Sequence record: PQ826432.1
Strand: one strand, 5' to 3'
Length of the DNA stretch: 61,452 nucleotides
Source: a phage
Of the stretch, positions 1-61,452 are shown piece after piece. How positions within the stretch are numbered: position 1 is the stretch's first letter; every line of letters begins with the position of its first letter. The notes beneath the pieces are model-generated. The model was given only the letters and a program-made list of their open reading frames with translations. It was not told where the DNA came from and made no database searches. The translations under genes were made by a program, and so were the position numbers.

Positions 1-77
1 CCACTTCATACGGTTGAATATACGCACGGCTATCCCGAAGATGGAAATCCCCTACCCCGTAATTCATTACCCCGTTC
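1..77. repeat. 77-nt terminal overlap, identical to 61376..61452 (circular-permutation or assembly junction)
   Basis: exact identity of window start and end read directly. Confidence 0.9.
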
Positions 78-301
78 ATTGTTGGACCAACTGTACCTGT
101 GTTAATCAGGTTCTCTACCCAACGTTTAGTTGTCGCATCATAATCGCTAACGGGGTCCCCAGCTAAGGGTGTAGACCCAATTGGTCGAACGTTTAACCAC
201 GCAGCAGCACGGTCCGCAAGATCAGATAAGTTATTACTTTTATCCATCTTTTCGGATTTAAGCTTTGTAATGTCCTGAGGGATATTAGTATGAGTAGTCA
301 T
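1..301 (-). CDS. tail fibre protein, N-terminal segment; continues in-frame into 60024..61452 across the junction
   Basis: ATG at 299..301 with GAGGT 6 nt upstream, directly after stop of 312..578; no stop in frame down to codon 65..67, which equals the track start of ORF 60024..61442. Confidence 0.5.
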   Translation of the reverse strand, partial: MTTHTNIPQDITKLKSEKMDKSNNLSDLADRAAAWLNVRPIGSTPLAGDPVSDYDATTKRWVENLINTGTVGPTMNGVMNYGVGDFHLRDSRAYIQPYEV

Positions 302-311
302 TGCTTACCTC

Positions 312-578
312 TTATGCCCATTTACGTACACAAGGATTCTTAATAATAAATTGTTCAAGATCTGACAAGTCCACATTGTCCCCTATTATTCTTATGTTTA
401 TATAATAACCCTCTTTACCAATGACAACTGGAGTCTTACTTTTCGGGTCATCTACTATGAGGACAAAACCAATTTCATCTACAAACACTTTACCGTAGTT
501 TGTCTTAAGCCACTCACTATTAATGACAACATCCCGATAATGTTTTTCGTCTTTAAATTGTAAATTAATATCTTTCAT
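312..578 (-). CDS. hypothetical protein (88 aa)
   Basis: ORF track; ATG with GGGAG upstream; stop overlaps SD of next gene. Confidence 0.5.
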   Translation of the reverse strand: MKDINLQFKDEKHYRDVVINSEWLKTNYGKVFVDEIGFVLIVDDPKSKTPVVIGKEGYYINIRIIGDNVDLSDLEQFIIKNPCVRKWA

Positions 579-2684
579 TTAAACTTTCTCCCTCATCTGA
601 CCATCTGTTAATACCCGATTCCATACTCTAAGGTTTCGTATGTGTCCATATAATTTACTTGAATCGGAATGTCTTCCACCTATTTCTACTAGCGAGTCCG
701 AGTCCGTTCCTTTCCATGTAAAACCGTGTGAGGTCCCCCCCTTATTCCCATTAACAAATGAGGTGACATCTCCATTACCACTAAAAATAAAACCAAATAC
801 ATGTGAAGAAAATTGTTTTTCAAATGAATAACCCCTGGACAATATAGATGATCCATCCTCATTTACCACATACACATAAGGTGTAACGGAGGTTCTGTCA
901 AATTCCGCAACAAATGCTTTTCCTCTTACGTAGTATTGGTTATTATCCATTATCATTGGGTATGTATTATCTAATTGAAAGCTATCCCAGTTAACGCTCA
1001 CTTCAGCAAGGAATGAAATATTTGTCCCTGAGAAATTATTTCTTGCAGGTATAGTAACATAATCCACAGCCCTTGTTGCAGGAGTGCTTCCCGTAATAAT
1101 GAAGGAGGATGCACAAAAACCCTTTTCAAATTGCGGAGTACAAAATGATATTGTATCCCCAACTTGCAAGTTATCCCCGTTAGAGCCGCGAGCATAGTTA
1201 ATACTCCCAATCATGGCACCTGCAATATCAGAAAATTTACATGTTATTTCAACTTTCAGCCATCCATTATCTTCTTTGATGATTCTGTGTGTTACAGTTC
1301 CTCTAGCTTCTAGTGTATATGTCACCTCCCCTGTGTCGCATGACACTATAGATCTTGCAACAAGAATAAGGGCATTATCTTCCCCTAACGCATAGAATTG
1401 AGGAATTATGGAAATATTAGTTGCTTTCACTCTAATAGATAAGGTTGCGTATTCGTTCTGTTCACAATATATGTTGTTATTGTATTCGCAATAAAATAGT
1501 GATGGTGTATCACCTTGACCGTTTTCATTTGCGGTTGCGGTAGTATATGTAAATCCATATTTATCAACGCCGTAGGTAACGTCGCTACGATACTTATCAC
1601 TATTCAATGAAGATGGGTCATTGCTGTAAGTTATGTGGTTTGTCCTCTGCCCTTCAATTAAGAGTCCTTGCTTTTCAAATCTAGGTTCATCTATACCGGC
1701 AATACAAAACTCACCGTGCTTATTTATGTATGTTGCATTTGATGCACGCGAGAAGCTAACAACCTTATCAGAAGGCATTGTAATAACATCTTCACCAACT
1801 GTTATTTTCTTATAGCCTGGCGAGTAACCTGCAAGCATATCAAGCGAGTCATTAAATGGGATCCACACGTCAGGGAAAGGTTGAAGATCCGGAGCCCTGT
1901 TAGCTGCAACTTCCGCACGGTCTGCTTCTGCCTTTGCACGATCCGCGTCGTTTTTAGCTGCGGTTGCGCTTGTACCTGCGTTGCTTGCTTGTTTTCCAGC
2001 TTCGGTGGCGCTATTGCTTGCTTGTGTAGCAGACGCGGCAGCGGCGTCTTTTAGCGCGGTAGTTTCCGTTACTGCACTGTCCTTAATACCCTGTGTGTCT
2101 GCTTTTAACTGCTCAACGTCAGATTTTAGACCTTGAATTGTGGTCACAGCTTGTGATGCAGTATTAGCGGAACCAGCAGCGCCAGCCTGTGCTTGTTTAG
2201 CAGCGTCTTCGCTAGCTTTAGCATCATTTTTATAGACAAGTGCATCCGAAGCAGATTGAGCAGCCGAAGCCTTACTATTGCGAGCGTCCGTAGCATCTGC
2301 GTTTGCCGCCGCAGCAGAGCGACCAGCTTGCAAAGCATATTCTTCAGAGTTAGCTACAAGTTGTTGGACTTGTTTAATAACGTCCGGAGTTAATTCTTCT
2401 GGTGCCCAGTTAATTAAATAACCGTTCAGCGAACCTTCAGGGCTGTCGGAATAAATGACGATCTCACCAGCTTTATAAGGCTCAAGACCCTGCGGCCCAA
2501 TGATTACTTTGTAATGCCCCGCTTGTACAGTTACATTATAAGCACCTTCTCCATCTGTACGAAATACAGCCTCGCTACCATTAAGAACGGTAATTGTGTT
2601 CCCTTTTGCTAAAAGAGCAACGGTAGCGTTAACAATCGGTTTATTTAAACCATCTGTCAAAATACCATATAAACGAGTTGCCAT
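579..2684 (-). CDS. tail fibre protein (Ala-rich coiled-coil shaft, beta-rich C-terminal domain)
   Basis: ORF track 579..2714; start moved to ATG at 2684 (AGAGG SD; track start is TTG); composition typical of phage fibres. Confidence 0.65.
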   Translation of the reverse strand: MATRLYGILTDGLNKPIVNATVALLAKGNTITVLNGSEAVFRTDGEGAYNVTVQAGHYKVIIGPQGLEPYKAGEIVIYSDSPEGSLNGYLINWAPEELTPDVIKQVQQLVANSEEYALQAGRSAAAANADATDARNSKASAAQSASDALVYKNDAKASEDAAKQAQAGAAGSANTASQAVTTIQGLKSDVEQLKADTQGIKDSAVTETTALKDAAAASATQASNSATEAGKQASNAGTSATAAKNDADRAKAEADRAEVAANRAPDLQPFPDVWIPFNDSLDMLAGYSPGYKKITVGEDVITMPSDKVVSFSRASNATYINKHGEFCIAGIDEPRFEKQGLLIEGQRTNHITYSNDPSSLNSDKYRSDVTYGVDKYGFTYTTATANENGQGDTPSLFYCEYNNNIYCEQNEYATLSIRVKATNISIIPQFYALGEDNALILVARSIVSCDTGEVTYTLEARGTVTHRIIKEDNGWLKVEITCKFSDIAGAMIGSINYARGSNGDNLQVGDTISFCTPQFEKGFCASSFIITGSTPATRAVDYVTIPARNNFSGTNISFLAEVSVNWDSFQLDNTYPMIMDNNQYYVRGKAFVAEFDRTSVTPYVYVVNEDGSSILSRGYSFEKQFSSHVFGFIFSGNGDVTSFVNGNKGGTSHGFTWKGTDSDSLVEIGGRHSDSSKLYGHIRNLRVWNRVLTDGQMREKV

Positions 2685-2808
2685 TTTTACCTCTTGTTTC
2701 GCAGAGTTGATCAATTAATGGATGCACTATGGCATACAAATATGGTAAATTAAATTAGAATATAAAACAATATTGTCTATCATCTTTAACCACATTGTTG
2801 GAGTAATT

Positions 2809-3774
2809 ATGCCAGAGGGTATTTATATAAACTACAATGACGGCAGGCCTGCAATGCAGATAACAGCAGGATTACGCGCCCCGTCTTTTTGCGCCAACTT
2901 CAATCAACGCTGTCAATCCGATAAAACTCTAACCATCAATACACCTTTAACGCCGGGATCGCAGCTTATCGTTGTTATGACTAACCCCGTTGAAGTATTA
3001 GAAGTATTTGATCAGACGCTAGTTATCCCTGATCCAATGTATGTAACGTCTGTAACTCGAAACGGTGACGGTGGGGTGACGTTGCGAGGCGCGGATGGAC
3101 TTGGCGCTTATAGTGGATTGCCGCAATGGGCAGGGGTAATTATGGAAGTGTTACCTGTAGGAACGCGAAACGAGGGTCTATTTGTAGCTAACTCCACGGA
3201 CTTCACAGCAATATCCAACGCAGCCTTTCTCATGACTTGTCAGTATTCCCAGTACGTATGGGTTAACGGCAGTATGCCATTACCTGTCGGTGGTGTTCCG
3301 TTTGCTCGCTGGAACGACCCTAACGTATCAGTAGGTTTTGATGGTTCGAATATTATCGTTCGCAACGCAGCATATGGTGGAATTGATGACGTATCAGCTT
3401 CTGTTGGGATGGAATTAGTAATATTTAATAACACTCCCCCACAGCCTGGTGATGGTATTACCATGACGAACAGCGCGGGGCAGGTTACGTTCTCCACGGT
3501 TAAGAAGCCTTTTGTATTCAACGGAACAGTAGATCTTAGCGCGGGCTGGCAAAATATTGGTAACAGCTTAATACAACTTGCATACACAGGCACGCTTATT
3601 GAGAACAACGGGGGTTATAATCACATTCGCATGAACGGGATTCGTATGGCGGATAATGTGGTAGGTGCTGCAAGAAACCGCGTGGTAGGCAACTACTCGC
3701 GACAACAATTCCAAATGCCCGGTCGTAACGTGGTAATCTCAACACCGCTCATAGCTATACCAAATATGTATTAA
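2809..3774 (+). CDS. hypothetical protein, opposite-strand gene inside the tail module
   Basis: ORF track 2773..3774; ATG at 2809 with GGAG SD; own terminator downstream. Confidence 0.5.
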   Translation: MPEGIYINYNDGRPAMQITAGLRAPSFCANFNQRCQSDKTLTINTPLTPGSQLIVVMTNPVEVLEVFDQTLVIPDPMYVTSVTRNGDGGVTLRGADGLGAYSGLPQWAGVIMEVLPVGTRNEGLFVANSTDFTAISNAAFLMTCQYSQYVWVNGSMPLPVGGVPFARWNDPNVSVGFDGSNIIVRNAAYGGIDDVSASVGMELVIFNNTPPQPGDGITMTNSAGQVTFSTVKKPFVFNGTVDLSAGWQNIGNSLIQLAYTGTLIENNGGYNHIRMNGIRMADNVVGAARNRVVGNYSRQQFQMPGRNVVISTPLIAIPNMY

Positions 3775-3775
3775 T

Positions 3776-3797
3776 AAACGGGGCATGCGCCCCGTTT
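3776..3797. terminator. bidirectional stem-loop between convergent genes
   Basis: 9-bp stem AAACGGGGC/GCCCCGTTT, 4-nt loop, A/T-rich flanks on both strands. Confidence 0.6.
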
Positions 3798-3806
3798 ATT
3801 ATTTAA

Positions 3807-6458
3807 TCACCAGCGTCCTACTATGACAACCCCCCCACCGGATAACGGAACGCGAATACCATTACTATCAATTGTAATACCTCCATTTCCGTTGAAACCA
3901 AATTGACCAGCGTTAGCAATGACCGTCCCTCTGACGGTAACGTTATTAAATACGCAATAACCGTCTTTTGTAATTGCCCAACCTTGATCGTTACCATTCC
4001 AGTTATTGGACTGAATAACATTACCAATCTTGGCGTTGGTGATTGAGCCATTCTCAATAAAGGCTTCTTGTAAGAAACTTTGACCGTTTTTAATAGCAAA
4101 AGCAAGCTGTGCTGCTCCCGCTACAGGATTATAAATAGCGAAGTTGTCCGCACTCACCATGAAGTAAGACTGGAATTGACCTCCGCTACCTTCTATACCT
4201 AACTGCATACCGGCGACATATTTATTACCGTTACTATCAATCTGAACTTTTTGTCCCCATTGGGCAGAGAGTTTACCATTAAGATCTGCTAATGCTTGGG
4301 ATTGTTGTTGAACTGTGACTACAACATCCCCGACACTTGTCTGAACAGAATCTATCTTGGAAGCTTGACCTTCTACCACTTTGGATAATTCTGTTACACC
4401 GTCATCAACCTTTTGCACAGTCTCCATGAGGTTTTTGAAAGTCTCAGTTTCTTGAAACTCTTTATCCATGATTTCTATAATCTGTGCGGTTTCTGCCCAT
4501 ACACGAGCTTCAACTTCCACAAACTCGGACGAGCCAAAGGCGTTGATAGTTCTTATATACCAGTAATAAGTGTGGTCATTGAGTAAGTTATTTTTCTGCC
4601 ATATAGTTCCCATACCTTCACGGGTAGCATCACGCTCAACAACATCTGTATTAGCAGATGCCAGTTTTGTTTCACCAGACGTCCAGAAATCAAATTGCGT
4701 GCTAACACTAGTCAGCTCTGCAATCTTTGGTATAAGAGTTAAAGAAAAATAACCGTTCTGTATCTCGACAGATGAAGGCGGCGGTGGAGCTTGAATATTA
4801 AACTCCAGATAAGCTTCCGGTGATATTGCACCGCTGTGAGATACAGCTTGAACGTGCGCAGTATACGCCCCACGAAGCAGCCCAGTAACACGAACGCTTT
4901 GGCCAGGGACTTGTGCGGTCCAAATAGTAACGCCTCCCTGTCGCACAGCTACGCGGTTATATGCGACTTGCCCCATGTTTGTCCAGGATAATACCCCCTG
5001 TACCACATCACTGATTTGCAATATCTGGTATTGAAGATTTTGAGGTTGAGCAACACCACCACTTGGCAAGTCTACAAGATCCGGTCTGTCCATAGGTTTA
5101 CCAATTGCATCGTCCCACATTTCCAGGAAATCTTGACGTAATGTAAGGTTAACACCACCTTTAGGGTTAAAAGACCATTTGGTAACGCGCATTTCAACAT
5201 TCTTCATGCCAATCTGCGTGATGGTAACTTTTACATACATTCCTGGACGGAACTTATAACCCTTCATGTTACAAGGGATTTCAATTGTACGTCCAACACG
5301 TTTACGACGTAGAATAATATTAGACAAACGTTGTGCCTGATATTCACTAGTTACAAAACGAAAATCCATGTCCTGAGTTATTTCCCCGCCATCCTTTTCC
5401 ACCCATTCCTTAACCACAACTGGAGGGAAGTCTGCTTCAACGTAGTTCTGCTTCGGATCAATAAATGTCCCTGTGATGGTGTTTGTGCGCTCCTTATAAG
5501 AAGTCTCTGGAACAATCTTAATATCCCCAGCAATACAACTTTCGTCCAGCGTCATTGTTGCTGGACCGTAATATGCGCCAACCAGAAGACCGTGTTTACC
5601 CGCCACATACGTTAGCTCGCCGCCACAAGCTTGCAACATAGCATCCAGAATTTTGGAGGGGGCTTCATCTACTTCAAATTCACCGTTAATTTTATAACGG
5701 CGCTCTGTAGAACCATCAGCGTTATTGACGTATTCATCACAGATGTTAGCAGCTTCTTTGAACTGGTCCCAGTTAATATCTTCATCTTTTCGCTTTAAAT
5801 ACGTGCGGAAGTAATCAAGTATTACTAAAGCTGCATTATCGCTAAATATGGTATAGCCAGAACGAGGATCATATACACGGCGTCCTCTTTTAAGAAGCTT
5901 AATGTTTGGCAAACCAGAAGGGAATTTTTCTGCATTAAATTTAAAGCTAATGCGAAGCCATGCAATCCCTTTCCCAATCATATCCTCTTTCCAGGAAGGG
6001 CAATTGCTTAACATGAATGGATCTACAGTCTGACGGTCGTTATGAAATTCCCAAGTAACATACTGTTCGAAAGTCTGTACAAGATCATCCCCAAGCCAAA
6101 TATCACCAATCCCCTCCAATGGATGTGAAGCTACAACAAGCGCCATATGCAGGAGTTCGTCTTCGTCTTGATCACCAGGCTGCTCCTCGGCAAACGTCAT
6201 AACACCGGAAGCAACCGTTGTCCCGTATACTACTGTTCGGGACGCTGCGGCTGCTCGTAAAACCTGCTTACGCTCTTGTTGGCCTTTATAAGCATTAAAG
6301 TTCATATTAGGTGTCTTAGTTAAAAGAGCACCTGCCGCAGTTGCAGCCATACCAATAGCCAAAGCTACGCCCGTAGCAATCCACCCCGCCGCAGCGGCAG
6401 CGGAAGCACCTAAAGCTATTGCTGCTCCAATTATTGCTGGTGGCATTAGACCCTCCAA
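3807..6458 (-). CDS. tail tip / host specificity protein, lambda J-like
   Basis: 883 aa; segments YYWYIRTINAFGSSEFVEVEA and FNIQAPPPPSSVEIQNGYF recall lambda gpJ by memory; position after minor tail genes; true start uncertain. Confidence 0.75.
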   Translation of the reverse strand: MEGLMPPAIIGAAIALGASAAAAAGWIATGVALAIGMAATAAGALLTKTPNMNFNAYKGQQERKQVLRAAAASRTVVYGTTVASGVMTFAEEQPGDQDEDELLHMALVVASHPLEGIGDIWLGDDLVQTFEQYVTWEFHNDRQTVDPFMLSNCPSWKEDMIGKGIAWLRISFKFNAEKFPSGLPNIKLLKRGRRVYDPRSGYTIFSDNAALVILDYFRTYLKRKDEDINWDQFKEAANICDEYVNNADGSTERRYKINGEFEVDEAPSKILDAMLQACGGELTYVAGKHGLLVGAYYGPATMTLDESCIAGDIKIVPETSYKERTNTITGTFIDPKQNYVEADFPPVVVKEWVEKDGGEITQDMDFRFVTSEYQAQRLSNIILRRKRVGRTIEIPCNMKGYKFRPGMYVKVTITQIGMKNVEMRVTKWSFNPKGGVNLTLRQDFLEMWDDAIGKPMDRPDLVDLPSGGVAQPQNLQYQILQISDVVQGVLSWTNMGQVAYNRVAVRQGGVTIWTAQVPGQSVRVTGLLRGAYTAHVQAVSHSGAISPEAYLEFNIQAPPPPSSVEIQNGYFSLTLIPKIAELTSVSTQFDFWTSGETKLASANTDVVERDATREGMGTIWQKNNLLNDHTYYWYIRTINAFGSSEFVEVEARVWAETAQIIEIMDKEFQETETFKNLMETVQKVDDGVTELSKVVEGQASKIDSVQTSVGDVVVTVQQQSQALADLNGKLSAQWGQKVQIDSNGNKYVAGMQLGIEGSGGQFQSYFMVSADNFAIYNPVAGAAQLAFAIKNGQSFLQEAFIENGSITNAKIGNVIQSNNWNGNDQGWAITKDGYCVFNNVTVRGTVIANAGQFGFNGNGGITIDSNGIRVPLSGGGVVIVGRW

Positions 6459-6880
6459 ATATCCGTGATTTTGATCTTATTAAGCGGGAATGTTTCCACA
6501 CCGTTCGGGCCCATAGCCCATACATATCCCGTCCATAATATGCCAGCAGTTAAGCCCAATGCTCCCTCAAATGTAACCACATCTCCTCTTTGTGCAAAGT
6601 TCTTATCAACACGCTCACTCAGGTAAGCATCCAGCAAGGTTGGAAGATAAGCTGTTCCGACTTTTTCAATTGAAAATCGCTTGCTTCCAAGCTCTGTGCT
6701 ATATTTACCTGCTATCTGATTATAAATATTTGTGTTGTATTGTGCATCAACACATTTAGCGGCAAACGTACAGCAATCGTTTTCGCCCCAAGAAAAAGGA
6801 GTCGATGCTAACTCCTTTACTGTGGTTAATAAACGTGTCTGCCATCCTGGCATTTTACTCATACGTGAATCCTGGCGCAT
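6446..6880 (-). CDS. tail assembly protein, K-like (possible NlpC/P60-type Cys)
   Basis: ORF track 6446..7030; start moved to ATG 6880 with GGGGGAG SD; position between L-like and J-like. Confidence 0.4.
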   Translation of the reverse strand: MRQDSRMSKMPGWQTRLLTTVKELASTPFSWGENDCCTFAAKCVDAQYNTNIYNQIAGKYSTELGSKRFSIEKVGTAYLPTLLDAYLSERVDKNFAQRGDVVTFEGALGLTAGILWTGYVWAMGPNGVETFPLNKIKITDIWRV

Positions 6881-7439
6881 CTTTTTTACTCCCCCAAAAG
6901 ATTGAACGTTCAGCCATTTGCGCAACATATCTAAAGAACCGATCACCCGGATGTAAACGTTGCTGACTTTCATCCGTATAGCGATCCGGTAAACCCTGCG
7001 ACCAACGCTCAAAGACATTGGCAATAACATAACTCAACGCATTCTGTTGACCTGCTTGTAAAGCAGTGTCTGTGATAAACCCTTCAAATAATACGTTTGC
7101 ACCAGTGACAACGCCTTGATCGTTCATAACCGCAAGATAGCAAATAACATTGCGGCCAATAACTTCTTCGTTTAACGTTTCTCCTACAAGACTCATATCC
7201 AGACCGCTAAGTGCCATGGACATAGTGCTTGAGCTTGTGCTGTTTTCTTCTGTAACCGATCCAACATCCCCTAGAGTGCCTACACCAAGAAAAGTCTGAC
7301 CATTGATAATAACAGTTCCTGTTCCAGTATGAACGCGGGTTATACCGGAAGGGAAGTCTATTTCCGCTGCCAACACTAGCGCAACGTTTGGTTGCTCCAT
7401 TGCGCTAAGAAGGCTGTCGCTAAACGGACTGAATAACAT
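6855..7439 (-). CDS. minor tail protein (L-like position)
   Basis: ORF track; gene order in tail module. Confidence 0.45.
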   Translation of the reverse strand: MLFSPFSDSLLSAMEQPNVALVLAAEIDFPSGITRVHTGTGTVIINGQTFLGVGTLGDVGSVTEENSTSSSTMSMALSGLDMSLVGETLNEEVIGRNVICYLAVMNDQGVVTGANVLFEGFITDTALQAGQQNALSYVIANVFERWSQGLPDRYTDESQQRLHPGDRFFRYVAQMAERSIFWGSKKDAPGFTYE

Positions 7440-8023
7440 TAAAATGCCTCCGAGAATTTTAAAGTAAAGGAGTTATTAAAAGCAGGCTGACGTTTAACTC
7501 CATTTGTGTTTTCGGCTAAACGGAAAGATCCTTGTGGTTTCTGAGTTTCAATCTTTGCACCGTTTGGAGGGATGCTTCTTAACATCGGGGCAATATTTAA
7601 AATCACGTTACCAGAAGAATCACTCCAAGCATCTTCTGTTATTAATTTTAATTCATTGTTCACTGCGATGTAGTCCCCTTCCCATAATACCTTACGGTCA
7701 GGAGTCCAGCCCTTAGTTGACAAAGTTGTCCCAGTGTTATTTGCCCCATTGACCACAGGTGATCCCATTGGAGGCCGACCCCAGCGACCAAAATCCTGAA
7801 GCATAATGCGACCAGCTTTGCCATCAAGTTTAGCTAACGTTGATTCAAGCTTTCTGGATTGCCAGTCATTTAAGTTGCTAAATGTCAGTGTCGCTTCCCA
7901 TCGTGATCCAGGATAGGACACAGTTTGGGAAGCCCCATTGAAGGGGCTTGTAAATTCTACAGCGTTTGAGACTAGATACCATTCCATTTCCGATGGTCTA
8001 AGCTCTTCGGGCCAAGTGAGCAT
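7439..8023 (-). CDS. minor tail protein (M-like position)
   Basis: ORF track; directly downstream of tape measure. Confidence 0.45.
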   Translation of the reverse strand: MLTWPEELRPSEMEWYLVSNAVEFTSPFNGASQTVSYPGSRWEATLTFSNLNDWQSRKLESTLAKLDGKAGRIMLQDFGRWGRPPMGSPVVNGANNTGTTLSTKGWTPDRKVLWEGDYIAVNNELKLITEDAWSDSSGNVILNIAPMLRSIPPNGAKIETQKPQGSFRLAENTNGVKRQPAFNNSFTLKFSEAF

Positions 8024-8026
8024 ATA

Positions 8027-11000
8027 TTACCCCATTGCAGTTCTACGAATTGTTCCTCGGGATGCAAAGTCAGTAAGAACTTTATTATATCCCTGCTCCG
8101 CACCATCACGAGCTGCTTGCTGCATGGCTTGCGTGAGCGCAGCATCGCCATTTCCTTGCACCGTGATATACTGAACAATGCTAACACCACCGGACATATT
8201 CACGCCACCTTGTTGTGAAGCTTGACTATCCAGGAAGCGATTTAACTTGTCATTAGACGGAGCATTGAGTACACGTTCCCCTTTATCCAGCAACCATGTA
8301 CCTTCGCGCGGAACATTATCAATACCGTCGTGTGCCATGCCGGCAATTGCTAAGCCACCCACAGTAGCAGCCGACGCATAACCCATAGCTTTTACTATAC
8401 CAGCCATAGCTGCGCCCATTGTAGCACCGCCTTGCTGTGTACCCCACGCAAGCGCCGCAGATGCCGCTGTTTCCGTGTTAGAAAGAATTGAGGGAATTTG
8501 CATTGCTTTCTGTGCTGCAAACATTGCTTTATAAATAAAGTTCTGTTTACTAACACCTTCTTCCAGACCTGACAATATAACACCCAACGATTCTTGAGAA
8601 AAGGATATCATCCTGTTCATAAGAACTTTATCCAGGTTTTCCCTTTCCATACTTGCTTTCTTCAGGACTTGTGTTTTAGCATCTTCGTAAAGCTGATAGT
8701 AAGCTAAATCATCCGCTCGCTGTTTTGCATTAAGCTCTGCAATCTTTGTATTTTGCTCGTACGCAATTTTTTCATAGTCTGTCATACCTTCATCTAACAG
8801 ACCCTGAGCAAACTTACGGTTCTTCTTACGCTCGTCCAGTTTCTTTTGAGCTTCTTCTGCATCGTAGATTGCAGCAGCAAGTCTAACAACTTCCTCTTTT
8901 TCCGCAGCCGTTGCAGACGAATTGAGCTTATTAAGTGCCACCGCTTGCGCTTTAGCTTTAGCGTTTTCCTTAACCCCTGTGGTTACTTCGTTAAGCTTGT
9001 TTCGTAAATCGTCAATAACCTTAGCGTTTTGTTGATCTGCCTTAATAGCGTCTTTTGTAGCTTTAGTCCGGTTTCTCTCTGCTTCTTCAAGATCGTAGTT
9101 TTTGCCAAGAGCTTGGGCCAAATCTTGAGCGTATTTAACAAGCTCTTTAGCGGATTCGCTTGTTGCCTCTGAGCTAACGTCCTGACCCATAGCCACTTTG
9201 CGAATAAGACTTCCGTATGTATCCGCATCCTTGCCCAGCGTCTGGTACAGTCCACTAAGGATTGCAGCTTGGCGAGCATTACCAGCGCCCTTAACCGTGT
9301 TAACATCAATCTCACGGTTAACGTCCCCGAGTTGACCTTTAAAGCGATCCAATACTTTTTCGTCAATTAACGGACCGGATTTAATGCTAAGGACAGCCTT
9401 CATATCCGCAGCAAGCTGACGTGCTAGAGGGATTATTTTCTCTATAGCGGGGCTTGTCATTTCAAGCACATTGTTATATCGACGTTGTGCGTCTTCCGCG
9501 CGTTCAGCAGCTAGCTTGACGTTATCCGTAGCAATCTGTAAGTTCTTTTCCGCACTAGCAGTATCTCGACCGGATGCAGCTCGACGTTTTAATTGTGCTT
9601 CGTAGAACTTCTGCGTTTCCGTTGCAGATTTTAGAGCGGTCTGTTCCCGCTTCATTTGCTCTTCAAGCTCAGGAAGGATTGCTCTAGCTTTGACCGCGTT
9701 AGCTGCCAACTGAGCTTCTGTCATTTGCATCAGTTTTTCGCGTACACTGTCAACACTATCTGCAAACTGATTGTTTTCCGCACGACCCGCTTCCAGCGAC
9801 GCTTTATAGGAGTAAATTGCACCCGCTGCCAGCATTGCTACACCAACAGGACCGCCAATCAACCCCATAGCACCGCGTAGCACGCTCATTGCTGTAGCGG
9901 CTCGGCTTGCGGCTGGTACGGTTGCATTGAGCGCAGCATTGAGCGCTTGCCGCGCTTGTACGTCCGCCATAATTGCCGCAGAATGCGCACGGGTAGCGTT
10001 AATAAGAGCAAGACGTGCGCCTGCTTCCGCTGCCGTACCTTTAGCAACTGCTAATGCACCGCGTGCCACCTGCAACGATGCAAGCGAAGCAGCACGATCC
10101 GCAGCCGCTTTCTGTGCGGTAACGCCAATAGAGCTTTGCATCACCGCAGTAGTTGCCGCCGTTTGTGCAGCTTCCATCCGTGATGCTTTTGCAGCAGCTA
10201 TAGACGCTTTAGTCTTGGCCAACATTGCCGTGATGATACGGGCGGTAATCACTGTGGCTAAAGCTGAACCAACCGTTACAACCGTTCCTAAGTTTTCGGA
10301 TAATGCAACAAACGTCTGTCCCAATGCAGCAACAGCACCTTGAGTCTTTTGGGATTCGCCCATAAACTTAGTCAGGTTGTTTGTTGCAACTGTCCATTGC
10401 TGGTTGAACGTTGGCATAGTGCGGCTAAATTCTTTATCAATTGTATCCGCAGCACCAGACAACGATTTGATAACCACATCGGCTGTTAACTTGCCGCTGT
10501 ACGCCAGCTCACGCAATTGTCCAATAGTAACGCCTAACGAATCGGACATGATTTGAGTTAAGCGCGGCGCTTGTTCTGCAACAGAGCGGAATTCATCCCC
10601 ACGCAGAACACCGGATGCCATTGCTTGCGAAAACTGAATAAGGGCAGCACTTGCTTCATGGGATGTTGCACCGGAAACAATCATTGCTTTGTTAATTGTT
10701 TCCGTGATACGTCCAAGCTCCATACCAGTCATACCAGTATTCTTCATCGCACGCTGGAGACGGGAGTACAGAGTTGCAGTTGCTTCCAAGCTTGTACGTG
10801 ACCGCTGGGCAATATCAAACACGCGTTGCTGCGCATCCGCAACGGTTTCATTACCCGTACGAGCCAGTTCAAGTTTGTTGGTGAGGATAGTCCAGGAGTC
10901 CGATAGCGAAATAACACGGCTAATGGTGTCGACGCTAATCATTCCTACAATTGCAGCATCTAAACGACTTGTGACAGTTGCAAGTTCGTTAGATGTGTTA

Positions 11001-11143
11001 GACAATGTTTTATAGCTGGAGGTAACACGTTGAGCAGACCGCTCCGCTGTGTCACCTGTACGCGCTAAGTTCCGCAACATAGAGTCCGCGGTACTAATCC
11101 CTCTCGCGTCAACTCTGATTACTAGCGAAGCGGTTTCGGCCAT
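8027..11143 (-). CDS. tail tape measure protein
   Basis: 1038 aa, Ala-rich alpha-helical, follows chaperone pair; GGAG SD before ATG. Confidence 0.85.
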   Translation of the reverse strand: MAETASLVIRVDARGISTADSMLRNLARTGDTAERSAQRVTSSYKTLSNTSNELATVTSRLDAAIVGMISVDTISRVISLSDSWTILTNKLELARTGNETVADAQQRVFDIAQRSRTSLEATATLYSRLQRAMKNTGMTGMELGRITETINKAMIVSGATSHEASAALIQFSQAMASGVLRGDEFRSVAEQAPRLTQIMSDSLGVTIGQLRELAYSGKLTADVVIKSLSGAADTIDKEFSRTMPTFNQQWTVATNNLTKFMGESQKTQGAVAALGQTFVALSENLGTVVTVGSALATVITARIITAMLAKTKASIAAAKASRMEAAQTAATTAVMQSSIGVTAQKAAADRAASLASLQVARGALAVAKGTAAEAGARLALINATRAHSAAIMADVQARQALNAALNATVPAASRAATAMSVLRGAMGLIGGPVGVAMLAAGAIYSYKASLEAGRAENNQFADSVDSVREKLMQMTEAQLAANAVKARAILPELEEQMKREQTALKSATETQKFYEAQLKRRAASGRDTASAEKNLQIATDNVKLAAERAEDAQRRYNNVLEMTSPAIEKIIPLARQLAADMKAVLSIKSGPLIDEKVLDRFKGQLGDVNREIDVNTVKGAGNARQAAILSGLYQTLGKDADTYGSLIRKVAMGQDVSSEATSESAKELVKYAQDLAQALGKNYDLEEAERNRTKATKDAIKADQQNAKVIDDLRNKLNEVTTGVKENAKAKAQAVALNKLNSSATAAEKEEVVRLAAAIYDAEEAQKKLDERKKNRKFAQGLLDEGMTDYEKIAYEQNTKIAELNAKQRADDLAYYQLYEDAKTQVLKKASMERENLDKVLMNRMISFSQESLGVILSGLEEGVSKQNFIYKAMFAAQKAMQIPSILSNTETAASAALAWGTQQGGATMGAAMAGIVKAMGYASAATVGGLAIAGMAHDGIDNVPREGTWLLDKGERVLNAPSNDKLNRFLDSQASQQGGVNMSGGVSIVQYITVQGNGDAALTQAMQQAARDGAEQGYNKVLTDFASRGTIRRTAMG

Positions 11144-11550
11144 TATCTTCTCCTTTTTCTTCTACCTTTATTTTGATTTTGCATTTGACTTTCCATGAGT
11201 TTAGCATTTTGTTCAGCTTCTGACACGCGCTTTTCAAGCCATAGCTGCCGCAGTATTTCGCATTCGTACGGTTGAAGATGTAAGCCCATTGTCACTTGAT
11301 AGCTGTGCAATTCTGTATAACTAAAATCCCCTCCAGTGTAAATATCATCAAATAAAGTAGATAGATATTCGAAGCAAAGCGGTATTTCCTTTTCCCGATA
11401 TTCTTTAAGCTTAGGTGGCGTCTTACCAGACTGTTCCTCAACCTTTTGCAGTTGCGATAATAAAGAAGATCCCCCGCCGGGGACTTTACTATTTAGTTCC
11501 CATTGGAGGATCTTCTTATCAATTAACTGTCTGCGCGCTTTTAGAAAAAA
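11143..11550 (-). CDS. tail assembly chaperone extension reached by -1 programmed frameshift (G-T type fusion)
   Basis: slippery T_TTT_TTC at 11544..11550 (minus strand) two codons before stop of 11541..11948; -1 frame open ~134 codons with no own start; stop overlaps tape measure ATG. Confidence 0.6.
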   Translation of the reverse strand, partial: FFLKARRQLIDKKILQWELNSKVPGGGSSLLSQLQKVEEQSGKTPPKLKEYREKEIPLCFEYLSTLFDDIYTGGDFSYTELHSYQVTMGLHLQPYECEILRQLWLEKRVSEAEQNAKLMESQMQNQNKGRRKRRR

Positions 11551-11948
11551 TTACTATCTTTAGCGGCAAACACGTTAAGGTCTTCTCGAACAGTTGGGTT
11601 CTCCGTTAAGAACTCAAACACGTTGTCAACGGTTGGAGGCTCATCAAAGGTCCAACCTGCTACAAGATTACACAGTGAACGGGTAAGGATGTCTTCCTTC
11701 ATAGCATCCGTTACTTCACCGTCTTTACCCTGCATAAGCGCCAACAGTTGACGTTGTGCTTTCAATTCTGCGTCACGATACTCTGTGCAGTAACGGCTAC
11801 GAATGTAGAGTTTTTCGCCAGTGTCGCCTACACCAGGAATAACCACATTCATAGGCTTAGTGTTTGCCGGATCATTTGCCCGGCTCACAGTTTTAAAATC
11901 ACGGAAGCTTTTAGCTACTGCAACTTTGGCTTTTTTGGTGTCGGTCAT
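11541..11948 (-). CDS. tail assembly chaperone (G-like)
   Basis: 135-aa ORF between major tail protein and tape measure; carries slippery site at 3' end. Confidence 0.6.
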   Translation of the reverse strand: MTDTKKAKVAVAKSFRDFKTVSRANDPANTKPMNVVIPGVGDTGEKLYIRSRYCTEYRDAELKAQRQLLALMQGKDGEVTDAMKEDILTRSLCNLVAGWTFDEPPTVDNVFEFLTENPTVREDLNVFAAKDSNFF

Positions 11949-11957
11949 TTCTTATCC

Positions 11958-12881
11958 TTATGCTCCCGCTAAAACGCGGGTAATTTTGATGGAACTTGCG
12001 GTTGTTGGGTCCAGCAATCCGCGGTAGCCCATATTAAGCATGATATCGCCTTCACCGTCAATAGGACGCGGAGCCTCTGTGAATTTCACGCGAGGGATTT
12101 CCACAGTGTATTTTTGTTGCGGATTGCTTGGGTCAATCAGATCAAACTTGATTGAAGTTTCCACTTCATCCAGATACTTCTTACGCAGTTTGTTATCCAG
12201 GAAGTAAACGTTAGCTGTACCAGTTACAGCACGGCGACCAGCAGACGGTTCAATGGAGAACTTCGAGCCAACAACGAAGCGCGGGGAGATATCGTTTTCA
12301 ACGGTAAGACCGATTTCCGTAATAACGCTAATCTCCTGACCGCCTTCCAGCAAGCGGCCGGAGAAACCATCCATCGGTGAAGAAGTTGTACGAGGTTTAA
12401 TGGAAGCACCAGCAGGAAGTGATTCAGCAATTTCCATGGAACGACCAACAATACCAAACTCTACTGTGGTCATGTTTTCAGCTGACAATGAGAAAGTCAT
12501 GCTGTTAACTTCACAACCGCGATAGATTGTGTATTTACCTGATGGCAGATCTGCGTTATAGTCTACAAAAGTAAATGACTGGCGAACAATACCACCTTTA
12601 AGGACGTTCTCCTGCCATTCACCGCGCAGCGCTGCCGCAATGAGGTCGTCAAACGTACCGAAGGACATTTCGCCCGTTACCGTACCTTCAACGCTTCGAG
12701 CGCCAAGACGAAAGTCTGCGGTTTCTGCGTCATCACGCAGTTCTTCAGACTCCAGCGTCGCAATGTTAATATCCAGACCGGAACTCGTTACACGAAACGG
12801 GGTAAACTTCGCGCTTGCTGGAGTTGTGTTGCTCACATCTTCTTTGACGTAATAACACGAATAACGTGAACCTGTAGCCAT
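11958..12881 (-). CDS. major tail (tube) protein
   Basis: 307 aa, position upstream of chaperone and tape measure. Confidence 0.7.
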   Translation of the reverse strand: MATGSRYSCYYVKEDVSNTTPASAKFTPFRVTSSGLDINIATLESEELRDDAETADFRLGARSVEGTVTGEMSFGTFDDLIAAALRGEWQENVLKGGIVRQSFTFVDYNADLPSGKYTIYRGCEVNSMTFSLSAENMTTVEFGIVGRSMEIAESLPAGASIKPRTTSSPMDGFSGRLLEGGQEISVITEIGLTVENDISPRFVVGSKFSIEPSAGRRAVTGTANVYFLDNKLRKKYLDEVETSIKFDLIDPSNPQQKYTVEIPRVKFTEAPRPIDGEGDIMLNMGYRGLLDPTTASSIKITRVLAGA

Positions 12882-12895
12882 ATTTAGATCCTCTC

Positions 12896-13345
12896 TTACC
12901 TCGGCTCACGAGCCGACCAATAGATTGTAATAAAGTTAACGTCCCAGTTGTCTTCAACCCCGCCTCTGGTAAAATCATTCAGCGAAGTTTGTCCACCCTG
13001 CGAAAAGTCTAAGCTGACAATTCGTATCGTGTGGTCATCCGGGCACGGGATACGCAAGCCCAGTTTAAACTTTTTCCGAATGGAATCCAAGATTTGATTC
13101 TGTTTAGACGTTCCAGTGTTTAACGGACTGTACACTGTAACTTGATAGAATCCTGGAATTTCATTCAGACCGTTGTCACCTAACGTTGCCGCGTATGTAG
13201 ATGCAGGTGCATTGATTGCCTTTAACCACATCTGATTCGCTTTAGGTGTAAACTTCTTGTTCTTCCACGCTATACCTATATCCGGTCCAACGGCTTCGCG
13301 TAGCATCTTATTAAATGCGTCATTGATAAAATCGTATCCCAGCAT
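12896..13345 (-). CDS. tail terminator / tail completion protein (by position)
   Basis: ORF track; gene order. Confidence 0.35.
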   Translation of the reverse strand: MLGYDFINDAFNKMLREAVGPDIGIAWKNKKFTPKANQMWLKAINAPASTYAATLGDNGLNEIPGFYQVTVYSPLNTGTSKQNQILDSIRKKFKLGLRIPCPDDHTIRIVSLDFSQGGQTSLNDFTRGGVEDNWDVNFITIYWSAREPR

Positions 13346-13752
13346 TATAGTTTTCCTTCTACAATAGCTTGGCGTATCAACATTGGTAGCTTCGCTACGT
13401 TAATACGCACCATGCCATTTGGCGCTTGCTGCGACCAACCAAGATATTCAAGTTTCGGAGCATACGGGGTTAAGTTGCTAAAGTAGAAAGTCCAGTCTTT
13501 ATCATCTGGCAACTGTCTTACGATAACCCTAGCTTCCGCTTTAGCTAATTCCCCAGTAGGATCGAGGCGGATAGTTTCCGTCGCATATGGTGCACCAATG
13601 GATGAACGCCAACCGCCTTTTGTACGTCCGGTCTTAACAGGAGTATCCTGAATTACATTCTCCGTGAACTTGACAACAACCTTTTTGGCTTGCTCCCCAG
13701 TCTGGACAAGCACCTTTTGACTTGCACGCCGTATATCCGCCCCGAATCCCAT
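13345..13752 (-). CDS. head-tail joining protein (HK97 gp10-like by position)
   Basis: ORF track; gene order. Confidence 0.35.
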   Translation of the reverse strand: MGFGADIRRASQKVLVQTGEQAKKVVVKFTENVIQDTPVKTGRTKGGWRSSIGAPYATETIRLDPTGELAKAEARVIVRQLPDDKDWTFYFSNLTPYAPKLEYLGWSQQAPNGMVRINVAKLPMLIRQAIVEGKL

Positions 13753-14132
13753 TATCGCGTCACCTTGAAAGTATAAAGAACAGAAACATTAGCAGGTCTT
13801 GTATCAACGAACTCGTTAATTGTCCATACTTCCAACTCACCATCAGGAGACATACGCTCAATGCGTGCAGTCATTGCTTTATCCCGTGTCAATGGTGGAG
13901 TCATTGGATAGGTTAAGACTTTCAATTCGCCAGTAGCAACAAGGCTCCCACCGATCATTTTTTCCTTCGGAGAAAGAAAAGCTCCGATAAATGGGTAGCG
14001 TTTTTCAACACTAGGATCGTCCCACTCATCTTGGCCTTCACCTTTTTCCATGACCACAAGGGTACAGTTCACGCCAGCGTCGTTGATCATTTGCTTTGCA
14101 GCTTCAACTAACTGCTCATAAGGAAAGCTCAT
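13752..14132 (-). CDS. head closure / head-tail joining protein
   Basis: ORF track; gene order. Confidence 0.35.
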   Translation of the reverse strand: MSFPYEQLVEAAKQMINDAGVNCTLVVMEKGEGQDEWDDPSVEKRYPFIGAFLSPKEKMIGGSLVATGELKVLTYPMTPPLTRDKAMTARIERMSPDGELEVWTINEFVDTRPANVSVLYTFKVTR

Positions 14133-14135
14133 AAA

Positions 14136-14642
14136 TCACCGTATTAATCTGTTACCCATTTGATAACCCAGCAAAGGTGATAAAAACGTCATAGCTTTAT
14201 CATATGTTTTTGCTGGACCTGACTGTGCTGTGCTACCAGTTGCATATTCAATCTCAAGACCTTCTACTTTAGTTCTTTTGACTGCATATGCAGTAGTTTT
14301 CCCATTAAGAGGACCGCCAGTAGCTGAGTCCGCTGTAAGCTGGCAAACAGCGTTTATAAGTGCCTTTGGTAAGGGGCTTTGGGGTAGCTCGAACCCATCC
14401 ACAAACACCCCGTAGCGTGGCCAATTTAGCGGTTGCTGTGGGTCCATTTTATAACCCTTAAACCGTTGACCGTACCCTTCCACAAAATCCATAGCGTCGA
14501 AGATCTTTGTCTTTAGATCTTCATCATCACTTGGAAGAACAATACCTCGCATTGCGGCATACATGCGGACTTGTTCAATGGTCACATAACTGTTGGCGTC
14601 CGATACACCAGTACCATCTTCAACTATCAGTGGAATCTCCAT
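14136..14642 (-). CDS. head-tail connector / adaptor protein
   Basis: ORF track; gene order. Confidence 0.4.
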   Translation of the reverse strand: MEIPLIVEDGTGVSDANSYVTIEQVRMYAAMRGIVLPSDDEDLKTKIFDAMDFVEGYGQRFKGYKMDPQQPLNWPRYGVFVDGFELPQSPLPKALINAVCQLTADSATGGPLNGKTTAYAVKRTKVEGLEIEYATGSTAQSGPAKTYDKAMTFLSPLLGYQMGNRLIR

Positions 14643-14780
14643 CTTTCTTCCTCATTGCGATGGTTGTAGGGATAAGTGGCGGGAGCTCTTCTTCAGGAAC
14701 AGAAACGGCGTCTTCTTGACGCCGTTTTCTATTACGTCGGAGGAGCCACAACACATATTGTCTATGGCTCATTTCCATGG

Positions 14781-15434
14781 TTAACCTCGACGCATCATAT
14801 TACGTGCAACCATACGGGCGACCGGATCGTCAATAGGGTTCTGGAAGCGATGGTCAGAAAGCATGTCTTCAGGTTTACGTTTTTTCTGCGCTTCAAGATA
14901 CATCTGAGTTGCAGTAAGACCGGACTTAGGACGACGACTTTCCTGCTCAACGATAATCTTATCCAGATCCGCTTGAACGTCGGAAATAGCAAGCTCCAGC
15001 GCGTGCTTAGTGTGGGCAATTTCTTTAACCACATTGCTAAGCTTTTCACGCTTCGCTTTCAGCTCTTCATCGCTTAGGCTGGAAGTGTCACCGATTTTTT
15101 CCGGCTCCAGAAGAGCACGCAGTGCTTCGCTAATCTTAACTTCGATTTGCATCGTTGCAACCGCGACTTTCTTTTGTTCTTCATGAGCTTTCTCCTGTTT
15201 GACAGCTTCATGTAAAACTGGATCAGCAGATTTAACAGGTTCCACTGGCTCGGGCTCTTCCAGCACGCGGTTATCGCGGGTAAACAGCGGAGCAGCAGTT
15301 GTAATATCGTCGCGGGTTAAAGACGGGTTAGCGGTAGCGAAACGCAGAGCATCAACTTTAGGTAAGCCATCGCTGGTCCAATGATTCGGGTTCTCCGGAT
15401 CAAGTTCTAACAATGCTTCAATTAATGTCTTCAT
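14781..15434 (-). CDS. hypothetical structural protein
   Basis: ORF track; between capsid and connector genes. Confidence 0.4.
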   Translation of the reverse strand: MKTLIEALLELDPENPNHWTSDGLPKVDALRFATANPSLTRDDITTAAPLFTRDNRVLEEPEPVEPVKSADPVLHEAVKQEKAHEEQKKVAVATMQIEVKISEALRALLEPEKIGDTSSLSDEELKAKREKLSNVVKEIAHTKHALELAISDVQADLDKIIVEQESRRPKSGLTATQMYLEAQKKRKPEDMLSDHRFQNPIDDPVARMVARNMMRRG

Positions 15435-15451
15435 TGTTTAATCCTTATTTT

Positions 15452-15775
15452 TTAGGTCACATTAATAACACATGTACCAGTAACACTATCCTTTGCCTTG
15501 GACGTTACTGTCAAGTTTGAAGTACCACTGCTTTCGGTTGTGGTCACAGTAATTGTACCGTCCCCGTTGTCTTTAATTGTAGCAGAGGAACCGTCAACTG
15601 ACGCGCTATACGCTTTGTTTGTAGTTCCGCCTGGGACAAAGTTTATTTTAACAGTAACCGTTTTTACTTCTGAAGTTGTGGTGTCAATCTTAGCAGGATC
15701 AAGAGTAATCGAAATTGGCTCCACCTGCAACGATTTTTCCATCAAGTCATGTCGTTCATAACGTTGATAACGCAT
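15452..15775 (-). CDS. Ig-like domain protein, possible capsid decoration
   Basis: 107 aa, Thr/Ser-rich beta pattern; directly downstream of major capsid gene. Confidence 0.45.
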   Translation of the reverse strand: MRYQRYERHDLMEKSLQVEPISITLDPAKIDTTTSEVKTVTVKINFVPGGTTNKAYSASVDGSSATIKDNGDGTITVTTTESSGTSNLTVTSKAKDSVTGTCVINVT

Positions 15776-15844
15776 GGTTGTTCTCCTAAAAAAGAGGGGA
15801 CATAAATGTCCCCAAAATACTACAGCGCGGCGTTGAGTGAAGCC

Positions 15845-16906
15845 TTAGGAACCCTGATACTCACGAGTGATCAGGCGTGCGACTTTAAGCTGCTTGCGCT
15901 CAGGGAACGCACGACGCCAGGAATCTTCATGGGCCAGGTTGTTAGTGGTTGCAGCGTTAGACGGACCACCTTTAGCAGTTTGAGCAGCAGCCCAAGCATG
16001 ACCGACCGGATGCAGAATCCATTCAACACGGTTGTGAAGAACTTCTTCACCAGCGCCATTGTTAGCAGCTTCATCACGAACCACAGCAGTCGGAACTTTT
16101 GGTGAACCAGCACCCATTGCGGTAGCGCCCGGGCCGAACAGCCAGCTTTCAAAGATACCAGTAGACGGATCGTGCGGCATGGAGTCGTCTTCGATAATAC
16201 GCAGACCCTGATAATACTCAAACTGAGTTTCACCGCGAGCATCCGGAATGAAGTCGATCAGGTTCAACTGACGCATACGGTTACGAACGGTAGAGTGTAC
16301 CATAATCATGGTCAGACCGCGAGCAGCATCACCCATCGTTGCAGTTGCGTTGATGAAGTTAGACGCGGTAAAGTTGGTCTGGTTGTTTACAAATGAAGAA
16401 CCGGAAATATCGAACGTCAGATCGTCCGAATGGGATTTCTTGGCATTAGCAAACACACCTTTCCATGTTGCAATATAAGCAGCCTGAAGACGGCGAACCC
16501 ACCATGCAGAAACGCGGTTGCCAATAGCGGTCATTGGGTCGTTACCGATCAAAGCTGATACCAGATCCGCAGAACCCCAGGATTTCGAACGACTCATACG
16601 AACCTGAACTTCAGATCCGGTAGTGATGTTTGACGGTTTGGACGGAGCACCTTTATCGATCGCAATATCTTCGTCTTCGTCTTTCAGGTCATTATAGAAC
16701 GGCTCGTTAAAAGTCAAACCTGCACCAGCAAGGTTAGCAGATAAACGCTCGTCCATTACAACCGCACCGGATTGGATCAGGGCAGAAAGTTCAGCGGTCT
16801 GCGTCTGCACATAACCAGTGAAGATCTCAGGGACAATGACATCCTTCAAACGAGTCAGGTCAGTTTCACCACGACCAAATGGTAGAATAATTTTAGATTT
16901 AGACAT
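15845..16906 (-). CDS. major capsid protein
   Basis: 353 aa after scaffold gene; GGAG SD. Confidence 0.75.
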   Translation of the reverse strand: MSKSKIILPFGRGETDLTRLKDVIVPEIFTGYVQTQTAELSALIQSGAVVMDERLSANLAGAGLTFNEPFYNDLKDEDEDIAIDKGAPSKPSNITTGSEVQVRMSRSKSWGSADLVSALIGNDPMTAIGNRVSAWWVRRLQAAYIATWKGVFANAKKSHSDDLTFDISGSSFVNNQTNFTASNFINATATMGDAARGLTMIMVHSTVRNRMRQLNLIDFIPDARGETQFEYYQGLRIIEDDSMPHDPSTGIFESWLFGPGATAMGAGSPKVPTAVVRDEAANNGAGEEVLHNRVEWILHPVGHAWAAAQTAKGGPSNAATTNNLAHEDSWRRAFPERKQLKVARLITREYQGS

Positions 16907-16946
16907 ACTTGTCTCCAGGAAAAGGATTGATTTGTTTACTGTTGGT

Positions 16947-17014
16947 AGCCTTTCCCCGTGGAAGGCTGTTTAGGAACCCGTGTCCCTGATGTGTTGAAAC
17001 TTAACATCAGGGAC
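16947..17014 (-). promoter_or_regulatory. two stem-loops in the scaffold-capsid intergenic region of the late transcript
   Basis: AGCCTT/AAGGCT stem near 16947..16967 and 11-bp stem GTCCCTGATGT/ACATCAGGGAC near 16982..17014; no U-run. Confidence 0.4.
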
Positions 17015-17028
17015 GTCGGGATGTCAAC

Positions 17029-17901
17029 TTATTTCTTAGCAGGACGTACAGGCTTCAACGGATCTACGCCATTCTTTTCAGCTAAGCGTTTAGCTAAAGA
17101 TTGATTAGTTTTCCAGAGATTCATCTGCTTAGAAATGTTCCAGCCGTCGTGACTGTATGGGTCTTCACCGTGATGGCCGCCAGCGCCAGGACCAGATGCA
17201 CCGCCACCAGCAGATCCTTCGACCCAGTGCGGACGTTTCGGAAGGATTTCGTTCAGCCAGTCAGCCGGAGTTAGATACGGGGTAACACCAGCACCATCTT
17301 TCGTAACCACGTTGCCGTTCTCGTCGACGGTCATCTGCAACTGTGCATAAGTTACAGCGTCTTCGATAGCAGATGGACGCAATTTAGCACCAGAAGCAGC
17401 GGCAATAACTGCATCTTTAATCTTCGCTTTAGTTTCGCGAGCGCGGTAGCCTTCAATTTCCTGCTTAACCGTGTCACGCTCGGTGATAACAGTTTGCAAT
17501 TGGCGCTCAAGCGGAGCAAGACGGGCTTTGACCATCTTCTCAATGTCTTCCGGATTACCTTTACCGCTAGCAGCAGCTTCCAGCTCAGGAATACGATCCA
17601 AATCCGCCAGGACTTCTTCAACCGGACGCCCCAGTGCGCTAATTTGTTGTTTCACCTGACGATGATCGTTACGCTCTTTTGCTAACGCACTTTCCAGACG
17701 ACGAACGCTATCAGCAGGTGCTACACCTTTGACTTTTGCAAGAACGTATTTACCACCCTGCTCTGCGTAAAGAGTTGCAAATTCCGCTGGGATTTCTTCC
17801 GCAGATGCATACTCGTATTGCAATTCCACATCACCTTCACCGCGAGCGCGTGGATTAATTAGAGCAAAACCAACACTAATAGCTACAGAACTCTTTTTCA
17901 T
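17029..17901 (-). CDS. scaffolding protein
   Basis: 290 aa helical, charged; between portal and capsid. Confidence 0.55.
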   Translation of the reverse strand: MKKSSVAISVGFALINPRARGEGDVELQYEYASAEEIPAEFATLYAEQGGKYVLAKVKGVAPADSVRRLESALAKERNDHRQVKQQISALGRPVEEVLADLDRIPELEAAASGKGNPEDIEKMVKARLAPLERQLQTVITERDTVKQEIEGYRARETKAKIKDAVIAAASGAKLRPSAIEDAVTYAQLQMTVDENGNVVTKDGAGVTPYLTPADWLNEILPKRPHWVEGSAGGGASGPGAGGHHGEDPYSHDGWNISKQMNLWKTNQSLAKRLAEKNGVDPLKPVRPAKK

Positions 17902-17936
17902 TTCTTATCTCCGTTGTCACCCGTGTGACGTTTTTG

Positions 17937-17956
17937 GGGCTGAGCCGTCCCAGCCC
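17937..17956 (-). promoter_or_regulatory. stem-loop in portal-scaffold intergenic region
   Basis: GGGCTG/CAGCCC stem with 8-nt loop. Confidence 0.3.
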
Positions 17957-17995
17957 GTGTTTGTTAATATAAACCAATCAATTTGGAAGTTGCAA

Positions 17996-19492
17996 CTATT
18001 CTTTATCGGAAGCGTCGTCTTCCTTAGGATCTTTGTTTACTTGCTGCTCTGCGTTTAAATCAGCTTTAGCATCATCGGGCAGAGGCCACTTCTTAAGCTC
18101 TTCTTCAAGAATTGCCATTTCTTCTTCAAAGCTTAGTGTGGTTAAGCCCTGATCAACAAGCCAGCCATGAATAGACTGCAAGCTGATCGGAGCCTTAAGG
18201 TTGCGTGCAGTAATAATTTGAACAAAGTCCTGACCGTTAAACATGCTCTTGGTAAATTCAAGATTAGGCTTAACCACAACTTTCTCTGGATCAGCACCCA
18301 TCCATTTAGCGCAGACCTTCAGCAAGTTTTCCAAACCTGCCGCACCAGTATACGCGATTCGAATCAGGCTAGCGGTACGCGCAGCGATACGCGTTTTCAT
18401 AGCTTCGCCTGATTCCTGCGTGCTCTTGGTGTTGTTTACCATCTGCCCAGCTTTAATCTGAGCTTCCTGCTTATCCGCTGCTAGGGCAAGGCGTTGCTCG
18501 GACAAACCGTCACCGCTAACGCCTACATATTTAGCGTCACCCCCAATAGCAACGTTAATGACCGCTCCAGGACCGATACGCTGAGGGGCTTTATCTCCAT
18601 TCTCCCCAGTACCACCAACGACAACTAATGTGTCCTGTCCCTGCATATGCAGACTCTGACGGTAATCCGCATCACTTCGGTACATGCTTAGGCAGATGTT
18701 AGCTAACCCCAGCAATGGAGGCGCTTCCGGTGCTGGAGTAATATCCGTTGTATTAACAAACTGGAAAGGTATTTCGTCCAGCGTATTACCTTTATAATAA
18801 GGAGCAATCATTTGCCCTTCATCATAATTGGTATTGTTGATAAATAGATGCTGGGAGTAAACCGCACCACCTGCAACTTCATCTGTGTCCATTGGACCTA
18901 ATTGCAGAACGCGATAACGCTTCTCTTCTTTCCAGTCAAACTGATTGACACGTACAGGACCGCTTTCATCCAGAACAACCATGTTCAAGTTGATATTGCC
19001 TAATTCATCTTTACCATCATCCCAGTTGATAATGGATAAAGCATCATAAACGCTAATATAAGGTCTGTTATTTACATCCTCACCTTTCGGCAAGTCCAGA
19101 AGCAGGCCCAAACGTCCATTTTTTAACTGCATTTCGTTGATGCGACGTAGCAGAGCAACAATGTCTTCACCATCCGCAGTGCACAGCTCCCGCATGTATT
19201 CCATTTCAGGAGGAAGCTGGATTGTAGGTGGCTTCTGGTGCAACAGACCTAAATTGTTTGTGACAGCACTTGAATAATCGTCAGGGAAGTTAGCACGCAG
19301 ACGATAAGCGAGCCAACGTTGAAAGCCCAAATCATTAGGGTTATTCATCCCATCGATAATCATGGAAGCTAAAGGTGGTAGATATTTAACACCTTCTTCC
19401 TTAATTTTATCTTCACCCTCATAGCAGTCGTTGCACTTAACCCATGCATTCTTCCACTTGTCATATAGCGGGTGAGTTGCATCAATACCCAT
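17996..19492 (-). CDS. portal protein
   Basis: 498 aa directly downstream of large terminase. Confidence 0.7.
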   Translation of the reverse strand: MGIDATHPLYDKWKNAWVKCNDCYEGEDKIKEEGVKYLPPLASMIIDGMNNPNDLGFQRWLAYRLRANFPDDYSSAVTNNLGLLHQKPPTIQLPPEMEYMRELCTADGEDIVALLRRINEMQLKNGRLGLLLDLPKGEDVNNRPYISVYDALSIINWDDGKDELGNINLNMVVLDESGPVRVNQFDWKEEKRYRVLQLGPMDTDEVAGGAVYSQHLFINNTNYDEGQMIAPYYKGNTLDEIPFQFVNTTDITPAPEAPPLLGLANICLSMYRSDADYRQSLHMQGQDTLVVVGGTGENGDKAPQRIGPGAVINVAIGGDAKYVGVSGDGLSEQRLALAADKQEAQIKAGQMVNNTKSTQESGEAMKTRIAARTASLIRIAYTGAAGLENLLKVCAKWMGADPEKVVVKPNLEFTKSMFNGQDFVQIITARNLKAPISLQSIHGWLVDQGLTTLSFEEEMAILEEELKKWPLPDDAKADLNAEQQVNKDPKEDDASDKE

Positions 19493-19503
19493 ATACCCTC
19501 CAG

Positions 19504-21063
19504 TTAAATACCGATAGTTTTACCAACACCTGTATAAACAGCTTGATCCAGAACCATATAACGTACTTCATCGCCCATATGGTCTTCACATTCCGTATCA
19601 ACGTCGTCCTGATCTACTTCATCGCGCGGAAGACTTGGAACCAGTTCAAAGAAATAATTGCAGTTATCGAAAACATACATTGCTGGATTTTCACGTGGTC
19701 CCGGCAAAGGTTTACCGTTTGCATCTTCCCGCAATGCAGCTTTAAGAAACTCACGCATTTTCTGCCATCCACGTTTACGTGACCCAGCAGATTTATCACT
19801 TCTCTTCCAATGGATACCGTTATACAGCTTGCCGTTAAGACGGATTTTCTTCGCCATTGTTGCGGCGGTAGAGTTATTGTTCTCCAGATCCCAAATAGAG
19901 TTATCCGCAGGTCCAGGAACTACACGGTCGTGTATACCCCAGGCCAATTCCCGCTCCAGTATACCGCTTGCAATCTCTGAGTCCAGCAAATGTAGGCCTT
20001 CGTTTGTTTTACCGTTAGTGCCGTACCATTCGTTAATACGGAACAAGTCACCGCGAACAGTAGAGAAGGTAGTACCATCTTCACGTACAACATCCGAACC
20101 GTCACTAATAGCCCACCAGCCAACGGAGAATGGTTTTGAAGAACCCCAGTCGAAAGAACGTGTGATCTTCCAGCTTGATGGGATTGGGAATGGGCGTATT
20201 TTATGAACAGTGCTACGCCACAGATCATCGAACATACCGCCGGAGGTGATATCCCAGCTACCGCCTAACCATGCGGCGCGTTTATTGGGGTCTGTGATAG
20301 ACATAAGTTCTGCAATATATTTCGGGCTCAGGTTTTTGTTCTCGCGGTAAGATCCGAAGATATGACATTGCGTCGTAACCACATCTTCCTCTTTCTGCGT
20401 CCGCGGGTTAAACACTCGCGTAGTTTTCCTGAGTATCTTACCCATCGGTGCGGCGTCAATGAAGCGTTTCTTAACCCAGTTATGCCCAGCACCAAACGGG
20501 TTACTAGTGGCAAACACTTCCAGAGGAATGTCTGGTAAATATGTGACAGTACCGTCCGGATTGATAATTGGATTATCTTCGGGCAGGAATGATGAACGGT
20601 TACAGGACATCATTGCTTCAAACAAACGCCCGTCCGGATACTTTGTTAATTCGTTCCATCCGATAAACGGGTATTCGTGACCATGATAAGACCAATAATC
20701 CTTTTCTTTGCAAGCAACACGGAACAGCAATTCTTCCCCAGTGGGCCAAACCCATTTATAATCAGACTTCGAGCTAAGGAATTTAGCACCATCTTTAAAT
20801 TCAGGGAACCAACGCTGTGATTTGGTTACAAGGTCATCAAGGTTTTTATATTCACGGTCGAATATAATACCTTTCCAGAATTTACCGTACCCTACGCCAA
20901 CATTTTTACGGAAACGCATAAGCTGGCAGTCTGTTTTTCCAGGACCGCGAGTTCCGTGGTATAAGATGATATCAGCAGGGCAGGATAGAGCGAGTGTCTG
21001 TGAACCTGGATGTGGTTTCCAGACTACTCGCGGCATGTTATCAGGTTGTTGGTTTAGCTCCAT
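19504..21063 (-). CDS. terminase large subunit
   Basis: 519 aa; Walker A-like GTRGPGKT near N-terminus. Confidence 0.8.
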   Translation of the reverse strand: MELNQQPDNMPRVVWKPHPGSQTLALSCPADIILYHGTRGPGKTDCQLMRFRKNVGVGYGKFWKGIIFDREYKNLDDLVTKSQRWFPEFKDGAKFLSSKSDYKWVWPTGEELLFRVACKEKDYWSYHGHEYPFIGWNELTKYPDGRLFEAMMSCNRSSFLPEDNPIINPDGTVTYLPDIPLEVFATSNPFGAGHNWVKKRFIDAAPMGKILRKTTRVFNPRTQKEEDVVTTQCHIFGSYRENKNLSPKYIAELMSITDPNKRAAWLGGSWDITSGGMFDDLWRSTVHKIRPFPIPSSWKITRSFDWGSSKPFSVGWWAISDGSDVVREDGTTFSTVRGDLFRINEWYGTNGKTNEGLHLLDSEIASGILERELAWGIHDRVVPGPADNSIWDLENNNSTAATMAKKIRLNGKLYNGIHWKRSDKSAGSRKRGWQKMREFLKAALREDANGKPLPGPRENPAMYVFDNCNYFFELVPSLPRDEVDQDDVDTECEDHMGDEVRYMVLDQAVYTGVGKTIGI

Positions 21064-21598
21064 CTTCAGTCTCTTTAACTAGTCGTTGTTGAGACTCGGA
21101 TGCAGTTTTTTCCCATTCGTCAATATTTGCTACAGCAGGGACTATCATTACGCCGCCTCTGTTAGTAACATCAATTTTAGCCTTCTTGGGCGCATCCAAA
21201 TCATAAATTTGTGCAAGCTTGCCCAATGCAGCCACTCTAGCAGCTTGAGAAGATCCCGGTCCTGTATAATGAGCTTCACGTTTTAATGCTTCAATGATAT
21301 GCTGACGCTCTAGGTCTGCTTCAATGTTAGCTTGCTCAGAAGTACGTTGAACACGGGATCTTTCAATCTCCTTGAGCTTCCATCGAACATAACAGTCCGT
21401 GGCAAAGCGTTGGCCAAGCTCCTGTGCAAACATAGCATTGAACCCGCATCTCATGCAAGCGTTAGTCCAATTGTAGTCGAACATATACTCAGCAACAACT
21501 TTGTCACGTATTGCCATCTCGTCAGCGGACAAGCTATTTGCATACTGGATATAATTCGTCCAGTCACGATCATATTGCTCTTGACTTGCCCCGTTCAT
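21041..21598 (-). CDS. terminase small subunit (by position)
   Basis: 185 aa immediately upstream of and overlapping terL. Confidence 0.45.
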   Translation of the reverse strand: MNGASQEQYDRDWTNYIQYANSLSADEMAIRDKVVAEYMFDYNWTNACMRCGFNAMFAQELGQRFATDCYVRWKLKEIERSRVQRTSEQANIEADLERQHIIEALKREAHYTGPGSSQAARVAALGKLAQIYDLDAPKKAKIDVTNRGGVMIVPAVANIDEWEKTASESQQRLVKETEDGAKPTT

Positions 21599-21618
21599 GG
21601 AAGCCCCCTTTCTTATTG

Positions 21619-21924
21619 CTATTTAGGCTGAATATAATTGCTTGATCCTACAAAATCAAGCGAAACATTTTCAGCTTCATAGCGTATGATTTCCTTAACC
21701 CTTAGCTTACATTCAGTCAGAGCAGTTTCTGTATCCTGTAAACGTCGGATAATATCTCTTGTGTAAACCAAAGGAATTTTCTCAACTTCCCGACATTCTA
21801 CCAACAGATGAGCTGGAAGTTTTATCTTCACTATCTGTGGAGCTGGGGGAGGTTGAGTCTGCGTCGAGCAACCTGCGCAAATCATCAGGAATACGCTCGT
21901 TAAGATAAGCTTTGACGTCAGCAT
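21619..21924 (-). CDS. o-spanin (Rz1-like lipoprotein), overlapping i-spanin
   Basis: internal ATG; hydrophobic signal ending in Cys (LMICAGC), Pro-rich segment; out of frame with i-spanin 3' end. Confidence 0.45.
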   Translation of the reverse strand: MLTSKLILTSVFLMICAGCSTQTQPPPAPQIVKIKLPAHLLVECREVEKIPLVYTRDIIRRLQDTETALTECKLRVKEIIRYEAENVSLDFVGSSNYIQPK

Positions 21925-22258
21925 TGCTTTTCTCCAGTGTCCGCAACTTGTCCTGAAGCAACTTGTGGTTATGTTGTTCATCTTGAATTGCAGAAGTTAG
22001 TTTCTTGAAAGAGTCCGTGTCCTTCTCCCTTTGTGCAGCAAGAAATACAACAGCCTCGCCCAGCTTTGCATTGTCTTTCTCCACAACGGTTAAACGTTCT
22101 TCAGCCAAACTTAAATTTGATTTGTTAAGCTCGTTCTGTGACCACAGGTGGGCAGCCACCCCGCATAAAAACACCACCGCGCCAATCATCAGGTACTCGA
22201 TAAATAGACGCGGTTTAGCTTTTATAAAACTGAAGAAGTTATTTAGAATCATTTTCAT
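21782..22258 (-). CDS. i-spanin (Rz-like)
   Basis: N-terminal TM helix then coiled coil; follows holin. Confidence 0.55.
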   Translation of the reverse strand: MKMILNNFFSFIKAKPRLFIEYLMIGAVVFLCGVAAHLWSQNELNKSNLSLAEERLTVVEKDNAKLGEAVVFLAAQREKDTDSFKKLTSAIQDEQHNHKLLQDKLRTLEKSNADVKAYLNERIPDDLRRLLDADSTSPSSTDSEDKTSSSSVGRMSGS

Positions 22259-22583
22259 GTTTGCAGTCCTCTGAGTCGAGTTTGATCCCTGTCCGCAATG
22301 CTAGAAGCGACTTTAGAGCTTTTAGCGTAGCACGTGAACCCGCCCAAGCGAATAGGCCAGCAAGGCCAAAAGCGAACCAAAGGCTGATATTAAACTCCCT
22401 GTAGATCGCGTACATTATAACGCCAAAGAACGCGGCGGATAAACCTTCAAGACATGCAATGCTTATCCGTACCTTCTTACCAGCGTCAATTGTACGCATG
22501 ACGTAACCGAGAGCTCCCCCAATGAGGGAAATCAGAGCAAACCCCGCTAGAACTGCCCAATGTTCGTTCGATGAGTTGAACAT
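22239..22583 (-). CDS. holin
   Basis: ORF track 22239..22616; start moved to ATG 22583 with GGAGGG SD; about three hydrophobic helices. Confidence 0.55.
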   Translation of the reverse strand: MFNSSNEHWAVLAGFALISLIGGALGYVMRTIDAGKKVRISIACLEGLSAAFFGVIMYAIYREFNISLWFAFGLAGLFAWAGSRATLKALKSLLALRTGIKLDSEDCKHENDSK

Positions 22584-22600
22584 GTTCCCTCCAATAAAAA

Positions 22601-22614
22601 GGGGCTGACGCCCC
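22601..22614 (-). terminator. short hairpin plus U-run between endolysin and holin (possible attenuator)
   Basis: minus strand GGGGC-GTCA-GCCCC followed by TTTTT, then holin SD. Confidence 0.3.
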
Positions 22615-22619
22615 ATCAG

Positions 22620-23057
22620 TTAAATTACCATTGCAATAGCGCGGTCGATCACGTCATCAGTATAAGGCATCATGCCATTTTCATGACGAATGATTGCTTT
22701 CACCAAACCTGACATTATTGTCTTGTCGAAGACATTAATTGGATCGTTAGGTTGAACACCAATTGCTTTGGCAACAGAACGAATATACGCTTCCGTATCG
22801 TTTTCATTAGGTGGAGCCCAGCGAGCGATAATTTCACGTACAGTGTCGATGTTTTTCTTACCCACATTGGGCAAGCCTTCACGTTTGGTGTAGTTTGTCA
22901 GGATTTTCGCTAGTGCACGAATGCCGTAAATCGGTTGCGTGAATTGAGCAAAAGATTTATCGGTCCGCTTATCAGCAGGAACTAAGCCCTGCCAATTGTC
23001 ACCCCAGCGAATATTACCTGGATTGTTATTACGAATACCACGAGGTTGAAGCGCCAT
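22620..23057 (-). CDS. putative endolysin
   Basis: ORF track 22620..23327; start moved to ATG 23057 with GGAGGA SD; position next to holin/spanins; catalytic class not determined. Confidence 0.45.
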   Translation of the reverse strand: MALQPRGIRNNNPGNIRWGDNWQGLVPADKRTDKSFAQFTQPIYGIRALAKILTNYTKREGLPNVGKKNIDTVREIIARWAPPNENDTEAYIRSVAKAIGVQPNDPINVFDKTIMSGLVKAIIRHENGMMPYTDDVIDRAIAMVI

Positions 23058-23139
23058 ATCGAGTTCCTCCGCTTGACATGAACCACTGAAGGGTAACAGA
23101 GAAACTTGATACGGCGCAAGAAGAATTGATCTAAGGAGA

Positions 23140-23400
23140 TTACCCGTCAAACCACTCGCTAATGTACCAGCTAACAAGACCTTTTCCACCTTCATCAACC
23201 CCGTAGCTGGAGTAAAAAGTGAAGTTATCGGGTTCGTGTTGCAGGATAACCATAAAGTCATGCTGAGTGCTGTCAATAATTGCAATGGCGATTTCCTCGT
23301 TATCCGTGATAAAGATTTCGCCACCAATTACAACATGCGTCCCGTGGTCAACTACCTTGCTGTGATAAGCAGGTGGGATCAGGTAACTGAATGTAGTCAT
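23140..23400 (-). CDS. hypothetical protein (86 aa)
   Basis: ORF track. Confidence 0.4.
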   Translation of the reverse strand: MTTFSYLIPPAYHSKVVDHGTHVVIGGEIFITDNEEIAIAIIDSTQHDFMVILQHEPDNFTFYSSYGVDEGGKGLVSWYISEWFDG

Positions 23401-23865
23401 TTAAAAACCCTCAAACGATATTGTATCAACGCCAAGAAATGCACATGTGGTATGCTTGATTGCTAGCTCGATAGCTTCGCGTGCGCTTGCACCAGCAGCT
23501 AGAGCACCCGCAGCAAACACGCAGCCACTGCCATCCGACCCCCATCCATCTAGCATGGGTTCGCTCAAAGTACCATCATTATAAATAAAATGGCAAGTAC
23601 CTTCCGGAGTAACAGCAAGACCGCAAGTTTGCCCATAATCGTCATCTTTGCTGTAAACTTTAATATCTGGGAACTTAACAGGCTCAGGACTATTAAAATA
23701 ACGCAGCACTTGGTCAGTGAATGCAGTCAAACCGCACAAGCCCAGCAAGAAGCGTCCACGATGTCCATTTACGCTGTGAACTTTCTTATAAGCAGTCACA
23801 GCTTCCCCGCGCATAACTCCACGGTCCGCAGCTAATACTTTTCCATCGTAAGCAATGGTTGTCAT
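23401..23865 (-). CDS. HslV-like Ntn-hydrolase peptidase (proteasome beta-type)
   Basis: N-terminus MTTIAYDG with Thr2; GLCGLTAF and GSDGSGCVFAAGALAAG align by eye to HslV GFAGGTADAF and GSGGPYAQAAARAL. Confidence 0.55.
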   Translation of the reverse strand: MTTIAYDGKVLAADRGVMRGEAVTAYKKVHSVNGHRGRFLLGLCGLTAFTDQVLRYFNSPEPVKFPDIKVYSKDDDYGQTCGLAVTPEGTCHFIYNDGTLSEPMLDGWGSDGSGCVFAAGALAAGASAREAIELAIKHTTCAFLGVDTISFEGF

Positions 23866-24047
23866 TTAATTTTCCTTTGGTCTTGAATAATAACAATACA
23901 TAAGACAAATAGAATAAGACAGATGCACAGCCCTGTACTGGCAAAGATTCGAATAACCGTGGAAGGTTGTTCGACTACTGTATAGGTATAAAGCCCAGCG
24001 AACATTAACGTCGCAAATAAAAACAATCCGGCGTATAGTTTGGTCAT
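23862..24047 (-). CDS. small membrane protein (61 aa)
   Basis: ORF track; two hydrophobic segments. Confidence 0.4.
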   Translation of the reverse strand: MTKLYAGLFLFATLMFAGLYTYTVVEQPSTVIRIFASTGLCICLILFVLCIVIIQDQRKIK

Positions 24048-24109
24048 TGTGTACCCCTCTTATTCGATGGGTACACAATACAATGAAGGGTTATCTGATA
24101 GCAAGGTTT

Positions 24110-24532
24110 TTAATTAAGCACAATCTCAACGTCTTTAACCCAAGTATGAATGATAAATGCTCCTGGCTGTTCAGGATCTTGATCCGGGCCAACGTAGAAC
24201 TTTTTACCTTCCCAACCTTTAATCGGGTCATGTACAATAAACTTGTGATTAGTTGTATCGATCACAACCTGATGCAGTGCTCCAGGAACATTGAGACTTG
24301 GGACAGTGCACAAAAACAAACCACCCATGCATATAGTTTCACGCCCACCGCCTACAGAACAGATGTGGTCAACATTATTTTGTACTAGATATTCGGAAAT
24401 TGTTATTTCCCAGTTGTTATAATAACGACTATGAAATTCCGCAATTACTTCTTCTACAGGTCTATTAAGGATCATTGCCAAACACGCAGAAACGCATGTA
24501 TTTAAAGTTGGCTGTTTGACATGTTTAATCAT
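24110..24532 (-). CDS. putative papain-like cysteine peptidase (C39-like)
   Basis: QPTLNTCVSACLAMIL resembles the C39 Cys motif; downstream His (HQVVID). Confidence 0.4.
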   Translation of the reverse strand: MIKHVKQPTLNTCVSACLAMILNRPVEEVIAEFHSRYYNNWEITISEYLVQNNVDHICSVGGGRETICMGGLFLCTVPSLNVPGALHQVVIDTTNHKFIVHDPIKGWEGKKFYVGPDQDPEQPGAFIIHTWVKDVEIVLN

Positions 24533-24533
24533 C

Positions 24534-25004
24534 TTATGCCTCGTATATGACTTCCGGCTCGTTATTATAAGGACGCAGCAGCAAACGCGCTACCATCGCC
24601 GTACGCCCGCTTAACCCTTGTAGATGCACAAACCCAACAAACTGGTAGTGACAACCGCGCAGGTGATGCAAGCTCTTAGCGCAATGGCACGCTTCTAAAC
24701 GAAGTGTCTCGCCCGTCTGCCATTTAACCACAATGGTAGAGCTCGCGGTCATGTTAATTTCTACATCACCGATTTCAACCTGAAGACGCAGAACATCTTC
24801 TACAACATTACGGACATAGACAAGGATCTGTGATGTGGGCATAACAATGAGCCCATTCCAGTCCTTCCCGCGACCCAATCCGCAATAACGCGCAAAGTTG
24901 GCTATCAACTGCGTTTCTGTAACCTGTTTTACTTCAAACGACTTCTTCAGTTGGCAGTCTTTGGATTCGTCCATTGCATCAACAATAGTTTTAACGTCAG
25001 CCAT
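24534..25004 (-). CDS. hypothetical protein (156 aa)
   Basis: ORF track. Confidence 0.45.
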   Translation of the reverse strand: MADVKTIVDAMDESKDCQLKKSFEVKQVTETQLIANFARYCGLGRGKDWNGLIVMPTSQILVYVRNVVEDVLRLQVEIGDVEINMTASSTIVVKWQTGETLRLEACHCAKSLHHLRGCHYQFVGFVHLQGLSGRTAMVARLLLRPYNNEPEVIYEA

Positions 25005-25007
25005 TAT

Positions 25008-25400
25008 TTACTCCGCTAATGTGTAAGAAATACCGGATGCTTTAATCCGTCTGTACATATCCATAGTACCAGCTCCGCCCGGAAACACAATAGCGTGATC
25101 TGGTTTAGGATCAGTATCCAGCATTAATTGATTACGGTAAGCGCCCGCTTGGGCATTATAAGCACCTCTGGCGTTATACCGTATCTTAGTATTTGGAAGC
25201 GAAAGATTGTCCCACGGTGCAGGAAACGCCTCCGTCTTAATACCGTTCCGCTCCGCCCAATGTGCGCAAATGCGGTCAACACCGTCAGCGTCACCGTGGC
25301 GAAGTGTGGTTATCCTTCTTTGCATATGCAGCTTATCCAACTGAGCGTAAATATACTCCACATGCTTAAAATCTCGACCTCCGGTGACGACTAATAGCAT
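25008..25400 (-). CDS. SLOG-family protein (DUF2493 / YspA-like)
   Basis: motifs VVTGGRDF, HGDADGVD, FPGGAGT typical of the family. Confidence 0.55.
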   Translation of the reverse strand: MLLVVTGGRDFKHVEYIYAQLDKLHMQRRITTLRHGDADGVDRICAHWAERNGIKTEAFPAPWDNLSLPNTKIRYNARGAYNAQAGAYRNQLMLDTDPKPDHAIVFPGGAGTMDMYRRIKASGISYTLAE

Positions 25401-25467
25401 TATTTCTTCTCCATCGGTTTCAGCATTTCGTCAATAAAACCTTTCCAATATTTGATATTTTCTTCAA

Positions 25468-25737
25468 TCACCATGCCACCTCAGTACGCTCGTTATCCCG
25501 TTGGTCCATTGAAGGATAGTATAGGACAGTAAAACCAGAATCAGCTAACCATTTAGCAATCTTCATAGTGGTTGGGTCTTGAGTGTCGGGATTACCAACA
25601 GCTCCGTATTTAGTTACCAGTGATACTTTATTGTATCCCTTTGTAGCAGCTACGCGAATGCTATCACTGATAAATTCAATATCCTCGCTAATATCCAGCT
25701 TATCACTTAATTCACGAGCTTCTTGAGCGGTAATCAT
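25468..25737 (-). CDS. hypothetical protein (89 aa)
   Basis: ORF track. Confidence 0.4.
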   Translation of the reverse strand: MITAQEARELSDKLDISEDIEFISDSIRVAATKGYNKVSLVTKYGAVGNPDTQDPTTMKIAKWLADSGFTVLYYPSMDQRDNERTEVAW

Positions 25738-25937
25738 TTCACAATCTCCTTAAAACGGTTATACAAATCACGATAGAACAAAGGACCGTTAGCGTTGCGA
25801 CGCAGGAAGTCCTTTGCTACAGCACGAAGTTCCTTTACTTCTTGTGCCAACGACATAACTTCGTCATTGCTTGCACAGTCATATTCCGCAAGCTTAGCAA
25901 CACGCTCATCTGTCAGTCTATGCATTATTATCTCCAC
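25734..25937 (-). CDS. hypothetical protein (67 aa)
   Basis: ORF track; overlapping start/stop. Confidence 0.4.
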   Translation of the reverse strand: MEIIMHRLTDERVAKLAEYDCASNDEVMSLAQEVKELRAVAKDFLRRNANGPLFYRDLYNRFKEIVK

Positions 25938-26152
25938 CTGTTACGGTCATTACATTTATATTCATACTCAGTAATAACCTGAGGATACATTGACATTACA
26001 TTACCTTTTGCATCGTAAATATATTGCCAAATAATATCCTCCCGGCTGTTACCAGTACGTTGGCAGTTTTGCCGCTCCATTTCTTTAGAGTCTACGATTG
26101 CAAATACAACGAAAGCGGCAATTATAGCGCCTAATATCATGAATATTTTCAT
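25928..26152 (-). CDS. small membrane protein (74 aa)
   Basis: ORF track; N-terminal TM helix. Confidence 0.4.
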   Translation of the reverse strand: MKIFMILGAIIAAFVVFAIVDSKEMERQNCQRTGNSREDIIWQYIYDAKGNVMSMYPQVITEYEYKCNDRNRWR

Positions 26153-26451
26153 GGGTTAAGCCTATATTCTTTAATTTCCATTAGCGTATTGCGCCAGTCC
26201 ACACCTTCAATGTCAACTTCACCGCAGTAGCGACTCTTATGACCATCATGCAACCATTCTTTAAGTTGTTCATATGCTTTAGGCTTACTATTATAACAGT
26301 GGACAACACCGTTAGCGTCCACTGCAATGTGAGTAGCCCAAGGCGCCACAGGGATCTCCTGACCAAAAAACAGGACTTTGATTGCAGTTTTAAAATCGAC
26401 CGCAGGGATATCCGGTTTTTCTCGATTTAAATCCATTCCTAAATACAGCAT
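26149..26451 (-). CDS. hypothetical protein (100 aa)
   Basis: ORF track. Confidence 0.4.
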   Translation of the reverse strand: MLYLGMDLNREKPDIPAVDFKTAIKVLFFGQEIPVAPWATHIAVDANGVVHCYNSKPKAYEQLKEWLHDGHKSRYCGEVDIEGVDWRNTLMEIKEYRLNP

Positions 26452-26502
26452 AACAATCTCCAGATAATTAAGGGCTCCGTAGAGCCCATTATAGATTGAT
26501 AA

Positions 26503-26781
26503 TTACACTTCCTCCAGGAAATTGGGGCTTACAAGACCAGTATAACTGATTTCGTAAGCATCCTCTTCTTCATCGTATTCATCGCTACCCTGGCTAACAA
26601 TTACAGTATGGTTCCACTGCCCGAAAAGGATATGCAGATCAAACACCACCTTATTAACAGTAACAATAGAACCAGCTTTCAGTTCCCGAAACTCAACACC
26701 ATCGCCCGGAGTATAGCCTACAGCGCCAATATCTGTGGTTAAACGATACTCTTTACCTTCAACAATATCTTCTACACGCAT
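26503..26781 (-). CDS. hypothetical protein (92 aa)
   Basis: ORF track. Confidence 0.4.
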   Translation of the reverse strand: MRVEDIVEGKEYRLTTDIGAVGYTPGDGVEFRELKAGSIVTVNKVVFDLHILFGQWNHTVIVSQGSDEYDEEEDAYEISYTGLVSPNFLEEV

Positions 26782-27023
26782 TCTTCTTGCTCCTCTACAT
26801 ATTTAGTGACACATTTTTGAAAATTAAGAACGATATTTTTCTCTTTTACGGAGTGAAATTTAACACGTTCCGGACAGATAATCCAGCCTTCAAAACGTTG
26901 AGTAGCGTCATTCCATGCAGCACGACCATAATAGCCGCGATATGGACCTAATCGCATTGCATTTACCTCTGTAACCACATTGCTGGAGGTGCTGGGTGTA
27001 GCGCTTGCACTGGAGTCGCACAT
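26772..27023 (-). CDS. hypothetical protein (83 aa), first gene of minus-strand block
   Basis: ORF track; AGGAGG SD. Confidence 0.45.
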   Translation of the reverse strand: MCDSSASATPSTSSNVVTEVNAMRLGPYRGYYGRAAWNDATQRFEGWIICPERVKFHSVKEKNIVLNFQKCVTKYVEEQEECV

Positions 27024-27369
27024 AAATACCTCCTTGATGCTCTAAAACTGGTAAGAATTGATAGAAATTGGTTGCATCCGCTTAAAGATGGTAGCTATGG
27101 AGCAGCTACAAGACGAATTATACGTTGACGACTCAGAATTTACTACCAAAATCCATATATTTAGAAAGGATGAGCGCAATATATTCAAAAAGAAGGTAGG
27201 TGGGGTCATGTATGTAGGTGGATAGGCTATGTGATGGGTGTGTATGTCGGCAACAACATAGTTGACGAGTTAGATTTTCAAACAAGGATACTATCAGGAT
27301 GGACAGGGCACGCCCCAGCGATCCAAGTACCTGGAAAAGGATGGGTGGGGTCGCGCGGCTGGGCCTGTG

Positions 27370-27481
27370 TGGGTCGGTGTGCGCTGTGCGAGCTGTGCGC
27401 GACGCTGTGCGCCTGTTTCGCTCGAGCTAATGCATTACCATTGCCTATGTACATTAGCTCGCTAGCGTGGCGCTGTGTGCG
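27370..27481. repeat. GC/GT-rich direct repeats (GCTGTGCG-type) and a 10-bp inverted repeat
   Basis: CTGTGCG recurs at least 4 times; CGAGCTAATG at 27423 pairs with CATTAGCTCG at 27452. Confidence 0.5.
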
Positions 27482-27640
27482 TTATAGCGCCGCTCCTCTT
27501 TTGCGGGCTTTACGTGCCACATAACGCTGTTCCATTACTTCGTTGTATTGTCGATCCCATTTAGCATCCATTACTTCGGTTACGATCAGTGCTACCAGTG
27601 GAGATACTACTGCGACGACCATCATGATTAAGATTAACAT
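27482..27640 (-). CDS. small membrane protein (52 aa)
   Basis: ORF track 27482..27706; start moved to ATG 27640 with GGAG SD; track N-terminus overlaps a conserved leader. Confidence 0.4.
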   Translation of the reverse strand: MLILIMMVVAVVSPLVALIVTEVMDAKWDRQYNEVMEQRYVARKARKRGAAL

Positions 27641-27722
27641 TTTGTTTTCTCCGTTGTTTGGTTGATGTGTGTAGTATCCACCAGACCGATCATGTTGTCT
27701 AGGCATTTTGTGCTATTAATTG
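27641..27722 (-). promoter_or_regulatory. conserved early promoter/leader module, copy 1
   Basis: minus strand ATAGCACAA...TAGACA-17 nt-GATACTACACACATC..SD..ATG; shares a 15-mer with copy 2. Confidence 0.35.
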
Positions 27723-27843
27723 CGCGTAGAACTCGCGCCCTGTCTGCATGGCTTGGGACCAGTTGGTTTCCTCCCACTCCATGCGCATAACCTGCAATAA
27801 TAACGCGTGCTGTGCGCGTGTAAGCGTGTATTTGCGTGACATA

Positions 27844-27996
27844 TTATTTCACCTGAACTAAATCATATTGTTCGTAGATTTCGCTAATGTACATATCGAA
27901 CTGGCCCATTAAGAAGATTTCGGCCTCCTCCCAGCTTGGGGCAGATACATAACCAGCGATTTTGAGCGTTTCTTTTTCGATCAGTTTAAAGTGCAT
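27844..27996 (-). CDS. small protein (50 aa), not in ORF track
   Basis: ATG with GAGGAA SD preceded by same leader module as 27482..27640. Confidence 0.35.
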   Translation of the reverse strand: MHFKLIEKETLKIAGYVSAPSWEEAEIFLMGQFDMYISEIYEQYDLVQVK

Positions 27997-28080
27997 TTTG
28001 TGTTCCTCAGTATTGTTTCGATGTGTGTAGTATCAGGCATCCAAGCGAAGTTGATTAGGCCAATTGTGCTATCTTTGATA
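27997..28080 (-). promoter_or_regulatory. conserved early promoter/leader module, copy 2
   Basis: minus strand ATAGCACAA...GATACTACACACATC..SD..ATG. Confidence 0.35.
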
Positions 28081-28139
28081 TGGCGAACATCCTTTATATA
28101 CGCGTGTGCGCGTAATACACCAATCACATCAAACCGCAT

Positions 28140-28165
28140 TAGGCAGAATGTGCTATTACATGATT
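28140..28165. promoter_or_regulatory. third copy of TGTGCTAT-containing motif
   Basis: AGGCAGAATGTGCTATTACATG resembles motifs at 27700 and 28057. Confidence 0.3.
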
Positions 28166-28270
28166 TAAATCAATATCAATTATGCCACTTTTGGCCTATT
28201 CAATATCACGATGCAAGGCTATTATTACTTCAACAAAGCAATACTGCTTAACCACATTAAGGGTTAGACC

Positions 28271-28420
28271 ATGTACGAAGTTATTAACAAATACGGTGTT
28301 ATCGTCGCGTTCATTGAAGCCAACAATTTCGTTGAAGCTGAAGCGGCTGCAATTGACCAATTGGGCATTAGTCCGGCAGAATTTGATGCTGACTACTGTG
28401 TAGATAAAATTACAAATTAA
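28271..28420 (+). CDS. small protein (49 aa), not in ORF track
   Basis: ATG with AAGGG upstream; first ORF of plus-strand block. Confidence 0.3.
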   Translation: MYEVINKYGVIVAFIEANNFVEAEAAAIDQLGISPAEFDADYCVDKITN

Positions 28421-28492
28421 GTGATTTATATCTTGCCTGGTTGATCTGACTGGGCAATAATAAGTCAACTTAAACAAAACGAGGATTACATC

Positions 28493-28741
28493 ATGGCTAC
28501 TTCTATCGTCACTAAATTTTTGGCACCAACTAACACCAAAGGCGCACGCATTGCAGTTAAAGGTTTTGGCAAGCGCAAAGTCTATAGCTGGGACTATGCA
28601 CTCGACGTAACGCTTAACCATAAAGCAGCAGTACAGCAGTTCCTCAAAGCGTTTAACGCCGAAAACGACACCGACTATAGCATCGTTGCTTTCGCAAGCA
28701 TGGATATCGCAACCGTCGATTTCGTAGCAATCGTGCAATAA
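28493..28741 (+). CDS. hypothetical protein (82 aa)
   Basis: ORF track; GAGG SD. Confidence 0.5.
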   Translation: MATSIVTKFLAPTNTKGARIAVKGFGKRKVYSWDYALDVTLNHKAAVQQFLKAFNAENDTDYSIVAFASMDIATVDFVAIVQ

Positions 28742-28814
28742 GTTTTCTTATACACTGCTCATCATTACGGTGGGCAGTAATAAGCAAACTAACATTAACG
28801 AAAGGAGCTATACC

Positions 28815-29429
28815 ATGTCTAAAGTAACTCACCGCGAACAGGACAAAATGCGCTACACCATGAAAACGAATGCACGCCGCGCTCTGAAGACCCGCTGGGG
28901 TCAGGTTGCACGCGACGCACACGAACAGTTAATCCATCAGGACGATATTGGTTTTTACATCATCGAAAAGGAAGTCCTTCAGGTTCTGCGCGAGCACGAA
29001 AAAGCGCAACAGCCCGAGCAGAAAGTCCCAGCACCGACCGCCGCGCCAGCTGCTAGCGTCTCGGTACTGCGCCCGATGGTAAATCCGGAAATTGTCAAAA
29101 GCTGCCTCGAATCTCTGGAGCAGGAGGAAGAGAAAGATATGAAACACGCAAAAGCTGCCACGCAGGTTTCTGAAATCAAAATTGAAGAGCCAAAAGCTGC
29201 CTTGCCAAAACAAGATGCAAAAGCTGCTCGCTGCGATTTCAAAAATGGCGCTCGCAAGCCGCTCAAAGGAAAAACTGCCGAAGTGTGGGCAATGGGTGAC
29301 AAGCTTCTGAAGGAACTGGGCCGCACGCCGGAGCTGAAAGAGATGAAAGCTGCAATGCCTTCTTACAACGGGACGACGGTAGCCATTCAGTTCTACGCCT
29401 GGCGCAAATATAACGGCCTGGACGCATAA
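28815..29429 (+). CDS. hypothetical protein (about 204 aa)
   Basis: ORF track 28770..29429; ATG 28815 with AAAGGAG SD. Confidence 0.5.
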   Translation: MSKVTHREQDKMRYTMKTNARRALKTRWGQVARDAHEQLIHQDDIGFYIIEKEVLQVLREHEKAQQPEQKVPAPTAAPAASVSVLRPMVNPEIVKSCLESLEQEEEKDMKHAKAATQVSEIKIEEPKAALPKQDAKAARCDFKNGARKPLKGKTAEVWAMGDKLLKELGRTPELKEMKAAMPSYNGTTVAIQFYAWRKYNGLDA

Positions 29430-29485
29430 TCTATAACCACACTGTTCAACTGACGGGCTTCTGCGGGAGCCCTAAGGATAAGAAG

Positions 29486-29662
29486 ATGCAATTAGATAGC
29501 TTCGCGACTCAATACCTAAAAGACCTTCAGCGCCGTGTAAATGAAGCTCGCGCCAAAGAAGGCCTCAAGCCTCTAAACCAGTCCCAGCTTGTTGGCGAAT
29601 TAATCGAGCAAGCTGCTACTCAGTCAACATTATTTGTCGGCTCTGTGTTCGTAAGGAAATAA
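29486..29662 (+). CDS. small protein (58 aa), not in ORF track
   Basis: ATG with AAGGA SD, stop 2 nt before next gene. Confidence 0.35.
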   Translation: MQLDSFATQYLKDLQRRVNEARAKEGLKPLNQSQLVGELIEQAATQSTLFVGSVFVRK

Positions 29663-29664
29663 AT

Positions 29665-29991
29665 ATGAAAAAGTTCATCCGCTCTTACACTGACATCCGG
29701 GGCTTGCGAAAAGGAACGGTTTATGAAGTCGCCGATTTCGGAAATAAAATATTGATCCCTTATTACAATAAGGACGAAAAGCCGGTTCCAATGACCAGCG
29801 TATGCTTCACCCGCCTTATTCAGGACAAGTTCCTTGCAGAAGTGCAACCGATGCGCAAAGAAGGCACATCCGAAATCTGGTTTGTGCACCGCCAGGAACC
29901 GGATAGTATTTGGTCCGAATGGGTAAGCGAAAAACTGTCGGGTATTATGTCCGACGATACGCTAGCCCACTTCACACCTGTACAGCTCTAA
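29665..29991 (+). CDS. hypothetical protein (108 aa)
   Basis: ORF track; AGGA SD. Confidence 0.5.
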   Translation: MKKFIRSYTDIRGLRKGTVYEVADFGNKILIPYYNKDEKPVPMTSVCFTRLIQDKFLAEVQPMRKEGTSEIWFVHRQEPDSIWSEWVSEKLSGIMSDDTLAHFTPVQL

Positions 29992-29998
29992 ACTACTT

Positions 29999-30024
29999 CC
30001 GGACCAGTCCTCCTACTGGTCCGG
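29999..30024 (+). terminator. stem-loop after 29665..29991
   Basis: 10-bp stem CCGGACCAGT/ACTGGTCCGG with 6-nt loop; weak U-run. Confidence 0.45.
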
Positions 30025-30162
30025 TTAACCGCGCAATAAAGTCCTCCTCCAATATCCCGCGATTAAGCGCATTATAGCTTGATATACCTTCCGATCACAA
30101 TAGTTCAATAAATTTCCCTCAAAAGCACTTGACTTCTCACTTTTGATCTGCATCCGTTCAGG

Positions 30163-30191
30163 TTTATGAAAATTTATAGAGTTTATATAAT
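30163..30191 (+). promoter_or_regulatory. candidate sigma70-type promoter
   Basis: TTTATG, 17-nt spacer, TATAAT at 30186..30191. Confidence 0.3.
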
Positions 30192-30312
30192 GACCATAAA
30201 CTCGTCAAATAATACCAATAGGTACTATATACATTAATAATAAATCCTTATTTTATATATATTTATAGTTATTATTAATATTAGTTTAATTTGGTTTATT
30301 TTAGTTAGTTGA

Positions 30313-30595
30313 CTGAAAGTTTATAAGTTTATAGGGGGGTATACCCTACCAAATGTTAGAGAATTAATAGTATAGTAGTGATAGTGGCATTTACACGTTT
30401 TCACTACTACTACTAATTCTTAGATTTACATAAGGTGTTAAGGGAGCAAACATAAACTTATAAACTTTGCTCTGTGTCAAAAATAAAAATTAGTGAATAG
30501 TGGAATAGTGGTTTATAGTGGCAAACTTTTACAAAGCCAGTAACGGCGTACTATACGCAAATTTTCCACTATGTACGCCACTAAGCACTATATTA
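30313..30595. repeat. iteron-like array and 16-bp inverted repeats in AT-rich region (candidate origin or operator)
   Basis: ATAGTGG at 30381, 30497, 30505, 30515; inverted CCACTAT/GCACTAT at 30566, 30585; AAGTTTATAAGTTTAT (30317..30332) matches reverse complement at 30452..30467. Confidence 0.55.
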
Positions 30596-30660
30596 AAACA
30601 ATCCTTGCAAATAGCTAATGTCTGTTTTATAGTAACATTACCAGTTCACTAGGAGGATTT

Positions 30661-31389
30661 ATGAGCGAAGAAACTATTACGTCTAAAACTGTGGTTAAAG
30701 ACCTGTGCTATGTTGCATGGGTTGCCCAAGCTTGCTCGCAGTTGCGCGGTGCGCCAACCAAATCACAGGCGCTTGCTATGGTGGAGGATTACTTCAACGA
30801 TGATGTGGAACAGCCTGTTAAAAAAGCCGTAAGACAAAAAGCGGGAAAGCTGGATGCAGAACGAGCGGCTTTTCTTGCATGGGTTAGTGATAAGCTGGGT
30901 CATGAACTGGATGCCAAAGAGCTTCGCAGCTATACGGGCAAATTCAATTACCACATGGGCAAGGGTAACGACCCATATGAAGAAGCATTTAAGGTAAAAG
31001 AAGATAAGGGTAAGGCAGGGCGCAAGGAAAACGTCGAGCTTAAAGCATGGATAGAGCGCCAGGCTTTACTCAAAGGGGATGCTCTGACAGATAAGGAAGT
31101 TAATTCTTTAACGCAACGCTGGTACAGGATGCGCCGGAGCGGCGATATCCAGGACTGGGATAATCGCGGTCGCTGGCCTACGTGTTCTCTGCACCATTAC
31201 GAAACCGCTACCGCTATCCGCGTCAAGCTTGGTACTCATTGGGTAGACCTTGCAATATACAAGGATGCAGAGCAGGCTAAAAATATTCTTCCTAACATTG
31301 ATAATTGGCTTATTAGCTTAAGACAGGGAAGGGAGCCGCAGGACGTTATGTTAGAAGTTGGTAACAATATTATCACAACTCCGCAATAA
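30661..31389 (+). CDS. hypothetical protein (242 aa) downstream of iteron region
   Basis: ORF track; strong SD AGGAGG. Confidence 0.55.
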   Translation: MSEETITSKTVVKDLCYVAWVAQACSQLRGAPTKSQALAMVEDYFNDDVEQPVKKAVRQKAGKLDAERAAFLAWVSDKLGHELDAKELRSYTGKFNYHMGKGNDPYEEAFKVKEDKGKAGRKENVELKAWIERQALLKGDALTDKEVNSLTQRWYRMRRSGDIQDWDNRGRWPTCSLHHYETATAIRVKLGTHWVDLAIYKDAEQAKNILPNIDNWLISLRQGREPQDVMLEVGNNIITTPQ

Positions 31390-31454
31390 TGCAAAAATAG
31401 TTGCAAAGTAAAGCGTTACTGTGTATTGTGTGGACGGTTGTAACGGAGGGTATT

Positions 31455-31658
31455 ATGGATCACGAATCGGAATTTGATTTGAACTACATAACGGCGGCAG
31501 AAATCGAAGACCGTTATGGCATATCTAAGTTTAAGATGTCGCGCATACGTGACAGCATCCCGGGCGCTATCAGAATTGCTAACCAGTACATCTACAAACG
31601 CTCCTTAGCAGTGCCCGTTCTGGAAAAGATGCAAGGCGATAAGCGTCGGAGGTCATGA
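31455..31658 (+). CDS. hypothetical protein (67 aa)
   Basis: ORF track 31401..31658 starts TTG; ATG 31455 has GGAGGG SD. Confidence 0.45.
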   Translation: MDHESEFDLNYITAAEIEDRYGISKFKMSRIRDSIPGAIRIANQYIYKRSLAVPVLEKMQGDKRRRS

Positions 31659-31870
31659 TGGTACTTTATGAATTTGGTCAAACTAAGCTTCGGGAACAGG
31701 GTTGGTTTATTGGGCATTACATGCATTACCGCACAGCTTATATTATGGTTGCAGGCGCTATCGTTTACCTTGGACATTATGAGAGCTATCTGGATGCTGA
31801 GAAAGCCATTAACAAGACTAAGGAATGTTTATTAGCTGCGGTTGGTCGTGCAATGGTTGGTTCTCTGTAA
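31655..31870 (+). CDS. hypothetical protein (71 aa)
   Basis: ORF track; start overlaps upstream stop. Confidence 0.45.
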   Translation: MMVLYEFGQTKLREQGWFIGHYMHYRTAYIMVAGAIVYLGHYESYLDAEKAINKTKECLLAAVGRAMVGSL

Positions 31871-31881
31871 AAGGATAAGTC

Positions 31882-34224
31882 ATGGAACTGTTTCCCGCTG
31901 AAATTAAAGCTTTCCCACAATGGGCTGTCGCCGATGCGGATAAAAAGCCGCTTGTATGGGACAACGATATCGGACGTTTGATGGCGGCGGACGTTACCGA
32001 TCCGGATATGCTAATGACATTTGAAGCTGCCAAAGGTTGCGCCGCTCATTTCAATAAACCTTATATCGGATTCGTGCTTACTGCGCAAGACCCGTTCACC
32101 TGCATCGACCTGGATGTGAAGAACGCAACCAATGAACCGGATCCCAAGAAGCACACGACGCCGGAACAGTTGCGTCGCTTCGAACAGATCATGACTGCGT
32201 TTGATACTTACACCGAAGTAAGTCGCTCAGGCTTGGGCGTCCACCTGTGGTTAAGAGGTAACATCGGTAAAGGTCGTCGACGTGATGGTGTCGAAGTTTA
32301 TAGTCAGGAGCGTTTTATTATCTGCACGGGCAATCCTGTCTATAACAAACCAGTTGCAGAACGTGATCATTATCTTACTATGCTTGTGAATGAGATTGAT
32401 CTTCAGCGCAAGACATATGAAATTGAACTGGTAGAAAAAGATCCGGTAGAAGACGATGCAACTATTCACCAGCGCGCACTTGAAGCGGACAACGGAGATA
32501 AGTATGCACGCCTATTCAATGGCGAATGGGTTGAAATGGGATTCCCTTCCCAGTCTGAAGCAGATCTTGCCCTTATTTCCATGTATGCATTCTACACAGA
32601 AAGTAATGAGCAATGTCGCCGTCTGTTCCGTTACAGTGCACTGGGCAAACGTGAGAAGGCTAATAAGAACAATGTTCATATTGACCGTTGTTTGCGTATG
32701 TGTCGCGGTCGCATGGAGCGTGAACGCATTGCCCAGGAAAACGTAGCGGCGCTGGCGCGGGATTACGCTGCCCGTATGCAAGCTGCACACAGTGCAATGC
32801 AGCAGGTAACGGAAATGCCTGTAACCGTCGAAACAACACAGGGGCAGACAGTAGTTGCAGAAAGCACATCCGTTGATGCAACAGCTATTGAATGGCCGCC
32901 GGGACTTGCTGGTGAGCTTGCAAAGTATATCTACAAAGCATCCGTCAGACCAGTGAAAGAAATCTCTATTGTTACCTCGCTCGGATTTATGGCTGGGGTA
33001 TGCGGGAAAGTATGGCAGATCCCGCAATCCGGTCTTAATGGTTATTTTGTCTTAATTGCTCGTTCTGGTGTTGGTAAAGAGACGTTGAACAGCGGGCTGT
33101 CTAATATAGTTAGCCAGATTCAGGACCAGTTTCCGCAGATTCATAGCTTTGTATCTTTTGATAGATGCGCTTCTGGATCTGCACTGCGTAAATCTTTTGC
33201 AGACAAACAATCTTTTATCAACCTGAATGGTGAGTTCGGTAAGATTATCAAAGCAATGGCAACGGCTCCAGCAGGCTCGCCGATGCAAAGTTTCAAGAAT
33301 GACCTTACCGATGTTTATCAAAAGTCCGGTCAGATGTCTATTGTTGGTGGTATGTCTTATTCTGATAAGGCTAATAATACTGAAGCTCAACAAGGTGTGG
33401 CATATAGCATCATGGGCGAAACAACACCGGACACATTCTTTGAAGCGTTAACCCGTGAAATGATGGAGGATGGATTCTTATCCCGTTTCCATGTTGTACG
33501 CTATGAAGGTGATCGACCACCTTTAAACAAAAATCAGCAGACTACAATGGATCAGCAGTTGAAAGACATGGTGTGCCATCTTGTTAACCACACTTTAGTA
33601 ACAATGGCAAAGCATCAGAGTATTGAAGTACAGTTTAGCCCGGATGCGGAAGCATTATGTGATCAGTTTAACGATGAATGTGATCGCAATATTAACGCAA
33701 CCAAAGACGAAGCAATCCGTCAGCCGTGGAACCGTGCTCACCTGAAGGTCTTGCGACTTTCTGCCTTGTTAGCTGTGGGTGAGAACTGGATCAATCCGGT
33801 GGTACAAACCTATCATGTGCAATGGGCTTTGGACTTTGTGCGACATGGACAGGACATTATTATGAAGGAATGGCATAGCGGTGGTATCGGGACTAACGAT
33901 GAAGCTCGTATCCGTACTATGTGTCAGGTCTGTGTGAATTATCTAACTAAAGACTGGGTGAAAGTTAAACGTGTAGATTTGCGCAAAGAAGGTATTATCA
34001 CGCGGGGTGATATTACTACGCGTCTTGCAAGTAAGTCCGCGTTTAAAAACTATCATCACGGATTATCCGCTGCAATCGAGTCTACAATCAAGGAGATGGT
34101 TGCTATGGGTGCACTTGTTCCGGTAACACGGGAGGAGACTATTAAACTGGGATTTACTGGGGCAGCTTGGCGCATTACGCAAGATGTTGAAGGAATTATG
34201 GCAAACTTAGGTGAAGAGGAATAA
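31882..34224 (+). CDS. DNA primase-helicase (primase-polymerase-like N-terminal domain plus P-loop helicase-like C-terminal domain)
   Basis: 780 aa; IDLDV and SRSGLGVHLW motifs; SGVGKET P-loop-like segment. Confidence 0.6.
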   Translation: MELFPAEIKAFPQWAVADADKKPLVWDNDIGRLMAADVTDPDMLMTFEAAKGCAAHFNKPYIGFVLTAQDPFTCIDLDVKNATNEPDPKKHTTPEQLRRFEQIMTAFDTYTEVSRSGLGVHLWLRGNIGKGRRRDGVEVYSQERFIICTGNPVYNKPVAERDHYLTMLVNEIDLQRKTYEIELVEKDPVEDDATIHQRALEADNGDKYARLFNGEWVEMGFPSQSEADLALISMYAFYTESNEQCRRLFRYSALGKREKANKNNVHIDRCLRMCRGRMERERIAQENVAALARDYAARMQAAHSAMQQVTEMPVTVETTQGQTVVAESTSVDATAIEWPPGLAGELAKYIYKASVRPVKEISIVTSLGFMAGVCGKVWQIPQSGLNGYFVLIARSGVGKETLNSGLSNIVSQIQDQFPQIHSFVSFDRCASGSALRKSFADKQSFINLNGEFGKIIKAMATAPAGSPMQSFKNDLTDVYQKSGQMSIVGGMSYSDKANNTEAQQGVAYSIMGETTPDTFFEALTREMMEDGFLSRFHVVRYEGDRPPLNKNQQTTMDQQLKDMVCHLVNHTLVTMAKHQSIEVQFSPDAEALCDQFNDECDRNINATKDEAIRQPWNRAHLKVLRLSALLAVGENWINPVVQTYHVQWALDFVRHGQDIIMKEWHSGGIGTNDEARIRTMCQVCVNYLTKDWVKVKRVDLRKEGIITRGDITTRLASKSAFKNYHHGLSAAIESTIKEMVAMGALVPVTREETIKLGFTGAAWRITQDVEGIMANLGEEE

Positions 34225-34227
34225 ATA

Positions 34228-34247
34228 AAGGGCCTTTCGGCCCTTTA
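34228..34247. terminator. bidirectional terminator
   Basis: 8-bp stem AAAGGGCC/GGCCCTTT, loop TTTC, A/T flanks on both strands. Confidence 0.6.
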
Positions 34248-34250
34248 TTG

Positions 34251-34475
34251 TTAGTTGAGATAGTAATCATCGACGTCGTACCTTGCCATAATTTCGGATG
34301 CTTCCGCTGCACTTTCCGCTTCTTCATAAGCTTGCTCAGCGTCGTCATAAGTACCGTAATACATCCAACCTTCACCCATTGGGCGGATATATGCTTCAAA
34401 TTTACCAGTACGCTGGTGACGTACAACTTTATAATCCACGCCCATTGTGCTATATACTTTATTCAGCATGACCAT
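34251..34475 (-). CDS. hypothetical acidic protein (74 aa), antisense to the surrounding block
   Basis: ORF track; strong SD GGAGGA 8 nt upstream; convergent with primase gene. Confidence 0.45.
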   Translation of the reverse strand: MVMLNKVYSTMGVDYKVVRHQRTGKFEAYIRPMGEGWMYYGTYDDAEQAYEEAESAAEASEIMARYDVDDYYLN

Positions 34476-34632
34476 TTTGTAATCCTCCGCTCTGTTTATG
34501 GGTTAATAGTACAGTTAGACTGATCAGATGTAAAGGCAAATCGTGCTTTTTATAAATGCATTTCAATTCTAAAGTTGTTGCATACATCGCAAGTCCTGCT
34601 ATACTTACAGCATAAAGTTAACGGATGGAACA

Positions 34633-34707
34633 ATGTTCGAGCTTTTAAAATTATTTGCGGGTGCTATTTTCGTAGCTGGTTATTTCTGGTTTATGTATAT
34701 TCTGTGA
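34633..34707 (+). CDS. tiny hydrophobic peptide (24 aa), candidate leader or small membrane peptide
   Basis: ATG..TGA read directly; stop overlaps SD of 34715 gene; very low confidence. Confidence 0.2.
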   Translation: MFELLKLFAGAIFVAGYFWFMYIL

Positions 34708-34714
34708 GGTATAA

Positions 34715-34972
34715 ATGAACATTAAAGATTTTCCTGTGTGGCCTACCTTCATACCGCCTCTGTCTGCTACTGGGTCTTATTTTAGAATTGGGTTTGTCAT
34801 AGAGTATCAATTAAATCTTTTGTCATATTTAAGAAAAGAATTAGACAAACTGAACATTAATAATATTGGTCAATTGCGAAAAAGGCTCAAAATTAAACGG
34901 CGTATCACGGAATTAGATAAGGTTGTTACACAACTTCTTAGATACCAGAGAGTAGTTAAGTCTAAGTTGTAA
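34715..34972 (+). CDS. hypothetical protein (85 aa)
   Basis: ORF track; GAGGT SD. Confidence 0.45.
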   Translation: MNIKDFPVWPTFIPPLSATGSYFRIGFVIEYQLNLLSYLRKELDKLNINNIGQLRKRLKIKRRITELDKVVTQLLRYQRVVKSKL

Positions 34973-34992
34973 CTTTTGTGAGGGTGATAAAG

Positions 34993-35319
34993 ATGACCGA
35001 TAACGTTCTAAGATTACGCGCTTATGGATTAGCAAGTAAATTTGGTTTCGGGGACGGAGATATTATTGATGGTTTTTGTGAAGACAATAATATTGATTTG
35101 CAGGAAAGAGATCAACATGATGTCTTGATCAAGCTGGTAAGGACTTATCTTTTACCGCTCATCCCTCATGTTCAAGTGTATGAAATTGGATCGCTTCATA
35201 ATCCAATTCGCTGTGAGGATGAGTTTATAAAAGAGCTTGAGCAGAGCGAGATTTACGTTGATGTAAGTATTGATCAACTTGTACAATGTATTAACGAAAC
35301 AGAAAAGGCGGACTGGTGA
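34993..35319 (+). CDS. hypothetical protein (about 108 aa)
   Basis: ORF track 34978..35319; ATG 34993 has GAGGGTGA SD. Confidence 0.45.
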   Translation: MTDNVLRLRAYGLASKFGFGDGDIIDGFCEDNNIDLQERDQHDVLIKLVRTYLLPLIPHVQVYEIGSLHNPIRCEDEFIKELEQSEIYVDVSIDQLVQCINETEKADW

Positions 35320-35624
35320 TGGGAATTGTAAATACTATCTGTGAAGCGATTTATGCGGAACTTATCCGCGAAAACGTAAATAATGAGGACAATAACCAAA
35401 TCCAAAAGATTTTGGTTGATCATAAAACTTATGCAGACATTCGTCACGACAATGCATTTCCTCATTGGTGTCATATTTATTATCCGCGTCGGGAGGATGA
35501 ATCCATTGTACTTACAATTATGGGATATGCTATTGTACCAACTTATGAAGTAGAAGGTTTTCAAATACTTTTGAAAGGCGGTATTTTAGCACCAAAAGCG
35601 GCAAAGGGAACCGCGCAAAATTGA
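35316..35624 (+). CDS. hypothetical protein (102 aa)
   Basis: ORF track. Confidence 0.45.
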   Translation: MMGIVNTICEAIYAELIRENVNNEDNNQIQKILVDHKTYADIRHDNAFPHWCHIYYPRREDESIVLTIMGYAIVPTYEVEGFQILLKGGILAPKAAKGTAQN

Positions 35625-35935
35625 AGCTTGCCATTCAAGACTGCATCCTTTAAGATAACCACAGTTAACGAGGTTTAACAATTTAACAACATTAACTTAG
35701 TGAACGATGCTTAACTCAAGCCTTTGAAAGCGGTAGCTGTACCTCCTTACAGCAACTACTTTCGCTAGGCTTCCTGGAGCGGACAGGATAAACCCGCAAA
35801 CAGATTAACGATGTGAACGATGTTTAACGCGACGGCGCCAGATGTACCAAACCGTCACCAGCCTTTGGCGAGGCTGTACAAGTAGGCCAGGATAGACGAA
35901 GACGGCAGTCAAAGTAAGCTATCCGACAATCAAGA

Positions 35936-35966
35936 GAGCCCAGGAATCCTTATGCCTGGGCTTTTT
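35936..35966 (+). terminator. rho-independent terminator
   Basis: AGCCCAGG...CCTGGGCT stem followed by TTTTTT. Confidence 0.65.
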
Positions 35967-36041
35967 TGTTCCTTGAGATCAACAGAACTTCAATATAAAA
36001 TTCTTTATGAAGTGTTTTACATTAAAGTTATGGAGACAAAC

Positions 36042-36509
36042 ATGGCAGTAAATATTCGCGCTAAAGGTCAACGCGGTGAGCGGGAAGTATGCGATTTCTT
36101 TAATGCAATTTATGCTGAAATCTACGCAGAGCTGGGGATGCAGTTACCGGAAAAACCTATTGCTCAGCGTAACCAGAATCAAAGTGCGGTCGGTGGTTGC
36201 GACATTAGCAATACGTGCCACCATGCGGTTGAAGTAAAAAACCACGCTACGCCACAAGTAAACACATGGTGGAAGCAGACTGTCCAATCCGCTAAAGAAC
36301 TTGGAAGATATCCAGTTCTGATGTATAAAATAGAACGTAAAGGATGGAAGGTTGTTCTACCGCTTAATCCAGTTGTCTTCAGTAACGGTGAGTGGAAATG
36401 GTATGAAGTTAAAGACTCCATCCGCGCGGAAATTAGTCTTGATGACTATCGCATTATTTTTAAAGCGCACGCGAAACAATGGTTAATTGATCGCGGTTCA
36501 ATTCAATAA
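36042..36509 (+). CDS. PD-(D/E)XK-type nuclease, possible Holliday-junction resolvase-like
   Basis: ORF track 35952..36509; ATG 36042 with GGAG SD; Glu, Asp and EVK residues spaced as in the fold. Confidence 0.35.
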   Translation: MAVNIRAKGQRGEREVCDFFNAIYAEIYAELGMQLPEKPIAQRNQNQSAVGGCDISNTCHHAVEVKNHATPQVNTWWKQTVQSAKELGRYPVLMYKIERKGWKVVLPLNPVVFSNGEWKWYEVKDSIRAEISLDDYRIIFKAHAKQWLIDRGSIQ

Positions 36510-36518
36510 GGTGAAATT

Positions 36519-37112
36519 ATGACTGACGTATTAAATAACATGCACACTATTTCTATAACTGATTCTAGCGTAACTGCTACATCCTTTGCGCCAACTCTTC
36601 TCGGGGTGAAGCGGTTAACTGATACGGCAATTCTACCAGCGTTCGCTACTGCTGGGGCAGCTTGCTTTGACCTGCACGCGGATCTCAAAAGTGAAGACGG
36701 TTGTGAACAAATCATTTTCTCATACGAGCACGTATTCCGTACAGGGTTAGCATTTGATATCCCTAAAGGATATGCGCTTATGGTCTACTCCCGGAGTGGG
36801 CACGGATTCAAAAATGACGTGCGTTTGGCAAACTGCGTGGGTGTTATTGACAGCGATTACACTGGGGAAGTTAAGGTTAAGCTTACTATTGATAATGATG
36901 GTGGTTTTGTAGTCAGTCATGGCGACCGTATTGCGCAAGCTATGCTTATTAAGGTGCCTTGCGTGCAACTGGTAGAAGTAGACAAGCTCAAAACTACTGA
37001 GCGCGGTGCTAATGGTTTCGGATCAACTGGCACGTCTGCCAATGTGGTTACAGCAGAGGAAGAAGCTGCTACGCATCCGATCATGACTTCACGTCATTTA
37101 GATAAAAAATAA
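36519..37112 (+). CDS. dut: dUTP diphosphatase
   Basis: motifs AGAACFDL, YSRSG, GVIDSDYTGE, GDRIAQ, RGANGFGSTG. Confidence 0.8.
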   Translation: MTDVLNNMHTISITDSSVTATSFAPTLLGVKRLTDTAILPAFATAGAACFDLHADLKSEDGCEQIIFSYEHVFRTGLAFDIPKGYALMVYSRSGHGFKNDVRLANCVGVIDSDYTGEVKVKLTIDNDGGFVVSHGDRIAQAMLIKVPCVQLVEVDKLKTTERGANGFGSTGTSANVVTAEEEAATHPIMTSRHLDKK

Positions 37113-37175
37113 GTCTTGACCTGTCACATGGATGTGCTACTATACATACATCGAAACACAACAGAGGACAGAAAA

Positions 37176-37586
37176 ATGTTCGACGCGGATAAAGCTGTAC
37201 AAGCAACAGAAGCAGATGTAATTGAATGGTATAAAACTAAAGCGGAATTGCAGAAGCTGCAAGCTCGTGAGCGAGCACTCCGTGATAAGATTATTAAGTC
37301 CTATTTCCCAGCGCCGTCTGAGGGGACTAATAAAGTTGAAATTACTGGCGGGGTTATGAAAATGACTCACAAGATTGATCGTAAGATTGATCTTCAAAGC
37401 CTTAACGGAATCCTGGGCGATCTGATTAAAGTTGGTGTTGACGTTGATCAGCTTGTGGAAAATAAACCTGTATTGAAAGTTGCGGCTTGGCGTAAACTTA
37501 CAGCGGAGCAAGCCGCAGTCTTCAACCAGTGCGTTGAATCTAAAGTTGGTTCCGCGTCTCTGGAAATTGTTCCAAATAAAGCTTAA
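37176..37586 (+). CDS. hypothetical protein (136 aa)
   Basis: ORF track 37116..37586; ATG 37176 with AGAGGA SD. Confidence 0.45.
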   Translation: MFDADKAVQATEADVIEWYKTKAELQKLQARERALRDKIIKSYFPAPSEGTNKVEITGGVMKMTHKIDRKIDLQSLNGILGDLIKVGVDVDQLVENKPVLKVAAWRKLTAEQAAVFNQCVESKVGSASLEIVPNKA

Positions 37587-37627
37587 CCACATTAACGGGC
37601 GGTCAATCCGCCCAAGAGGAAACTAAA

Positions 37628-38419
37628 ATGCGTAAAGAATTTCAGAAAGCTTACCATGCCCTGCTGAAAGGTGTTGTAACTGTCAAAGTTAAGTTTGAAG
37701 CAGGTGTTCGTCTTTATACCTACCGTGCCCTGGAAAGCGACGAATTGCAGCCGGGCGATACAGTTGTTATTCAATATAACGGCAAGTTCTTTACTACGGA
37801 AGTAGTAGAAGTGGATCAATATCCGGACTTCAGTAAGGATGTTGAATACAAATGGATTGTCTGTAAAGTGGATGAAGAGCGCTATGCTCACTTCCTGGAA
37901 CAGGAACACATGTTCGAACAACAGATGTTGGCTTTGTCCGCAAACAAAGAAGCAGAAGCGACCAAGAAAGAATTGATCGAGTTGTACGGTGAAGAAAATG
38001 TCGGTTATTTGGCAGGTATTGCTCAGGGTAAAGTAATGGCCCCGACATTGAATGACGTTATTGACACTCTGTTGCAAAACTTTGCAGATGGTGCAGATCT
38101 TAACGGTAGTGTTGTTGAGTTTAAAACCGGATCTTATAATGGCGAAGCTGTACAACGTCAGAAAGATTTATATGTACAGGTGCTTGGGCGCGGTTTACGC
38201 AAGATGGAAGGTCCGCGTCTGGACTGGGAAAGTCGTTACAATAAACACATCGCTAAGATGCATAACCTGAACGGTTTTACATGGCGTGATTTTATGGCGC
38301 CTGGTGCAAGTAAAGAGAGCGACGAAGACGTAGAATCTGCTAAAATCTTGTTTGATCGTTTCAAGCGCAAGCAGTATCCGATCGAGCAATATATCGAAGA
38401 GTTCAAAGACAAACTGTAA
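37628..38419 (+). CDS. hypothetical protein (263 aa)
   Basis: ORF track; AAGAGGA SD. Confidence 0.5.
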   Translation: MRKEFQKAYHALLKGVVTVKVKFEAGVRLYTYRALESDELQPGDTVVIQYNGKFFTTEVVEVDQYPDFSKDVEYKWIVCKVDEERYAHFLEQEHMFEQQMLALSANKEAEATKKELIELYGEENVGYLAGIAQGKVMAPTLNDVIDTLLQNFADGADLNGSVVEFKTGSYNGEAVQRQKDLYVQVLGRGLRKMEGPRLDWESRYNKHIAKMHNLNGFTWRDFMAPGASKESDEDVESAKILFDRFKRKQYPIEQYIEEFKDKL

Positions 38420-38430
38420 ACGGGGGAATA

Positions 38431-38661
38431 ATGGCTGTAAGAAAGATCAAAGCGACCGATGCGCTTCCTGGAATGATTTACCGTGACTTTTACGGTAACG
38501 AAATGAAAGTAGAAAGTATCTGTCATTACGAGCAGGATAATACGATAGCCCTTACCTTTGCTTTCGGGCGCCCAGGAGATGGTTTCCGTCTAACCTTCCA
38601 AAATGAAGAAGAGATTGAAATCGTGATCCCTGAAGAACCGGAAGAATCTATTCCTGCATAA
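38431..38661 (+). CDS. hypothetical protein (76 aa)
   Basis: ORF track. Confidence 0.45.
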   Translation: MAVRKIKATDALPGMIYRDFYGNEMKVESICHYEQDNTIALTFAFGRPGDGFRLTFQNEEEIEIVIPEEPEESIPA

Positions 38662-38667
38662 CTTACA

Positions 38668-38694
38668 AGGGGGTCTTTCGACCCCCTTTTTATT
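38668..38694 (+). terminator. rho-independent terminator
   Basis: 9-bp stem AAGGGGGTC/GACCCCCTT, loop TTTC, then TTTTATT. Confidence 0.7.
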
Positions 38695-38706
38695 AAGGAA
38701 AAAACA

Positions 38707-39330
38707 ATGAGAGTAACAATTATTTCTGATGCAAGTTTTTGCCCAAATACAAAAGCCGCAGGCTATGGTGGATGGGTAGTTTGTAACCGTGGAAATAATG
38801 CTAACGGTGGTCCATTACGCGGTGCTCCGGATAACAATGCAGCCGAAACAATGGCAATTTGTAATGTCATTTGGGAAGGATTGAAAGCTAATTTGATTCA
38901 ATCGGGGGATCATCTAATCGTCCAAACAGATTGTTCAACTGCTATTAAAGTGTATAAAGAGGCAAGCTGGAAAAGCGAACAGGAAGGTACAGCTTTCAAA
39001 TGGTTGAACGATCAACTTCGTAAATATAACCTTACTATTGAGTTTCGCCACGTTAAAGGTCATACAAGTAATCAGGACCAGCGTAGCAAAGCTCAAAGAT
39101 TTTGTGATGAACGTGCGCGTTCTGCTATGCGGTTGGAAAGAAGCAAAATTCGTTTGCAGGAATGCAAAGATCTTATTTCCGAAGCAAAGAAAAAGGAAAA
39201 CAGACCTAAAAAGGGTAGCGGACATTTACGCCGTAATACCCGTATGAAAGAGAAAGCTCAAAAAGCTGCAATACTTTTAGAACGTTGCGGTATACGCAGC
39301 AGTTCCCATCAACATGATTATTATGAATGA
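38707..39330 (+). CDS. ribonuclease H-like protein
   Basis: IISDASF..GYGGW start, acidic residues and VKGH spaced as in RNase H. Confidence 0.55.
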   Translation: MRVTIISDASFCPNTKAAGYGGWVVCNRGNNANGGPLRGAPDNNAAETMAICNVIWEGLKANLIQSGDHLIVQTDCSTAIKVYKEASWKSEQEGTAFKWLNDQLRKYNLTIEFRHVKGHTSNQDQRSKAQRFCDERARSAMRLERSKIRLQECKDLISEAKKKENRPKKGSGHLRRNTRMKEKAQKAAILLERCGIRSSSHQHDYYE

Positions 39331-39338
39331 GGTTAACA

Positions 39339-40253
39339 ATGGCATTCAAACCACATTTAGCGACTGACGCGGTTGAAGAAAAGATTAAGTTTCCGTGCTG
39401 CATACTGCCTAAAATTGACGGTGTGCGCGGTTTAAATCCGGACGGGCAAATAGTAGGGCGAAGCTTAAAGCTGTTTAAAAACCGCCATACAAGCGCAATT
39501 TTCAGCGGTCCTCAATACATGGGCTATGACGGTGAGCTTGCGGCAGGGGTGGAGACAGATCCGGACCTGTGCCGTAAAACAACAAGTGCGGTAAACACAA
39601 TTGAAGGTGAACCGTTCCTGAAATGGCACATTTTTGATCTGTGCGCGGAAAGTGTTGCAGAGCTGGGCTATGAAGCACGCTACAACATGATGAAAGACTT
39701 CATAACCACACAGCACGCCAAAGGTGAACTGCTCGACCTGCAAGTTGTGCCAATGTATGTGGTTAAGTCTTTGCAAGAGCTGCTCTACTGGGAAAACATC
39801 TGGCTTGATATGGGTTATGAAGGTATTATTATCCGCGATCCTGAAAAGCCTTATAAGCATGGGCGAGGTACAGTTCGCGAAGGTGGATATCTTCGTATTA
39901 AACGCTTTATTCAGGAAGACGCTATTGTCCTCGATATTATTGAGGGTGAAACTAATCTTAATGAAGCTACCGTTAACGAGCTGGGAAGGACTACACGATC
40001 TTCACATCAGGAAAATAAAGTTCCTAACGGTATGATCGGGACGCTTGTTTGTAAAGACGTTAAGACGGGCAATACAATCAACGTTAGTCCTGGTAAACTA
40101 ACGCAAGAGGATAAGATTTATTATTGGAATAACCCTGACAAGATTAAAGGTCGGACTATTTCATATAAACACTTTCCTCATGGTGTTAAAGATAAACCGC
40201 GTTTTGCTAACTTTATGCATTTCCGCGATGAAAGTGATCAGGCTTTAGATTAA
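39339..40253 (+). CDS. ATP-dependent DNA ligase
   Basis: adenylation motif KIDGVRG; start moved to ATG 39339 with GAGG SD. Confidence 0.7.
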   Translation: MAFKPHLATDAVEEKIKFPCCILPKIDGVRGLNPDGQIVGRSLKLFKNRHTSAIFSGPQYMGYDGELAAGVETDPDLCRKTTSAVNTIEGEPFLKWHIFDLCAESVAELGYEARYNMMKDFITTQHAKGELLDLQVVPMYVVKSLQELLYWENIWLDMGYEGIIIRDPEKPYKHGRGTVREGGYLRIKRFIQEDAIVLDIIEGETNLNEATVNELGRTTRSSHQENKVPNGMIGTLVCKDVKTGNTINVSPGKLTQEDKIYYWNNPDKIKGRTISYKHFPHGVKDKPRFANFMHFRDESDQALD

Positions 40254-40318
40254 AAAGTAATTGAGGGTTCAAAGTATATTACGTTACAATGAGCACGAAC
40301 TTAAAAGAGAGGCGTTAA

Positions 40319-41047
40319 ATGGCCATTGAAATTAAAATGTCTTCACAAGTAGTGCAAGACACAGGCGTTAAAATTCTGGTTTACGGTGAAGCGGGTATGG
40401 GTAAAACCAGCCTTGTAGCTACGCTACCTAAACCAATTTTGATCAGCGCAGAGTCCGGTCTGTTATCTATTGCAGCGGAAAACCTTAATCGCGTTTATGG
40501 TAACATGGGATTGCCGATCGTTTATGATATCCCAGTTATTGAAGTTAAATGTCTGGAGGACGTTGAAGCTGCTTATCAGTGGTGTGTAACTCCAGCTAAC
40601 CAGCAGTATTTCGATTCTATTGCGCTTGACAGCTTGAGCGAAATTGCTGAACAATGTTTAAACAATGCGAAAAAAGGAACAAAAGATCCTCGTCAAGCTT
40701 ATGGTACTTTGCTTGAAAAGATGCAAGATCTGATCCGTAAATTTCGCGATATTCCTGGCAAACATGTTTATATGTCTGCTAAAATGGGCAAAGACAAAGA
40801 TGAAGTCTCCGGTGTTACCGCGTATGCTCCATCTATGCCTGGGTCCAAATTGGGGCAAATGCTCCCTTACTTCTTCGACGAAGTGTTTCGTCTGAATGTA
40901 AATAAGGATCAGCAAGGTAACTCATATCGTTACTTGCAAACTCAACCGGACTTTAATACAATCGCTAAGGATCGTTCGGGACGTTTAGATGCGGTTGAAG
41001 TCCCACACTTAGGTTCTGTTATCAACAAAATGAAAGGTATCAACTAA
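40319..41047 (+). CDS. RecA-like AAA ATPase (Sak4-like)
   Basis: Walker A GEAGMGKTS near N-terminus; followed by SSB-like and nuclease genes. Confidence 0.5.
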   Translation: MAIEIKMSSQVVQDTGVKILVYGEAGMGKTSLVATLPKPILISAESGLLSIAAENLNRVYGNMGLPIVYDIPVIEVKCLEDVEAAYQWCVTPANQQYFDSIALDSLSEIAEQCLNNAKKGTKDPRQAYGTLLEKMQDLIRKFRDIPGKHVYMSAKMGKDKDEVSGVTAYAPSMPGSKLGQMLPYFFDEVFRLNVNKDQQGNSYRYLQTQPDFNTIAKDRSGRLDAVEVPHLGSVINKMKGIN

Positions 41048-41916
41048 TGACTATGCCAACTAATTTCCACTTTGACGCGAGCAGCTATCAAGCACCTTCT
41101 TACGGCGCATTGCCGAAAGGTTGGTATAAAGCAGTAATTGAAGCATCTGAATTTAAACCGACCAAAAATGGCGGTATGGCAATCCAGGTAACGTTTAGCA
41201 TCATTGACGGTTTTGCTAAAGGTCGCAAAATCTTCGCTCGTTATAACGTTATTAACGACAACGAAGATACTGTGCGTATCGCTTACGAGCAACTGGGAGC
41301 TCTTTCCCACGCTGTAGGTGTAATTCGCTGGGATACTCCTGCGCAACTGCATAACATTCCGCTGAACCTGCGTCTGAAAGTTCGTTCTCAGGAAGGTTAT
41401 GAAGACAGCAACGAGCCGAACGGTTACGCTAACATCAACGATCCGGTTAAATATGCAGAAAAAGCAGCAGAGGCTCCATCAATGGGTGCTCCAGCAGTAG
41501 CTAACCCGTTTGGTGCAGGTGCGCCAGCACAGCAGCCAACTTTCCCGGGCGCAGCGCCACAGCAGCCAGCAGCTAACCCGTTTGCTCAGCAACAGCAAGC
41601 ACCTGTACAGCAGCAAGCTCCGGTACAGCAACAGCAGCCTGTTCAGCAACCAGCACCGCAGCAGGGCGCAGCAGCTCAACCGTGGCAGAATGCCGCACCG
41701 CAGCCGTGGGATAACCCTGCTCAAAACGCAGCGCCACAGCAGCCAGTTCAGCAAGCTCCGGTACAACAGCCAGTAGCACCGGAAGCAGCTCAGCAGCCGT
41801 GGGCGCAGCAGGTAGCACAGCCGGGTCAGGCAGCAGCACCGCAGCAGCAAGCGCAGCCACAGCAGCAAGCTGAACCGCATCCGGCACAAGCAGCAGTCCC
41901 GCCGTGGCAGCAGTAA
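41047..41916 (+). CDS. single-stranded DNA-binding-like protein with Pro/Gln/Ala-rich C-terminal tail
   Basis: position after Sak4-like ATPase; low-complexity C-terminus. Confidence 0.4.
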   Translation: MTMPTNFHFDASSYQAPSYGALPKGWYKAVIEASEFKPTKNGGMAIQVTFSIIDGFAKGRKIFARYNVINDNEDTVRIAYEQLGALSHAVGVIRWDTPAQLHNIPLNLRLKVRSQEGYEDSNEPNGYANINDPVKYAEKAAEAPSMGAPAVANPFGAGAPAQQPTFPGAAPQQPAANPFAQQQQAPVQQQAPVQQQQPVQQPAPQQGAAAQPWQNAAPQPWDNPAQNAAPQQPVQQAPVQQPVAPEAAQQPWAQQVAQPGQAAAPQQQAQPQQQAEPHPAQAAVPPWQQ

Positions 41917-41981
41917 GTTAACCCTCCCTCTGTAGTGTCCCTAAGCCGTCTTTCGACGGCTTATTTTTCTAAGGTACTCCA

Positions 41982-42890
41982 ATGGCTATTTATATTGCAG
42001 AAAAAACACTTCAAGCAATCAATGACGGTGTGCAAAAAGATCAGGGTGGGACTTACCGTAAGTATCTTGGCGTAGTCATTCCCACAATTGAAGACGCATA
42101 TCGCCCCGAAAGCGGCAACCGCAGTCACTTAGGTGCTTCCCTTATTGGACAACAATGTGCTCGCAAGCTGTTCTACGGATATCGCTGGGCTACTCGTAAA
42201 GAATTTGATGGACGCCAGCTCCGCCTATTTAACCGCGGACATCTGGAAGAAGCGCGTTTCATTGCTATGCTTCTTGCGGCAGGTATGCAGGTCTACCAGC
42301 AGGATGAAAACGGACACCAGTTCCGTATCAGCGAAGCTGGCGGACACTTTGGCGGTTCCTGCGATGGTGTGGTTATAGGTTGTCCGGACGTTCAGCCTGG
42401 AATGCCCGTGCTTACTGAAATGAAGACTCACAACGATAAGTCGTTCAAGAAGCTGAAAGCTAAAGGTGTCAAAGAAGCTAAACCTGAGCACTATGTACAG
42501 ATGAACGTGTACATGCGCAAGCTTGGACTTGGCGCAGCGTTATATCTTGCGGTAAACAAGAACGATGATGAAGTTTACGCAGAAATTATTCCGTTTGATC
42601 CGGTCACTGCGGACATGTATATTGATCGTGGTGTGCAGATTGCTATTGCTACGGATATTCCTGACCGTGCATTCAAAGACTCTACCTTCTTCGAATGCAA
42701 ATGGTGCGACCATTCCTCATTGTGCTGGCGTAAAACTATGCCGGAGGTAAACTGCCGCACATGTCAATTTCTTGAGCCAAAAGATGATGGAACATGGTAT
42801 TGCAATTTCCATTCCGTTGCAGTAGATACTCAGGGTCAAAAAGTTGGTTGTCAAAACTATCAAGTAGCTAACTATTACGGGAAAGATTGA
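41982..42890 (+). CDS. Cas4/RecB-like PD-(D/E)XK exonuclease with C-terminal Cys cluster
   Basis: CDGVV...EMKT and QMNVY motifs; Cys-rich C-terminus. Confidence 0.45.
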   Translation: MAIYIAEKTLQAINDGVQKDQGGTYRKYLGVVIPTIEDAYRPESGNRSHLGASLIGQQCARKLFYGYRWATRKEFDGRQLRLFNRGHLEEARFIAMLLAAGMQVYQQDENGHQFRISEAGGHFGGSCDGVVIGCPDVQPGMPVLTEMKTHNDKSFKKLKAKGVKEAKPEHYVQMNVYMRKLGLGAALYLAVNKNDDEVYAEIIPFDPVTADMYIDRGVQIAIATDIPDRAFKDSTFFECKWCDHSSLCWRKTMPEVNCRTCQFLEPKDDGTWYCNFHSVAVDTQGQKVGCQNYQVANYYGKD

Positions 42891-42892
42891 TT

Positions 42893-43399
42893 ATGAAAAG
42901 GTTGCCGTTACCGACGCAAGAAGAACTCAATAGGATTTTTAGCTATAGCGAAGATAGCGGTAACTTATTCTGGAACCATAACGGCCAGATCGCAGGGAGT
43001 GAAGTTACTTTTAGTCATGGTAAAACCTATATTATGGTTTTTATGAACGGTCTTAATTATTACGCACACCGTATAATCTGGAAAATGCTCTATAACGAAG
43101 AACCCGAATATATTGATCATGATGATGGTGACGGTACGCATAATTGGAAAACTAATCTAAATAAAAGTGATAAATACCATAACAACCATAATAGAAAACT
43201 ACCATCGAATAATAAGAGCGGTTGTCCTGGAGTAACATGGGCTAAGGCAAACAAGAAATGGAAAGCTCAAATTGATGTATACGGTATTCGGCTACATCTT
43301 GGTTATTTTGAAAGTCTACAAGACGCAATAAAGACAAGAAAAGAGGCTGAAATTACATACGGGTTTAACAAGAATCATGGAACAGTGAGACCTTTATGA
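42893..43399 (+). CDS. HNH homing endonuclease with AP2-like DNA-binding domain
   Basis: AHRIIW...IDHDDGDGTHNWKTNL and GVTWAKANKKWKAQI. Confidence 0.65.
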   Translation: MKRLPLPTQEELNRIFSYSEDSGNLFWNHNGQIAGSEVTFSHGKTYIMVFMNGLNYYAHRIIWKMLYNEEPEYIDHDDGDGTHNWKTNLNKSDKYHNNHNRKLPSNNKSGCPGVTWAKANKKWKAQIDVYGIRLHLGYFESLQDAIKTRKEAEITYGFNKNHGTVRPL

Positions 43400-45372
43400 A
43401 ATTAAGAGATTATCAACAGGAAGCAGTTTATAGCGTATTCCGCTATTTTGATGCTGAAAAGGGTAACGCGGGGAACCCTTTGATCCTGTTACCAACAGGG
43501 ACAGGAAAATCGCTCGTTATCGCGGGGTTCCTCGATCTGCTTTATAAATGGTATCCAAACCAGCGCGTAATGATGTTAACTCACGTCAAAGAGTTGATCG
43601 CGCAAAACTATGATAAATTAATGAAAGTCTGGCCTGAAGCGCCAGCAGGTATTTACAGCGCAGGTTTGAAGCGTAAAGAAGTTTATAATCTTATCACATT
43701 TGCGGGGATTGCATCCGTTGCTAAGCATCCTAAAAAGTTCGGCAAGGTTGATCTAATCTTTGTAGACGAAGCGCACCTTATTAGTCCGCGTGATGCAACA
43801 ATGTATAAGAAGTTCTTTGCAGCATTGCGTGAAGTTAACCCGTATTTAAAAATTATCGGTCTTACCGCTACACCTTACCGACTGGGTTACGGCTCAATTG
43901 TTAAGGAAAACGAAGACGATGATGCTTTATTCGATAAAGTAACGTTTGATGCAACTACCCCTGAAGCCTTTAACTGGTTCCTGGAGCAAGGTTATCTTCT
44001 TCCGGTTGTGCCAAAGCGTACTAAGATGGAGCTGGACCTCAACGGGGTAGGTAAACGCGGCGGTGAGTTTATCCAGAGTGAGCTGCAAAGCGCGGTGAAC
44101 CGCGACGATGCAACACTCCGCGCGCTTGAGGAAGCCATTGAATGTGGTGAAGACCGCCAAAGCTGGCTTATATTTTGTTCTGGTATTGAACACGCTAAAG
44201 ATGCGTGTGATATGCTGAACGATATGGGTATTAGTTGCGGATGTATCCATTCAAAACTTGATGCAAAAGAGCGTGACGAAATTATTGAAAAGTTCAAGCG
44301 TGGAGAGTTTCGAGCGTTAACGAACAACAACGTCTTAACCACAGGTTTTGACCATCCGATGCTCGATCTAATTATCATGCTTCGCCCCACTGCGTCGGCG
44401 GTGCTATGGGTTCAGATGCTTGGTCGTGGTACGCGTCCGGTATACGCGGAAGGCTTTGATCTTTCCACGCAGGAAGGCCGCTTGCAAGCTATTGCAGCAA
44501 GCCCTAAGCAAAACTGCCTTGTACTGGATTTCAGCGGTAATACGCGCCGTTTGGGCCCTATTAACGACCCTGTTAAACCCAAGCGCCCGGGCGAAAAAGG
44601 TGCTGGTACTGCTCCGGTTAAAGAATGCGATGTGTGCGGGTCGTATAATCATGCATCTGCTCGCTATTGCGGTGGCTTTGCACCAATTCCTATGGACAGC
44701 GTTACACAGGAACAAGCTCAACAATTATATTTGAAGGGATTCAGACTACGTGGAACGGATTATGTTAAAGAAGGATTTTGCGGTCATGAGTTTAAGTTCC
44801 AGACGAAACTTAAAAAGGCAGCAAGTACCGAAGCACTCATCAAACAGGACATTCCGGTAGTTGAAGACTTTAAAGTTACGCATGTCACTTATGCAAAGCA
44901 CACTAAACGCAATGACAGCTCCAAACCTCCAACAATGAAGGTGACTTATTATTGCGGTAGTAAAATATTCAGCGAATGGGTAGCTTTGCTTCATGGCGAC
45001 TGGGCTGGTCGTAAAGCTGTTGCATGGTGGAAGAAAAGGACGCATCTTCCTTTACCACAAACTATTGAAGAAGCTCTTGATGTTGCTGCAATGCTTAAAA
45101 CACCGAAATACATCAAAGTTCATACCAATAAGAAATGGCCTGAGATATTGAACTACGATTATGATGGTACGTGTTTCGGTAAGTTTGAAGCTCCACAGGA
45201 CGATGAATCTATTCAAGTTAAAGTATACGGGCAAGATGGAACAACCGAAGGTCCGAGCTATAACGATGATGTGAGCTGGGATGATATTGTTTCGCAGAAT
45301 ACGCAAGGTATAACAGTGAACAATGTGGTTAATCCTGTACAAGTAGATGATCCAGATTACGTTCCGTTCTAA
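43396..45372 (+). CDS. SF2 DNA helicase (DEAH-type)
   Basis: Walker A PTGTGKS and Walker B FVDEAH. Confidence 0.7.
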   Translation: MKLRDYQQEAVYSVFRYFDAEKGNAGNPLILLPTGTGKSLVIAGFLDLLYKWYPNQRVMMLTHVKELIAQNYDKLMKVWPEAPAGIYSAGLKRKEVYNLITFAGIASVAKHPKKFGKVDLIFVDEAHLISPRDATMYKKFFAALREVNPYLKIIGLTATPYRLGYGSIVKENEDDDALFDKVTFDATTPEAFNWFLEQGYLLPVVPKRTKMELDLNGVGKRGGEFIQSELQSAVNRDDATLRALEEAIECGEDRQSWLIFCSGIEHAKDACDMLNDMGISCGCIHSKLDAKERDEIIEKFKRGEFRALTNNNVLTTGFDHPMLDLIIMLRPTASAVLWVQMLGRGTRPVYAEGFDLSTQEGRLQAIAASPKQNCLVLDFSGNTRRLGPINDPVKPKRPGEKGAGTAPVKECDVCGSYNHASARYCGGFAPIPMDSVTQEQAQQLYLKGFRLRGTDYVKEGFCGHEFKFQTKLKKAASTEALIKQDIPVVEDFKVTHVTYAKHTKRNDSSKPPTMKVTYYCGSKIFSEWVALLHGDWAGRKAVAWWKKRTHLPLPQTIEEALDVAAMLKTPKYIKVHTNKKWPEILNYDYDGTCFGKFEAPQDDESIQVKVYGQDGTTEGPSYNDDVSWDDIVSQNTQGITVNNVVNPVQVDDPDYVPF

Positions 45373-45431
45373 TTGACTTCAACATCTAATGCCCCTACTA
45401 TTGGGGCATTACTTATTTATAGGGGATTGCA

Positions 45432-45926
45432 ATGTACGTCCTGATTGATACAGATAAATTTGAACTCTTGGCAAAGCATCCCAATTGGCTGACACTACAC
45501 CAACTTGGAATTATTTGTTGCCCTGAGTCAACACTGGTGACACCAGTAGACGATTTACATGATCTTGAAGATGTTGATCTTCAAATGCTTTATATTAACT
45601 TGACAGAAAACTTAGGAGCTGCACCTTATGAACGGGAAATCGTTGAGCGCATTTTGTTTGATTACTTTACGCAACTTCCAGAAAAAATCCTGGATCACGC
45701 CCAAATCAGCGCACAAGCCGAATTCTGTGTGGAATACGATATCCAAGGCTTTTGCTCACCTCAAATTGGGCAATACGTTCCGTCAATGGATGAAGGACTT
45801 TGGAAACCTGCCCGTGTCAAATACGATGCTGAACGGGAGGGTGGTATTATTTCCGGTGCCAGGGTCGTTTGTGAGCAACCCGCATTGCAAGCCGCATGGA
45901 CACCGGGCAGAGGGGCAAAGAGTTAG
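45432..45926 (+). CDS. hypothetical protein (164 aa)
   Basis: ORF track; AGGGGA SD. Confidence 0.45.
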   Translation: MYVLIDTDKFELLAKHPNWLTLHQLGIICCPESTLVTPVDDLHDLEDVDLQMLYINLTENLGAAPYEREIVERILFDYFTQLPEKILDHAQISAQAEFCVEYDIQGFCSPQIGQYVPSMDEGLWKPARVKYDAEREGGIISGARVVCEQPALQAAWTPGRGAKS

Positions 45927-46053
45927 TAAGTTCTAAGCTTGATCAAAAATATTTTTAAAAATATTCAGATAAGGGGTTGCGTGTCACAAAATCCTTTGGT
46001 ACATTTAACCCCGTTGGTAACAAACGAACCCATAACAATTCGGAGTGAAGAGA

Positions 46054-46857
46054 ATGAGCAACATTGAAGACAAAAAAGCTGCTGCCGCAGCCGCTGCTGC
46101 CGCCGCTGCAAAATCTGCTAAACCTGCAAAGAAAGAAGCTACTGTGAATGATACAGAAGCTAAGAAAGCCGCAGCCGCTGAAGCTGCACGCGTAGCAAAA
46201 GAGAAAAAAGAAGCAGAGAAAAAAGCTGCCGCTGAAAAGAAACAAGCTGAAATCCGCACTGAAGCGGAAAACAAATTCAATGCGATTGCTAACGCTGCTG
46301 AAATCCTGAAAAACTCTTTGGCTACCGTCACCGACGAAAGCACTGTTGAACAGATCACGGAAGCAGAAACTCAGGGATCTGCAAACCTGAAGACCATTAA
46401 AGAAGCTCTGAAAGAGCTGAAAGCTGTCGTTAAGAAGTCTAAAGGTGAAGACCTGTCCGGTGCTGTAACTTCTGCCCAGGGTCTGGTGGATGGTCTGGAA
46501 GCTACTATTAAAGGCTTCAAAGACAAGATCCGTGCTGCAAAACAGGCAGAAAAAGAAGCGGAAAAAGCACGCGCTAAAGAGCTCCGCGAGAAAGAAAAAG
46601 AAGCTAATCGTATGCCTGAACAGAACGGTGTTCGCCGTCCGCAACCGGAAACTTCCTGCGGTCGTGCCTGGGCTCTGATGGACCAGATTAGCGCTACGCT
46701 GGGTCAGCCTGCTCCAATCTCTTATGTTCTGAACCTGGCTGGTCGACATGGTCTGAACGAAGATACCGTTAAAACCCAGTATGCACGCTGGAAGAAATTT
46801 AATGGTGTGACTGGTCGCGTACCTGTACCAGTACCGGAAGCCCTGAACGGCTTGTAA
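46054..46857 (+). CDS. Lys/Ala/Glu-rich coiled-coil protein with poly-Ala tract, histone H1-like composition
   Basis: ORF track 46045..46857; ATG 46054 with GGAG SD; 11-Ala run and AKK/EKK repeats. Confidence 0.4.
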   Translation: MSNIEDKKAAAAAAAAAAAKSAKPAKKEATVNDTEAKKAAAAEAARVAKEKKEAEKKAAAEKKQAEIRTEAENKFNAIANAAEILKNSLATVTDESTVEQITEAETQGSANLKTIKEALKELKAVVKKSKGEDLSGAVTSAQGLVDGLEATIKGFKDKIRAAKQAEKEAEKARAKELREKEKEANRMPEQNGVRRPQPETSCGRAWALMDQISATLGQPAPISYVLNLAGRHGLNEDTVKTQYARWKKFNGVTGRVPVPVPEALNGL

Positions 46858-46883
46858 TATCAAAACATATCACGTTATAATGA

Positions 46884-46910
46884 AGGCGCCCAATGAGGCG
46901 CTTTCTTTTT
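46884..46910 (+). terminator. weak stem-loop plus U-run
   Basis: GCGCC/GGCGC stem then TTTCTTTTT. Confidence 0.35.
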
Positions 46911-46926
46911 CACTAGAGGAGTTAAG

Positions 46927-47634
46927 ATGAATATTAATCAACAAGCTCCCGAGTCTCGTTCTAAAGAAAACGATATGTATTTAGACGTGCATTCGGTATT
47001 CTCTACCATTCAGGGTGAAGGGCCATTCTGCGGCCAACCTGCTGTATTTGTGCGACTTGCTGGGTGTAACCTGCAATGTCCGGGCTGTGATACTGACTAT
47101 ACTGTAGGTCGTTCTCTTTATCACATTGTTGATATCGTGCGTTTAATCGAAAGCCGTAAGCTGGAATCAGGCAATAGCACCTCACTTGTGGTTATTACTG
47201 GGGGTGAACCGTTCCGTCAGCAAATTAACCCGTTTATTGAACAACTGTTATCGCGGGGCTATTTGGTGCAAATCGAAACTAATGGGTCTATGCCTTTACC
47301 TAAGAACTTTTCCCAGTTGCCTGTGATTGTATGTAGTCCCAAGACCTCAAAGATTCATCCTTCTGTGCTGTACCGCGCTAATGCATTTAAATATGTACTT
47401 AAAGCGTGCTGTGTAAATGTGGAAGACGGTTTACCGCTTCAGGCATTGGATCATCAAGCTACGCCATTTATCGCTAGACCTCCGAAGGGTTTCAAGGGTA
47501 AGATATATTTACAGCCAATGGACGAGCAGGATGAAGACCTTAACCACAGTAATATCCAAGCGGTTGTCCAAAGCTGTATGAAACACGGGTACACGTTGCA
47601 GCTTCAGGTCCACAAATATATCGGGGTGGAATAA
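46927..47634 (+). CDS. queE: 7-carboxy-7-deazaguanine synthase (radical SAM)
   Basis: CNLQCPGC cluster, ITGGEP motif; strong SD GAGGAG. Confidence 0.75.
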   Translation: MNINQQAPESRSKENDMYLDVHSVFSTIQGEGPFCGQPAVFVRLAGCNLQCPGCDTDYTVGRSLYHIVDIVRLIESRKLESGNSTSLVVITGGEPFRQQINPFIEQLLSRGYLVQIETNGSMPLPKNFSQLPVIVCSPKTSKIHPSVLYRANAFKYVLKACCVNVEDGLPLQALDHQATPFIARPPKGFKGKIYLQPMDEQDEDLNHSNIQAVVQSCMKHGYTLQLQVHKYIGVE

Positions 47635-47933
47635 TGCGTGTATTAAGTCAGGTTGTGCATACTAAAGAAGTTGAATACTTTGGTAATAAGCTTGATGTCC
47701 CTGAATGGGTACGGTGGCTGGCTACGGATCAAGACGGTACAGTTTACGGATTCGAGTATGAGCCAACGTTGATGGACATTGAAACTAAATGGACATCATA
47801 CTGGGAAGATGATAACTTTTGTGAAATGGCAGAAGTTGACCTCGAAGGTATGGATTATAGACAAACATTAGTGAAGGTGAAAAGAAATGATCACTTTGGA
47901 AGAAGCGAAACAGCATCAGGAAATGATTACTGA
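47634..47933 (+). CDS. hypothetical protein (99 aa)
   Basis: ORF track. Confidence 0.4.
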   Translation: MRVLSQVVHTKEVEYFGNKLDVPEWVRWLATDQDGTVYGFEYEPTLMDIETKWTSYWEDDNFCEMAEVDLEGMDYRQTLVKVKRNDHFGRSETASGNDY

Positions 47934-48099
47934 GCTGGTAGAAAAACTTAATTCTTCAATTGCTCACGCTACTATGCAAGGTGTGCATGTAGAATTAGAT
48001 ATTAATCACGTTAGCACAATTGGAGCTCGCAATCATCCAATTGTAATGTCTAACGTAACAATCAACCCTTGTAATATTAAAGGTGAAGTAAATGAATGA
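47887..48099 (+). CDS. hypothetical protein (70 aa)
   Basis: ORF track; overlaps upstream ORF end. Confidence 0.3.
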   Translation: MITLEEAKQHQEMITELVEKLNSSIAHATMQGVHVELDINHVSTIGARNHPIVMSNVTINPCNIKGEVNE

Positions 48100-48280
48100 A
48101 GAAACTGTAATCCTTATGCAGAAAATTCAACGTTTACAAGACGAGTTGAATGACGCTATTTGTCGTGCTGCATCCAAGAAAATACATTCGGAGCTTGAGA
48201 TACACCAGCGTCAGGTAACCTCTGAAGCTGTAGTTGAACAAGTAGTCATTAACCTTAATATTAGCCTTAAAGGTTTCTAA
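48092..48280 (+). CDS. hypothetical protein (62 aa)
   Basis: ORF track. Confidence 0.3.
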   Translation: MNEETVILMQKIQRLQDELNDAICRAASKKIHSELEIHQRQVTSEAVVEQVVINLNISLKGF

Positions 48281-48281
48281 A

Positions 48282-48989
48282 ATGAATAAATTAGATAAAC
48301 TGGTATTCCCTGTAAAAAATCATAACTCCGCCGTTGTGGTCCTGTCTGGCGGCCAGGACAGCGTGACCTGTTTAGGTCTTGCACTTAATAACTATGATAA
48401 GGTTTACGCTATTGGTTTTGCATACGGTCAACGTCACACTGTGGAATTGGCTTGCGCTGAACAGATATGTAAAGAGCACGATGTCCCATTTGTTGTCTTT
48501 GAATTACCTGCTTTGAAACAGATTGGTAATAGTGCTTTAATCGGGAACGAAGGTGATGTTAACGAACATCACGAACAGCACAACAACCTTCCGGCAAGCT
48601 TTGTGCCAAACCGTAATGCGCTTTTCCTGACTACCGCGCACGCCTACGCGCAGAAAGTTGGCGCCAGATATGTGGTTACAGGCGTTTGTGAAACAGACTA
48701 TAGCGGTTATCCGGATTGCCGCCAGCAGTTTGTAGACCTGCTTGAAGCTACATTAAACGTTGGATATGAAACAGATATTCATTTCGTTACCCCGCTTATG
48801 CGTTTAAATAAAGCAGAAACGTTTGAGCTGGCGGATAAGGTTGGTTTCTTAACCACAGTGATTGAGCAGTCCCATACTTGCTATAATGGCGTCCGTCGTA
48901 CTCTGCATGACTGGGGATATGGTTGCGGTGAATGTCCTGCGTGCAAACTGCGTGCTAAAGGGTACAGCGAATTTATTAGCAAAGCTTGA
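48282..48989 (+). CDS. queC: 7-cyano-7-deazaguanine synthase
   Basis: PP-loop SGGQDS; C-terminal Cys4; no amidotransferase domain. Confidence 0.8.
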   Translation: MNKLDKLVFPVKNHNSAVVVLSGGQDSVTCLGLALNNYDKVYAIGFAYGQRHTVELACAEQICKEHDVPFVVFELPALKQIGNSALIGNEGDVNEHHEQHNNLPASFVPNRNALFLTTAHAYAQKVGARYVVTGVCETDYSGYPDCRQQFVDLLEATLNVGYETDIHFVTPLMRLNKAETFELADKVGFLTTVIEQSHTCYNGVRRTLHDWGYGCGECPACKLRAKGYSEFISKA

Positions 48990-49109
48990 TCTTACAGCGA
49001 AAACCGCACCGCTAGCGCATTGTTTAGGGTGCGGGAACCCAACTATACTACTAAAGCTTTTAAACCCAACAACCAGCGAATAACGCTGTTAAAACTGGAG
49101 AACAAAAGT

Positions 49110-49589
49110 ATGAAATTTATCGTCGCTTATCTGGCTGCAATTACATTCGTAAACCTGGGCTTTTCCTACCTTCCAATGCTTAATACGCCGCTTGGCGTGG
49201 TCCCGATGATGGCTTTCTTTGTAGGTATTATCTTTGTGTTGCGTGACTACGCACAGCGTAACGCTGGCAAAGGCGTTATCCCTGCAATGATTGTGGGTTG
49301 CATTCTTAGCTGGGTATTTGGAGATCCTGCTGTTGTAGTTGCATCCGTTGCATCCTTTGCTCTTAGCGAGTTTGCGGACTATGCGGTATACACGATTACT
49401 AAGAAGCCATTTCATCAACGTGTATTTATTAGCTCTTTGGTAGCTGTACCAATTGACTCCATTGTGTTCTTAAGTATTATAGGTATTGTTAATCCGGGAT
49501 CAATGGTAGCAATGAGCTTAAGTAAGTTCACAGCATCTGCCATCCTTTGGGTTGTTTATGAAGTTCATTCACGTACAGCGAGAGCGTAA
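49110..49589 (+). CDS. membrane protein, possible YhhQ-like queuosine-precursor transporter
   Basis: ORF track 49020..49589; ATG 49110 with GGAG SD; multi-TM with SEFADYAVYT; location inside que cluster. Confidence 0.4.
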   Translation: MKFIVAYLAAITFVNLGFSYLPMLNTPLGVVPMMAFFVGIIFVLRDYAQRNAGKGVIPAMIVGCILSWVFGDPAVVVASVASFALSEFADYAVYTITKKPFHQRVFISSLVAVPIDSIVFLSIIGIVNPGSMVAMSLSKFTASAILWVVYEVHSRTARA

Positions 49590-49591
49590 AA

Positions 49592-50182
49592 ATGAAAGAT
49601 AATCTTAATAAAATTTGGCACCAGCACGATGGGAAAGGAATGCCAATCTTTCTTCGCAATGAAAAGTTTGAAGTTCGTTTGCGCAACGGCACACACGTTA
49701 AGAATCTATTACATGGATGGGACTGGGCTATAGAAGGGCGTTCGGCTATGGATGAGAATAGCCCTTATAAAATTCAAGATATTATAGCCTGGCGATATAT
49801 CGTTGCGGATGATTACGTCAAACAAGCCCAGGAAAATACTCGCTCCGGAGTGTATCATCACCCTTCTAGTGAAATAAGCATAAGTAATACATTTAATGGT
49901 GCAGTTTTTACGAAATATGAACCATCTAAAATTCCCATGAATAAATATCAGAGAATTATTTATGGTAAAGATCAAAACGGTAATGTTGTAAAATGCATCG
50001 TGGACGTGTATGATGTCTTGGAAGCTTGGAAAACAACTAACCCAGCTTTACAACATTTGATTAAAAAGGCGTTGCAGCCTGGCGAACGCGGTCATAAAAG
50101 TCTGGTAGAAGACTTGAAAGATATTATTGCATCCGCACAGCGTGCGTTAGAAATTGAACAGTCTAAAGAGGTATTAAAATGA
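49592..50182 (+). CDS. hypothetical protein (196 aa)
   Basis: ORF track. Confidence 0.45.
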   Translation: MKDNLNKIWHQHDGKGMPIFLRNEKFEVRLRNGTHVKNLLHGWDWAIEGRSAMDENSPYKIQDIIAWRYIVADDYVKQAQENTRSGVYHHPSSEISISNTFNGAVFTKYEPSKIPMNKYQRIIYGKDQNGNVVKCIVDVYDVLEAWKTTNPALQHLIKKALQPGERGHKSLVEDLKDIIASAQRALEIEQSKEVLK

Positions 50183-50703
50183 GCTATACAGTAATTCGTT
50201 CACATGAAATTTGCGCAGGACATCGTGTTGTAGGCCACGAAAGCAAATGTCGCCACCTGCACGGTCACAACTATAAGTTTCACTTTAAGGTTGCACCGAA
50301 ACATGGATGCGGAAAAGTAGTGACACGAGGAAAGCTGGTTGAGGACGGACTGGACAACGTTGGGCGCGTGATAGACTTTAGTGTGGTTAAAACTACGCTG
50401 TGTCAGTGGTTGGAAGATAATTGGGATCATAAGTTCCTGCATTGGGAACATGACAGCGTAATTAATTCACTTATTGTTGTTGCATCAACTGAGTTCGCAC
50501 GTGAAAATAATCTAGTAAAGGATGAAGATTATGATCCTTTCGTTGATTCACTGGTAGCTCTACCATTCAACCCAACTGCGGAAAACTTAGCTGCATATAT
50601 GGTTGACGTGATTGGTCCTCAATTACTTGACCAGTATGGTGTTGAACTTGTAGAATGCACCATTGAAGAAACGTCCAAATGCCATGTTAACTATTGCAAA
50701 TGA
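50179..50703 (+). CDS. queD: 6-carboxy-5,6,7,8-tetrahydropterin synthase
   Basis: CRHLHGHNY motif (Cys-x3-HGH). Confidence 0.75.
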   Translation: MSYTVIRSHEICAGHRVVGHESKCRHLHGHNYKFHFKVAPKHGCGKVVTRGKLVEDGLDNVGRVIDFSVVKTTLCQWLEDNWDHKFLHWEHDSVINSLIVVASTEFARENNLVKDEDYDPFVDSLVALPFNPTAENLAAYMVDVIGPQLLDQYGVELVECTIEETSKCHVNYCK

Positions 50704-50729
50704 TTGACCACACAAGGAAACTGCAAACC

Positions 50730-51338
50730 ATGTCTAAATATAGTATTAATAGTGAAGGTGTTCAATTCCGTATTGCTAACGCTGTGCGTACTTTACTATC
50801 CCAAATTGAAGTTAGCGCGGTTCTGCGCCCAGGGCTGGAGGAGACTCCAGATCGTGTAGCTAAAGCTTATGCTACATGGTTTAGCGGTTACGATGTAGAT
50901 ATTGCTGGTCTGTTTAAAACCTTTGAGGATGGGGCGGAAAACACCAATGAAATGGTCATAGTCCGTGATATTCCTGTATACAGTCATTGTGAGCATCACA
51001 TGGCCCCTATCATCGGTCATGCTGTTGTGGGTTATGTCCCCAATGGGAAGATCGTTGGGCTCAGTAAGCTGTCTCGCGTTGTGGATGCTTTTAGTCGTCG
51101 CTTGCAAGTTCAGGAACGTCTTACTAATCAGATTGCAGACGCTATTGAAGAGCATTTAAATCCGAAAGCTGTATGCGTTTATATTGACGCCAAACATATG
51201 TGCATGGAGTCGCGCGGTGTTAAGCAGGTATGCGGCAGCTCTACTATTACCAAAGCGTTCCGGGGCGCTACAGAACTGTGGCATGGTAGCGATATTGGCA
51301 AAGAATGGCGCCGGGAGTTTCTCGAAGCTTGTAAATAA
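50730..51338 (+). CDS. folE: GTP cyclohydrolase I
   Basis: ETPDRVAKAY, SHCEHH, GLSKLSR, QVQERLT motifs; start moved to ATG 50730. Confidence 0.85.
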   Translation: MSKYSINSEGVQFRIANAVRTLLSQIEVSAVLRPGLEETPDRVAKAYATWFSGYDVDIAGLFKTFEDGAENTNEMVIVRDIPVYSHCEHHMAPIIGHAVVGYVPNGKIVGLSKLSRVVDAFSRRLQVQERLTNQIADAIEEHLNPKAVCVYIDAKHMCMESRGVKQVCGSSTITKAFRGATELWHGSDIGKEWRREFLEACK

Positions 51339-51408
51339 TAGATAGCTTTACAGATCAAGCCCATATTGGTCATAATACTGATATGGGCTTTTTAGTTGGT
51401 ATAAGACA

Positions 51409-51966
51409 ATGGAAATTATCACAAGAGCTGAAGCAAAAGAAAGAGGTTTGAAATATTATTTTACTGGTAAGCCTTGTGCGAAAGGTCATGTTTCTGAAAG
51501 AAAGACTGTAGATGGATATTGTATTACTTGTGACAGAGAAGCACGAAAGAAAAGAATGCGTATTTACAATAAAACAGAAGCTGCAAGGAATGCTGTTAAG
51601 AGATACCATAAGTCACAGAAAGGAAAAGAAGCCCTCCAACGTTCAAAAGCTGCTTATGATTCTACTGAGAAAGGTAAAGAACAAAATAAAGAAAGGCTGA
51701 AACGCTGGGCTAAGACAGATTACGGTAAAGCTAGATCAAGGTTACATTCCCTTGAAGTGCATAAGAAAAGGTCTTTAAGAATCCCTGCGTGGTCTGAAAA
51801 AGAACAAATTGAATTGTTCTACGCTAACTGCCCGGATGGGATGGAGGTTGATCATATTATACCTCTTTGCGGTAAAAGAGTCAGTGGACTTCACGTCCTT
51901 AGTAACCTACAATACTTATCTATTGAAGAAAACAGATCTAAGCGTAATAAATTTGAGGTGGAATAA
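51409..51966 (+). CDS. HNH endonuclease inserted between folE and dpdA-like gene
   Basis: Cys-rich N-terminus; DHIIPL...GLHVLSNLQYL...N HNH motif. Confidence 0.6.
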   Translation: MEIITRAEAKERGLKYYFTGKPCAKGHVSERKTVDGYCITCDREARKKRMRIYNKTEAARNAVKRYHKSQKGKEALQRSKAAYDSTEKGKEQNKERLKRWAKTDYGKARSRLHSLEVHKKRSLRIPAWSEKEQIELFYANCPDGMEVDHIIPLCGKRVSGLHVLSNLQYLSIEENRSKRNKFEVE

Positions 51967-52886
51967 TGCATCTGTTTGTCGCTGCGGTATATACCAACGG
52001 CTATAAAGCTGGTCAACAACGATATGAAAAGTTAAACGATCGGGAAAAAGACATTGTTAATAGCCTTCCAAATATTTTGGAATCATACCACTACGTTGGG
52101 CGTCAGAAGTATGTTGATCAGATGCGTGCGGATGGGGCTAAAGTGTTTCTCGACTCCGGTGCATTCTCTGCGCACTCTTTGGGTGCTCACATTGATATTG
52201 TTGAATACTGCGAATACATTAAGCGCAACAAAGACATCCTTCGCGTAGAAGATGGTGCAGTAATGGCGTCGGTGCTCGATGGTATCGGTGATCCGTTGCA
52301 GACCTACCGTAACCAGCTTGAAATGGAAGCACGCGGTGCTAAACCGTTACCTTGCTTTCACTTTGGGGAGGACTTCCGCTATCTCGAATATTACATGAAG
52401 AACTACGAATATATCACCATCGGGGGTATGGTAGGGCGTTCTACGGACACGCTAAAGACTTGGCTTGACCGCATGTGGGACAAATACATTTGCGATGGTA
52501 GCGGTCGCCCTAAGATTAAGCTTCATGCGTTTGGTATTACGTCAACAACCATTATGGAGCGTTATCCGTGGTATAGCTGTGACTCATCCTCCTGGATTCA
52601 AGCAGCAGCGTTTGGAAGTGTGGTTACTCCTCCGTGGGGACCAATGCGCGTATCAGATAAGTCACCGGACCGCCATCATTTTGGTAAGCATGTTTCAACA
52701 TTAACTGAAATTGAACAAGACGCTGTCCTTAAATACCTTGAGCAAAACGGTTTCACTTACGAACGTTTATCAACAATCTATGAATCACGTGCTGCCTTCA
52801 ACTTATGGGCGTATGGTGTAATTGCTGCAAATATCAACGCTACCCATGACGGCACATTCCGTGATCGTGTAATGGAGTTGTTCTGA
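51966..52886 (+). CDS. dpdA: DpdA-like 7-deazaguanine DNA transglycosylase (TGT-like)
   Basis: FLDSGAFS and HAFGI resemble TGT motifs; size and location in deazaguanine cluster. Confidence 0.55.
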   Translation: MHLFVAAVYTNGYKAGQQRYEKLNDREKDIVNSLPNILESYHYVGRQKYVDQMRADGAKVFLDSGAFSAHSLGAHIDIVEYCEYIKRNKDILRVEDGAVMASVLDGIGDPLQTYRNQLEMEARGAKPLPCFHFGEDFRYLEYYMKNYEYITIGGMVGRSTDTLKTWLDRMWDKYICDGSGRPKIKLHAFGITSTTIMERYPWYSCDSSSWIQAAAFGSVVTPPWGPMRVSDKSPDRHHFGKHVSTLTEIEQDAVLKYLEQNGFTYERLSTIYESRAAFNLWAYGVIAANINATHDGTFRDRVMELF

Positions 52887-53113
52887 TGGCTAACTTAAGA
52901 AGACCAAAAAGTAAACGTAAATATACTCACACAGGCGTAAGAATTAATTATTACGGTGAAAACAGAGTAGTATTTCTCCACAAGACACCTAAGCAGTGGC
53001 AGGATCCGTCAGGCACATGGTTTAATGCACAAGGAAAACAAATGGGACTTTATGGATACCCTCCAACCTGTGAATTAGATTTAACCACAATTAGAGCAAT
53101 CGAGGATCGCTAA
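52886..53113 (+). CDS. hypothetical protein (75 aa)
   Basis: ORF track. Confidence 0.4.
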   Translation: MANLRRPKSKRKYTHTGVRINYYGENRVVFLHKTPKQWQDPSGTWFNAQGKQMGLYGYPPTCELDLTTIRAIEDR

Positions 53114-54066
53114 TGTTAGACGCTCTTAAATTTGTTCAAGGTTCCGTCGCTAAAAAGGAACTGGTAGAAGGGCTTACCAGCTTTCTTATTCGTGACGGAC
53201 AGGTTCAAGGCTTTAATGGTGTTATTGCACTGGGTAGCCCTATTGAGCTGGATATTGATTGCAAGCCCGAAGCTGGGCCTATGATTAAAGCTATTTCGAA
53301 CTGCGATGAAACAGTGCAGCTAACAATGATGGCTAACGGTAAGCTGAATATCAAGTCAGGGCCGTTTCGTGTTGCTATACGCTGCATTGATAAAGAAACA
53401 CCACACGTATTTCCTGAAGGTGATTTGTACGAAATAGACGGTGCTCGCTTCGTGCATGGCGTGAAGTCAGTTGCTCCATTTGTGGGGTCGGATGCTTCCC
53501 GTCCGTGGGCTTGCGGCATTCTGATCAATAACGGTAGTTTGTTTGCTACAAATAACGTCACTATTGCGGAATACTGGTTTGGCAATCAGTTCCCTATTGA
53601 CTGCATAATACCGTCTGTTGCTATCAAAGAAATACTTCGCATTAAAGCTAACCCGACACATATTCAGGTCAGTAAAAATAACGTAACGTTCCATTATCCG
53701 GAAGGTCGCTGGTTGCGGACACAGCTTATTGATGCAGAGTGGCCCGATATACGTCGTATTTTAAATGTTCCATGCAATGCACATCCTGTTGATCCAGGTC
53801 TTTTTGAAGGCTTGCATAAAATTAAACCGTTCGCAGAAGACCGACCGCGTGTATATATTGAAAACGGTCTGGCCCGTACTCATTACGACGATGCAGAAGG
53901 TGCAAGCTTCGTATTACAAGACCGAACAATAACGGGAGTGTACAATATTGATATCCTGCTATTGCTTGAAAATGTGGTTAAGACTGCGGACTTTAGTTTG
54001 TATCCGCAACCTTGCGCATTCTTTGGGGAAAATCTTCGCGGTGTATTAATTGGAGAACGTGTCTAA
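53113..54066 (+). CDS. DnaN-like sliding clamp
   Basis: DAEWPDIRRILN resembles E. coli DnaN DGRFPDYRRVLP; ATN(N)...A segment resembles VATDGHRLA; precedes DNA polymerase. Confidence 0.45.
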   Translation: MLDALKFVQGSVAKKELVEGLTSFLIRDGQVQGFNGVIALGSPIELDIDCKPEAGPMIKAISNCDETVQLTMMANGKLNIKSGPFRVAIRCIDKETPHVFPEGDLYEIDGARFVHGVKSVAPFVGSDASRPWACGILINNGSLFATNNVTIAEYWFGNQFPIDCIIPSVAIKEILRIKANPTHIQVSKNNVTFHYPEGRWLRTQLIDAEWPDIRRILNVPCNAHPVDPGLFEGLHKIKPFAEDRPRVYIENGLARTHYDDAEGASFVLQDRTITGVYNIDILLLLENVVKTADFSLYPQPCAFFGENLRGVLIGERV

Positions 54067-56051
54067 TGCGGACAGATGCTATTGGTTTCTTTTGGCAGGA
54101 CTTACCGCCTGAGCCAAAAGCAAAGAAAGAAAAGGTTAAACGTTTACCGCCGGAGCGCACTTGGGAGCGCCCGGAATATTTGCCCAATCTTGAGGAAGCG
54201 CGGAACTTCCAATACAACCTGTACACACAGGACGAACTTATTCAAGCATGGATTAACCGCGAACCGCTTGTATACGATATTGAATGTTATCCAAACTATT
54301 TCTTGATTGCATTTCGCGGAGTACGAACTAAGAAAGTTGTTTACTTTGAAATGTATCACGGTTGTAGTTTGAATTGCTTGTTACTTAACTGGGTAATGAC
54401 AAACTTCCTTATCGTAAGCTTTAACGGTAACGGGTACGATATGCCCATTGCTACGCTTGCTCTTAACGGCTGCTCTAATGCTCAGCTTAAAGATGCAACC
54501 GATAAGATAATCGTGGAAGACTGGCGTCCTTCCGATGTGTTGAAGAGTTACCGCCTTAAGCGTATGCAGAACGTTAACCACATTGATATTATGGAAGTTC
54601 TGCCTGGATCTGGTGGTTTGAAACAATATGGCGGACGTGTACATACTCGCCATATGCAGGATTTACCGTTCAAGCCAAATACAATGTTGACGCAGGACCA
54701 GATGTTAATTGTACGCTGGTACTGTATTAACGACCTTGTACAGACGGAAGAATGTTTTATTGCATTACAGGAACCTTTACATCTTCGTGAAATTATGTCG
54801 CAAGAATACGGTGTGGATCTGCGTTCACGTTCTGATGCGCAGATTGCAGAAGACGTGATTAAACACGAAATTCAAGCGTTAACGGGCGTGCGTCCGCAGC
54901 GTCCACAAGTTTATCCTGGAACTAAATATGCATATAACATACCGGACTTTATTCGTTTTCAAACACCTCTGATGAATAGTGTTTTGGATATTGTTCGGGA
55001 CTGCCGCTTTGTTGTTAGCGATAACGGTGGCGTTAGCTTGCCTCCAGCGTTAACAGGTCTTGAGATTAAGATTGCAGACGGTGTTTACCGTATGGGTATT
55101 GGCGGTTTGCACAGCTCTGAAGAATGTGCTGGTCACGGTAAAGAGCCAGGTATTAAGAAGCGGGACATTGACGTAACGTCCTATTACCCTTCAATTATTC
55201 TTAATCAGGGCTTATACCCCGAACAGTTGGGACCAGCTTTCCTTCGTGTTTATAAAAGCATTGTAGACCGTCGTATTGCGGCTAAGCACTCAGGGGACAA
55301 GAACACAGCCAACACGCTGAAGATCGTTATCAACGGATCGTTCGGTAAGTTGGGGTCCATGTGGTCTGTACTGTACGCGCCCCAATTATTGATACAAGTT
55401 ACATTAACCGGACAGCTTTCACTGTTGATGCTTATTGAGGCATTTGAGTTGAATGGTGTTAAAGTAATTTCGGCTAACACGGACGGCATTGTGGTTAAGT
55501 ATCCAGACCACATGCAGGACTTCGTTGATAATATGATCAAGTGGTGGGAATCCGTAACAGGTTTTGAAATGGAATCCAACTACTATGACAAGCTGTACAG
55601 TGCTAACGTCAATAACTATGTTGCAGTAAAAGAACCTGACGAGGAAGGAAATGTTGAAATCAAGCGTAAAGGCTGGTTCGCAAAGACAGGTCTTCAAAAG
55701 AACTGTACTGGTGAAATTATTATGGAAGCTGTATGTGAATGTTTGGCCCACGGTACGCCTGTTTCTCGTACTATACGCAATTGCAACGATATTAGAAAAT
55801 TCATTATCCTACGTGCGGTAAAAGGCGGCGCGGTGTGGAATGGCGAATTTTTGGGTAAGGTTGTACGCTGGTACTTAAGCACTAATGAAGAAACACCTGA
55901 AATAATCTATGCTAACTCGGGCAACCGTGTAGCTGGTAGCGCGGGAGGTGTCCCGATTATGACGCTACCGGATAAAATACCGGACGACATAGATTATGAT
56001 GCTTATATAGCTAAAGCAGAGAAGTATCTCGAAGACATGGGATACGCCTAA
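54066..56051 (+). CDS. DNA polymerase (family B-like motifs, with 3'-5' exonuclease DxE)
   Basis: YDIE exo motif; DVTSYYPSII, KIVINGSFGK, NTDG; start at ATG 54066 overlapping upstream stop. Confidence 0.65.
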   Translation: MRTDAIGFFWQDLPPEPKAKKEKVKRLPPERTWERPEYLPNLEEARNFQYNLYTQDELIQAWINREPLVYDIECYPNYFLIAFRGVRTKKVVYFEMYHGCSLNCLLLNWVMTNFLIVSFNGNGYDMPIATLALNGCSNAQLKDATDKIIVEDWRPSDVLKSYRLKRMQNVNHIDIMEVLPGSGGLKQYGGRVHTRHMQDLPFKPNTMLTQDQMLIVRWYCINDLVQTEECFIALQEPLHLREIMSQEYGVDLRSRSDAQIAEDVIKHEIQALTGVRPQRPQVYPGTKYAYNIPDFIRFQTPLMNSVLDIVRDCRFVVSDNGGVSLPPALTGLEIKIADGVYRMGIGGLHSSEECAGHGKEPGIKKRDIDVTSYYPSIILNQGLYPEQLGPAFLRVYKSIVDRRIAAKHSGDKNTANTLKIVINGSFGKLGSMWSVLYAPQLLIQVTLTGQLSLLMLIEAFELNGVKVISANTDGIVVKYPDHMQDFVDNMIKWWESVTGFEMESNYYDKLYSANVNNYVAVKEPDEEGNVEIKRKGWFAKTGLQKNCTGEIIMEAVCECLAHGTPVSRTIRNCNDIRKFIILRAVKGGAVWNGEFLGKVVRWYLSTNEETPEIIYANSGNRVAGSAGGVPIMTLPDKIPDDIDYDAYIAKAEKYLEDMGYA

Positions 56052-56115
56052 ATTCTACTTGCAGACCCTTCGCGGGTCTGTTTTAATATATGCATACAAC
56101 AAGAGGAGATACAAA

Positions 56116-56400
56116 ATGAGCTTAGTAGACGATTACAATAAAGGTAAAATCGACGCGGTAGAACTTAACCGTCAGCTTAATAAACAAAATGAAGAACGCA
56201 AACAAGGTAAGTACCTTACAATGATTGTTGCGCTTATCTTCACTCTTATTGGTGGATGTGTTTACGGCTACATTAACCACACTGTTGAAGTCGGCAACGA
56301 ATGTCGCGCTAAATATCCAATTCACGTTGGTGTAACTCCACAGGAAGACATTGATGCGCTTCTGGAACTTCAAGCCTTATGTCGTAAAGGGAAAGCATAA
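56116..56400 (+). CDS. small membrane protein
   Basis: ORF track 56059..56400; ATG 56116 with AAGAGGAG SD; one TM helix. Confidence 0.4.
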   Translation: MSLVDDYNKGKIDAVELNRQLNKQNEERKQGKYLTMIVALIFTLIGGCVYGYINHTVEVGNECRAKYPIHVGVTPQEDIDALLELQALCRKGKA

Positions 56401-56693
56401 TGAAACGTTTATTACTCGTAACTTTGCTGATAGCGCCTGGTGTCCAAGCTGTGGATTTAAAAGATGCAGCAAAGAAACTATGCCAAGACCATCCTATTAA
56501 GTTACAATGTGAAGACCTTGTATCCAGCATGTTAACTCATTCTTACGTGATGGGACAAACGCAGCTTGGATGTGAGTTAGGTATTATTGATGCGTGCAAA
56601 GCAGCTCGTACCAATAAACATTTTGAAAAGAACGCACGTTGGCTGGAGCAGCGCATTAGAACCCTTGATCATAGGGGTACTTTTGGGGGCTAG
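56400..56693 (+). CDS. predicted secreted protein with signal peptide
   Basis: N-terminus MKRLLLVTLLIAPGVQA; four Cys. Confidence 0.4.
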   Translation: MKRLLLVTLLIAPGVQAVDLKDAAKKLCQDHPIKLQCEDLVSSMLTHSYVMGQTQLGCELGIIDACKAARTNKHFEKNARWLEQRIRTLDHRGTFGG

Positions 56694-56725
56694 CTGCGTG
56701 TAAAACCTTAAAGGGGTATATTAGC

Positions 56726-56932
56726 ATGGCTGGTAAAGAAAAGAGCGTAGCAAGCGATTTAGGTGTGGATGTAGTAAGTCGCGAACCGTGGCAACATGGG
56801 GATAAACCAGTAGTTTACATTCACGTCTATTACTGGAATAATATGACCGCTGAGCAACAAGAAGCGTTAAAGGTTTTAGCTGACGTTATTGTTGTTCCAG
56901 ATGAGCCAACTTCGGAATCACCGGAAGCGTAA
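56726..56932 (+). CDS. hypothetical protein (68 aa)
   Basis: ORF track. Confidence 0.4.
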   Translation: MAGKEKSVASDLGVDVVSREPWQHGDKPVVYIHVYYWNNMTAEQQEALKVLADVIVVPDEPTSESPEA

Positions 56933-56940
56933 TAAAATAA

Positions 56941-56964
56941 TACCCGCGTTCGCGCGGGTATTTT
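56941..56964 (+). terminator. rho-independent terminator
   Basis: TACCCGCG/CGCGGGTA stem, loop TTCG, then TTTT. Confidence 0.6.
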
Positions 56965-56975
56965 AAGGAGTGAAT

Positions 56976-57161
56976 ATGGCTAGAGCAGCAAAAGGTTACA
57001 GACAGACTTTTAAGCTAATTGGCGGTCCGTGGGACGGGCAAAAGGTGCAACTATATAGCGCGGGAACGCTGGAATTTTCAGTGAAAAGCTTCGACTCACG
57101 TCCAGGGCGCTATGTACCAGCGGGCAATAATTATAATCTAATCTGGGAGTTTGCTAAATGA
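56976..57161 (+). CDS. hypothetical protein (about 61 aa)
   Basis: ORF track 56970..57161 (GTG); ATG 56976 with AAGGAG SD. Confidence 0.4.
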   Translation: MARAAKGYRQTFKLIGGPWDGQKVQLYSAGTLEFSVKSFDSRPGRYVPAGNNYNLIWEFAK

Positions 57162-57364
57162 ATGTATATGTGGTTATGTATTTTGTAATTGGTGCAATCA
57201 TTGCGGCAATGACTTATTTCTTTTGTTGGGATAACTATGATTATGCGCTAGCCCATAAGAAACGTTGGGAGAAGATTGTGAGTCTTCTATGTATACTCGC
57301 TTGCTGGCCAGTCACTATTATTGCGACTACTTATGATCAATACATGTACAGGAGAAGACGTTGA
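57158..57364 (+). CDS. small membrane protein
   Basis: ORF track; two hydrophobic helices. Confidence 0.4.
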   Translation: MNVYVVMYFVIGAIIAAMTYFFCWDNYDYALAHKKRWEKIVSLLCILACWPVTIIATTYDQYMYRRRR

Positions 57365-57642
57365 TGGAATACCTGCTAGTAATTGTTGCGCTGTTTCTTA
57401 TTATTGTGGTTATAATGACCGGAGACAGTAACGAGAAAGGTTTCACAGCAATGAGCAGGGCGTTATTACGCGCCCTTGCTGTCGCACTGCTTGGAACCAG
57501 CTTTGCTATAGCGTTTGGGATTGTGGAGATCCCTAGCACCTATTACGGTTTTGTTAAAGTTCAACATCAACTCACTTATGCTACCGTCGTCGGATTGGGT
57601 GCTGTAACACTTGCAATCCTGTCAGCTTTTCATAAGCGTTAA
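57361..57642 (+). CDS. small membrane protein
   Basis: ORF track; hydrophobic helices. Confidence 0.4.
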   Translation: MMEYLLVIVALFLIIVVIMTGDSNEKGFTAMSRALLRALAVALLGTSFAIAFGIVEIPSTYYGFVKVQHQLTYATVVGLGAVTLAILSAFHKR

Positions 57643-57644
57643 AG

Positions 57645-57664
57645 AAAGGGGCGTTTGCCCCTTT
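57645..57664. terminator. bidirectional terminator at convergence of plus and minus blocks
   Basis: AAAGGGGC/GCCCCTTT stem, loop GTTT. Confidence 0.55.
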
Positions 57665-57671
57665 TCTCTTC

Positions 57672-57875
57672 TTAGAATATAGGAAAGAAAGCACCGTATG
57701 GGTATACGCTAAAAGTATTGAAAACAGGCGGTGCAAAAGCATTCACAAACACCGGAGTTGGCGCTACTGGTTGAAACGTCTTGCAATTACACGCTGCTTG
57801 AGCCAATTGCCCCTGAAGTATACCTGCTTGTGTTGCGGGACTGCCTAAACAGCAACGGTTAGTATTACCACACAT
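57672..57875 (-). CDS. small Cys-rich protein (67 aa)
   Basis: ORF track; five Cys in first 31 residues, Pro/Phe-rich C-terminus. Confidence 0.4.
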   Translation of the reverse strand: MCGNTNRCCLGSPATQAGILQGQLAQAACNCKTFQPVAPTPVFVNAFAPPVFNTFSVYPYGAFFPIF

Positions 57876-57886
57876 AGTAGACCTCC

Positions 57887-58171
57887 TTAAAGGTCGCTTT
57901 CGTTATCCTGCTTGGAACTGGGCTTTTCGGCTTCAATTATCCCAAGTACCGCAATAACTTTAACAGCAATACGCTGAGCTAGACTGATTTGCTGCTGGGT
58001 TAATTTTCCGGTCGACACCACCGTCATTAACCCGCTTAAGTTTCCAAGCGACTTGAAATCGCTGAATGCGGATTTCATAATAGTAAGTTGATCATGACCT
58101 TCATCTGCTATAACATGAGCGCGAATAGAAAGCCCTTCAACAACTTTATCAATACCTTCATTCTTCGTCAT
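57887..58171 (-). CDS. hypothetical protein (94 aa)
   Basis: ORF track. Confidence 0.4.
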   Translation of the reverse strand: MTKNEGIDKVVEGLSIRAHVIADEGHDQLTIMKSAFSDFKSLGNLSGLMTVVSTGKLTQQQISLAQRIAVKVIAVLGIIEAEKPSSKQDNESDL

Positions 58172-58688
58172 TTGGTTTTACCTTCTGCTCCGGTTTCTGA
58201 GGGGCCGTTTGAGCGGTCTTCGGCTGCAACACTTCCTGATCAATCATTGGTGGCCACGGACTAATATGTTCCCGGGCTTCTACAGGTTGCTCCGGTTGCA
58301 CGCCAAGAAACTTATTAATAAAATCACCTGCAAAGTCTGTACCATCGCTGACGTAAACGTGCATACGATCAAGATCAGACTGACTAATGGAGTTTGGAGC
58401 GATCGTGATTTTAAACTGGTGGAAGCCGACATACATCACATTCACGGGTCGTTCGATAGTGCCCGGCGTAGGCGGTATCACTCCCATAATCCAACAGTAA
58501 TGAACCCTTCCATCACCCATAGGTTCACAGCCAGCATTAAGCCAGCTCACCTTCTGGTGTGGGAACATGGTAGTTGAATCGGTAGCGTCCCGACGTAACG
58601 TCCAATCAACACCGCCCATGTTGATGGAGTTTTTCGGTTTCATCCCGTTGAACTGGGTTACGCCCATTCCTGCGTTTACGTTTTGCAT
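58158..58688 (-). CDS. hypothetical protein (176 aa)
   Basis: ORF track. Confidence 0.45.
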   Translation of the reverse strand: MQNVNAGMGVTQFNGMKPKNSINMGGVDWTLRRDATDSTTMFPHQKVSWLNAGCEPMGDGRVHYCWIMGVIPPTPGTIERPVNVMYVGFHQFKITIAPNSISQSDLDRMHVYVSDGTDFAGDFINKFLGVQPEQPVEAREHISPWPPMIDQEVLQPKTAQTAPQKPEQKVKPNDEE

Positions 58689-58703
58689 GTCGGCTTCCTA
58701 TTC

Positions 58704-59072
58704 TTACATATCTTTCATTTTTTGAAGAGCGCAAGTACAAGCTGCGGCAAGATCAGTCAACTCTTTCATGATCCCTGCGCGGTCGCCTTCTTTCTTACAC
58801 TCCATTAATTCGCGGTATTCCATTTCAACAATGGACATCATACCGCCGGGCTTGTCGTGGTACGCCGCCCACGTATGCGGAGGTTCTTCCATCCGGTCAA
58901 GAACATCTGACATAGCTGCCATATGTTCATGATCTCGAGCATAAGAGTGAGCATGTTTATATTCCTCTTTCTCATGTTCATGGTGGTGCTCGCCTACGCT
59001 AATGCGAGGTAAAGCAACCTTAGGCAATTTGACCCGTGGCATTCCCATCGTTGCGATTTTAATGTGGCTCAT
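58704..59072 (-). CDS. His-rich protein (122 aa), possible metal-binding or MazG-like helical domain
   Basis: HHHEHEKEEYKHAH segment; C-terminal E..E..KEGD..KEL pattern. Confidence 0.35.
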   Translation of the reverse strand: MSHIKIATMGMPRVKLPKVALPRISVGEHHHEHEKEEYKHAHSYARDHEHMAAMSDVLDRMEEPPHTWAAYHDKPGGMMSIVEMEYRELMECKKEGDRAGIMKELTDLAAACTCALQKMKDM

Positions 59073-59143
59073 GATAGTACCTCTGTTAAAAGCGCCCCAA
59101 GCGGAGGAGCGAAAGGCGCTTTAGTTTAACCACACTTCAACGA

Positions 59144-59851
59144 TTAGCAGCAGCCAGTCGGAGGAGTTGGAGGAGTTGGCAGTTTAAAGTTAACTAACTG
59201 CTCAACCTGATTGATCTTACAAGTAAGACCAGCCGTTTGTGCCAACTGAGAGTTCGCAAAGCGAGCTTCCTGCAACTGGGACTTCAGGTCGCAGATCAGA
59301 ACAGCTTGCGCCTGTGCGTGTTGATCACGGATCAGTGCACGGGTAGCTTCAGCTTGACGCTCGATGTTCAGGTTGGTTTCGCAGCAACACTTCTCGGCTG
59401 CTAACTGTGCCTGGAAAGAACGGGTAATGTTAGCTGCCTCGTTGCTACACAGAGCCGCGAGCACTTGGCTGGTGCCGCCCTGGATTTGCGTGTTCAGACC
59501 AGCAAATCCCTGAACGGAAGCCAGCATATTCTGAGTGTTCTGCTGAGTGATGCCGTTATAGGTAGAAGCAGCAGAGCGCTCAACAGTCAGGTTAGTACCG
59601 TTCTGCCCCTGAATGGTCTGAAGAGTACCGTTGTTAATGGCTTGCAGAATTGCGTTGGTGTCAACAGAAGCTTGAACTTCCACCGGACCAGCGAAGTTAC
59701 CGCGACCACCCCAACCACCATTGCCACCCCAACCGTTACCGATCCAGGAACCAATCAAACCACCGATTGCACCACCGATACCAGCCGCACCAGCTTCACC
59801 GCCGAAACCGTCGCCACCGAGATTAGTAGGTAAAAGAGTCATGTCAGACAT
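59144..59851 (-). CDS. Gly-rich protein with C-terminal Cys cluster (about 235 aa)
   Basis: ORF track 59144..59980 (TTG); ATG 59851 with GGAG SD; GGDGFGGEAGAAGIGG...GWGGNGGWGG tract; ends PTPPTPPTGCC. Confidence 0.45.
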   Translation of the reverse strand: MSDMTLLPTNLGGDGFGGEAGAAGIGGAIGGLIGSWIGNGWGGNGGWGGRGNFAGPVEVQASVDTNAILQAINNGTLQTIQGQNGTNLTVERSAASTYNGITQQNTQNMLASVQGFAGLNTQIQGGTSQVLAALCSNEAANITRSFQAQLAAEKCCCETNLNIERQAEATRALIRDQHAQAQAVLICDLKSQLQEARFANSQLAQTAGLTCKINQVEQLVNFKLPTPPTPPTGCC

Positions 59852-59986
59852 AGGAAAATCTCCATATATGGATTTGTTAAGCGGATGTAACCAACTGGTT
59901 ACGAAGTAAAGCATACCCCTTAACACGATTTTTACAATCATCCAAATGTAAAGATTTTGTAAATTAGGATTGACAGTCAATAAAAA

Positions 59987-60006
59987 AGCGCGCCCGAAGA
60001 CGCGCT
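59987..60006 (-). terminator. rho-independent terminator after tail fibre gene
   Basis: minus strand AGCGCG-8 nt loop-CGCGCT followed by TTTTTT. Confidence 0.55.
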
Positions 60007-60023
60007 GTTGAAGTTAGATGTGG

Positions 60024-61452
60024 TTATGGAAGGTTAGTTTGTTGTGAACCATTCGCTTCTTTTAATGCAGCAAGTTCTGTTTCCAATTTCTCCACCTTTT
60101 CCATCAAAGCAAGAATTGCTTCATGATGCAAAGCGGCAGCAACACCATAAGTATCTACACCCTTAACGTCGGAGATCACCTCATTACCACGTAAAGTCAT
60201 GGAGCCCGCATTGAAGACAGCATCTGGGAATACTTTCTCCACATCCTGGGCAATGAAGCCATAGTTAACCTTAGAGTTGTCATGCTTGACACGCCACGAT
60301 ACACCCTTAATGGCGCGCATAGCGCCAAGAGGGTTAGGGATACGTGTAATATCTTCCTTGATACGTTCGTCAGAAGAAGTGCTCCACCCACCCGAACATA
60401 CAGCATTACCACCCTTCAAGAACTGGAAATACTTCTGAGTATCAACACCACCAGACGAAGTGGTCATTAAGGTAATATCGCCCTTCCGTTCGGAGTAGAC
60501 TCGCGCATATACTGTATCATCTGGTGAGACGAAGTCCAAAAACCCTTCGATATCACTACCACGACCCACGATACGCATAAAACTACCCCTGGAACGTATG
60601 ATGCCAGGTACATTTAAGTCACCATCATCGCCGAAGTCAAAGTTCTGAGTAGTACCTAGAGTAGCGTTGTACACTGATACACGGGCCGCATACGTAGAAC
60701 CTATCGTACCGACCATACGGAAATCTGCGGAACCATTCAACTGACTACCAACACGGTACTCACTTATAACACGGCCACCAGTAACAAATGTTGTTGCGGG
60801 CGGTAGTGTGGAATCACTGTTTATCACAGACCATGACGTATTCGCGGCAATGAACCCGCCAGATGCACGTATAACCCAGACGCCGACGAAGTTGCGGCCC
60901 ATAATCTCGTCAGTTGATGCTCCGTAAATTGGACTCGAGCGTGAAGCGTTAAAATTACATGTGTTATATCGACCTGCTAGTGCTGTTGCGCCTCCAGGGA
61001 TTGCATCACCAGCACCATCAGGGAATACGCCATTGTTGGAATAAAATGCACCATAAGATGAACCAATAGCTTGCGCGTAACTCCCACCGGAATAAGAGGT
61101 AAAATAACCAGTAATATTAGGTGCGGCGGATTCAAATAGCTGACCATTTGCACTACTATTCCCACCATCACCACGACCATAAAGAGCGCGTATTGACCCT
61201 TCTTGAACACCATTTTTATCGGGGACACGAAAAGTTGTTGCTCCGTCACCCTTAGAATACTTGCCGCGCTGAAATTTATCAGCCAGCCATTCAGAATCAT
61301 CTATAGCACCCACCATTTGAGCGTAATTCCATAATTCAGGCCAGTCAGCACGATTAAGCAATTGACCGTCAGCGACCACTTCATACGGTTGAATATACGC
61401 ACGGCTATCCCGAAGATGGAAATCCCCTACCCCGTAATTCATTACCCCGTTC
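60024..61452 (-). CDS. tail fibre protein with C-terminal intramolecular chaperone (S74-like) domain; 5' part wraps to 1..301
   Basis: ORF track 60024..61442; C-terminus ...SSDERIKEDI...GFIAQDVEKVFPDAV... then coiled coil; frame open beyond track start to window end. Confidence 0.7.
   Translation of the reverse strand, partial: NGVMNYGVGDFHLRDSRAYIQPYEVVADGQLLNRADWPELWNYAQMVGAIDDSEWLADKFQRGKYSKGDGATTFRVPDKNGVQEGSIRALYGRGDGGNSSANGQLFESAAPNITGYFTSYSGGSYAQAIGSSYGAFYSNNGVFPDGAGDAIPGGATALAGRYNTCNFNASRSSPIYGASTDEIMGRNFVGVWVIRASGGFIAANTSWSVINSDSTLPPATTFVTGGRVISEYRVGSQLNGSADFRMVGTIGSTYAARVSVYNATLGTTQNFDFGDDGDLNVPGIIRSRGSFMRIVGRGSDIEGFLDFVSPDDTVYARVYSERKGDITLMTTSSGGVDTQKYFQFLKGGNAVCSGGWSTSSDERIKEDITRIPNPLGAMRAIKGVSWRVKHDNSKVNYGFIAQDVEKVFPDAVFNAGSMTLRGNEVISDVKGVDTYGVAAALHHEAILALMEKVEKLETELAALKEANGSQQTNLP
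61376..61452. repeat. 77-nt terminal overlap, identical to 1..77
   Basis: exact identity read directly. Confidence 0.9.

What the first reader, a model, noticed from the sequence alone, without database searches (positions are those of the whole stretch)
23140..25400. Accessory cluster: HslV-like peptidase, C39-like cysteine peptidase and SLOG (DUF2493) protein
Seen: 23401..23865 starts MTTIAYDG (Thr2) and has GLCGLTAF and GSDGSGCVFAAGALAAG, which align by eye to E. coli HslV; 24110..24532 has a C39-like Cys motif (NTCVSACLAMIL); 25008..25400 has SLOG/DUF2493 motifs. Inference: no HslU-like ATPase is present, so a phage HslV-like subunit would have to act alone or borrow a host unfoldase. Two peptidases next to a nucleotide-binding-type SLOG domain, upstream of the lysis genes, looks like a host-takeover or counter-defence module. 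I do not recall an assigned function for a phage HslV homologue.
Basis: partly seen in the sequence, partly recalled or inferred. Interest (0 to 1): 0.7.

Follow-up and report, generated by a model that had tools for sequence, protein, structure and literature searches.

The report
Phage two-peptidase plus SLOG gene module
A Seuratvirus-type E. coli phage carries, just upstream of its lysis genes, a small proteasome-like threonine peptidase, a C39-like cysteine peptidase and a SLOG nucleotide-binding protein that stay together in related phage genera; the protein families are known, but what the trio does is not.

Summary

- **HslV-like protein:** it has a proteasome-beta/HslV fold, an invariant Thr2 and a conserved Asp/Lys/Gly/G-S-G set. 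It is not HslV proper. [quoted passage not shown]
- **SLOG protein:** it is a clear YAcAr/DUF2493 member.

New here: the trio is contiguous, with overlapping genes and shuffled order, in Pantoea phage Vid5 and Providencia phage PSTCR4. The trio proteins are 27-40% identical between genera, against 67-74% for TerL. Outside this clade the three families occur separately.

The gene between the SLOG and C39-like genes is a catalytically dead fragment of the terminase ATPase domain.

A host-directed or counter-defence role is plausible but untested. Borrowing host HslU looks unlikely. Interest is moderate.

The parts
25008..25400 (-). YAcAr-family SLOG (DUF2493) protein, 130 aa. It carries the VVTGGRD and FPGGxGT motifs and a 15-aa insertion absent from the Vid5 and PSTCR4 orthologues.
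   Evidence: Pfam PF10686 at E 4.9e-18, 65.2 bits against a cut-off of 28.2. phrog_289 at E 6.8e-23. Alignment with the Vid5 and PSTCR4 orthologues, both confirmed as YAcAr by Pfam.
24534..25004 (-). p156: a 156-aa degenerate homologue of the terminase large subunit ATPase segment that lies between Walker A and Walker B. Both catalytic motifs are missing. It has a conserved Cys/His cluster (C106-H-C108, H113-H114, C118-H119) and is restricted to Seuratvirus and STP-SP5-like phages.
   Evidence: BLASTP against the phage's own TerL: 28% identity over 100 aa, E 2e-5. BLASTP against another TerL: E 4e-7. hhalign of A5 against the TerL N-terminal alignment A6: probability 95.8%, E 7.5e-9, 101 columns. 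Family alignment. Distribution. The start codon lies 3 nt after the SLOG stop and has a GGAG ribosome-binding site.
24110..24532 (-). Stand-alone C39-like (papain-fold) cysteine peptidase, 140 aa, with invariant Gln7, Cys13, His87 and Asp102.
23862..24047 (-). 61-aa protein with two hydrophobic segments (read from the sequence). Its stop codon overlaps the PPH start (ATGA). Found only in Seuratvirus-type loci among those examined.
   Evidence: ORF and translation. phrog_22841. Overlap shown. No homologue in the other loci examined.
23401..23865 (-). PPH-type minimal proteasome-beta/HslV homologue, 154 aa. Thr2 would become the N-terminal nucleophile after Met removal. Asp14, Lys28, Gly45 and Gly112-Ser-Gly114 are conserved. 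Helix H2 is absent.
   Evidence: Alignment A1. Profile against PDB: HslV E 1.9e-7, BPH E 5.5e-7. AlphaFold model pLDDT 93.8. Foldseek: HslV, beta5 and BPH at probability 1.00. phrog_1040 at E 9e-33. 8105 relatives (50%-identity clusters) at E<=1e-10; the 150 best listed are mostly about 140-165 aa. PPH description in PMC8665760.
23140..23400 (-). 86-aa protein of unknown function. Its start abuts the PPH stop. Found only in Seuratvirus-type loci among those examined.
   Evidence: ORF. phrog_23528. No homologue in the other loci examined.
21619..23057 (-). Downstream lysis cassette (endolysin 22620-23057, holin 22239-22616, spanins 21782-22258 and 21619-21981). It marks the conserved position of the module. 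TerS (21041-21598) and TerL (19504-21063) follow.
   Evidence: phrog_873 endolysin. Pfam Phage_holin_3_3. CAjan annotation. The same arrangement is seen in Vid5 and PSTCR4.

Best explanation
This is a clade-specific accessory module of a Seuratvirus-type siphophage, built around three proteins.

**What is shown**
1. One protein is a PPH-type minimal proteasome-beta homologue. Its Thr2 would be exposed by removal of the initiator Met, and the rest of the catalytic set is intact.
2. One is a stand-alone C39-like cysteine peptidase with a Gln/Cys/His/Asp set.
3. One is a YAcAr SLOG protein, a family predicted to bind or process nucleotide- or NAD-derived ligands.
4. The three genes have tight or overlapping junctions and lie directly upstream of the lysis and terminase genes.
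5. The three genes are kept together in at least three genera, even though gene order and the surrounding genes change.
6. The three proteins diverge much faster than the structural core.

**What is inferred**
- The three products act together in the infected cell's cytoplasm on host targets. The two peptidases would cut specific host proteins, or proteins of a host defence system. The SLOG protein would bind or destroy a nucleotide-type signal.
- PPH works without a dedicated unfoldase.
- In Seuratvirus the module has also picked up a dead terminase-ATPase fragment, which may act as a terminase mimic.

The protein identities and the conserved linkage are secure (about 0.9). The host-directed or counter-defence role is a best guess.
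For: **Identities**
- PPH: and PMC8665760.
- C39-like.
- SLOG.

**Tight gene junctions**
- ATGA overlap at the PPH start and 1-3 nt gaps elsewhere, each with a ribosome-binding site.

**Conserved linkage with reshuffling**
- Seuratvirus: SLOG-p156-C39-TM61-PPH-p86.
- Vid5: C39-SLOG-PPH with 4-nt overlaps.
- PSTCR4: SLOG-C39-PPH with overlaps.
- Nonagvirus JenP1: C39, two other genes, then PPH.

**Fast divergence**
- Trio proteins are 27-40% identical between genera; TerL is 67% (PSTCR4) to 74% (Vid5) identical.

**Context elsewhere fits a host-interaction or nucleic-acid conflict theme**
- C39-like homologues sit among DNA methylases, Mom, PAPS reductase, helicases and topoisomerase genes.
- YAcAr neighbours include SF2 helicases, sigma-70-like factors, NADAR and Gad1.
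- YAcAr is predicted to use NAD+ or ADP-ribose derivatives (PMC7824862).

**Not a virion component**
- None of the trio is among the 11 Vid5 virion proteins named in the main text of the Vid5 paper (PMC6266253).
Against: - No experiment or published function exists for any of the three families.
- There is no PADLOC match.
- The linkage is confined to one clade whose TerL proteins are 67-82% identical. Inherited gene order cannot be fully excluded as the reason the genes stay together.
- Nonagvirus has no SLOG next to its C39 and PPH genes. Vibrio phage pVco-14, also in Queuovirinae, has C39 alone.
- None of 64 other viral PPH clusters, 40 bacterial PPH loci or 76 other SLOG loci shows the partner genes.
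- PPH elsewhere is embedded in packaging and head modules. That could point to a late, assembly-related role instead.
- Expression timing is unknown. Promoter and terminator scans were at chance level.
Confidence: 0.4

Rival explanations
1. The peptidases serve the phage's own late programme. PPH, perhaps with the C39-like enzyme, would process or clear phage proteins such as scaffold, capsid, packaging or lysis components. On this view the module sits next to the lysis and terminase genes because it is a late, assembly- or lysis-linked function.
For: - In diverse phages the genes flanking PPH are dominated by TerL, TerS, major capsid, portal, head-morphogenesis and Ad1-adaptor genes.
- In locus L018 the order is portal-PPH-MuF-like-scaffold-capsid, the slot where a prohead protease usually sits.
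- CAjan has no annotated prohead protease between portal, scaffold and capsid.
- The module always lies directly upstream of the lysis and terminase genes in this clade.
- p156 is derived from the terminase.
Against: - PPH occupies many different slots: before TerS, after TerL, between portal and MuF, and between adaptor and neck genes. That looks like a mobile insert, not a fixed assembly gene.
- Phages with a scaffold but no protease are common (general knowledge).
- The trio diverges far faster than the structural genes.
- C39-like and SLOG homologues elsewhere sit among early DNA-metabolism genes.
- The trio is absent from the virion proteins named in the Vid5 paper. Maturation proteases often leave the capsid, so this point is weak.
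Confidence: 0.25
2. There is no joint function. The three genes are unrelated accessory genes that happen to be neighbours because this clade inherited a common gene order. Each acts alone or is dispensable.
For: - Outside the clade each family occurs without the others, in 64 PPH clusters, 40 bacterial PPH loci, about 10 distant C39-like loci and 76 SLOG loci.
- Nonagvirus lacks the SLOG gene there. pVco-14 has only the C39-like gene.
- The genera that carry the trio have TerL proteins 67-74% identical, so they are fairly close relatives.
Against: - The order of the three genes differs between genera, yet they remain contiguous with overlapping start and stop codons. Meanwhile the flanking and intervening accessory genes (p156, TM61, p86) come and go.
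- Passive synteny predicts a conserved order. It does not predict reshuffled genes that stay adjacent.
Confidence: 0.25
3. The HslV-like protein assembles into an HslV-type double ring and recruits the host HslU ATPase, forming a hybrid ATP-dependent protease that redirects host proteolysis.
For: - The N-terminus (MTTI) matches E. coli HslV as remembered, and the catalytic residues are conserved.
- HslV is the best sequence and fold match among solved structures.
- E. coli hosts encode HslU (general knowledge).
Against: - The protein is 154 aa and lacks helix H2, as described for PPH. From general knowledge, the H1/H2 face is the one that meets the ATPase or alpha ring.
- The Pfam Proteasome match is below the curated cut-off (16.7 against 22.4 bits).
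- Identity to HslV structures is only about 18-21%.
- BPH, one of the closest relatives among solved structures, has no known ATPase partner (general knowledge).
- PPH also occurs in phages of hosts across Proteobacteria and in other contexts.
Confidence: 0.08

Closest known systems
[quoted passage not shown]
   Same: - Compact single-domain proteasome-beta homologue of about 140-155 aa.
- Starts Met-Thr, with the Thr1/Asp17/Lys33/Gly47 equivalents conserved.
- Helix H2 is missing.
- Encoded by tailed phages and prophages.
- Nearest to HslV and BPH.

   Different: - Nothing separates it from the family as described.
- The conserved linkage to a C39-like peptidase and a SLOG protein in one clade did not turn up in that paper.
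- The paper's reference sequence could not be compared directly.
HslV (ClpQ), the peptidase subunit of the HslUV ATP-dependent protease
   Same: - N-terminal Thr nucleophile exposed by Met removal.
- The same fold.
- G-S-G and Asp/Lys motifs.
- HslV is the best match among solved structures.

   Different: - About 20 residues shorter, with no H2 helix.
- Below the Pfam threshold.
- No hslU partner gene in the CAjan annotation of this genome type.
- Only about 18-21% identity to solved HslV and beta-subunit structures.
BPH (beta-proteobacterial proteasome homologue, PDB 5ovs/5ovu)
   Same: - A group I proteasome homologue with no adjacent ATPase gene.
- Profile E 5.5e-7 and Foldseek probability 1.00.
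- This makes it a precedent for an ATPase-independent ring peptidase.
   Different: - BPH is about 190-200 aa and keeps both helix pairs.
- It is bacterial, not phage-borne.
Peptidase C39 domains of bacteriocin and peptide exporters (PCAT1, ComA, LahT)
   Same: - Gln six residues before the Cys, and Asp fifteen residues after the His. This matches the C39 arrangement as remembered.
   Different: - Stand-alone 140-aa protein, not fused to an ABC transporter.
- No obvious double-glycine leader substrate is conserved nearby.
- The Pfam match is below threshold and covers only the Cys helix.
YAcAr (PF10686/DUF2493) SLOG family
   Same: - Clear Pfam member.
- Phage-borne members are known and are predicted to use NAD+ or ADP-ribose derivatives (PMC7824862).
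- The domain is also found fused to an SF1B helicase in ICP1 HelB.
   Different: - Among the YAcAr loci sampled here, only this clade places it next to peptidases. Elsewhere its neighbours are helicases, sigma-like factors, NADAR or ParB-like genes.
- The last position of the LOG-type PGGxGTxxE motif (as remembered) is Met, not Glu, in all three orthologues.
Terminase large subunit ATPase domain (for p156)
   Same: Profile-profile homology over 101 columns with TerL residues 42-142.
   Different: - Only a 156-aa fragment.
- The Walker A motif (GTRGPGKT) and the Walker B motif (GWNE) have no counterpart.
- There is no nuclease domain.
- A new Cys/His cluster is present.

Membership tests
HslV (peptidase T1B) | N-terminal Thr nucleophile directly after the initiator Met | tested here: met
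   The ORF begins MTT, and no upstream start is possible in that ORF. Thr2 is invariant in 16 relatives.
HslV (peptidase T1B) | Asp17, Lys33, Gly45-47 and Gly-Ser-Gly (Ser124) equivalents | tested here: met
   D14, G45, G112 and G114 are invariant, and K28 is at least 90% conserved. The profile aligns these regions to HslV.
HslV (peptidase T1B) | Proteasome-beta (Ntn hydrolase) fold | tested here: met
   Model pLDDT 93.8. Foldseek gives HslV 1m4y at E 2.6e-6 and probability 1.00.
HslV (peptidase T1B) | Reaches the curated family threshold (Pfam PF00227) | tested here: not met
   16.7 bits against a cut-off of 22.4, E 0.006, residues 7-58 only. No NCBIfam HslV match.
HslV (peptidase T1B) | Full-length architecture of about 175 aa with both helix pairs (H1-H4) | tested here: not met
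   The protein is 154 aa. The model has one long helix (47-58) before the central strands, and only a 3-residue turn where H2 would be.
HslV (peptidase T1B) | Partner HslU AAA+ ATPase encoded alongside | tested here: not met
   No such gene is found near the cluster or anywhere in the CAjan annotation. The window was not scanned exhaustively for AAA+ domains.
HslV (peptidase T1B) | Dodecameric double ring activated by HslU C-termini | not testable with these tools
The tool as used here returned single-chain models only.
[quoted passage not shown] | Compact subunit of about 140 aa with no insertions or C-terminal extension | tested here: met
   The protein is 154 aa. Of 8105 related clusters at E<=1e-10, the 150 best listed are mostly about 140-165 aa and aligned from residue 1.
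[quoted passage not shown] | Lacks helix H2 | tested here: met
   Secondary structure of the model, against the family description.
[quoted passage not shown] | Encoded by tailed phages and prophage regions, mainly of Proteobacteria | tested here: met
   59 phage records, 171 viral contigs and 40 proteobacterial genome loci.
[quoted passage not shown] | Clusters with the published PPH reference (WP_042125023.1) | not tested
Peptidase C39 | Papain-like fold closest to C39 domains | tested here: met
   [not shown]
Peptidase C39 | Catalytic Cys-His-Asp with an oxyanion-hole Gln upstream of the Cys | tested here: met
   Q7, C13, H87 and D102 are invariant in 13 relatives down to 32% identity. Superposition of these side chains on a C39 active site was not checked.
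Peptidase C39 | Reaches the curated family threshold (Pfam PF03412) | tested here: not met
   13.5 bits against a cut-off of 22, residues 3-23 only. The profile against PDB sequences found no peptidase.
Peptidase C39 | Fused to, or partnered with, an ABC exporter and a double-glycine leader peptide substrate | tested here: not met
   Stand-alone 140-aa ORF. No transporter is present in the phage.
Peptidase C39 | Cleaves after Gly-Gly | not testable with these tools
   Requires biochemistry.
YAcAr SLOG (PF10686 / DUF2493) | Reaches the curated family threshold | tested here: met
   65.2 bits against a cut-off of 28.2. The orthologues in Vid5 (79.4 bits) and PSTCR4 (52.1 bits) also pass.
YAcAr SLOG (PF10686 / DUF2493) | Glycine-rich SLOG motifs (GGR near the N-terminus, PGGxGT near the C-terminus) | tested here: met
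   G7-G8-R9 and P107-G-G-x-G-T112 are invariant across three genera.
YAcAr SLOG (PF10686 / DUF2493) | Binds or processes a nucleotide or ADP-ribose-type ligand | not testable with these tools
   This is a prediction from the literature only.
Terminase large subunit ATPase (for p156) | Homology to the ATPase core | tested here: met
   hhalign probability 95.8%, E 7.5e-9. BLASTP E 2e-5 and 4e-7.
Terminase large subunit ATPase (for p156) | Walker A and Walker B catalytic motifs | tested here: not met
   The alignment starts just after TerL K43-T44. The Walker B position reads FVGFVH instead of IGWNEL.

The most novel reading that the evidence does not exclude
The Seuratvirus cassette (SLOG, terminase-ATPase fragment p156, C39-like peptidase, PPH) is a multi-pronged anti-defence unit aimed at host sensors that fire on late phage proteins or on nucleotide signals.

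- p156 would act as a catalytically dead terminase decoy for terminase-sensing immune proteins of the Avs type.
- The two peptidases would cleave or degrade the activated immune proteins or their conjugates.
- The SLOG protein would soak up or destroy a nucleotide or ADP-ribose second messenger.
- PPH would then be the first viral proteasome-like enzyme with an assigned role.
Probability: 0.12. Interest if true: 0.8.

Novelty: new variant of a known kind. Interest (0 to 1): 0.45.

Why it matters
Phage-encoded proteasome homologues were catalogued in 2021 as the first truly viral members of the proteasome family. No function, partner or substrate has turned up for them in the literature searched here.

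This window shows one such gene held together with a C39-like cysteine peptidase and a SLOG protein across several phage genera. That gives three concrete handles in easily grown E. coli phages (CAjan, Seurat, the BASEL Seuratvirus isolates):
- two active-site mutants to make;
- a candidate ligand-binding protein to test;
- a set of natural variants that have or lack individual parts (Vid5, PSTCR4, Nonagvirus).

If the module turns out to be host-directed, it would add proteolysis by a self-contained threonine peptidase to the known ways phages handle host proteins. If it is assembly-linked, it would be a new kind of phage maturation enzyme. If neither holds, it is a well-documented set of accessory genes.

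The dead terminase-ATPase fragment is a separate small curiosity. It may be worth testing against terminase-sensing defence systems.

Tried and rejected
- **Single-sequence searches of the PDB** with the HslV-like and C39-like proteins gave only noise. Profiles were needed.
- **The C39-like profile against PDB sequences** found no peptidase. Only fold comparison resolved it.
- **PADLOC and NCBIfam** gave nothing meaningful for any of the six proteins.
- **The sigma-70 promoter and terminator scan** of 20.5-31.5 kb returned counts equal to shuffled controls. No transcription units could be drawn.
- **A universal PPH-C39 or PPH-SLOG linkage** was tested from all three sides and rejected.
  - PPH loci.
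  - C39-like loci.
  - SLOG loci.
  - The association exists only in the Queuovirinae-like clade.
- **A divergent SLOG in Nonagvirus JenP1 next to C39 and PPH** was looked for and not found.
- **p156 as an unfoldase partner for PPH** was considered and rejected. It is a terminase-type fragment without Walker motifs, not an AAA+ protein.
It was repeated with a narrower alignment.
- **The p156 profile against the PDB** found nothing.
- **Literature searches** for any functional work on phage HslV/PPH, DUF2493 or these Seuratvirus genes found only the 2021 survey and passing mentions.


Full report
**What the window is.** The 2.26-kb interval is 90-97% identical at the nucleotide level to 34 sequenced phages. 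Nearly all are Escherichia phages of the genus Seuratvirus (CAjan, Seurat, slur01, several BASEL isolates) or close relatives such as phiG7 and CSP1. All genes of interest lie on the minus strand. They belong to a long co-directional block that runs from a set of small accessory genes through the lysis cassette into TerS, TerL and the structural genes.

**Checking the observation.** The three ORFs and every quoted motif are present at the stated coordinates. The interval holds six genes, listed here in transcription order:
- SLOG (25008-25400);
- a 156-aa gene, p156 (24534-25004);
- the C39-like gene (24110-24532);
- a 61-aa gene with two hydrophobic segments (23862-24047);
- the HslV-like gene (23401-23865);
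- an 86-aa gene (23140-23400).

Endolysin, holin, spanins and TerS follow. The junctions are tight. SLOG to p156 is 3 nt, p156 to C39-like is 1 nt, and the 61-aa gene overlaps the HslV-like start as ATGA. Each start is preceded by a purine-rich ribosome-binding site. Every ORF matches a PHROG family at E 1e-23 or better, so none is a chance ORF.

**The HslV-like protein.**
- A single-sequence Pfam scan gives only a sub-threshold Proteasome match (16.7 bits against 22.4). A single-sequence PDB search gives nothing.
- An alignment of 16 relatives has invariant Met1-Thr2, Asp14, Gly45, Gly112 and Gly114, and a nearly invariant Lys28. These correspond to the Thr1, Asp17, Lys33, oxyanion Gly and Gly-Ser-Gly elements of HslV and proteasome beta subunits.
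- That profile finds solved HslV (4hnz, E 1.9e-7), BPH (5ovu, E 5.5e-7) and beta5 subunits.
- The AlphaFold model is confident (pLDDT 93.8). It matches HslV, yeast beta5 and BPH at Foldseek probability 1.00.
- An exhaustive profile search finds 11,457 related clusters, 8,105 of them at E<=1e-10. The 150 best listed are mostly about 140-165 aa and aligned from residue 1.

[quoted passage not shown] Fuchs, Alva and Lupas described it in 2021 as a roughly 140-residue group I homologue related to BPH and HslV. It lacks helix H2 and is found in tailed phages and prophages (PMC8665760). The model shows one long helix where H1 and H2 would lie, and no second one. The protein is therefore a proteasome-family Thr peptidase of the PPH type. 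It is not HslV proper. RefSeq already calls it "peptidase HslV family". No functional study was found.

**The C39-like protein.**
- The Pfam match to Peptidase_C39 is sub-threshold and covers only residues 3-23.
- Thirteen relatives down to 32% identity keep Gln7, Cys13, His87 and Asp102 invariant. The Gln lies six residues before the Cys and the Asp fifteen after the His. From memory this matches the C39 arrangement.
- The model is confident (pLDDT 93.8).
- The protein is stand-alone, with no ABC transporter, so it is C39-like in fold and active site but not a classical bacteriocin-processing domain.
- The family (phrog_4049) is unannotated. tblastn finds it in 194 phage records, including Kuttervirus, Taipeivirus-sized Klebsiella phages, Vibrio podophages and Pseudomonas phages.

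**The SLOG protein.** This is a clear YAcAr (PF10686, formerly DUF2493) member. It has invariant GGR and PGGxGT motifs. Published comparative work predicts that phage YAcAr domains use NAD+ or ADP-ribose derivatives (PMC7824862). The domain also occurs fused to an SF1B helicase in ICP1 HelB.

**Is it a module?** I tested this from all three sides.

*From PPH.* Eighty viral contigs carrying PPH (64 clusters at 80% identity) were fetched with 5-kb flanks. Apart from the Seuratvirus contig, none has a C39-like, SLOG, p156, 61-aa or 86-aa homologue nearby. Forty bacterial PPH loci also have none.

*From the C39-like protein.* Distant homologues sit among DNA methyltransferases, Mom, PAPS reductase and helicases. 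In Salmonella phage Marshall the homologue lies between the two topoisomerase II subunit genes. None of these loci has PPH or SLOG.

*From SLOG.* Seventy-six of the 80 closest viral SLOG loci have neither peptidase. Their immediate neighbours are SF2 helicases, sigma-70-like factors, and single cases of NADAR, Gad1, DnaB and others.

Inside the clade of roughly 60-kb siphophages related to this one, the picture reverses:

| Phage | TerL identity to window | Arrangement |
|---|---|---|
| Pantoea phage Vid5 | 74% | C39-SLOG-PPH, 4-nt overlaps, then lysis genes |
| Providencia phage PSTCR4 | 67% | SLOG-C39-PPH, overlapping, then endolysin, holin, spanin, TerS, TerL |
| Nonagvirus JenP1 | about 70% | C39, two unrelated genes, PPH; no SLOG detected |
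| Vibrio phage pVco-14 (Queuovirinae) | not measured | C39 only |

The trio proteins are only 27-40% identical between genera, while TerL is 67-74% identical. The Seuratvirus-specific genes (p156, the 61-aa and 86-aa genes) are absent from Vid5 and PSTCR4.

The three genes stay adjacent even though their order, sequences and neighbours change. That pattern is the main argument for a functional link. Its restriction to one clade is the main caveat.

**Where PPH sits in other phages.** Among 57 diverse loci, the two genes downstream of PPH are dominated by TerL, TerS, major capsid and head-morphogenesis genes. The two genes upstream include TerL, TerS, Ad1 adaptor, portal-type and capsid genes (representatives). 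In L018 the order is portal-PPH-MuF-like-scaffold-capsid. CAjan has no annotated prohead protease.

This raises a rival reading, that PPH has a late, assembly-linked role. Three points argue against it:
- PPH occupies many different slots, which looks like a mobile insert.
- The trio evolves fast.
- No trio member is among the virion proteins named in the main text of the Vid5 paper (PMC6266253).

I give this rival about 0.25.

**The gene in between.** p156 was an unexpected find.
- It aligns with residues 44-139 of the phage's own TerL (28% identity, E 2e-5) and with another TerL (E 4e-7).
- A profile-profile comparison with 14 TerL N-termini gives probability 95.8% and E 7.5e-9 over 101 columns.
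- The match starts just after the TerL Walker A motif (GTRGPGKT) and ends at the Walker B strand, where p156 reads FVGFVH instead of IGWNEL.
- p156 is therefore a catalytically dead terminase-ATPase fragment with a new Cys/His cluster.
- It is confined to Seuratvirus and STP-SP5-like phages.

It is not an unfoldase and does not rescue the idea of a phage-encoded ATPase partner. Whether it mimics terminase for a host sensor, or for TerS, is speculation.

**How it most likely works.**

*Shown:*
- There are two predicted active peptidases and one SLOG protein.
- Their genes have tight or overlapping junctions.
- They are conserved as a unit in several genera.
- They diverge quickly.

*Inferred:*
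- They act together in the cytoplasm on host targets. PPH would work as an ATPase-independent ring peptidase in the manner proposed for BPH. The C39-like enzyme would act as a sequence-specific endopeptidase or deconjugase. The SLOG protein would handle a nucleotide-type ligand.
- Borrowing host HslU seems unlikely. PPH lacks helix H2 and is far from HslV in sequence. By general knowledge, H2 lies on the face that contacts the ATPase.

I put 0.4 on the host-directed module, 0.25 on a late phage-directed role, 0.25 on no joint function and under 0.1 on an HslU hybrid.

**Novelty and score.** The three families are known, and two of them are already named in RefSeq records of these phages. Three things did not turn up in the searchable literature:
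- the conserved, reshuffled three-gene linkage;
- the structural confirmation of the C39-like family;
- the terminase-derived p156.

This is a new variant built from known parts. It gives a practical route to the open question of what phage proteasome homologues do. Nothing here is mechanistically demonstrated, so the interest score is 0.45.

Noticed in passing
window 24534-25004 (-): The 156-aa gene between the SLOG and C39-like genes is a degenerate homologue of the phage's own TerL ATPase segment between Walker A and Walker B (hhalign probability 95.8%, E 7.5e-9). Both catalytic motifs are lost and a conserved Cys/His cluster is gained. It is restricted to Seuratvirus and STP-SP5-like phages.
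   Followed up: yes
L002 (Escherichia phage CSP1C, PQ202980.1) 2221-4481: The product names in this GenBank record look shifted by one gene. 'ATP-dependent protease subunit HslV' sits on the 86-aa gene, 'cysteine protease' on the 61-aa membrane gene, 'T3SS chaperone' on the C39-like gene, and 'DNA processing protein DprA' on p156.
   Followed up: partly
L018 3610-9080; L019 2183-4419; L004 4001-5981: In unrelated phages PPH is embedded in packaging and head modules. Examples are portal-PPH-MuF-like-scaffold-capsid (L018), Ad1 adaptor-PPH-neck and tail-completion genes (L019), and PPH directly before TerL (L004, and 21 of 83 loci).
   Followed up: yes
L088 (CAjan NC_028776.1) 1-6000: The head module is annotated TerS, TerL, portal, scaffold and major head protein, with no prohead protease. 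Whether the capsid protein is processed is not known from the sources read.
   Followed up: no
L179 (Salmonella phage Marshall) 4980-5429: A C39-like homologue (43% identity) lies between the large and medium subunit genes of topoisomerase II, overlapping the start of the medium-subunit gene by 4 nt. The same family occurs in many Kuttervirus genomes.
   Followed up: partly
window 23249-23276 (-): A promoter-like site (TTGACA, 16-nt spacer, TATGGT; 10 of 12 matches) lies inside the 86-aa gene, about 190 nt upstream of the endolysin start. The overall promoter count in the region equals the shuffled control, so it may mean nothing.
   Followed up: no
window 23140-23400 (-): The 86-aa protein contains VVIGG at residues 23-27 and DEGGKG near residue 70. 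The first resembles the end of a double-glycine leader only loosely. No homologue was found in Vid5 or PSTCR4, so it is not a conserved substrate candidate.
   Followed up: partly
window 25008-25400 (-); L169 4489-5004: The Seuratvirus SLOG protein has a 15-aa insertion (LSLPNTKIRYNARGA region) absent from Vid5 and PSTCR4. The PSTCR4 SLOG has an N-terminal extension of about 50-70 aa with several Cys residues. In all three, the last position of the LOG-type PGGxGTxxE motif (as remembered) is Met, not Glu.
   Followed up: no
L222-L301 (viral YAcAr SLOG loci): Outside this clade the genes directly flanking YAcAr SLOG are most often an SF2 helicase (8 of 82 neighbours) or a sigma-70-like factor (8). 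There are single cases of NADAR, Gad1 (Gabija anti-defence), DnaB, ThyX and PD-(D/E)XK nuclease. Klebsiella siphophages place it by a ParB-like gene and a YbiA/NADAR N-glycosidase.
   Followed up: partly
L182-L204 (Roseomonas and other Acetobacteraceae genomes): About two dozen Acetobacteraceae and Rhodospirillales genomes carry a PPH gene (43-48% identical to the alphaproteobacterial query). Few neighbouring genes are conserved across these loci and there is no obvious phage context in the flanks examined. The neighbours were not annotated.
   Followed up: no

Follow-up and report, generated by a model that had tools for sequence, protein, structure and literature searches.

The gene considered here raises the question of how a protein built around a nucleotide pocket could defeat a STAND sensor-nuclease. 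It lies in a window (the whole stretch of DNA that was analysed; 61,452 nucleotides, sequence record PQ826432.1) that comprises the full genome of a Seuratvirus (Queuovirinae; CAjan/Seurat-type phages of E. coli), with ~90–94% DNA identity to several deposited phages. A preliminary description, made from the sequence alone, had singled out a 130-aa protein with GGRDF, HGDADGVD and FPGGAGT motifs, regarded it as a standalone SLOG-domain protein and possible binder of a signalling nucleotide, and suggested that it might sequester a host immune signalling nucleotide in the manner of a sponge. The gene and its apparent start signal are as follows.

25008..25400, minus strand: SLOG gene, encoding a 130-aa YAcAr-family protein with an ATG start (open reading frame, Pfam and AF2 model).
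25409..25412, minus strand: GGAG, Shine-Dalgarno-like, 8 nt 5′ of the ATG of the SLOG gene (read from the sequence).

All three quoted motifs are present in the reading frame, with GGRDF at residues 7–11, HGDADGVD at residues 35–42, and FPGGAGT at residues 106–112. Comparison with three orthologues gave dN/dS values of 0.04–0.09, and the ORF is therefore a real gene under purifying selection; it is a genuine protein-coding gene. It is the counterpart of CAjan gp82, and a tblastn search returned it at 95–99% identity in about 33 deposited phages, these being the closest ones found. The gene sits in a run of small minus-strand genes, mostly without annotation, upstream of the lysis and terminase genes. 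A scan for promoters and terminators across 22.5–29.5 kb gave nothing above chance.

GenBank labels for the gene vary, and include “GTP-binding domain”, “phosphoribosyl transferase”, “putative DNA binding protein” and “hypothetical”. The first two were rejected, because the protein has no P-loop and no PRTase match, and because YAcAr is its only Pfam assignment. That assignment covers residues 3–64 (PF10686; 65.2 bits against a cut-off of 28.2, E 4.9e-18), and the PF10686 model spans the N-terminal half of the protein only. PF10686 is described as the “YspA, cpYpsA-related SLOG family” and was formerly DUF2493. The protein also matches PHROG 289 (E 6.8e-23). No match was obtained in NCBIfam, PADLOC or a PDB sequence search, nor to the Pfam LOG/Lysine_decarbox family (PF03641, at E up to 1) or the Pfam DprA family (PF02481). 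Going by the PDB sequence search, there is no solved structure for any YAcAr member.

Structure prediction with AF2, based on a 126-sequence alignment, yielded a model with a pLDDT of 97.0 and a pTM of 0.88. In the model, five beta-alpha units and a beta-hairpin at residues 73–82 make up a SLOG-type Rossmannoid fold, and the standalone SLOG protein of the preliminary description was thereby borne out. The protein is thus modelled as a small, single-domain Rossmannoid unit, and it is basic (pI 9.1, equal to the family median of 9.1). Four elements form its predicted pocket: a GGR loop after strand 1, a GxAxGxD loop after strand 2, an AGxxRN helix after strand 3, and a FPGGxGTxD loop after strand 4. 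The near-invariant polar residues of the family fall on the standard SLOG ligand site of the model. The earlier reading of the motifs as a nucleotide-binding feature agrees with this, in that the conserved motifs are predicted to line the canonical SLOG nucleotide pocket. The fold matches and their scores were as follows.

YpsA, 2nx2: 11.9
LOG-like TM1055, 1rcu: 11.9
ShosA, 8zva: 11.8
Type II LOG, 5wq3: 10.7
DprA, 3maj: 10.4
MoCo carrier protein, 2iz5: 10.4
ThsA SLOG with 3′cADPR, 7uxs: 10.3

Foldseek returned the same set of matches at E ~1e-3, and the LOG enzymes 1wek and 5wq3 were among the best structural matches.

A resemblance to the P1 anti-restriction protein DarA was also considered. 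In darA of the P1-like RCS47 (L132, 938–2857), the stretch NIAFPGGAGTEKMVQSMINA resembles the FPGGxGT motif of YAcAr and LOG proteins with an hhalign probability of 84%. DarA was rejected as a homologue: the match is confined to the 20-residue FPGGAGT motif, and Pfam assigns DarA_N and DarA_C but no SLOG domain; profile comparison likewise yielded no full SLOG domain.

A genetic phenotype is available for a closely related gene. Ojima et al. (bioRxiv 10.1101/2024.04.14.589459; hereafter the DruSM1 preprint) generated a set of knock-outs of DruSM1, a Seuratvirus of 60 kb, and assayed their plating on E. coli DH10B carrying the defence systems of the Gao et al. library (pLG001-034). In the DruSM1 genome (PP596835.1), ORF83 occupies the same position as the SLOG gene, with the ORF84 orthologue 3 nt downstream. 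The two proteins are identical at 125 of 130 residues (96%, full length) and have the same residues at all conserved pocket positions; the five substitutions, SLOG protein to ORF83, are V14A, H47Q, R78K, D95N and S125P. The junctions of the DruSM1 deletion primers also map, with 1–2 mismatches, to both ends of the reading frame, at 25398–25417 (CCGATGGAGAAGAAATAATG, which includes the GGAG region) and 24997–25031. Judged by sequence, the gene at 25008..25400 is the orthologue of DruSM1 ORF83.

According to the DruSM1 preprint, the ORF83 knock-out is viable, and its infectivity on AVAST type III is reduced, with small plaques. AVAST type III is the sole phenotype recorded for this knock-out among the pLG001-034 systems. 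The preprint lists ORF83 among the confirmed anti-defence genes, and its supplementary table records a cloned ORF83 insert with the result “Anti-AVAST typeIII” in plasmid complementation. The deletion retains the ATG together with the last 7 sense codons and the stop (8 triplets), and the ribosome-binding site of ORF84 is therefore kept. ORF83 has also been entered in the EVADES anti-defence catalogue (10.1101/2025.06.06.658234; hereafter the EVADES preprint). The anti-AVAST type III genetics come from one preprint and from phage DruSM1, and the role is carried over by orthology; these data support the view that the SLOG gene would help phages of this lineage to plate on AVAST type III (Avs3) cells.

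Avs systems are described as sensing terminase or portal proteins, oligomerising, and activating effectors that are mostly nucleases; AVAST type III (Avs3) is described as a STAND sensor of phage terminase/portal with a DNA-nuclease effector. Avs3 has no known diffusible nucleotide signal. ORF83 is one of several DruSM1 genes, ORF55, ORF72 and ORF84 being others, without which the phage becomes sensitive to AVAST type III, and the sensitised mutants all form small plaques (DruSM1 preprint). The same source lists ORF55, an ATP-dependent DNA ligase, as anti-AVAST type III, and reports lower plating on AVAST type III for the knock-out of ORF72, a KfrA_N-like, predicted DNA-binding protein.

These results bear directly on the proposed sponge, in which the SLOG pocket would sequester 3′cADPR, His-ADPR or a cyclic oligonucleotide without turnover and so blunt a Thoeris-, CBASS- or Pycsar-type defence. 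Of the preliminary proposal, the counter-defence role gains support from the knock-out and complementation of a 96% identical orthologue. The sponge mechanism does not, because the only phenotype concerns AVAST type III, a defence without a known diffusible signal, because equivalents of the LOG catalytic Arg and acidic residue are reported to be kept, and because the family, unlike known sponge families, has enzymes and replication proteins as its fusion partners. The binding of 3′cADPR by the SLOG domain of ThsA makes a sponge possible in principle, and the Aravind group had already proposed in 2021–2022 that viral SLOG domains counter ADPr/cADPR-type signals (PMC7824862, PMC9503650). Nevertheless, Pfam and PHROG return YAcAr and PHROG 289 alone and no known sponge family, the fold search is headed by YpsA-, LOG- and DprA-type proteins rather than phage sponges, and the literature found by our searches describes no phage SLOG sponge. 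Fusions to helicases, a primase zinc ribbon, DciA, NADAR and DUF4326, together with members in giant viruses, fit generic nucleotide chemistry better than they fit a sponge. Neither Thoeris, CBASS nor Pycsar turned up in a text search of the supplementary files of the DruSM1 screen (10.1101/2024.04.14.589459). Sequestration is at present the less likely mechanism, and a rather improbable one.

The breadth of the family, which is enriched in phages, is informative as to what the pocket may recognise. A phmmer search of 1.84 billion representatives (50% identity clusters) returned 5,583 clusters at E ≤1e-3, 812 of them at E ≤1e-10, and standalone proteins of 120–150 aa form the majority of YAcAr clusters. 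With the SLOG protein as tblastn query, 682 of 50,697 phage records were positive, including Kuttervirus, Jedunavirus, Veracruzvirus and many Vibrio, Rhodobacter and Rhizobium phages. Phages of Proteobacteria, Actinobacteria and other groups carry YAcAr proteins, as do giant viruses of amoebae. When plasmids were searched with a family member as query, 31 of 72,556 carried a homologue and most of these were non-mobilizable, and the idea of an anti-defence role for YAcAr in plasmid leading regions was dropped.

Members share 35–45% identity with one another, with a variable surface and a near-invariant pocket. In the 126-sequence alignment, G36, D42, G86, R89 and N90 are invariant, and G7, G8, R9, A38, G40, W48, A61, W63, A85, M93, F106, G108, G111, T112 and M115 are conserved in ≥90% of the sequences. 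The family signature of GGR, GxAxGxD, AxW, AGxxRN and FPGGxGTxDM, the positions of which are invariant or ≥90% conserved among 126–138 family members, is complete in the SLOG protein. Position 114 is more variable, with D in ~82% of members and N or H in most others.

That the pocket is so well kept among phage proteins that number in the thousands and have diverged widely, and also in the giant viruses of amoebae, points to a generic small-molecule or nucleotide substrate; such breadth speaks against a single host defence protein as the target. It weighs in particular on the idea that the SLOG protein binds Avs3 or masks the large terminase, with the pocket irrelevant to the anti-defence effect. 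That the ORF83 knock-out phenotype is limited to AVAST type III, and that the cloned gene scored “Anti-AVAST typeIII” (10.1101/2024.04.14.589459), would agree with a direct inhibitor. However, the family is very broad (5,583 clusters, 682 phage records and amoebal giant viruses), and a near-invariant pocket beneath a variable surface points to a conserved small-molecule function, not to an interaction with one fast-evolving host protein. Direct inhibition is accordingly a long shot.

What the pocket might do with a nucleotide has been addressed in the EVADES preprint, where DruSM1 ORF83 is modelled as a LOG-like AMP phosphoribohydrolase with R89, N90, T112 and D114 as key residues. In that superposition on the LOG protein Cg1261, R89 corresponds to R115, T112 to T175, D114 to E178, and N90 to K116, and an AF3 cofold of ORF83 with AMP reached an ipTM of 0.9. 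The near or complete invariance of R9, D42, R89, N90 and T112 across YAcAr supports an enzymatic reading. In the FPGGAGTMD stretch of the SLOG protein, the Asp lies one position before the catalytic Glu of LOG enzymes (LOG motif PGGxGTxxE). As an essential catalytic base, D114 would be odd in sequence terms, with D present in only ~82% of members.

The reading preferred here, at a probability of roughly 45% and thus tentatively, is that the SLOG protein is a nucleotide-processing SLOG enzyme that acts as a non-essential counter-defence factor, with an indirect effect on Avs3. Its pocket would bind an adenine-nucleotide-type ligand, for which AMP, a derivative of ADP-ribose and a nucleotide at the end of DNA are the candidates. 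The ligand would most likely be turned over by LOG-like N-glycosidase/phosphoribohydrolase action instead of being held stoichiometrically. How a nucleotide N-glycosidase might block a STAND nuclease that senses terminase is not obvious. The best guess is an effect by way of nucleotide or DNA metabolism, in which replication and repair would keep ahead of the Avs3 DNase; it is prompted by the ORF55 ligase, which is listed with the same activity, and by the ORF72 deletion, which has the same phenotype. Iyer et al. 2022 describe SLOG domains as strongly predicted, experimentally uncharacterized processors of ADPr derivatives, and a later assay was not found in the literature.

An enzyme of this kind could also be a mere housekeeping factor. 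The protein might be a salvage-type NMP nucleosidase conferring a slight fitness gain, and the AVAST type III effect might be synthetic sickness on a leaky defence. [quoted passage not shown] On the other hand, a knock-out phenotype was recorded for AVAST type III alone among the pLG001-034 systems, and the gene is ≥95% identical in all 33 closest phages found, with dN/dS <0.1. On balance, the housekeeping interpretation is improbable.

Fusions and gene neighbourhoods elsewhere in the family repeatedly involve nucleotide and DNA metabolism. Fusions detected in this analysis were DUF4326 with YAcAr (recurrent), NADAR with YAcAr, a DnaG-type (primase) zinc ribbon with YAcAr, and tandem YAcAr; NADAR and DUF4326 are ADPr-processing or phosphatase-like domains. 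Reported fusions join YAcAr to the SF1B helicase HelB of ICP1 and to DciA of Streptomyces, and Iyer et al. 2022 reported SLOG fusions to Macro, NADAR, HTH, HNH, 3′-5′ exonuclease, SF1 helicase and guanylate kinase domains. As for neighbours, the YAcAr gene adjoins DNA polymerase in Jedunavirus, and lies between a DnaB-like helicase and endonuclease VII plus primase in a mycobacteriophage. In Sashavirus, it immediately follows a C5-cytosine methylase and precedes HNH and ParB genes; in a Vibrio phage, it immediately follows an MT-A70 methylase, with a primase nearby.

In the last two cases, the genes overlap. The YAcAr gene of Salmonella phage Sasha (L010, 3501–3896) overlaps the stop codon of the upstream C5-cytosine methylase, and that of Vibrio phage 1.022.O (L011, 3501–3839) overlaps the stop codon of the upstream MT-A70 N6-adenine methylase. 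Such an overlap with a methyltransferase gene in two unrelated phages might point to a connection with DNA modification, or with the SAM by-product SAH. MT-A70 was present in 2 of the 116 YAcAr neighbours scanned.

IMG/VR was scanned for FPGGxGTADM by a degenerate-DNA motif, which yielded 80 YAcAr genes, the 522 neighbours of which were clustered by BLAST. No neighbour family occurred in >8 of the 80 loci, so there is no operon-type YAcAr partner outside Queuovirinae. A Pfam scan of 116 immediate neighbours was dominated by DNA-metabolism proteins, with ≤4 members per family (SF2 helicases, Lar, MT-A70, integrase, PolA exonuclease, HNH, DnaB, VapE, endonuclease VII and UDG), and the top 25 Pfam families in this set included no Macro, NADAR or Nudix. 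A conserved, family-wide partner gene was dropped as a candidate on these counts (≤8 of 80 loci by clustering, ≤4 members by Pfam). Since YAcAr neighbourhoods are heterogeneous, guilt by association is weak.

Replication contexts of this sort, together with the basic pI of 9.1 and the parallel with the ORF55 DNA ligase, would suit a helper resembling DprA or ShosA. The pocket would then bind a nucleotide of ssDNA, and the protein would promote recombination or repair, or travel with the replisome, such that Avs3 cutting is tolerated. A SLOG protein acting against DNA damage has a precedent in ShosA. Against this, the SLOG protein consists of a 130-aa SLOG core alone, with neither the SAM nor the winged-helix extension found in DprA, and it lacks a PF02481 match while keeping a nearly invariant FPGGxGT of the LOG type. 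Profile comparison with DprA structures in the PDB reached just E 0.5–1.9 over ~57–60 residues. In the EVADES preprint (10.1101/2025.06.06.658234), the DprA dimerisation and RecA-binding residues are missing in ORF83, and an AF3 cofold with RecA gave an ipTM of 0.18. A DprA-like helper is therefore unlikely, and an enzyme acting on a nucleotide is preferred to it.

The genes downstream of the SLOG gene form part of the same setting. The order along the minus-strand run is small genes including the SLOG gene, then an HslV-like peptidase gene, lysis genes and terminase.

24534..25004, minus strand: ORF84 orthologue, 156 aa, PHROG 25149, without a Pfam assignment; start 3 nt beyond the SLOG stop codon.
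24110–24532, minus strand: ORF86 counterpart, 140 aa, PHROG 4049.
23401–23865, minus strand: HslV-family peptidase-like gene, PHROG 1040, with a weak Pfam Proteasome match.

The product of ORF84 is a possible functional partner of the SLOG protein. In the DruSM1 preprint, the ORF84 knock-out had the strongest effect on AVAST type III, with an EOP of ~1e-4, and an EOP of 1e-2 on qatABCD. ORF84 could not be cloned for complementation there, and the gene may therefore be toxic. An ORF84-type gene always directly follows the SLOG gene in the Queuovirinae examined; for instance, a Queuovirinae relative keeps this order with 65% identity for the SLOG protein and 56% for the ORF84-like protein. Homologues of ORF84 were found in about 35 Seuratvirus-like phages only. 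The AF2 model of the ORF84 orthologue had a pLDDT of 56.6 and is unusable as a fold lead. Its sequence has an invariant C-H-C...HH..G-C pattern (C106, H107, C108, H113, H114 and C118), the residues of which might be metal ligands.

Two further observations concern this region. DruSM1 ORF86 is one of the few small accessory-region genes that were not deletable, and may thus have an essential or protective role in the host used for rebooting. The HslV-like gene separates the lysis cassette from the small accessory genes, and a proteasome-type protease is unusual for a 60-kb siphophage.

Elsewhere in the window, a 7-deazaguanine (preQ0-type) DNA-modification cluster, as expected in Queuovirinae, extends over 46927–51338.

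46927–47634, plus strand: QueE-like radical-SAM gene.
48282–48989, plus strand: QueC.
49020–49589, plus strand: Vut_1/YhhQ-like membrane protein.
50179–50703, plus strand: QueD/PTPS.
50694–51338, plus strand: FolE.

A link between the SLOG gene and this modification was rejected, as queE, queC, queD and folE are >21 kb away and on the opposite strand. In DruSM1, we take the ORF41–48 region to hold the DNA-modification genes. Deletion of ORF41–48, termed “auxiliary metabolism”, led to BREX and restriction-like sensitivity, which the ORF83 deletion did not (DruSM1 preprint).

The window also holds orthologues of the DruSM1 defence-modulating genes ORF55 (ATP-dependent DNA ligase), ORF58 (Gam-like), ORF65 and ORF72, at 39327–40253 (plus strand), 37116–37586 (plus strand), ~34251–34475, and 28770–29429 (plus strand). 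In DruSM1, ORF58 is anti-Sir2+HerA and anti-DUF4297+HerA and a trigger of retron Ec86, ORF65 is anti-hhe, and ORF72 is anti-BREX I.

A bolder version of the enzymatic reading can be framed, in which YAcAr proteins would be N-glycosidases acting on an unrecognised nucleotide molecule or DNA-linked adduct needed by Avs3-type STAND immunity. The target might be, for example, a small molecule that serves AVAST type III as cofactor or signal, or 5′-adenylated or ADP-ribosylated DNA ends arising from nuclease attack. Very little credence is given to this version. If true, a defence regarded as working by pattern recognition only would have a hidden nucleotide layer, countered by thousands of phages and some giant viruses through one enzyme family.

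The gene, the family, the anti-defence phenotype, the enzymatic hypothesis and the idea of viral SLOG domains as countermeasures to nucleotide signals are all already published, and the finding in this window therefore adds little to them. YAcAr is, however, one of the commoner uncharacterised phage domains. The Seuratvirus orthologues are the only YAcAr group found with a genetic phenotype, and so provide a practical entry point to the function of the whole family.

Among known systems, the fold relatives of the SLOG protein are all distant in sequence. The LOG family (Cg1261, 5WQ3; TT1465, 1WEK; PpnN/YgdH, 9US2) shows 15–21% identity to it, which is without a PF03641 match. LOG proteins are ~200 aa long compared with ~130 aa for the SLOG protein, which carries the beta-hairpin insert at 73–82. 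The SLOG protein also differs from LOG in that its acidic residue is a D at T+2, not universal in YAcAr, and in its GxAxGxD loop of the DprA/YpsA/MoCo-carrier type. YpsA of B. subtilis (2NX2) is 15% identical to the SLOG protein; in Firmicutes it is a cellular factor in cell division and oxidative stress, and the YpsA clade is where Aravind’s group places most viral SLOG domains. The SLOG sensor of ThsA (Thoeris; 7UXS, 3′cADPR-bound), at 11% identity, is part of a host SIR2 effector, whereas the phage protein stands alone. ShosA (8ZVA) is the DprA-like antitoxin of the ShosTA defence, and the SLOG protein lacks the extra domains of DprA and ShosA. Tad1, Tad2, Acb2 and Acb4 are small phage proteins that act against nucleotide-based immunity, as has been proposed for the SLOG protein, and their likeness to the SLOG protein is one of functional analogy only: there is no family match, they are not in the top fold matches, and the phenotype of the orthologue concerns a defence that is not known to signal through nucleotides. 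The closest comparison is DruSM1 (PP596835.1) itself. This phage differs in carrying ORF85 and Druad1 (anti-Druantia), neither of which was found in the window, and the window is therefore distinct from DruSM1; it was in DruSM1 that the activity against AVAST type III had been measured. The two phages share the genus Seuratvirus and the same flanks around the gene, in addition to the 125 of 130 identical residues of its product.

What the first reader, a model, noticed from the sequence alone, without database searches (positions are those of the whole stretch)
27640..28165. Repeated promoter/leader modules in the divergent control region
Seen: two small minus-strand genes (27482..27640 and 27844..27996, the latter absent from the ORF track) are each preceded by the same roughly 80-nt module: ATAGCACAA, a -35-like hexamer, 17 nt, GATACTACACACATC, then SD and ATG. 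The 15-mer GATGTGTGTAGTATC is exact in both copies (plus strand about 27663 and 28019). A third TGTGCTAT-containing copy lies near 28140..28165. Inference: reiterated early promoters with a shared operator.
Basis: partly seen in the sequence, partly recalled or inferred. Interest (0 to 1): 0.45.

Follow-up and report, generated by a model that had tools for sequence, protein, structure and literature searches.

The report
Reiterated early promoters sharing one upstream element
The divergent control region of this Seuratvirus-type coliphage holds a family of host-type promoters that all carry the same conserved 17-bp upstream element, a likely regulator-binding site, and gene cassettes are swapped between related phages at the edges of these promoters.

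Summary
The window is a nearly complete Seuratvirus (CAjan/Seurat-like) genome, and 27640-28165 is its main divergent control region.

Modules A and B are 79 nt long, collinear without gaps, and 53/79 identical. Random pairs of 79-mers give 20 +/- 4. The exact 15-mer lies at 27664-27678 and 28020-28034.

The 15-mer is not the family-wide feature. It is only the -10 hexamer plus the start region of the A and B modules. The element shared by every copy is ATAGCAC-N4-KGCCTA, which abuts or overlaps the -35 hexamer. Its core has 4 exact hits in the window against 0.23 expected.

- a rightward copy at 28181-28225;
- a fifth copy at 34547..34506, in front of an antisense gene for an AP2-like protein;
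- a 47-aa gene between the two genes it named.

Across 12 promoter classes from Seuratvirus genomes, information is concentrated in the element (1.41 bits/position). The spacer carries 0.37 and the -10 position 0.78. Vid5 and PSTCR4 carry a more symmetric form, TAGCA-N5-TGCTA.

Homology breakpoints between related phages fall at module edges, and phiG7 is a B/A hybrid joined at the 15-mer.

My best reading is sigma-70-type early promoters with a common operator centred near -41.5, which also serve as recombination joints. No transcription start data exist and the regulator is unidentified. This is a new member of a known kind, of moderate interest.

The parts
27700..27716 (-). Module A upstream element, ATAGCACAAAATGCCTA. 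It is also the last 5 codons of the 47-aa gene plus the first two bases (TA) of its TAG stop codon at 27701..27699.
27673..27701 (-). Module A core promoter: -35 TAGACA (27701..27696), 17-nt spacer, -10 GATACT (27678..27673).
   Evidence: The hexamer positions are conserved and the spacer varies in yong3 and STP-SP5.
27664..27678 (-). 15-mer GATACTACACACATC, copy 1: the -10 hexamer plus the inferred start region.
27641..27663 (-). Module A leader: CA-rich and unstructured, with the ribosome-binding site GGAG.
   Evidence: z = -0.66
27482..27640 (-). 52-aa gene for a predicted membrane protein, driven by module A. In several relatives this cassette is replaced by a different gene.
27699..27842 (-). 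47-aa conserved gene (phrog_37795), start codon 1 nt after the stop of gene B. The model is a helical hairpin with an invariant N-terminus. It is a weak regulator candidate.
27844..27996 (-). 50-aa gene B, driven by module B. In 7 of the 16 relatives compared it lies on the opposite strand as the first gene behind the rightward promoter.
28056..28072 (-). Module B upstream element, ATAGCACAATTGGCCTA.
28029..28057 (-). Module B core promoter: -35 TAATCA (28057..28052), 17-nt spacer, -10 GATACT (28034..28029).
28020..28034 (-). 15-mer GATACTACACACATC, copy 2.
28140..28156 (-). Module C upstream element, ATAGCACATTCTGCCTA. It is followed only by TAATGC and a poor -10 (TATTAC, 28117..28112). A conserved TATAAA lies 20 nt further on (28098..28093).
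28181..28225 (+). Module R, the rightward promoter: degenerate element TATGCCACTTTTGGCCTA (28181-28198), -35 TATTCA (28197-28202), -10 TATTAT (28220-28225). It drives the genes starting at 28271.
   Evidence: (I1)
34506..34547 (-). Fifth module: AGCACGATTTGCCT, then TTTACA-17-TACTAT, in front of the antisense gene 34475..34251.
34251..34475 (-). 74-aa antisense gene encoding an AP2-like DNA-binding protein. It is one candidate for the factor that binds the element.
   Evidence: The Foldseek search did not confirm the fold.
28815..29429 (+). 204-aa early protein of the rightward operon. Its C-terminal domain is HNH_repeat-like, at sub-threshold scores. It is the regulator candidate with the best phyletic fit.

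Best explanation
The region is the main divergent early control region of a Seuratvirus genome.

**Architecture.** It holds a family of promoters for the host sigma-70 RNA polymerase. Three point leftward: C, B and A. C is probably weak or operator-only. One points rightward: R. A fifth stands in front of an antisense gene at 34.5 kb.

**Shared element.** Each promoter is fused to the same 16-17-bp pseudo-dyad cis element, wTAGCAC-wwww-KGCCTA, whose core is GCA-N5-TGC. Relative to the start site inferred from the -10 hexamer, the element spans about -50 to -34 and is centred near -41.5. It therefore abuts or overlaps the -35 hexamer.

**Inferred mechanism.** One dimeric DNA-binding protein occupies this element at every early transcription unit. 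From that position it touches or occludes sigma region 4 and the alpha subunit. It would then either help RNA polymerase at promoters with poor -35 hexamers (R, B, C) or shut all early units off together.

**Candidate regulators, none shown.**
- the conserved 204-aa early protein with an HNH_repeat-like C-terminal domain;
- the 74-aa AP2-like protein, whose own promoter carries the element;
- the 47-aa protein, whose 3' end is element A;
- a host factor.

**Second role.** The conserved promoter and leader segments act as homology patches at which small early gene cassettes are exchanged between related phages.

**Shown:** the repeats, their geometry, their conservation, and the mosaic breakpoints.
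**Inferred:** transcription initiation, timing, protein binding, and the sign of regulation.
For: **Identity and layout.**
- The window is a Seuratvirus genome.
- Genes run leftward from 28139 and rightward from 28271.

**The repeats are not chance.**
- The core AGCAC-N4-KGCCT has 4 exact hits against 0.23 expected, and 0 of 100 shuffles reach 4. All hits are on the minus strand, directly upstream of -35/-10-like hexamers.
- Modules A and B are 53/79 identical, against 20 +/- 4 for random pairs.

**Conservation.**
- Every one of the 16 Seuratvirus relatives examined has a rightward (R-type) copy. 15 of the 16 pair it with a canonical leftward L/C-type copy, whose anchor lies 52 nt away in CAjan. 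Seurat instead has a distinct leftward promoter 278 nt away, and VogelGryff is similar.
- 11 of the 16 also carry an inner A- or B-type copy.
- There are 41 distinct module sequences.
- Across 12 promoter classes, mean information is 1.41 bits/position in the element. It is 0.39 in the upstream flank, 0.37 in the spacer and 0.78 at the -10 position.
- A-type copies in yong3 and STP-SP5 keep the element. They keep TAGACA or TAGGCA and have CATAAT at the same 17-nt distance, with an unrelated spacer. That is the signature of a sigma-70 promoter.
- The distant genera Vid5 and PSTCR4 carry AATAGCAC(G/T)TTTTGCTA, then AAGACA-17-TACTAT, upstream of the same conserved operon. Their element is the better palindrome TAGCA-N5-TGCTA.

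**Other properties.**
- The A and B leaders are unstructured (z = -0.66 and 0.44).
- No Rfam family matches the region.

**Mosaic joints.**
- Homology breakpoints against relatives fall at 27488/27638, 27853/27857 and 28265/28411. These are leader or start-codon edges and intergenic hairpins.
- phiG7 and STP-SP5 combine a B-type upstream half with an A-type leader, joined at the 15-mer.
- Gene B, with a piece of R-type leader, sits inverted behind a B-type promoter.

**Regulator candidates.**
- The 74-aa protein matches AP2 domains in the PDB: WRI1 E = 0.0087, AtERF1 E = 0.14, ERF096 E = 1.1. Its model has a beta3-alpha topology.
- The 204-aa protein's C-terminal domain matches HNH_repeat at E = 0.009 (yong3 homologue E = 0.005). 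In three remote homologues the matching stretch overlaps a Pfam HNH_repeat hit.
Against: - No transcription start, RNA-seq or binding data exist for this genus in the searchable literature.
- The -35 hexamers of R, B and C are poor (3, 3 and 1 of 6). None of the modules has an extended -10.
- The C/L class has no credible -10 at the canonical distance, so at least one element copy is not part of a standard promoter.
- The element is never a perfect palindrome in Seuratvirus. The right half GCCTA carries one extra base compared with Vid5 and PSTCR4, so a rigid symmetric dimer is not required.
- No early protein gives a significant hit to a transcription-factor family.
- Structure searches were uninformative for the 47-aa protein and did not recover AP2 for the 74-aa protein.
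- The 47-aa gene was not detected in STP-SP5, Vid5 or PSTCR4, although all three carry the element.
- The AP2-like protein was not detected outside Seuratvirus.
- The conserved G/C positions could instead be read directly by RNA polymerase.
Confidence: 0.6

Rival explanations
1. The modules are constitutive early promoters read by host RNA polymerase alone. The conserved upstream element is an intrinsic recognition element, an UP-like or extended -35 contact for the alpha C-terminal domain or sigma region 4. It is not an operator for a separate regulator.
For: - An infecting genome carries no newly made phage protein, so immediate-early promoters must work unaided.
- The element occupies about -50 to -34, which is the region of the proximal UP subsite.
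- Its centre is always an A/T tetranucleotide, and A/T-rich bases lie just upstream.
- No near-consensus sigma-70 promoter exists in the control region that could serve instead.
- No convincing regulator was found.
Against: - The most conserved positions are G/C (GCAC and GCC at 1.8-2 bits). Known UP elements are A/T tracts (established knowledge).
- The element has dyad character, and the dyad is better in Vid5 and PSTCR4.
- In the C/L class the element is conserved without a usable -10 at the right distance.
Confidence: 0.25
2. The repeats are only the trace of a recent duplication or recombination. A promoter-gene cassette was copied, and the shared sequence has no function of its own.
For: - Modules A and B are collinear and 67% identical, with an exact 15-mer. 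Only this genome among those examined has two copies of the 15-mer.
- The region is visibly mosaic.
Against: - The upstream element is shared by promoter classes that are otherwise unrelated: A-C 28/79 and A-R 23/79, both near the random level of 20 +/- 4.
- It is found in all 16 relatives and in two other genera whose conserved early protein is only about 30% identical.
- Information is concentrated in the element rather than spread along the module.
Confidence: 0.05
3. The repeated 17-19-mers are iterons or other DNA-level sites, such as a replication origin, a partition site or a packaging signal, located in the divergent intergenic region. They are not promoter parts.
For: - Three to four copies lie in and around an A/T-rich divergent intergenic region (D2).
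- In phage 9g the equivalent region lies at the virion DNA ends (PMC4276943).
Against: - The spacings are irregular: 356, 84 and about 30 nt.
- Each copy is locked at a fixed distance to -35/-10-like hexamers and a gene start. One copy lies 6.4 kb away, in front of a single antisense gene.
- A far better iteron array (ATAGTGG and TTTATAG units) lies at 30100-30640.
Confidence: 0.05
4. The modules are promoters for an alternative sigma factor, either sigma-54 (TGGCAC-N5-TTGC) or a phage sigma, or for a phage RNA polymerase.
For: TAGCAC resembles the sigma-54 -24 box TGGCAC. One variant in VogelGryff reads ATGGCAC.
Against: - The defining GG-N10-GC spacing is not met. G3 to the GC is 9 nt rather than 11, and the -24 GG is AG in nearly all copies (read directly from the sequences).
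- A sigma-54 start site would fall inside what is conserved as the -35/spacer region. The conserved -10 position would then be unexplained.
- The 'potential sigma factor' annotated in 9g has no homologue in the window (tblastn E = 0.63).
- No RNA polymerase-sized unexplained ORF was noticed in the gene map, though this was not searched exhaustively.
Confidence: 0.03

Closest known systems
PeSL (promoter-early stem-loop) mobile regulatory cassettes of T4-type phages (PMC2839356, PMC4122927)
   Same: - A conserved early-promoter motif is reiterated in front of small, variable early genes.
- Differences between close relatives (insertions, deletions, replacements) have their breakpoints at these motifs, so the motifs act as homology patches for cassette shuffling.
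- Here the breakpoints are 27638, 27853 and 28265. phiG7 and STP-SP5 are hybrid promoters joined at the 15-mer.
   Different: - No stem-loop is part of modules A or B (z about 0). The strong hairpins of the rightward arm are separate elements (28418-28480, 28738-28800).
- There are only about 5 copies per genome.
- The conserved part is a G/C-containing pseudo-dyad upstream of the -35 hexamer, not the promoter hexamers themselves.
- The phage is a siphovirus lineage unrelated to T4.
Class II activator-dependent promoters, and operators overlapping the -35 hexamer (CRP/FNR at -41.5; lambda CI at OR2 for PRM). This rests on established knowledge.
   Same: - A 16-bp site with dyad character is centred about 41.5 bp upstream of the inferred start and abuts the -35 hexamer.
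- Several of the promoters have poor -35 hexamers.
- The arrangement is divergent and back-to-back, as in lambdoid control regions.
   Different: - The sequence matches no CRP or FNR consensus.
- The binding protein is unknown.
- The phage is virulent. No integrase or repressor was found among the 40 or so proteins scanned, and most of the genome was not scanned.
- The same site also sits on promoters with good -35 hexamers: A, Seurat-L and the antisense gene.
Predicted divergent Pl/Pr promoters of Nonagvirus 9g (PMC4276943)
   Same: - Same subfamily and the same genome plan: two arms diverging from one long intergenic region.
- The rightward arm starts with homologues of the 82-aa and 204-aa proteins.
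   Different: - 9g lacks the full ATAGCAC-N4-KGCCTA element. An isolated ATAGCACA with no GCCTA partner does occur in its control region.
- At the equivalent place upstream of TACTAT it has a different palindrome, ATGCA-N9-TGCAT, overlapping a TTGCAT -35 hexamer (read).
- Its promoters were BPROM predictions only.
T4 MotA-dependent middle promoters (MotA box TTTGCTTTA). This comparison is from memory.
   Same: A phage-specific conserved motif replaces or supplements a weak -35 hexamer. TTTTGCTAAA in Vid5 and PSTCR4 superficially resembles the MotA box.
   Different: - The MotA box is centred at -30. This element is centred near -42 and coexists with a -35-like hexamer.
- No MotA or AsiA homologue was seen among the early proteins scanned.

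Membership tests
sigma-70-dependent bacterial promoter | A -35-like and a -10-like hexamer separated by 16-18 bp, with A at position 2 and T at position 6 of the -10 hexamer. | tested here: met
   - A: TAGACA-17-GATACT (9/12).
- B: TAATCA-17-GATACT.
- R: TATTCA-17-TATTAT.
- Antisense gene: TTTACA-17-TACTAT.
- Copy C fails this test: TAATGC plus TATTAC, with no T at position 6.
sigma-70-dependent bacterial promoter | Hexamer positions conserved among relatives while the spacer sequence drifts. | tested here: met
   - yong3 and STP-SP5 A-type copies keep TAGACA or TAGGCA and have CATAAT at a 17-nt distance, with an unrelated spacer.
- Spacer information is 0.37 bits/position, against 0.78 at the -10 position and 1.13 at the -35 position.
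sigma-70-dependent bacterial promoter | A mapped transcription start 5-9 nt downstream of the -10 hexamer. | not testable with these tools
   No TSS or RNA-seq data for Seuratvirus were found. The CAjan paper is not held.
Operator or class II-type activator site | A site with dyad symmetry at a fixed position overlapping or abutting the -35 hexamer, centred near -41.5. | tested here: met
   - TAGCAC-N4-KGCCTA spans about -49 to -34 in all canonical copies.
- The dyad is imperfect in Seuratvirus (TAG-N10-CTA; core GCA-N5-TGC). It is perfect over 5+5 bp in Vid5 and PSTCR4.
Operator or class II-type activator site | A cognate DNA-binding protein that binds the site. | tested here: inconclusive
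   There are three candidates, and none has been linked to the site.
- 204-aa protein: HNH_repeat-like, E = 0.009, below the Pfam cut-off.
- 74-aa protein: AP2-like, PDB phmmer E = 0.0087; Foldseek did not confirm it.
- 47-aa protein: helical hairpin, best match ParD1 at E = 5.3.
PeSL-type mobile regulatory cassette | A reiterated early-promoter motif located at the borders of indels and replacements between close relatives. | tested here: met
   - Breakpoints at 27638, 27853/27857 and 28265.
- Hybrid B/A promoters in phiG7 and STP-SP5.
- Relocated gene B.
PeSL-type mobile regulatory cassette | A stem-loop integrated in the promoter motif. | tested here: not met
   The A and B -10/leader segments fold no better than shuffled sequences (z = -0.66 and 0.44).
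sigma-54 promoter | GG at -24 and GC at -12 with fixed GG-N10-GC spacing. | tested here: not met
   The -24 dinucleotide is AG instead of GG in nearly all copies, and the distance to the GC is 2 nt too short (sequences).
Replication-origin iterons | Several closely and regularly spaced direct repeats in a non-coding A/T-rich region. | tested here: not met
   - Spacings are 356 and 84 nt, with one inverted copy.
- Element A lies inside a coding sequence.
- One copy lies at 34.5 kb.
UP element | A/T-rich tracts at -40 to -60 contacted by the alpha C-terminal domain. | tested here: inconclusive
   The central wwww and the upstream A/T bases fit. The best-conserved bases are G/C, which the UP model does not explain.

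The most novel reading that the evidence does not exclude
A single phage-encoded DNA-binding protein recognises the ATAGCAC-N4-KGCCTA element at about -41.5 on every early transcription unit, including its own promoter. The candidates are the conserved 204-aa protein with an HNH_repeat-like C-terminal domain and the 74-aa stand-alone AP2-domain protein.

This would form a one-factor early regulon conserved from Seuratvirus to the Vid5- and PSTCR4-like genera, with lineage-specific operator variants. It would have to operate on DNA whose GA and GGC guanines are replaced by 7-deazaguanine (dPreQ0). Several element, -35 and -10 positions fall in those modification motifs.

If the AP2-like protein were the factor, it would be, to my knowledge, the first transcription-factor role shown for a bacteriophage AP2 domain.
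Probability: 0.3. Interest if true: 0.55.

Novelty: new member of a known kind. Interest (0 to 1): 0.35.

Why it matters
- **Transcription programme.** Nothing is known about transcription in Seuratvirus or the wider Queuovirinae, although these phages are common coliphages. They are in the BASEL collection and are studied for their 7-deazaguanine DNA.
- **A concrete map.** The modules give a testable map of the early promoters and a single cis element on which to hang early regulation.
- **Mosaic early region.** They explain why the early region differs between close relatives: cassettes are exchanged at the promoter modules.
- **Modified DNA.** In CAjan the dPreQ0 modification targets GA and GGC (PMC10484667). 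Conserved positions of the element (GGCC), the -35 hexamer (TAGACA) and the -10 hexamer (GATACT) should therefore be modified in virion DNA. These promoters are thus a natural system for asking how RNA polymerase and regulators read hypermodified DNA.
- **Practical use.** The modules are compact candidate parts for phage engineering.

Tried and rejected
1. **15-mer scan of IMG/VR.** It gave 59 single hits, nearly all chance matches in unrelated contigs. Only L007 (slur01) is related. This was uninformative except to show that relatives carry one copy.
2. **Rfam and tRNA searches of the region.** They found nothing. No RNA element explains the repeats.
3. **Leader RNA structure.** There is none.
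4. **Transcription-factor domains in early proteins.** Pfam and PHROGs scans of about 30 early proteins found none. The protein annotated as 'putative DNA-binding protein' in CAjan and phiG7 is a YspA/SLOG-family protein.
5. **The 47-aa protein as a ribbon-helix-helix repressor.**
   - The model is a helical hairpin with a free, invariant N-terminus.
   - The gene was not detected in STP-SP5, Vid5 or PSTCR4.
   - I keep it only as a weak candidate.
6. **Sigma-54 reading.** Rejected on spacing.
7. **Host-factor guesses from memory.**
   - CRP, FNR, IHF, Fis, NtrC and DnaA boxes do not fit.
   - The Lrp SELEX consensus YAGHAWATTWTDCTR matches the Vid5 and PSTCR4 15-mers at 13/15, but the 16-bp Seuratvirus form at only about 10/15.
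   - This is a lead recalled from memory, not a test.
8. **Simple inversion to explain gene B.** It does not fit. The window's rightward promoter is still R-type and collinear with relatives.
9. **Near-consensus sigma-70 promoters elsewhere.** I looked for sites scoring at least 10/12 that might be the true early promoters. There are none in the control region.
10. **Literature.** No Seuratvirus promoter or TSS study was found in the held library. The CAjan Arch Virol 2016 paper could not be read, so prior description there cannot be excluded.
Full report
**What the window is.** Megablast of 26500-29500 finds 36 phage records at 90-96% identity, all Seuratvirus (Queuovirinae): CAjan, Seurat, Greed, slur01, the BASEL phages and others. 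A simple gene map shows that the 61-kb window is almost a whole genome. Genes run leftward from 28139 down to about 300: small unknown genes, then holin, terminase and structural genes. Genes run rightward from 28271: small unknown genes, then replication and 7-deazaguanine genes. The finding therefore lies in the main divergent control region of the phage.

**Checking the observation.**
- Genes 27640..27482 (52 aa) and 27996..27844 (50 aa) are open.
- The second gene is genuine. Relatives annotate a 50-aa homologue, and the differences preserve the protein.
- The 15-mer GATACTACACACATC is exact at 27664-27678 and 28020-28034 on the minus strand.
- From ATAGCACA to the ATG both modules are 79 nt, collinear without gaps (all sub-blocks have the same 356-nt offset), and 53/79 identical. 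Random pairs of 79-mers from the window give 20.0 +/- 4.0 and never exceed 36.
- By block, identity is 14/19 in the upstream element, 8/19 in the -35/spacer, 15/15 in the -10 block and 13/23 in the leader.
- ATAGCACA occurs six times in the window, always on the minus strand. Three of those are at 27709-16, 28065-72 and 28149-56.

- *A fourth module on the plus strand.* It reads TATGCCACTTTTGGCCTA (28181-28198), then TATTCA-17-TATTAT (28197-28225), 45 nt upstream of the first rightward gene. The repeat finder reports it as the inverted partner of module B (I1, 31 nt, 77%). It stands back-to-back with copy C.
- *A 47-aa gene at 27842..27699*, whose ATG starts 1 nt after the stop of gene B (TAATATG). 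Its last codons and stop, ATA GCA CAA AAT GCC TAG, are the upstream element of module A.
- *A fifth module at 34547..34506(-)*. It reads AGCACGATTTGCCT, then TTTACA-17-TACTAT, followed by a strong ribosome-binding site and a 74-aa gene (34475..34251). That gene runs antisense to the replication arm and ends at a bidirectional hairpin.

**The shared element.**
- The core AGCAC-N4-KGCCT has 4 exact hits in the window against 0.23 expected. None of 100 dinucleotide-preserving shuffles reaches 4.
- In fuller form the element is wTAGCAC-wwww-KGCCTA.
- Taking the -10 hexamer as -12 to -7, the element spans about -49 to -34, centred near -41.5. Its last two bases are the first two of the -35 hexamer in copy A.
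- It has dyad character: TAG-N10-CTA, with core GCA-N5-TGC.

**Relatives.** I fetched the control regions of 16 Seuratvirus genomes and scanned them.
- Every one has a rightward promoter of R type: AATAGCACTTTTGGCCTA, then TATTCA-17-TATTAT.
- 15 of the 16 have a leftward L- or C-type copy back-to-back with R; in CAjan the two anchors are 52 nt apart. Seurat instead has a distinct leftward promoter 278 nt from its R copy, and VogelGryff is similar (see the Seurat-L class below).
- 11 of the 16 also have an inner A- or B-type copy.
- In all there are 41 distinct module sequences, which fall into these classes:
  - R;
  - A (TAGACA-17-GATACT; CATAAT replaces GATACT in yong3 and STP-SP5);
  - B (TAATCA-17-GATACT; in the window, phiG7 and STP-SP5);
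  - Seurat-L (ATGCCAC…, then TAGACA-17-TACTAT);
  - the antisense-gene promoter;
  - L/C.
- Taking one representative of each of 12 classes, mean information is 1.41 bits/position in the element. It is 0.39 in the upstream flank, 0.37 in the 17-nt spacer, 1.13 at the -35 position and 0.78 at the -10 position.
- A-type copies of yong3 and STP-SP5 keep the element, the -35 hexamer, a -10 hexamer at the same distance and the CA-rich leader, but have an unrelated spacer. That is what a sigma-70 promoter looks like under selection.
- The 15-mer is confined to the A and B classes. It diverges in those two phages (GATACTACTTACATC; CATAATACATACATA), so it is not the family-wide feature.

**Deeper conservation.**
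- The 204/219-aa early protein (28770/28815-29429) has homologues in other genera.
- Upstream of its operon, Pantoea phage Vid5 and Providencia phage PSTCR4 carry AATAGCAC(G/T)TTTTGCTA, then AAGACA-17-TACTAT. The protein is only 28-32% identical at that distance.
- Their element is the cleaner palindrome TAGCA-N5-TGCTA.
- They also share the leader GTACCCATAGCAACA with the second R subtype of Seuratvirus (SA126VB, SeppeHuegi, yong3, SLUR25).
- Nonagvirus 9g and JenP2 lack the full element. An isolated ATAGCACA, without the GCCTA half, does occur in the 9g control region.
- At the equivalent place, upstream of TTGCAT-17-TACTAT, 9g has a different palindrome, ATGCA-N9-TGCAT (read).
- The 9g paper predicted divergent Pl/Pr promoters there, but only with BPROM (PMC4276943).
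- A dyad at the same position with lineage-specific sequence is what a co-evolving regulator-operator pair would give. This is inference only.

**The odd class.**
- Copy C of the window, and the L class of most relatives, keep the element perfectly. They have only TAATGC or TAACTA at the -35 position and no acceptable -10 hexamer at 16-18 nt: TATTAC, AGTATT or TCTACG.
- A conserved CATATAA(A/G)G lies 20-25 nt further on.
- C may therefore be an operator without a canonical promoter, or a promoter of different geometry. I could not decide which.

**Mosaicism.** Pairwise blastn of 27000-28800 against each relative shows that homology blocks end at module edges.
- *27488/27638.* The 52-aa gene body is replaced by another gene in RCIP0359, Greed, SeppeHuegi, PLYYY01 and slur01. 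The leader and promoter A are retained.
- *27853/27857.*
- *28265/28411.* The first rightward gene is replaced. Homology ends 5 nt before the ATG and resumes at the intergenic hairpin.
- *Gene B is inverted relative to 7 of the 16 relatives compared.* In those it is the first gene behind R. In the window it keeps about 12 nt of R-type leader (AACAATACTG), joined directly to the 15-mer of a B-type promoter.
- *Hybrid promoters.* phiG7 and STP-SP5 have the B-type element, -35 and spacer, followed after the 15-mer by the A-type leader. These are recombinants within the conserved -10 block.
- *The rightward slot.* In the window it holds a 49-aa ORF found otherwise only in CSP1 and CSP1C. In CSP1, gene B and this ORF lie in tandem behind R.

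This behaviour matches the PeSL regulatory cassettes of T4-type phages (PMC2839356, PMC4122927), with one difference: modules A and B contain no stem-loop.

**Who might bind the element?** No early protein hits a transcription-factor family at significant level. The CAjan 'putative DNA-binding protein' homologue (25400..25008) is a YspA/SLOG protein. Three candidates emerged.
- *The 47-aa protein.*
  - Its family is confined to Seuratvirus, with an invariant MSRKYTLTRAQHALL N-terminus.
  - The AlphaFold model has pLDDT 86.6: two helices and a free N-terminal segment.
  - It was not detected in STP-SP5, Vid5 or PSTCR4, which all carry the element.
- *The 74-aa antisense-gene product.*
  - phmmer against PDB sequences returns AP2/ERF domains: WRI1 E = 0.0087, AtERF1 0.14-0.38, ERF096 1.1. 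The canonical motifs align.
  - PHROGs places it beside the AP2 part of HNH endonucleases (phrog_99, E = 0.0017).
  - The model has three strands plus a helix (pLDDT 78). Foldseek did not return AP2 structures.
  - The gene is conserved in 35-36 Seuratvirus records and has an element-bearing promoter of its own.
- *The 204-aa protein.*
  - An exhaustive HMMER search finds 72 relatives, which mostly share only the C-terminal 60 residues. That domain is mobile and sometimes repeated.
  - In three of those relatives the matched stretch coincides with Pfam HNH_repeat (PF18780).
  - The window protein and its yong3 homologue hit HNH_repeat at E = 0.009 and 0.005, below the curated cut-off.
  - Its phyletic distribution fits the element best: Seuratvirus including STP-SP5, plus Vid5 and PSTCR4.
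- None of the three is linked to the element by any test I could run. A host factor remains possible.

**Mechanism, with status marked.**
- *Shown:* five copies of one cis element at a fixed position relative to promoter-like hexamers; strong, element-centred conservation over two further genera; mosaic joints at the modules.
- *Inferred from established promoter architecture:*
  - The modules are sigma-70 promoters.
  - A protein bound at about -41.5 would contact or occlude sigma region 4 and the alpha subunit, as class II activators and -35-overlapping repressors do.
  - One factor could then switch both arms and the antisense gene together.
- *Main rival:* the promoters must fire on naked incoming DNA, so the element may simply be part of what host RNA polymerase reads.
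- *Added twist:* CAjan replaces G in GA and GGC with dPreQ0 (PMC10484667). Several conserved positions (GGCC, TAGACA, GATACT) should therefore be modified in virion DNA.

**Verdict.**
- The finding is a true and non-trivial feature, correctly recognised as reiterated promoters.
- The 'operator' is better assigned to the upstream 17-mer than to the 15-mer.
- The family is larger than reported, is conserved beyond the genus, and doubles as a set of recombination joints.
- It is a new member of known kinds: phage early-promoter families with a common operator, and PeSL-like shuffling joints.
- I found no prior description in the held literature, but the CAjan characterisation paper could not be read.
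- Interest is moderate.

Noticed in passing
window 30100-30640: A 540-nt A/T-rich intergenic region upstream of gene 30661..31389. It holds reiterated ATAGTGG and TTTATAG units (for example gtgaatagtggaatagtggtttatagtggc at 30493-30522) and an inverted ccactat at 30568. It looks like an iteron array or replication origin. A promoter-like TTGCAA-17-TATAGT lies just before the gene.
   Followed up: no
window 34251-34475 (-), with the hairpin at 34225-34250: A conserved 74-aa gene runs antisense within the rightward replication arm and has its own promoter and a bidirectional hairpin. The protein looks like a stand-alone AP2/ERF-type DNA-binding domain: WRI1 E = 0.0087 and a beta3-alpha model. 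Foldseek did not confirm the fold.
   Followed up: partly
window 28418-28480 and 28738-28800 (+): Two related two-tier hairpins follow the first two rightward genes (10-bp inner stem, 5-nt loop; z = -5.1 and -7.9), each followed by TAATAAG rather than a U-run. SA126VB annotates them as terminators. The first overlaps a promoter-like TTGCCT-17-AATAAT, which recalls the PeSL layout. Homology blocks between phages resume at these hairpins.
   Followed up: partly
window 27300-27480: A G+C-rich stretch with no long ORF lies between leftward genes. It contains reiterated GCTGTGCGC-like units (D3, D4, D7) and a hairpin at 27467-27493. Its function is unknown. It is partly conserved in relatives.
   Followed up: no
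window 28815-29429 (+) and 46555-46818: The 204-aa early protein carries a mobile C-terminal domain of about 60 aa, related at sub-threshold level to Pfam HNH_repeat (PF18780). The domain is widespread and sometimes repeated in other proteins. tblastn with the 9g homologue finds a second copy of the domain in the window at 46555-46818.
   Followed up: partly
window 27844-27996 (-) and 28271-28420 (+): Gene B is inverted and on the other arm compared with 7 of the 16 relatives compared. The window shares the leftward placement with Salmonella phage STP-SP5. The rightward slot is filled by a 49-aa ORF found otherwise only in Cronobacter phage CSP1 and CSP1C.
   Followed up: partly
L079 (phage 9g) 2340-2385; L078 (JenP2) equivalent: Nonagvirus has a different palindrome, ATGCA-N9-TGCAT, overlapping the -35 hexamer (TTGCAT-17-TACTAT) of its rightward promoter, at the place where Seuratvirus has ATAGCAC-N4-KGCCTA. 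Its 600-nt control region also contains three repeats of GCTACCTGGTATGTTCGGC-like units.
   Followed up: no
window 25008-25400 (-): The homologue of the CAjan and phiG7 'putative DNA-binding protein' is a YspA/SLOG-family protein (PF10686, E = 5e-18), not a recognisable transcription factor.
   Followed up: yes
window 28493-28741 (+): The 82-aa protein is 37% identical to 9g gp36, which the 9g record annotates as a 'TetR family transcription regulator'. It has no Pfam hit, so that annotation looks unsupported.
   Followed up: partly
L076 (Pantoea phage Vid5): The tblastn match and the promoter orientation place the 219-aa homologue and its neighbours on the strand opposite to the one shown for the annotated CDSs in the fetched table. 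This may be a strand-labelling quirk of the record or of the tool.
   Followed up: no
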